Shown: in pieces, positions 1-14,251 of the stretch | How the letters are laid out: each line of letters opens with the position of its first letter | Position numbering within the stretch: the stretch's first letter is position 1 | Assembly: GCA_031372565.1 (NCBI GenBank) | Contig: JANMLN010000135.1 | Span: 1-14,251 of the forward strand | Direction of reading: 5' to 3' | DNA: 14,251 nt | Origin: Gemmatimonadota bacterium | GTDB lineage: Bacteria; Gemmatimonadota; Gemmatimonadetes; Gemmatimonadales; Gemmatimonadaceae | The notes under the pieces: generated by a model | Database searches by the model: none | Told to the model about the DNA's origin: nothing | What the model saw: only the letters and a program-made list of their open reading frames with translations | Position numbers and translations under genes: made by a program

Positions 1-2
1 CG

Positions 3-41
3 GGCGCCGAAGCCCTGTACGGGGCTTCGGCGCCTTCCATT
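3..41 (+). terminator. Putative intrinsic terminator hairpin, probably belonging to a gene upstream of the window
   Basis: Perfect 13-bp inverted repeat GGCGCCGAAGCCC (3-15) / GGGCTTCGGCGCC (22-34) with loop TGTACG, followed by a weak U-tract TTCCATT. It could instead be a REP-like palindrome. Confidence 0.55.
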
Positions 42-228
42 CAGAAATCTGAGCATTTCTTCGGTCCGAAGGCCCTCGGTGTCGATAGCGCACGGCGTGT
101 TCACGAGAATACATACTGTCCCTACCGTTGGTCGTCCAGTCGCATTCCACCGCACAGTTAGCCAACCCCTCGCAAGCTGGGCCTCACCTGTGATGGTGCC
201 GTCGCAGCCACAGAATCCGGTGCAGCCA

Positions 229-760
229 ATGAAGCTTGAGTCCCGCCCGGCCACTGGCTGAGGTGTCCGCACTCTCCGCCCTCGTCGTTCGTTGCGCCCG
301 CGGGCTGAGCACCGGGTGCTACACGCCGACCGAGGCCGAGGCCGCGATTCGCCACGTATTCGCCGTGGATACTCAGCTGGTGCGGGACGGGAGCGATCCG
401 GTGGCGAAGCTCGACGGCGCACTGGCAGGATGCGGCGGCTGGAGCCGCCGCCGGACGCTTTACGGGGGCGACCAGCGGCCGATGGGTGGCGATGACCTGC
501 TCGATACGACCCGGGATGCCGCCAGGATCCGCGCCATATTCGTGGAGCCCGAGGCGGGGCGGCGCAGGGTGGGGCGGGCGATCCTCGCGGCTTGCGAGGC
601 CGCGGCAACGGCGGCCGGGTACGCGCGCTTCGAGCTGATGGCGACGCTGCCCGGAGTGCCGTTCTACGCGGCGTTCTGGTACGTGGCCGAGGAGCCCATG
701 ATGGACGTGCTGCCGGATGGCACGCCGCTCAGGTTCGTGCGGATGACGTGCACACCGCAG
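229..760 (+). pseudogene. GNAT family N-acetyltransferase, probable pseudogene (frameshift near 253-256, stop codon lost)
   Basis: ATG at 229 gives MKLESRPAT(G*), which resembles the GNAT 'xIRPAT' start but stops at 259-261. The body continues in another frame: LAEVSAL...VDTQLVRDG...GCGGWSRRRTLYGGD...AARIRAIFVEP...GRAILAACEAAA...FELMATLPGVPFY...LRFVRM. GNAT similarity ends near 760, yet the frame runs on to 1279 as non-protein-like sequence that overlaps the convergent SET gene. Confidence 0.75.
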
Positions 761-1052
761 GGTGGATGCACGAAGCGGTGCCGCGAATCGTCGCGACGCC
801 GCCTTCGTCGAACGTGGAAAGCCTGTGCCTATGACGTCACGCCCTTGTGTTGGTCAAGCCACCCCCGGGAGCGTGGTCATCTTGGCCGCCTCGTGACTCG
901 GCCGCCACCGAATGCCATGCGGCTCGTCGGGCCGGATGCATCGGGGTACACATCGAACACGGGAGCGCTCGCCGTGCACCGCAGGCCCACGCGAGGCACG
1001 GGCGTCGGCGCGAACGCGTCCTGGCATCCGAGCGCCAAGCAGCCAACCAACA

Positions 1053-1076
1053 CGAGGGCGCGAGGGCGCGAGGGCG
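1053..1076. repeat. Tandem repeat (CGAGGGCG)x3
   Basis: Three perfect 8-bp units at 1053-1060, 1061-1068 and 1069-1076, in the region between the GNAT remnant and the SET gene. Confidence 0.8.
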
Positions 1077-1185
1077 CACGCGCCGGAGCGATGACCCGCA
1101 GCGGTGCGCCCGCGCTGCGTCGCGCGTACGCCCATCTGCGACCACAAGATACGGGCCCGTCACGGGGACGGCGAGAGTTGCCGAG

Positions 1186-1704
1186 CTACCGCGCCTGCTT
1201 CTTCGGAATCAGGATCGTCCCGCGACAGGTGATCGCTCCGCAGCGGCACGGATACGCCTTCTTGGCGGCCGGCGTGTGACGCTCCTCGAGCACATACGCG
1301 TAGTCGTACACCAGCTCCTCGCCGGGCTCGATGTCGTGGATGGTCTCGATCCAGAGGCGGCGCCCGTCGACGACGACATCGCAATTGGGTGCGCACGAGT
1401 GATTGAGCCATCGTGCCTCGTTGCCGTTCACCCCCGCATCCACAACGATCTCGTCGTCAATGGCGAACAGGAACGTGTGATGGGTTCCGTCAGCGTTCGG
1501 GTATCGCGCTTCCGCTTGGGCGACCGTGAGCCGCTCGCCCGCATACTCGACGAGGCGGACGCCCTCGGCGATGGCGCGCGTCGCGAACGCACCACGTCCG
1601 GAGATGACCGAGGGACGCACCTCGAACGGGTACGGCGGACGCGGCTCGGGGCCCTCGAGCGCGGTCGGTGGCGGCGGGGCGTCCAGTCGGACCCGTCGTG
1701 TCAT
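1186..1704 (-). CDS. SET domain-containing protein-lysine N-methyltransferase with post-SET zinc motif
   Basis: Motifs SVISGRGAFA, VEYAGE, ARWLNHSCAPNC, GEELVYDY and post-SET CRCGAITC. ATG at 1704 has GGAG 6 nt upstream. Alternative start at 1716. Confidence 0.93.
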   Translation of the reverse strand: MTRRVRLDAPPPPTALEGPEPRPPYPFEVRPSVISGRGAFATRAIAEGVRLVEYAGERLTVAQAEARYPNADGTHHTFLFAIDDEIVVDAGVNGNEARWLNHSCAPNCDVVVDGRRLWIETIHDIEPGEELVYDYAYVLEERHTPAAKKAYPCRCGAITCRGTILIPKKQAR

Positions 1705-1991
1705 GCGGATCTCCATTCTGCAGCCCGCGCCTGCAGGTCAGTCGTCAAGCCACGTTCCCGCGCGACACTCGTCAGCAGGGCGATCCCGCTCCCGCAGGAG
1801 AGGAAGCCGGACATCTCTCCAAGGTGCGCGCTCCAGCCACGCGAGGAACTCGCGCGGCCAGACAGCAGATCTTTCGGGAGAATCGTGACGTGACACAAGA
1901 TCGGGACGAGAATCGGTGAAGGATACTCGCCCCGGCCCGTAGTTGGAATCAAGAAAACGTCCGTGAGCATCGACTGAGGCCGCGCCGACCG

Positions 1992-3431
1992 CTACCGCCC
2001 GATCTCGTCCTTGTAGGCCGCGCGCAGCCCGGCCAGATACTGGTCGAACAGCCCGGACAGCGTCTTGAACTCCGTCTGCACCGCCGTGCGAAACGCCGTG
2101 TCGGTCAGGAAGTCGTACAAGATGGCCGCCTCGGTCTTCGCGTCGATCAGGAACGCCGAGTGGCCGAGCGCGGAGTAGTTGTCCGCCGTCATCTCGTACG
2201 TGTGATTGCTGAAGTTCGAGCTGGCCGCCGTCACGCCGACGCCGGGGATGTCGCGCGCCATCCAGCCGGTCTCCTCGTAGCCCGACGGCCGCACCGGCTC
2301 GGGGTTGACGCGAATCGCGCCGAACTTCTTCACGTACGCGAACATCAGCTCCTCGAGCGTGCCCAGCGACACCCCATCGCGGTACTCGCCGCCGGTGCGA
2401 TCGATCTCGACCGTGGTGCCAGTGGCCAGCGCGGCGCCCTGTGCGGCGTGCACCATCATCGAGTCCACGTGCGCGAGGTACACCTCGTCGGGGTACCGGA
2501 TGTAATAGTCGACCACTGCGCGGTCGGGCACGACGTTGGGTGCGATCCCCCCCTCGGGAATCACCCCCTGCACGCTGACTTCGGGGCGCAGGCTCGACCG
2601 GATGTGGTCGACCGCGGAGTAGAACATCACCGCCGCGGCGACGGCGTTGCGACCGTTCCAGCTCGACATCTGGTGCGAGGGGCGTCCCTTGAAGACGAAC
2701 TTCACCTCGTTGATGTTGAGACAACACGAGCCGAACCCTGCGCGCGTGCGCGACGTCTGCCCTCCGATGCCGTGGCTGCGGATCATGATGTCCGCGCCCT
2801 TGAACACCCCGGCCTTCCACATCGTCACCTTCGACGGCGGACCGACCTCTTCGGCGGGCGTTCCGTAAATCTTGATGCGCCCCTGAATCTTCCGGTCGGT
2901 CATGAGCTGCTGAAGCCCGAGCGCGGCGGCCATGGCCACGGGGCTCTGCGCGTTGTGCTGGTCGCCATGAAAATCGCCTTGCGTGCCGCGCAGCGCGTCG
3001 TACTCGGCAATCAGCCCGAGTGTGGGCCCGTTCGTGCCCGCCGGCGCGTCCCACGACGCCACGAATGCGGTCTTGAGACCGGCCACGTCCCGTTCGATCC
3101 GGTACCCCTGCGAGGCAAGCACCTTGGTCAGCGTGTCGACGGCCTTGAACTCTTTCCATCCCGTTTCAGGGTTGCGACCAATCCAGTCAGAGAGGTCCTG
3201 CATCCCCCCCTTCCAGGCCGCCTCCACGCGCGCGAGCAGCTTGTCGCGGTCGGGGTTCGCGCGCGCGACCATGCGCTCGGCCATGGCGGTGGGCGCCAGC
3301 TTGGCCTGCAACGCATCCAGCTGGTCGAGGACTCCCTTGGCGGCGGCGCGCTCGGTGGGCGTTGATTGCGCCGACGCGACCGACGCGACGGCGACAAGGA
3401 CGATGAGGGCAACGAGCGGCAGCGTACGCAT
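1992..3431 (-). CDS. Peptidase M20 family amidohydrolase (AbgB/PM20D2-like) with N-terminal signal peptide
   Basis: 479 aa. Motifs NPETGWKEF, AEYDAL, HGDQHN (canonical HACGHN), GTPAEE, the dimerisation-domain segment KGRPSH...GRNAV...GGIAPNVVPD, and C-terminal NHT. N-terminus MRTLPLVALIVLVAVASVASA-Q looks like a Sec/SPI signal. Confidence 0.88.
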   Translation of the reverse strand: MRTLPLVALIVLVAVASVASAQSTPTERAAAKGVLDQLDALQAKLAPTAMAERMVARANPDRDKLLARVEAAWKGGMQDLSDWIGRNPETGWKEFKAVDTLTKVLASQGYRIERDVAGLKTAFVASWDAPAGTNGPTLGLIAEYDALRGTQGDFHGDQHNAQSPVAMAAALGLQQLMTDRKIQGRIKIYGTPAEEVGPPSKVTMWKAGVFKGADIMIRSHGIGGQTSRTRAGFGSCCLNINEVKFVFKGRPSHQMSSWNGRNAVAAAVMFYSAVDHIRSSLRPEVSVQGVIPEGGIAPNVVPDRAVVDYYIRYPDEVYLAHVDSMMVHAAQGAALATGTTVEIDRTGGEYRDGVSLGTLEELMFAYVKKFGAIRVNPEPVRPSGYEETGWMARDIPGVGVTAASSNFSNHTYEMTADNYSALGHSAFLIDAKTEAAILYDFLTDTAFRTAVQTEFKTLSGLFDQYLAGLRAAYKDEIGR

Positions 3432-3613
3432 GTGGATCAGACCTCGACCAGGTGAGAAGGGACGCGGGCGGCAAACGTAGGCGTGGACGGCGCGTGCGCG
3501 AGCGCGTCCGAGGGCCTACGGACTCAACGCACCAGGCATGACGCGCGCTGCGCCGATCGCGCGGGCGCCGTCGCCCCTTGCCGCGTGCGTGTTCGCGCAC
3601 AACCTTCGACGCG

Positions 3614-4765
3614 ATGCGGTGGTGTGCCCTCGGACTGGTGCTGGTGGTGGGCTGCTATCCGGCAGCCCGGCAGCCGCGCGCCCTGCCCCCGGTTGCCGAT
3701 GTGCAGCGCTGGGTCGATGAGGCCAAGGCGCGCCTCGACACGGCGCTCCGCACCACCGAAGCGCGGCGCGTGCTCGCGCAACTCGACCCCGACGCGACGA
3801 TCGTGGTGCGCGGGCGCGATTCCATCGTCGGCGCCGAGGCCGTGGTGCGGGCCCTGCGCAACGATTACGAGGGCGTTGGCGTGCCGTCGTTGTTCATGCT
3901 GGCGCCGCAGCGCGAAGCGTGCGCCGATGGTGTCTATGAGTACGAGGGGTCGCTGGGCGTGCAGGTGGTGTCGGCGGACCGCGCGCCGCGCCTCGTCGAC
4001 TTTCGCTATGCCGCCAAGTGGGCCGTCGACGGCAGGCGGGTGCGGCTGCGGCGCCTGGCGCTCGCCCCCCCCGAGAGCGAGGCCGGACCGAGTGAAGCGC
4101 TCTGTCCGAGTCGCTCGGTGGTGGAGTTTCCGCAGCGGCGCCTGGTCGTGACGTTCATGTCGAGTCTGTTCAGCGTCCAGACCAACCGGTCGCGCGCGAA
4201 CGTCGCCTCCTTCCTCCAAGGGCAGGGCTTCGCGGTGACTGATGTGCGCGATCCGATCGAACTCGGGTTTGCGAGCGAATCCGACATCGTCCCGTGGGGC
4301 ACCGTGGCGATCCGCGCACGCGTGGGGGGCGGCGTGTCGGTCGAAGCCTATTGGGCGCTCGATGATGCCTGGTGGAACGCCCAGGTCTCGGCCACGGTCA
4401 CCGGGCAGGCGCGGTTGAGCAACGTGCAGGTGCGCAGTCGGCCGTCCGGCGCTCTGGTCGGCTACGAGTGGGATCGGTGGCGCGTGGCCGCCGGCATCGC
4501 CGTGTCGGAGACGCGCATTCGCTGGCTCGACTACGTGAACGGCCTGACGGGCGGCGGTGCGCGCGTCCTCGCCGATCGCGCCACGGGGGGAACGGTGCTC
4601 GTGGGTTGGGCGCGACCGCTGTCGGGTGCGCTCGTCGCCGAACTGCGCCTGCAGCACACGTTCGCCATCGACGCCGCGCTTCCCGCCATCGCCGGTTCGC
4701 AGCCGGGTCGCGTGTCGCTCGGTGGAACGACTGCGGGGCTGTACGTCGGCTTCGCCGCCTTCTGA
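3614..4765 (+). CDS. Hypothetical exported protein, probable lipoprotein; N-terminal NTF2/SnoaL-like region and C-terminal outer-membrane beta-barrel-like region
   Basis: MRWCALGLVLVVG-C lipobox-like start. The segment LDPDATIVVRGRDSIVGAEAV...YEYEGS...YAAKWAVDG resembles the NTF2/DUF4440 pattern. The C-terminal half has alternating amphipathic strands (ALVGYEWDRWRVAAGIAV, LVAELRLQHTF) and ends LYVGFAAF. Codon usage is gene-like. Confidence 0.7.
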   Translation: MRWCALGLVLVVGCYPAARQPRALPPVADVQRWVDEAKARLDTALRTTEARRVLAQLDPDATIVVRGRDSIVGAEAVVRALRNDYEGVGVPSLFMLAPQREACADGVYEYEGSLGVQVVSADRAPRLVDFRYAAKWAVDGRRVRLRRLALAPPESEAGPSEALCPSRSVVEFPQRRLVVTFMSSLFSVQTNRSRANVASFLQGQGFAVTDVRDPIELGFASESDIVPWGTVAIRARVGGGVSVEAYWALDDAWWNAQVSATVTGQARLSNVQVRSRPSGALVGYEWDRWRVAAGIAVSETRIRWLDYVNGLTGGGARVLADRATGGTVLVGWARPLSGALVAELRLQHTFAIDAALPAIAGSQPGRVSLGGTTAGLYVGFAAF

Positions 4766-4779
4766 TCGCTCTCCAATCC

Positions 4780-6726
4780 ATGACCGTCATGCTTCGCACT
4801 GTTGCGCGCGCCGCTCGGCTCCTCCTCGTGGGCGCCGCCCCCGCTCTGGCACAGGGCACCAACTGGGGCACGCCGAGCGGGGATCCCGGCGCGATGCGCT
4901 GGTCGCCGCTCACGTCGGTCACGCCGCGGAACGTGGCGCAGCTGGCCGTGGCGTGGACGTACAAGACGGGGGAGAAGTCGATTGCGCCTGGCCCCAACCA
5001 GAAGTCGGCGCGTCCGGGGCAACTGCAGGTGTCGCCGGTCATCATCAACGACACGATGTACCTCTCGACGAGCTACGCGGCCGTGGTGGCGCTCGAGGCG
5101 AGCACGGGCCGGGAGCTGTGGCGCTACGATCCCGAGGTGTGGCGCGCAGGACAACCGTCGAACGGCACCGGGTTCGTGCACCGGGGCATCAGCACCTGGA
5201 CCGACGGGAGCGAGCGGCGGGTGTTCATCAACGCGCGGTGGCGGCTGATCGCGCTGGATGCGCGCACCGGCAAGCCGATTCCGTCGTTCGGGATCAACGG
5301 TGAAGTGAATCTCCTCGACGGCCTGCGCCGCAGGGTGAACCCGCTGCACTACACCAACACGTCGCCCTCGCTCGTGGTCGGCAATCTCGTGGTGGTGGGC
5401 AACGGTGTGGGCGATCGGCTCCGTTACCCCAACGACCCACCCGGCGACGTGCAGGCGTTCGACGTGCGCACAGGCAAGGGCGTGTGGACCTTCCACACGA
5501 TTCCCGACTCGGGCGAGTACGGCTGGTCGACGTGGGAAAAGGAGAGTTGGCGCACGATGGGCCACACCAACGTGTGGGCGCCCATGAGCGCGGACACCGC
5601 GCGCGGGCTCGTCTTCCTGCCCGTGAGCACCCCCACCAATGACTGGTACGGCGGTGACCGGCTGGGCGACAACCTGTTTGCGGAGTCCGTGGTCGCGCTC
5701 GACGCGAAGACGGGCACGCGGGTGTGGCACTTTCAGACGGTGCATCACGGCCTGTGGGACTATGATCTCCCTGCGCCGCCCGTGATGGCGACGCGCCGAG
5801 CCAACGGCCGCCTGCAGGATGTGGTGGTGGTGCCGGCCAAGACCGGATGGCTGTACGTCTTTGATCGGGCCACGGGAAAGCCTGTCTGGCCAATCCCGGA
5901 GCGCGCGGTGCCGCCCAGTGACGTGGCGGGCGAGCGCGCCTCGCGCACGCAACCGATGCCGTCGCGTCCGGCCCCCTTCGCGCGGCAGCGCGTGACCGAA
6001 GCGGACCTCATCGATTTCTCGCCGGAGCTCAAGCGGGCCGCGCTCGCTCTCTTTCGCCGTTACCGGAGCGGCCCCGTCTTCACGCCGCCGTCGGTGCAGG
6101 GAACGATCGCGATGCCGGGCGTCATTGGCGGAGCGGGGTGGGGCAGCACGAGCTTCGATCCCGATACGCGGACCGTGTTCGTGAAGGCCACCGAGAGTCC
6201 CGCGCTCTTCAAGGTGGTGACCGGCTCCCCGAATGACACGATCGGCTTCCGGACGACGATCGATCTGCGCGTCTCGGAGTTGAGTGTACAGGCCGACCCC
6301 GACTCGGGGATGCGCGGTGACCACACGCCGCCCGAGGCGCTCCCGCTCATCAAGCCGCCCTACGGTACACTGACGGCCATCAACCTCGACAATGGCGCGC
6401 AGCGTTGGCGCGTCGTGCTGGGCGACACGCCGCTCATCCGGAGGCACCCGCTGCTCAAGGGCAAGGCGCTGCCCCCGCTCGGGGTGGCGGGCGCGCCCGG
6501 CGGGACGGTGACGCGCGGCGGGCTCATCTTCATCACGGGCGGCGGCGACGTGCTCTACGCACTCGACAAGACCAACGGGAAGGTGTTGTGGCAGCACCCG
6601 TTGCCTGCCGGCCGCGGGTACGCCAACCCGGTCACCTACGCCACGCGCGATGGGCGCCAGTTCGTGGTGATCGCCAGTGGTGCGGGCGAGAACGGCGAAC
6701 TGGTGGCGTTCGCCTTGCCCGAGTAG
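4780..6726 (+). CDS. PQQ-dependent dehydrogenase (glucose/quinate/shikimate dehydrogenase-like), exported, without membrane anchor or heme c
   Basis: Motifs RWSPLTSVTPRNVAQLAVAW, Trp-docking repeats (ALEASTGRELWRY, ALDARTGK, AFDVRTGKGVWTF, ALDAKTGTRVWHFQ, ALDKTNGKVLWQH), NVWAPMSAD, HHGLWDYD, PGVIGGAGWG, KPPYG and ANPVTY. Signal peptide ends ALA-Q. Start at 4780 or 4789; the 4372 start in the ORF track is an overlap artefact. Confidence 0.93.
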   Translation: MTVMLRTVARAARLLLVGAAPALAQGTNWGTPSGDPGAMRWSPLTSVTPRNVAQLAVAWTYKTGEKSIAPGPNQKSARPGQLQVSPVIINDTMYLSTSYAAVVALEASTGRELWRYDPEVWRAGQPSNGTGFVHRGISTWTDGSERRVFINARWRLIALDARTGKPIPSFGINGEVNLLDGLRRRVNPLHYTNTSPSLVVGNLVVVGNGVGDRLRYPNDPPGDVQAFDVRTGKGVWTFHTIPDSGEYGWSTWEKESWRTMGHTNVWAPMSADTARGLVFLPVSTPTNDWYGGDRLGDNLFAESVVALDAKTGTRVWHFQTVHHGLWDYDLPAPPVMATRRANGRLQDVVVVPAKTGWLYVFDRATGKPVWPIPERAVPPSDVAGERASRTQPMPSRPAPFARQRVTEADLIDFSPELKRAALALFRRYRSGPVFTPPSVQGTIAMPGVIGGAGWGSTSFDPDTRTVFVKATESPALFKVVTGSPNDTIGFRTTIDLRVSELSVQADPDSGMRGDHTPPEALPLIKPPYGTLTAINLDNGAQRWRVVLGDTPLIRRHPLLKGKALPPLGVAGAPGGTVTRGGLIFITGGGDVLYALDKTNGKVLWQHPLPAGRGYANPVTYATRDGRQFVVIASGAGENGELVAFALPE

Positions 6727-6770
6727 CGCGCCCGCGACGAACGCGCAGGCCGCCAGATCGTCTCCGGGGT

Positions 6771-6800
6771 TTGCGCGCCATGCGGCGCGTGGGTTACCGT
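6771..6800 (+). promoter_or_regulatory. Possible sigma70-type promoter of the kinase gene
   Basis: TTGCGC (6771-6776), 18-nt spacer, TACCGT (6795-6800, TAnnnT pattern), 11 nt before ATG 6812. Weak match. Confidence 0.25.
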
Positions 6801-6811
6801 CAGGGACCTCC

Positions 6812-7990
6812 ATGCGCTCCATCGTCCCGTCCCGCGAGCAGAAACTGGTGTCCTGGGTCCTCTGGCCCGGGCTCTTCGCGGCGTGCACGCTGCTGTTTCT
6901 CTCGGCCGACAGCGACATCCGGCCGTCGCATGCCGTGCTCGCCTACCTGCTCATCGTGGTGGGCGCGAGCGCGAGCGGGAGCCACGTCCTCGGTGGCACA
7001 CTCGTCCTCGCGACCTACGCCGCGTTCCATCTCGGCGTCATGCCGCCGTACATCGAGCAGCGCTACTTCGGCTCGTCGGCGTGGGTCGTCCTCGTCGCCT
7101 TCGGCATGGTGGCATTCGCGATCAACGAGCTGGTACGCCGCTGGCGGCGCGAAGCGGAGCGCGCGATGCAGCGGGCCGATGAAGTCGTGCGGCTCGCGTC
7201 CGACCGGGAGAAGCTGCTCCACGACGCGAATCATGCCGAGGTGCTGCGCGAAGCGGATCGGCTGAAGGGGGCGCTGCTGGCGTCCATCTCGCACGATCTG
7301 CGGACGCCGCTGACGTCGATCCGCGCACTGGCCTCGCGTCCCGGGGGCCCCACGGCGCACGACGCGGCCATCATCCAGTCCGAAGCCGAACGGATGACCA
7401 CGCTGATCGAGGCGGTCCTGGACTGGTCGCGCGTGCAGGGCGGGGCGCTGCCCGTTCACATGGAGTTCAACACCGCGGACGACCTGCTCGATGCCAGTCG
7501 GCGCGCAAGCAGCGCCGCCCTGCGCGATCACCGTCTCAAGGTGACGCTCCCGGCGCACGGTATCCTGGCGGGGACCTTCGATCTGGTGCTCTCCGTCCGC
7601 ATCGTGAGCAATCTGCTCGAGAATGCCGCCAAGTACACGCCGCCGGGCACCCTCATCGAACTGATCGCGAACCGGGAGTCTCAGGCGTTGTGCGTCCACG
7701 TGCGCGACCATGGCCCTGGCGTACCGCCCGAGGAATTGCCGGTCATCTTCGAACCGTTCGTGCGGGGGGGGCGCGCCGCGCCCGAGACGGCCGGTCTCGG
7801 ACTGGGATTGGCCATCGCGCGGGAGTTTGCCCGGGCGCAGGGAGGCGAGCTTTCGGTCGAGAACGCCGACGGTGGCGGCGCCCGTTTTTCCCTCCGACTG
7901 TCGTTGGCGCGCGTCTCGGGCGAGCTGCCGCGTATCAGTGGCGCCAACAGCCGCTACAGCGCCGACTTTCCGGTGGTCGTCCCGACATGA
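6812..7990 (+). CDS. Membrane sensor histidine kinase (KdpD C-terminal-like: DUF4118-type TM region, HisKA, HATPase_c)
   Basis: Three to four hydrophobic segments, then a coiled coil. H-box LLASISHDLRTPLTSI, N-box NLLENAAKYTP, G1 VRDHGPGVP, F-box IFEPF, G2 GLGLGLAIA. Confidence 0.93.
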   Translation: MRSIVPSREQKLVSWVLWPGLFAACTLLFLSADSDIRPSHAVLAYLLIVVGASASGSHVLGGTLVLATYAAFHLGVMPPYIEQRYFGSSAWVVLVAFGMVAFAINELVRRWRREAERAMQRADEVVRLASDREKLLHDANHAEVLREADRLKGALLASISHDLRTPLTSIRALASRPGGPTAHDAAIIQSEAERMTTLIEAVLDWSRVQGGALPVHMEFNTADDLLDASRRASSAALRDHRLKVTLPAHGILAGTFDLVLSVRIVSNLLENAAKYTPPGTLIELIANRESQALCVHVRDHGPGVPPEELPVIFEPFVRGGRAAPETAGLGLGLAIAREFARAQGGELSVENADGGGARFSLRLSLARVSGELPRISGANSRYSADFPVVVPT

Positions 7991-8103
7991 GATGGCGCTG
8001 ACCGCCCCCGACCGCGTGCATCCAGCACACGGTGTTGAGACGTACGTGCCCTCAGGGGGTGCGCGCCGTCTCGTCGTTTTCCCCTTTCCCCGGTACTGAT
8101 CGC

Positions 8104-8610
8104 ATGCGCCTTCGAGTCCTCGCCACGTTCGTGCTCACCCTCGCCGCTGTGAACCCCGCTGAGGCGCAGGCGCCGTCACAGGTGACCTTCACCGGGTCGC
8201 CGCAGTCGTCGATTTCGTCCAACGTCGCGATTCCGGCGGGGCGCGCGTCGCTCTGGATTTCCGGCACGGTTCCGCAGATGGCCGACGCCAAGGCCCCCGA
8301 GGGATCGCGTGAACGGTGGGGGGATACCAAGGCGCAGGCGCGCACGATTCTCAAGCAGTTCGAGGCGCAGCTTGCGACCAAGGGACTCATGCTCAAGGAC
8401 GTCGTCTACATGCGCGTGTACATCGCGCCGGACAAGGCCAAGGGTGGGGCGTTCGACTTCAACGGCTGGTTCGAGGCATACGGCGAGTTCTTCGGCACCG
8501 CACAGAATCCGACCAAGACGGCGCGCTCGACGATCGGCGTTCCCGCGCTGGTCTCGCCCGACTGGCTGATCGAGATTGAAGCGTTCGCCGTCTATCCGGC
8601 GGATCGCTAG
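8104..8610 (+). CDS. RidA/YjgF/YER057c/UK114 family protein with signal peptide
   Basis: Motifs LWISGTVP, GDTKAQA, GLMLKDVVYMRVY, YGEFF, TARSTIGVPALVSPDWLIEIEA (catalytic Arg and C-terminal Glu present). Signal peptide MRLRVLATFVLTLAAVNPAEA-Q. Confidence 0.9.
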   Translation: MRLRVLATFVLTLAAVNPAEAQAPSQVTFTGSPQSSISSNVAIPAGRASLWISGTVPQMADAKAPEGSRERWGDTKAQARTILKQFEAQLATKGLMLKDVVYMRVYIAPDKAKGGAFDFNGWFEAYGEFFGTAQNPTKTARSTIGVPALVSPDWLIEIEAFAVYPADR

Positions 8611-8668
8611 CACTGTTCGCCCACCCCGTGCCCGGCCCCGCGTGGCCGATTCTCTGAGGTCCCGCAGC

Positions 8669-9148
8669 ATGCGCCGCACCGCCCGACTTGAGCGCCTCGT
8701 GGTCCTGACCGTGTTGCTTGCCCTCGGCGCCTGTGCCTCGGTCGGGGGCGGCCCCGCGCGGGGGGGCACGGCCGACGGCGTGAAGCTGTACCAGCGCCTG
8801 GGCGGCTACGACGCGTTGGCTGCCGTCACCGACGACCTGCTGGCGCGCGCGCTCGCAGACCCGGTGGTCGCACCATTCTTCAAGGGACTCGAACCGTGGC
8901 AGACACGGCGGGTGCGGCAGATGATCGTTGACCAGCTCTGTGAAGCGACCGGTGGTCCGTGTCTGTACGTGGGTCGGCCCATGGCGCTGGCACACGAACA
9001 GCTGCAGATCGACGAGAAGGCGTGGCAGGCGTTTGCCGGTCACCTGGTGGCGACGCTCACGCAGTTCAAGGTGCCGGACCGGGAGCAGCGTGAACTGCTC
9101 GAGATCGTCGGGTCGATGAAGAACGACATCATGCGCGGCGGCCACTGA
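8669..9148 (+). CDS. Group 1 truncated hemoglobin (trHbN-like), predicted lipoprotein
   Basis: Motifs LYQRLGG, DPVVAPFF (CD1 Phe), TGGPCLYVGRPM and proximal His in MALAH. Lipobox LGA-C follows a hydrophobic stretch. GAGGT Shine-Dalgarno at 8656-8660. Confidence 0.92.
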   Translation: MRRTARLERLVVLTVLLALGACASVGGGPARGGTADGVKLYQRLGGYDALAAVTDDLLARALADPVVAPFFKGLEPWQTRRVRQMIVDQLCEATGGPCLYVGRPMALAHEQLQIDEKAWQAFAGHLVATLTQFKVPDREQRELLEIVGSMKNDIMRGGH

Positions 9149-9164
9149 CGGCCGCCGCGCAGCC

Positions 9165-10046
9165 TCAGGGGATGCGCACCTTCACCCCTTGCTGCGCCGG
9201 GGCACCCGTCTTTCGTGCCCCCGGTTGCGCGTACGACCCCGGACCGCCTCCCATGCCTGGCTGCTTCAGCGGCTGCTGATCGTTGGACTGGGGCATGACG
9301 GGCATCGCGTTGTTCATGGGCGCCTGCCCCTGCACGTCGAACGTGTCGACGGTGGCCTGGAACTCGAGCGACTGGCCCCAGACGCGCTCCGCATTTTCCA
9401 GTACGGCGTACTGACGGAACTCCGCGGTGTTGATGTGGCGCGTTCGGCTCGGCGCGGCCTTCGGGAGTCCGGTCGAGTCGTTCAGCGCCTCCGTCTGCCA
9501 GCTCGTTGGTGCGCCCCACTCGGTGACCGTGATGCCGCTGGAATCGTTGCGGGTGACGGCCGCCCGTTCGGCTCGGAACACCTCGCCGCGCATCGGATCG
9601 ACGATGCCCACGTGGCGCACCAGGGTCATCGGCTCCCGCATGGACACCAGGAGCAGCGGATCACCGTCCTTGACCGGCAGCAATTCGAGTTGCTCGACCA
9701 GGAAATACTCCCGCATGATCTCCATTTTCTCGGCCTTCTTGATATCGTATCGCCAGAGCGCCTGTCCCGATCCGCGGTAGCCACCCGCCCCTCCGAACGT
9801 GGTGTACACGACCCACGTGCTCTCCGGGTTGATCCGCGCGACGCCCGTGGTCTCCTTGATGTGGAAGGAGATGCTGTCGTCGAGCGTGACGATCAGGTCG
9901 CACGGCGTGCAGGGCATGCGCTCGCTCGCGGCGAAGCGGATCGACGTGATCTTCTTGCCGGATTGCGGCGTGTCGTTGATGGCCTTGCAGGCCCCGGCCG
10001 CAAGGAGGAGCAACACGGGGGTCAGGACGACGCGCAGGAAACGCAT
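9165..10046 (-). CDS. Hypothetical lipoprotein
   Basis: 293 aa. MRFLRVVLTPVLLLLAAGA-C lipobox, beta-rich core, CTPC motif and a Pro/Gln/Gly/Met-rich tail. Protein-like composition; convergent with the hemoglobin gene. Confidence 0.75.
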   Translation of the reverse strand: MRFLRVVLTPVLLLLAAGACKAINDTPQSGKKITSIRFAASERMPCTPCDLIVTLDDSISFHIKETTGVARINPESTWVVYTTFGGAGGYRGSGQALWRYDIKKAEKMEIMREYFLVEQLELLPVKDGDPLLLVSMREPMTLVRHVGIVDPMRGEVFRAERAAVTRNDSSGITVTEWGAPTSWQTEALNDSTGLPKAAPSRTRHINTAEFRQYAVLENAERVWGQSLEFQATVDTFDVQGQAPMNNAMPVMPQSNDQQPLKQPGMGGGPGSYAQPGARKTGAPAQQGVKVRIP

Positions 10047-10276
10047 GCTGCGAAAGGTGTTGGACGGAGACGGGTGGGAATGGCGGCCGGCGGGCGACTG
10101 GGCCACTCCGTAAACGAACCGGGTGTGTCGGGGAGTTCAACCCCGAATGGACCGAAACGTCCGATTGCCGGGTGCGGTCGGGGGGGCGAGATTGGACAGA
10201 TCCGCCGCCGCGCCGTGCCCTCTCAAGGCCCGCGCGGCGCGCTTGTTCACGAGTTCTGACGACCATTCGCGCGCTG

Positions 10277-11176
10277 ATGCGACGCTGGAAAGACTATACC
10301 ATTCCGCAGACGGAGCGCCGGCACGATGTGCCGGCGACGCTCAAGGTTGTGGAGGGGGTTTGGAGCCCGCAGCTGCGCAACCGGCGCGACCTCGTGGTCT
10401 ATGTACCGCCCAGTTACGACCGGGATCCGGAGCGCCGATTCCCCGTCGTCTACATGCACGACGGGCAAAACGTGTTTGACCCGCACACGAGCTTCGCCGG
10501 ACACTGGCAGGTCGGGGGGGCGTTGGCATTCCATGCCCGGCGCGGACTCGAGGCGATCGTCGTCGCGATTCCGAACATGGGCGGCCAGCGATTGTCCGAA
10601 TACACGCCGCATGCCGACATGATTCGCGGCGGCGGTGACGGCGATCGCTACGTGGCCTTTCTGGTCGAGACGGTCAAACCGCTGATCGATCGCCGCATGC
10701 GGACCTTGCGCACCCCGGAGCACACGGCCGTCGTGGGTTCGTCGCTCGGCGGGCTGATTTCGTTGTATGCCCTCTTTCGGTCCCCGTGGACCTTCGGGAC
10801 GGCCGGGGTCCTGTCGCCGGCGCTCTGGTTCGCCGACGGTCGGATTTTCGACTACGTCCGGGAGCAGAAGCCGCCGGGCGGCCGCATCCATCTCGACATG
10901 GGGACGAGCGAAGGGCCGGATGCCCTCGAGGACACCCGCAACATGCGCGAACTCCTCACGGAGCGCGGGTTCATTCCCGGTGCGACGCTGTCGTACTTCG
11001 AGGACGTCGGCGCGCGGCACAATGAACGCGCCTGGGCGCGTCGCTTCCGCAAGTTGCTGCCGTTCCTGATCGGCGGTCCCTGCCCCGAAACGGGGCGCCG
11101 CAGCGGCGCCTTCAATTCCATGGACACGCCAACGTCCGAGTTCGCCGTGCTTCCGCGCGATGGGGCGGCCGGGTAG
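10277..11176 (+). CDS. Alpha/beta-hydrolase fold esterase (PF00756-type, Fes/IroE-like)
   Basis: Motifs RDLVVYVPPSY, FPVVYMHDGQNVFD, nucleophile elbow GSSLGG, SPALW, HLDMGTSE and catalytic His in ARHNERAW. No signal peptide. Confidence 0.9.
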   Translation: MRRWKDYTIPQTERRHDVPATLKVVEGVWSPQLRNRRDLVVYVPPSYDRDPERRFPVVYMHDGQNVFDPHTSFAGHWQVGGALAFHARRGLEAIVVAIPNMGGQRLSEYTPHADMIRGGGDGDRYVAFLVETVKPLIDRRMRTLRTPEHTAVVGSSLGGLISLYALFRSPWTFGTAGVLSPALWFADGRIFDYVREQKPPGGRIHLDMGTSEGPDALEDTRNMRELLTERGFIPGATLSYFEDVGARHNERAWARRFRKLLPFLIGGPCPETGRRSGAFNSMDTPTSEFAVLPRDGAAG

Positions 11177-11227
11177 GACGCCGCCTCCGTTTTCCGTCGG
11201 ACCCGGCTAGCTTTCTCCGGGTCTTTT
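11162..11227 (+). terminator. Two tandem hairpins with short U-tracts between the esterase and ATP-grasp genes
   Basis: Stem 1: 11162-11169 / 11180-11187, then TTTT at 11190-11193. Stem 2: GACCCGG (11200-11206) / CCGGGTC (11217-11223), then TTTT at 11224-11227. Confidence 0.4.
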
Positions 11228-11256
11228 CACAGCCAGCGAACAGGAACCGGGACTGT

Positions 11257-12204
11257 ATGGCGCAAGCGAAGAAGGTGGGGCTCGTCGTGGGGCGCGAGTG
11301 GTCGATGCCGCCGGCGCTGATCAAGGAGATCAACGATCGCGATCAGGGGGTGGTCTGCGACATCCCGAAGATCGGTACGCCGAGCGGAGCGCCCTCGCTC
11401 GACGGCGTGATCGGCTACGACGTGCTCGTCGACCGCATCTCGCACGAAGTCGGCATGTACCGGGCATTCCTCAAGCACGCGGTCATGCGCGGCGTTCGCG
11501 TCGTGAACAATCCGTTCATGTGGAGCGCGGACGACAAGTTCTTCGGCGCCACGCTGGCCGAGTCGCTGGGGGTGCGCAGCCCGAAGACGATGCTGCTGCC
11601 GAACCGCGAGTACGTGCCGGGCATCAAGCACGACGAGTCGCTGCGCAATCTCGTCTTCCCGCTGGACTGGCAGGCGGTCGTTGCGCACGTGGGGCTCCCC
11701 TGCATCCTCAAGGACGCCCACGGCGGCGGGTGGAAGGAAGTCTACGTCTGCCGCTCCCTCGAGGAGCTGATCCACAACTACAACACGTCCGGCCTCCTCA
11801 CGATGATCGCGCAGGAATTCATCGAGTGGGACGAGTTCGTGCGCTGCATGTGCATCGGGCAGCAGGAGATCCTGCCGATCAAGTATGACCCCAAGGCGCG
11901 CAAGTACCACGTGACCGACACCTTCCTCGCGCCCGCGATGCGTGAACGGATCATCGGGGATGCCCGGAAGCTCAATCAGGCGCTGGGGTACGACATGAAC
12001 TCGATGGAGTTCGCCGTGAAGGACGGCGTGCCCTACGCCATCGACTTCATGAACTGCGCGCCGGACATGGACATCTACTCGCTGACGCCGACCTACTTCG
12101 AGTGGACCGTGAAGGCGATGGCGGACATGCTGATCGCGCAGGCCACGTCGGGCGCCTCCGCACCGGCGAGCTGGCGCGGCTTCCTCGGCGGCCACAGCGC
12201 GTGA
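11257..12204 (+). CDS. ATP-grasp domain ligase (RimK/glutathione synthase-like fold)
   Basis: 315 aa. Motifs VDRISHE, VVNNPF...DDKF, SPKT, PCILKDAHGGGWKEV, AQEFI and MEFAVKDGVPYAIDFMN. Confidence 0.88.
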   Translation: MAQAKKVGLVVGREWSMPPALIKEINDRDQGVVCDIPKIGTPSGAPSLDGVIGYDVLVDRISHEVGMYRAFLKHAVMRGVRVVNNPFMWSADDKFFGATLAESLGVRSPKTMLLPNREYVPGIKHDESLRNLVFPLDWQAVVAHVGLPCILKDAHGGGWKEVYVCRSLEELIHNYNTSGLLTMIAQEFIEWDEFVRCMCIGQQEILPIKYDPKARKYHVTDTFLAPAMRERIIGDARKLNQALGYDMNSMEFAVKDGVPYAIDFMNCAPDMDIYSLTPTYFEWTVKAMADMLIAQATSGASAPASWRGFLGGHSA

Positions 12205-13565
12205 GCGACGCCGCGCTGACCCGCGCGATCGACGCATATCACGGCGGGCTCTCCGACGCGCTCGCGGCGGAGAGCTGGGGCTTTCTGGGTGACCAGCTCA
12301 CGAGGCGCGGGCTCTGGTTCGGCGAGCGCCCGCTGTGCAACGTGTTGCGGCCGCGCTTCCTGAGCGCGGCGGGCTATGACATCATGCGGCGCTCCACGAC
12401 GGCGTTGCTCGGCGCCTTCGATACGCTGTACACGGCCGCGTTGCGCGATGCGACGGTCCGCGCGCAGTTCAGGCTGACGCCGATCGAGGAGCAGCTCGTC
12501 ACGGAGGACCACGGGCTGCACCAGGGGAGCATCCTGTCGCGCCTCGATGCGTTCTTCACCGAGGACGGGCAGGGGGTTCGCTTCACCGAGTACAACGCCG
12601 AGACGCCGGCGGGCGCCGCGTATGGCGACGTCCTGACCGAGCTGTTCCAGGCGATGCCCGCGATGCGCGGCTTTCAGCGCGCGTGGCGCACCACGCCGAT
12701 GCCGGCGCGTCATCACACCGTGAATGCGCTGCTCGATGCCTTCGCGAGCTGGCGTGGCACGCGTGAGCAGCCACGCGTGGTCATTCTCGACTGGAAGGAA
12801 GTGCCGACGTTCCACGAGTTCCTGCTCTTCCAGCAGTTCTTCGAGGGGCTGGGCATCTCGTGCGTGATTGCCGATCCGCGTGACTGCGAGTATCGGGGCG
12901 GCGTGCTGTACGCCGACGGACACGCCGTGAACCTGATCTACAAGCGCGTCCTGATCTCGGAACTCCTCGAGCGGGGGGGCGGACTCGACCAGCCGGTCGT
13001 GCGGGCCGTGCGCGAGCGCGCCGCGTGCCTGGTGGATGGCTTCCGCTGCAAGATGCTGCACAAGAAGGCGTCGCTTGCCGTCCTGTCGGACGAGCGCAAC
13101 GCCCATCTGTTCAGCGCCACAGAATTGCGGACGATCCGCGACACCGTGCCCTGGACCCGGGTGGTCGAGGAGCGCCGAACAACGACGCATTCTGACACGG
13201 TCGACCTGATTCCCTACATCCACGCGCACCGCGAACGGATGGTGCTCAAGCCGAACGACGAGTACGGCGGTGCCGGGATTGTCCTCGGGTGGGAAGTGGA
13301 CGATACCCAGTGGGCGGCGGCGGTCGGCACGGCGCTTGCATCACCCCATGTCGTGCAGGAGCGCATTCATCTCCCGAGCGAACCGTTCCCCAGCGCCGTC
13401 GACGGCCGTCTGGAGATCGCCGGTCGGATCGTGGATACGGCCCCCTTCTGCTTTCAGGGCACGTACACGGATGGCTGTTTGTCCCGGATCTCCACGGCCG
13501 CGCTGGTGAATGTCACGGCGGGTGGCGGATCCACGGTTCCCACTTTCATAGTCGAGCCACGATGA
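12201..13565 (+). CDS. Circularly permuted ATP-grasp ligase (CP_ATPgrasp / glutathionylspermidine synthase-like fold)
   Basis: GTG start overlaps the upstream TGA (GTGA). The RLD...[11 protein letters not shown] metal-binding motif lies N-terminal to [27 protein letters not shown] and VVQE, which is the permuted order. C-terminal SR...VNV...GG motif. Confidence 0.88.
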
Positions 13566-14251
13566 GCGCGCACTTTCGACGGCCGAGCATTGGCGTCTCC
13601 ACGCAGACGCTGCACTCGATCGACCACATTCCGGCGGGCTTGCCGCAGTCGTGGGTCATGAACCAGCGATACCTGATGGCGGTGTCGGTGGTCGGCGGCG
13701 TCCCGCTGATGATTCCGCTGTACGATGACGATCTCGATACGCTGCGCGAGATCTACGATCGGCTGGACGGCGTGCTGGTACCGGGCGGGGTGGACATGAA
13801 CCCGACCTCGTACGGGGAGCACAAGTCCGAGCTGTGCGGCGCACTCGATCCGGCGCGCGACCGGGTCGAGTTGCAGCTCGTGCGGTGGGCGGTCGCCGAC
13901 AAGAAGCCGGTGCTGGGCCTGTGCCGGGGGCTGCAGGTGATCAATGTGGCCATGGGTGGGACGCTCTACCAGGACCTCGAGGCGCAGTATCCCGGCGCGA
14001 TGAAGCACGACTATTTCCCGACGATGGGTTTCGAGCGCGATCACCTCGCGCACACGGTCGAGATTGCGGCGGGGAGCCGGTTGCACTCGCTGCTCGAGGA
14101 GCACGACGTCCGGGTCAACTCGATGCATCACCAGGGGATCAAGCTGCTGGCCCCGGCGCTGGTGGCGTCGGCCATCGCGCCCGACGGGCTCATCGAGGGG
14201 GTCGAGAGCGCGGACGACCACTTCCTGGTGGGGGTGCAGTGGCATCCGGAG
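13562..14251 (+). CDS. Gamma-glutamyl-gamma-aminobutyrate hydrolase family protein (PuuD-like, peptidase C26, class I glutamine amidotransferase fold); 3'-truncated by the window
   Basis: Translated by hand from ATG 13562 (ATGA overlap): [14 protein letters not shown]...LDGVLVPGGVDMNP...RDRVE...PVLGLCRGLQVINVAMGGTLYQD...VNSMHHQG...APDGLIEGVE...VGVQWHPE. The Cys-His-Glu triad is intact. Absent from the ORF track because there is no stop in the window. Confidence 0.95.
   Translation, partial: MSAHFRRPSIGVSTQTLHSIDHIPAGLPQSWVMNQRYLMAVSVVGGVPLMIPLYDDDLDTLREIYDRLDGVLVPGGVDMNPTSYGEHKSELCGALDPARDRVELQLVRWAVADKKPVLGLCRGLQVINVAMGGTLYQDLEAQYPGAMKHDYFPTMGFERDHLAHTVEIAAGSRLHSLLEEHDVRVNSMHHQGIKLLAPALVASAIAPDGLIEGVESADDHFLVGVQWHPE

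Follow-up and report, generated by a model that had tools for sequence, protein, structure and literature searches.

A predicted amidoligase cassette with three unrelated ligases, cut short at a Gemmatimonadota contig end and found across phyla

Four genes at the end of a 14,251-nucleotide stretch of Gemmatimonadota DNA (the window, analyzed over its full length) are, as read from their sequences, the assembled front part of a widespread, conserved, predicted cytoplasmic amidoligase cassette. Three mutually unrelated, ATP-dependent carboxylate-amine ligases (a classical ATP-grasp enzyme, a circularly permuted ATP-grasp enzyme, and a YbdK/GCS2 enzyme) form its predicted core. Putative serine hydrolases surround this core, and Gemmatimonadota add a candidate PuuD-like C26 hydrolase. 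We think it probable that the cassette makes, without ribosomes, a small gamma-glutamyl peptide or peptide-amine conjugate and also turns it over. The first-pass annotation had made a similar proposal, which was supported where it could be tested, for example in gene order, in the downstream ligase, and in the departure from standard pathways. Its tally of two ligases plus two hydrolases had to be revised, as the conserved core is three ligases and the hydrolases change with lineage.

Gene layout and the downstream ligase

The window spans contig C86 from end to end, one of 201 contigs in an assembly that is 95.85% complete. All four ORFs lie co-oriented on the plus strand, at the positions first reported for them: a 299-aa PF00756 serine esterase (10277..11176), a 315-aa classical ATP-grasp ligase from a family covered by no Pfam model (11257..12204), a 454-aa circularly permuted ATP-grasp ligase with a glutathione-synthetase/GspS/YgiC-type fold (12201..13565), and a peptidase C26/class-I amidotransferase-type gamma-glutamyl amide hydrolase (13562..14251). 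Because the contig ends where the window does, the C26 gene breaks off after 230 of its roughly 259 codons. Judging by their N-termini, all four products are probably cytoplasmic. The two ATP-grasp genes share a 4-nt overlap (GTGA, 12201-12204), and the C26 start overlaps the permuted-ligase stop in the same manner (ATGA, 13562-13565); the sequence bears out both positions exactly as annotated. Between the esterase and the classical ATP-grasp gene lies an 80-nt spacer (11177..11256), read directly from the sequence, in which a GACCCGG/CCGGGTC hairpin precedes TTTT. It folds no more stably than shuffled sequences do (z = -0.47), and a terminator scan made no call within it.

The catalytic residues of the esterase, the C26 protein, and the permuted ligase, initially noted as recognizable motifs, proved invariant among orthologues. 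The esterase belongs to PF00756 (96.5 bits, 2.9e-27; cut-off, 22) and keeps a Ser-Asp-His triad (G154-x-S156-x-G158, D207, and H248, invariant in 13 orthologues, to which it is 40-54% identical). Among solved structures, CE1 feruloyl esterases and IroE-like siderophore esterases come closest to it (E values of 2e-11 to 1e-7). The C26 protein matches PF07722 (213 bits, 5.8e-63; cut-off, 20.5) and has the Cys-His-Glu triad of its class (C121, H228, and E230, all within the window and invariant in 13 orthologues). It is 83% identical to a full-length copy from the same genus, which among solved structures is closest to Lin1909 (1e-41) and then to PuuD (4e-32). Assignment to the PuuD equivalog NF008471 was rejected, since the truncated window copy scored 123.5 bits and the full-length L014 copy 126.9 bits against a cut-off of 266.

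The first-pass annotation had stated that the cluster continues past the window and suspected that a YbdK/GCS2-like ligase may follow. Same-genus genomes back the continuation: a GCS2 gene stands beside the cluster in G002, G003, G004, and G005, directly after C26 in G005 and, in the other three, after an opposite-strand DUF4153 gene that follows C26. The GCS2 protein from L014 scored 507.5 bits against NF010039 (cut-off, 371). Cluster-type GCS2 scored 278 bits against TIGR02050 (cut-off, 176), matched PDB 1r8g at 1.2e-34, and keeps as GIEEEY the G-h-E-x-E signature described in PMC2588565. The suspected ligase was thus found in the genus, but not in this assembly, which yielded no PF04107 match and no tblastn hit. 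Since the neighboring DUF4153 gene is missing here as well, GCS2 has probably fallen into an assembly gap, and we therefore infer the three-ligase core of this genome from its relatives.

Conservation of the ligases and change among the hydrolases

The arrangement of these genes is far beyond chance, because the classical and permuted ATP-grasp genes adjoin in 11 of 11 relatives' loci and the ligase trio recurs well outside them. With the permuted-ligase profile we fetched 599 candidates, confirmed 549, and retained the best 80 (by record title, 64 from Gemmatimonadota, 10 from Chloroflexota, 2 from Bacteroidota, 1 each from Rhodothermota, Armatimonadota, and Ca. Sysuimicrobiota, and 1 unlabelled). 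The three ligase genes lie on one strand in 66 of these 80 loci, which come from six phyla, and gene order is conserved across phyla. GCS2 follows in 74 of the 80, that is, in 74 of the 74 with room for it, the other six ending within ~500 nt of the permuted-ligase gene. Among 41 relatives, the distribution of the cassette is patchy and ligase co-occurrence is strict: 19 have the permuted ligase (E ≤ 1e-50), these 19 and none of the remaining 22 have the classical ATP-grasp enzyme, and 18 of the 19 have cluster-type GCS2, the exception being the present assembly, whose contig ends. About a quarter of the Gemmatimonadota genomes searched carry the three ligases. The ligases are also unusually conserved (about 65-79% across phyla) beside the C26 protein and the esterase; mean column identities in the orthologue alignments were 79% for GCS2, 73% for the classical ATP-grasp enzyme, and 67-69% for the permuted ligase, compared to 66% for C26 and 57% for the esterase (13 orthologues each).

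Hydrolases always accompany the ligases, and their family changes. In 55 long loci, we grouped ORFs of at least 70 aa by our own ORF clustering, in which family counts are underestimates. C26 was present in 46 of the 55 and an esterase-like family, fam4, in 41; S9 peptidases occurred in 6 loci (4 of them from Chloroflexia) and extra ATP-grasp genes in 9. C26 is restricted to the Gemmatimonadota lineage with one exception: of the 16 other loci among the best 80, 15 lack it and yet still have the ligase trio; Chloroflexia loci have an S9 peptidase instead. The window esterase belongs to a second family, fam5, which has no match to fam4, and is thus the accessory member of two esterase-like families, fam4 being the core one. 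No fam4 gene was found in the window, and elsewhere in the genome the sole fam4 homologue, a paralogue with 35% identity, lies in an unrelated neighborhood.

Could the esterase and C26 be mere neighbors of the ligase pair, with no common pathway? Lineage restriction of C26 fits such a view, as do the 80-nt spacer and the shifting place of the esterase, which, depending on the locus, lies upstream on either strand or downstream on the opposite one. Insertions of unrelated genes in this genus point the same way, and tight co-regulation is therefore not guaranteed. Nevertheless, 34 of the 55 long loci, including those of Bacteroidota and Rhodothermota, have an esterase of this family no more than a few kb from the ligases, and C26 is present in 57 of the best 80 loci and is translationally coupled here through ATGA, so we regard chance neighborhood as very improbable. 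In G003, the genes inserted into the cassette are an unrelated beta-lactamase-fold gene, DinB_2, and DUF4153.

Ligase families and the pathways they resemble

The classical ATP-grasp enzyme has the ATP-grasp fold, a Lys/Gly-rich loop, and acidic Mg ligands, which place it in the superfamily; membership in the RimK family (TIGR00768) was rejected, its score being below the curated cut-off of 143.4 bits. Its structural neighbors include the protein modifiers RimK, LysX, and ArgX, which could suggest reversible protein tagging, with the ligases adding amino acids or a short tail and C26 and the esterase removing them (compare RimK, LysX/ArgX, and Pup). These neighbors, however, share their Z with Ddl, which lies within about 1 Z unit of RimK, and the relatives of the permuted ligase are all small-molecule enzymes. 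Among ORFs of at least 70 aa in the 55 long loci, no recurrent carrier or target gene was seen beyond the enzymes, and those listed in long spacers looked like insertions. PMC2588565 argues that GCS2-like ligases with adjacent amidotransferase-like peptidases make peptide metabolites, not protein conjugates. Protein tagging, which had been raised at the outset as an alternative, thus found no support, and we consider it unlikely.

Placing the permuted ligase depended on its relatives. It scored 19.3 bits against PF14403 (CP_ATPgrasp_2), under the cut-off of 32, and the same-genus L014 copy scored 26.4 bits, whereas precomputed hits assign PF14403 to most of its relatives with 55-77% identity; it therefore appears to be a divergent CP_ATPgrasp_2 member by homology and not by its own score. 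Source databases name these relatives "circularly permuted ATP-grasp superfamily protein" or "glutathionylspermidine synthase." PF03738 (GSP_synth) gave no match to the window protein at E ≤ 0.01 and accompanies PF14403 in 2 of 120 relatives among those listed. Clustered at 90% identity, proteins of the permuted-ligase type alone make up at least 5,690 groups. As expected of the permuted fold, the window enzyme has at its N-terminus a segment that classical enzymes carry at the C-terminus, and E130-x-N132 and a loop with K350, G356, G357, and G359 are invariant among orthologues. A profile search against PDB sequences returned 3n6x (1.4e-9) and YjfC (0.003). With an AF2 model (pLDDT 87.6), the best Foldseek matches were human, plant, and yeast glutathione synthetases (TM 0.66-0.70), and VIA-align gave YjfC 30.8, YgiC 30.5, homoglutathione synthetase 28.9, GspS 28.3, and human glutathione synthetase 28.2. 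All characterized structural neighbors (glutathione and homoglutathione synthetases, GspS, trypanothione synthetase, Cp1B, and YgiC/YjfC) put an amino acid or polyamine onto the carboxylate of a small acid or peptide.

The similarity to glutathione synthetases would allow a noncanonical route to glutathione or gamma-Glu-Cys, in which GCS2 would fill the role of GshA and the permuted ligase that of a eukaryote-type glutathione synthetase. The fold is similar, but the permuted ligase has no sequence-family match to the eukaryote-type enzyme, and, in contrast to the glutathione, glutathionylspermidine, and trypanothione pathway, all three ligases stay below the curated GshA, GshB, GS, and GSP_synth cut-offs. 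The cassette hydrolase also differs from the amidase domain of GspS/TryS, being C26 and not CHAP. Canonical glutathione biosynthesis, with GshA and GshB both present, was likewise rejected: GshA (PF04262) turned up in the E. coli control and in none of the 41 relatives, and the best GshB (PF02955) match was 60.5 bits among the 41 and 24.3 bits in this genome. GST_N_3 (PF13417) was matched in 2 of the 41 and BshC in 39. These results indicate that the cluster is not the standard glutathione pathway, and we doubt that it is a noncanonical version of it.

A second pathway comes to mind because GCS2, a GS-superfamily ligase, and the PuuD-like C26 protein form a pair that resembles PuuA/PuuD. In a Puu/Pau-like scheme for amine or polyamine detoxification or catabolism, the GS-fold ligase would attach a gamma-glutamyl group and C26 would later release it. 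The rank of PuuD as second-closest solved relative of C26 agrees with this scheme, as does the fact that YgiC, YjfC, and GspS, whose folds come nearest to that of the permuted ligase, use spermidine. On the other hand, C26 is lacking from nearly all non-Gemmatimonadota loci where the trio persists, it falls short of the PuuD equivalog cut-off, and three ATP-consuming ligases are hard to square with catabolism. Moreover, although C26 is a PuuD homologue, no Puu-type amine oxidase (PuuB) or aldehyde dehydrogenase (PuuC) was found among the family examples scanned with Pfam. A Puu-like function therefore seems improbable to us.

A candidate route and its meaning

Synthesis of a small gamma-glutamyl product remains the reading we favor. 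From the observed gene set, residues, folds, gene order, co-occurrence, and patchiness, we infer the following substrates and order of steps. GCS2 would convert a carboxylate into an acyl phosphate, the gamma-carboxylate of glutamate being the likeliest candidate, and join it to an amino acid or amine, a gamma-glutamyl assignment whose only source is family resemblance to YbdK and PuuD. The permuted ATP-grasp enzyme would then phosphorylate the free C-terminal carboxylate of this product and add an amino acid, as glutathione synthetase does, or a polyamine, as GspS and YgiC do. The classical ATP-grasp enzyme might add one further residue or make an incoming dipeptide. C26 would take off the gamma-glutamyl group, and degradation or recycling of the product or its conjugates may fall to the esterase or esterases. 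What results would be a small nonribosomal gamma-glutamyl tri- or tetrapeptide or peptide-amine conjugate, presumably with an accessory role (as stress protectant, osmolyte, or secondary thiol) rather than as the main redox buffer. We entertain, as a tentative extension, that it is an undescribed gamma-glutamyl tri-/tetrapeptide or peptide-polyamine conjugate, a glutathionylspermidine analogue made by nonorthologous enzymes, which could act as an accessory protectant (second thiol, metal binder, or osmolyte) in bacillithiol-using soil and sediment bacteria and could have spread between phyla by gene transfer.

Neighborhoods of ATP-grasp, CP_ATPgrasp_2, and COOH-NH2 (GCS2) ligases with peptidases were reportedly predicted by Iyer, Abhiman, Burroughs, and Aravind in 2009 (Mol Biosyst 5:1636). 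As a type already predicted by comparative genomics, the cassette will not surprise specialists. It has the same enzyme classes in one operon, with peptide-derived metabolites as predicted products, whereas in the window copy the core esterase-like gene is absent, C26 precedes GCS2, and the contig end breaks off the cluster. YbdK of E. coli (PDB 1r8g) has no physiological substrate that we know of, and cluster-type GCS2 is a member of its family, yet falls in its own equivalog, NF010039. According to PMC4431377, the 2009 work described distinct ATP-grasp ligases operonically linked with COOH-NH2 ligases for successive peptide ligations. E. coli YgiC and YjfC (PDB 7uk6, 7uk8, and 7uka), called peptidylpolyamine synthetases in PMC12568646, differ from the permuted ligase in sequence (12-15% identity), are ~390 aa long, and are unlinked to GCS2. 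Full-text literature searches found no characterization of the cassette, which agrees with the initial remark that no product had been identified.

Three never-separated ligases point to a metabolite that nobody has isolated. Cultured hosts probably exist, since single-contig genomes are among the genus-level hits. The product of the trio would give the large YbdK/GCS2 and CP_ATPgrasp_2 families their first physiological substrate.

The window cassette and its downstream ligase

The window, which is the whole of contig C86, belongs to a 4.44-Mb assembly (G000; 201 contigs, 95.85% complete). Six sequencing runs are listed, all of DNA from sediment metagenomes and none of RNA. The genes between 236 and 10106 look unrelated to the cassette. 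They encode a GNAT protein (236-1279, plus strand), an M20-type peptidase (1992-3431, minus), a PQQ-dependent dehydrogenase (4372-6726, plus; PF01011, 638 bits), a histidine kinase with DUF4118 (6677-7990, plus), a RidA/L-PSP protein (8032-8610, plus), a truncated globin (8576-9148, plus), and a family-less ORF of 313 amino acids (9165-10106, minus).

The four-gene cluster described in the first-pass annotation was confirmed, with all four genes on the plus strand. The esterase (10277-11176; PF00756, 96.5 bits) has as its closest solved structures the CE1 feruloyl esterases and IroE-like siderophore esterases. The classical ATP-grasp protein (11257-12204) is matched weakly by a RimK-family model (34 bits versus a cutoff of 143) and by no Pfam model at an E value of ≤0.01. 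The permuted ATP-grasp protein, or permuted ligase (12201-13565), matches PF14403 at 19.3 bits, under the cutoff of 32. The C26 hydrolase (13562-14251; PF07722, 213 bits) ends with the contig at base 14251, residue 230 of about 259 being the last present. Reading the sequence bore out exactly the overlaps reported earlier, GTGA at 12201-12204 and ATGA at 13562-13565. The esterase and ATP-grasp genes are separated by an 80-nt spacer whose hairpin is no better than chance. Rfam gave no matches at the gathering threshold over the whole window, and a promoter scan of 9900-14251 returned none; a terminator scan of the same interval found one terminator-like site, within the esterase gene, and shuffled sequences give as many.

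In each of the four proteins, the residues that such motifs assign to catalysis are invariant across orthologues: GxS156xG, D207, and H248 in the esterase; K152, G156-158, E187, E251, D263, and N266 in the ATP-grasp protein; E130-x-N132, K350, G356, G357, and G359 in the permuted ligase; and C121, H228, and E230 in the C26 hydrolase, all three of which fall within the window.

The YbdK/GCS2-like ligase that had been anticipated downstream lies directly after C26 in G005, a genome of the same genus (PF04107, 191.7 bits; NF010039, 507.5 bits versus a cutoff of 371). In three further genomes of the genus (G002, G003, and G004), an opposite-strand DUF4153 gene separates C26 from GCS2, and in G003 (locus L013, overlapping L002) a DinB_2 gene stands between them as well. 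A search of the whole of G000 found neither GCS2 nor DUF4153. Since these followers of C26 in same-genus genomes are both absent, an unassembled stretch of a few kilobases is suggested, and the likeliest explanation for the absent GCS2 is an assembly gap past the contig end rather than gene loss. The cassette of G003 is interrupted at two places (L013:2700-4130 and 7201-9514), and an opposite-strand beta-lactamase-fold gene lies between its esterase and ATP-grasp genes. The cassette is being loosened in the window's genus. DinB_2 had offered a hint of thiol S-transferase function, which we set aside because this gene occurs within the cassette in G003 only.

Gene order and gene families across loci

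Among the loci of relatives, the ATP-grasp and permuted-ligase genes were adjacent in 11 of 11, GCS2 followed them in 10 of 11, and C26 was present in 9 of 11. Scanning a single genome from each species yielded at least 599 candidate stretches, at least 549 of which were confirmed, and the best 80 of these were analyzed (by record title, 64 Gemmatimonadota, 10 Chloroflexota, 2 Bacteroidota, 1 Rhodothermota, 1 Armatimonadota, 1 "Ca. Sysuimicrobiota," and 1 unlabelled). A survey of gene order across phyla, proposed in the first-pass annotation as a check, showed that the order is kept: ATP-grasp, permuted ATP-grasp, and GCS2 genes lie on one strand in 66 of the best 80 loci. GCS2 is located 3' of the permuted ligase in 74 of the best 80, and the other six loci stop within about 500 nt of the permuted ligase. 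C26 occurs in 57 of the best 80 and, among the 16 loci from outside the Gemmatimonadota, in only one (Rhodothermales). When the permuted ligases from the best 80 loci, which were selected for likeness to a Gemmatimonadota query, were placed in a quick tree rooted at its midpoint, the other phyla were nested among the Gemmatimonadota, a topology compatible with the cassette having moved between phyla.

To describe gene content, we clustered stop-to-stop ORFs of at least 70 amino acids from the 55 long loci, those reaching 9 kb or more (blastp, E ≤ 1e-8, greedy overlap removal), a procedure that undercounts. GCS2 was recovered in 54 of these 55 loci, the permuted ligase in 53, and ATP-grasp and C26 in 46 each. 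A second esterase-like family with weak PF00756 similarity (fam4) was found in 41, and in 35 of the long loci it lies on the same strand immediately upstream of the ATP-grasp gene. The window's esterase is not a fam4 protein; it belongs to an accessory family present in 34 of 55. The sole fam4 homologue in G000 is a 35%-identical paralogue (G000:C182:13229-13999, or L104:5212-5976), which we rejected as a cassette component given its neighbors, genes for DUF4178, SPFH, HD-domain, and S41 peptidase proteins. Less frequent were extra PF02222-type ATP-grasp genes (9/55) and an S9/PD40 peptidase (6/55, four of them Chloroflexia). A TonB receptor family was also seen, and together with the IroE-like esterase it raised the idea of a siderophore; this was discarded because no more than 6 of the 55 loci, each of them from Gemmatimonadota, carry the receptor. 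No small carrier or peptide ORF recurred among the ORFs of at least 70 amino acids in the 55 long loci.

Several loci depart from the common layout. Two closely related Gemmatimonadaceae loci (L074:3772-4584 and L100:6186-6998) have an insertion of about 750 nt separating ATP-grasp from permuted ligase; it holds two opposite-strand ORFs that by eye resemble a toxin-antitoxin pair. A third locus (L070) has a different insertion in the same place. A Chloroflexia locus (L064:4637-10749) contains the permuted-ligase/GCS2/S9-peptidase block twice in tandem behind a single ATP-grasp gene. GCS2 at L090:8359-9487 and the permuted ligase at G070:C2:203763-205113 were each matched as two abutting pieces, which may reflect frameshifts or sequencing errors.

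Relatives of the permuted ligase and known thiol pathways

Only the first 216 to 277 residues of classical ATP-grasps align to the permuted-ligase model, at positions of about 190 to 452, which fits a circular permutation of the modeled protein. By sequence, a profile of 11 orthologues matched 3n6x (1.4e-9) and YjfC (0.003). YgiC and YjfC are termed peptidylpolyamine synthetases in PMC12568646, and PMC12506659 states that Gsp synthase activity is absent from YgiC. The wider family of the permuted ligase is large: of the 8,000 candidates scored, at least 5,690 clusters pass E ≤ 1e-10, with the source names "hypothetical protein," "circularly permuted ATP-grasp superfamily protein," and "glutathionylspermidine synthase." A search of longer proteins for fused forms returned one 846-amino-acid protein spanning 35% of the query, weak evidence that fusions are rare. 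A complex prediction pairing the permuted ligase and GCS2 (from alignments A3 and A4) returned "no answer" at a score of 0.00, an outcome that carries no weight in either direction.

We surveyed 41 relatives, one of which (G012) is unpublished and is nowhere the sole basis of a claim, for known thiol pathways. GshA (PF04262) was found in 0 of 41 and GST_N_3 (PF13417) in 2 of 41, and the top GshB (PF02955) match was 60.5 bits among relatives and 24.3 bits in G000. BshC (PF10079) was found in 39 of 41, with or without the cassette, including G000 (bacillithiol synthase homologue at G000:C29:35433-36284, 133.7 bits). This tally agrees with PMC6282198, in which Gemmatimonadetes appear among the predicted bacillithiol producers, and it suggests that the main low-molecular-weight thiol of the lineage is bacillithiol. 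From these tallies, therefore, the cassette is not the lineage's main thiol pathway.

Distribution and proposed pathway

The permuted ligase (E ≤ 1e-50) was found in 19 of the 41 relatives, and the classical ATP-grasp in the identical 19 genomes and in 0 of the 22 others. Cluster-type GCS2 accompanied them in 18 of 19, the exception being the window's own assembly. Phylum-wide, the permuted ligase occurs in 51 of 201 genomes that are at least 90% complete and in 23 of 99 genera; one genus has it in 7 of 7 genomes, three of them single contigs. The cassette is an accessory trait of patchy occurrence.

In the pathway that we propose, GCS2 would form a gamma-glutamyl (or similar) amide, whose free carboxylate the GS/GspS-fold ligase may lengthen with an amino acid or polyamine. 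The classical ATP-grasp enzyme would then add a further residue or make the incoming dipeptide, and C26 (in Chloroflexia, the S9 peptidase) and the esterases would break down or recycle the product. The cassette shows a striking one-to-one analogy to the GshA-GshB-GspS pathway with its amidase, as a resemblance of fold and family only. Less likely alternatives are that the cassette makes plain glutathione, tags proteins, serves a Puu-like catabolism of amines, or is a mere neighborhood of genes; each of these four explanations faces specific counter-evidence. The earlier interpretation, ribosome-independent synthesis and turnover of a small gamma-glutamyl peptide or conjugate, with reversible tagging of proteins as its alternative, is supported, with corrections.

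A full-text literature search found no characterization of this gene set. Amidoligase neighborhoods of such a kind were reportedly predicted by Iyer et al. in 2009. The gist of that work is quoted in PMC4431377, and PMC2588565 argues that GCS2-like ligases beside amidotransferase-like peptidases make peptide metabolites. A thiohistidine-dipeptide system (PMC13674229) was dismissed as a match, its ATP-grasps being tied to sulfoxide synthases and not to this cassette. That such a cassette exists is not new; the window holds one more example, truncated and slightly rearranged, of a predicted but uncharacterized kind of system.
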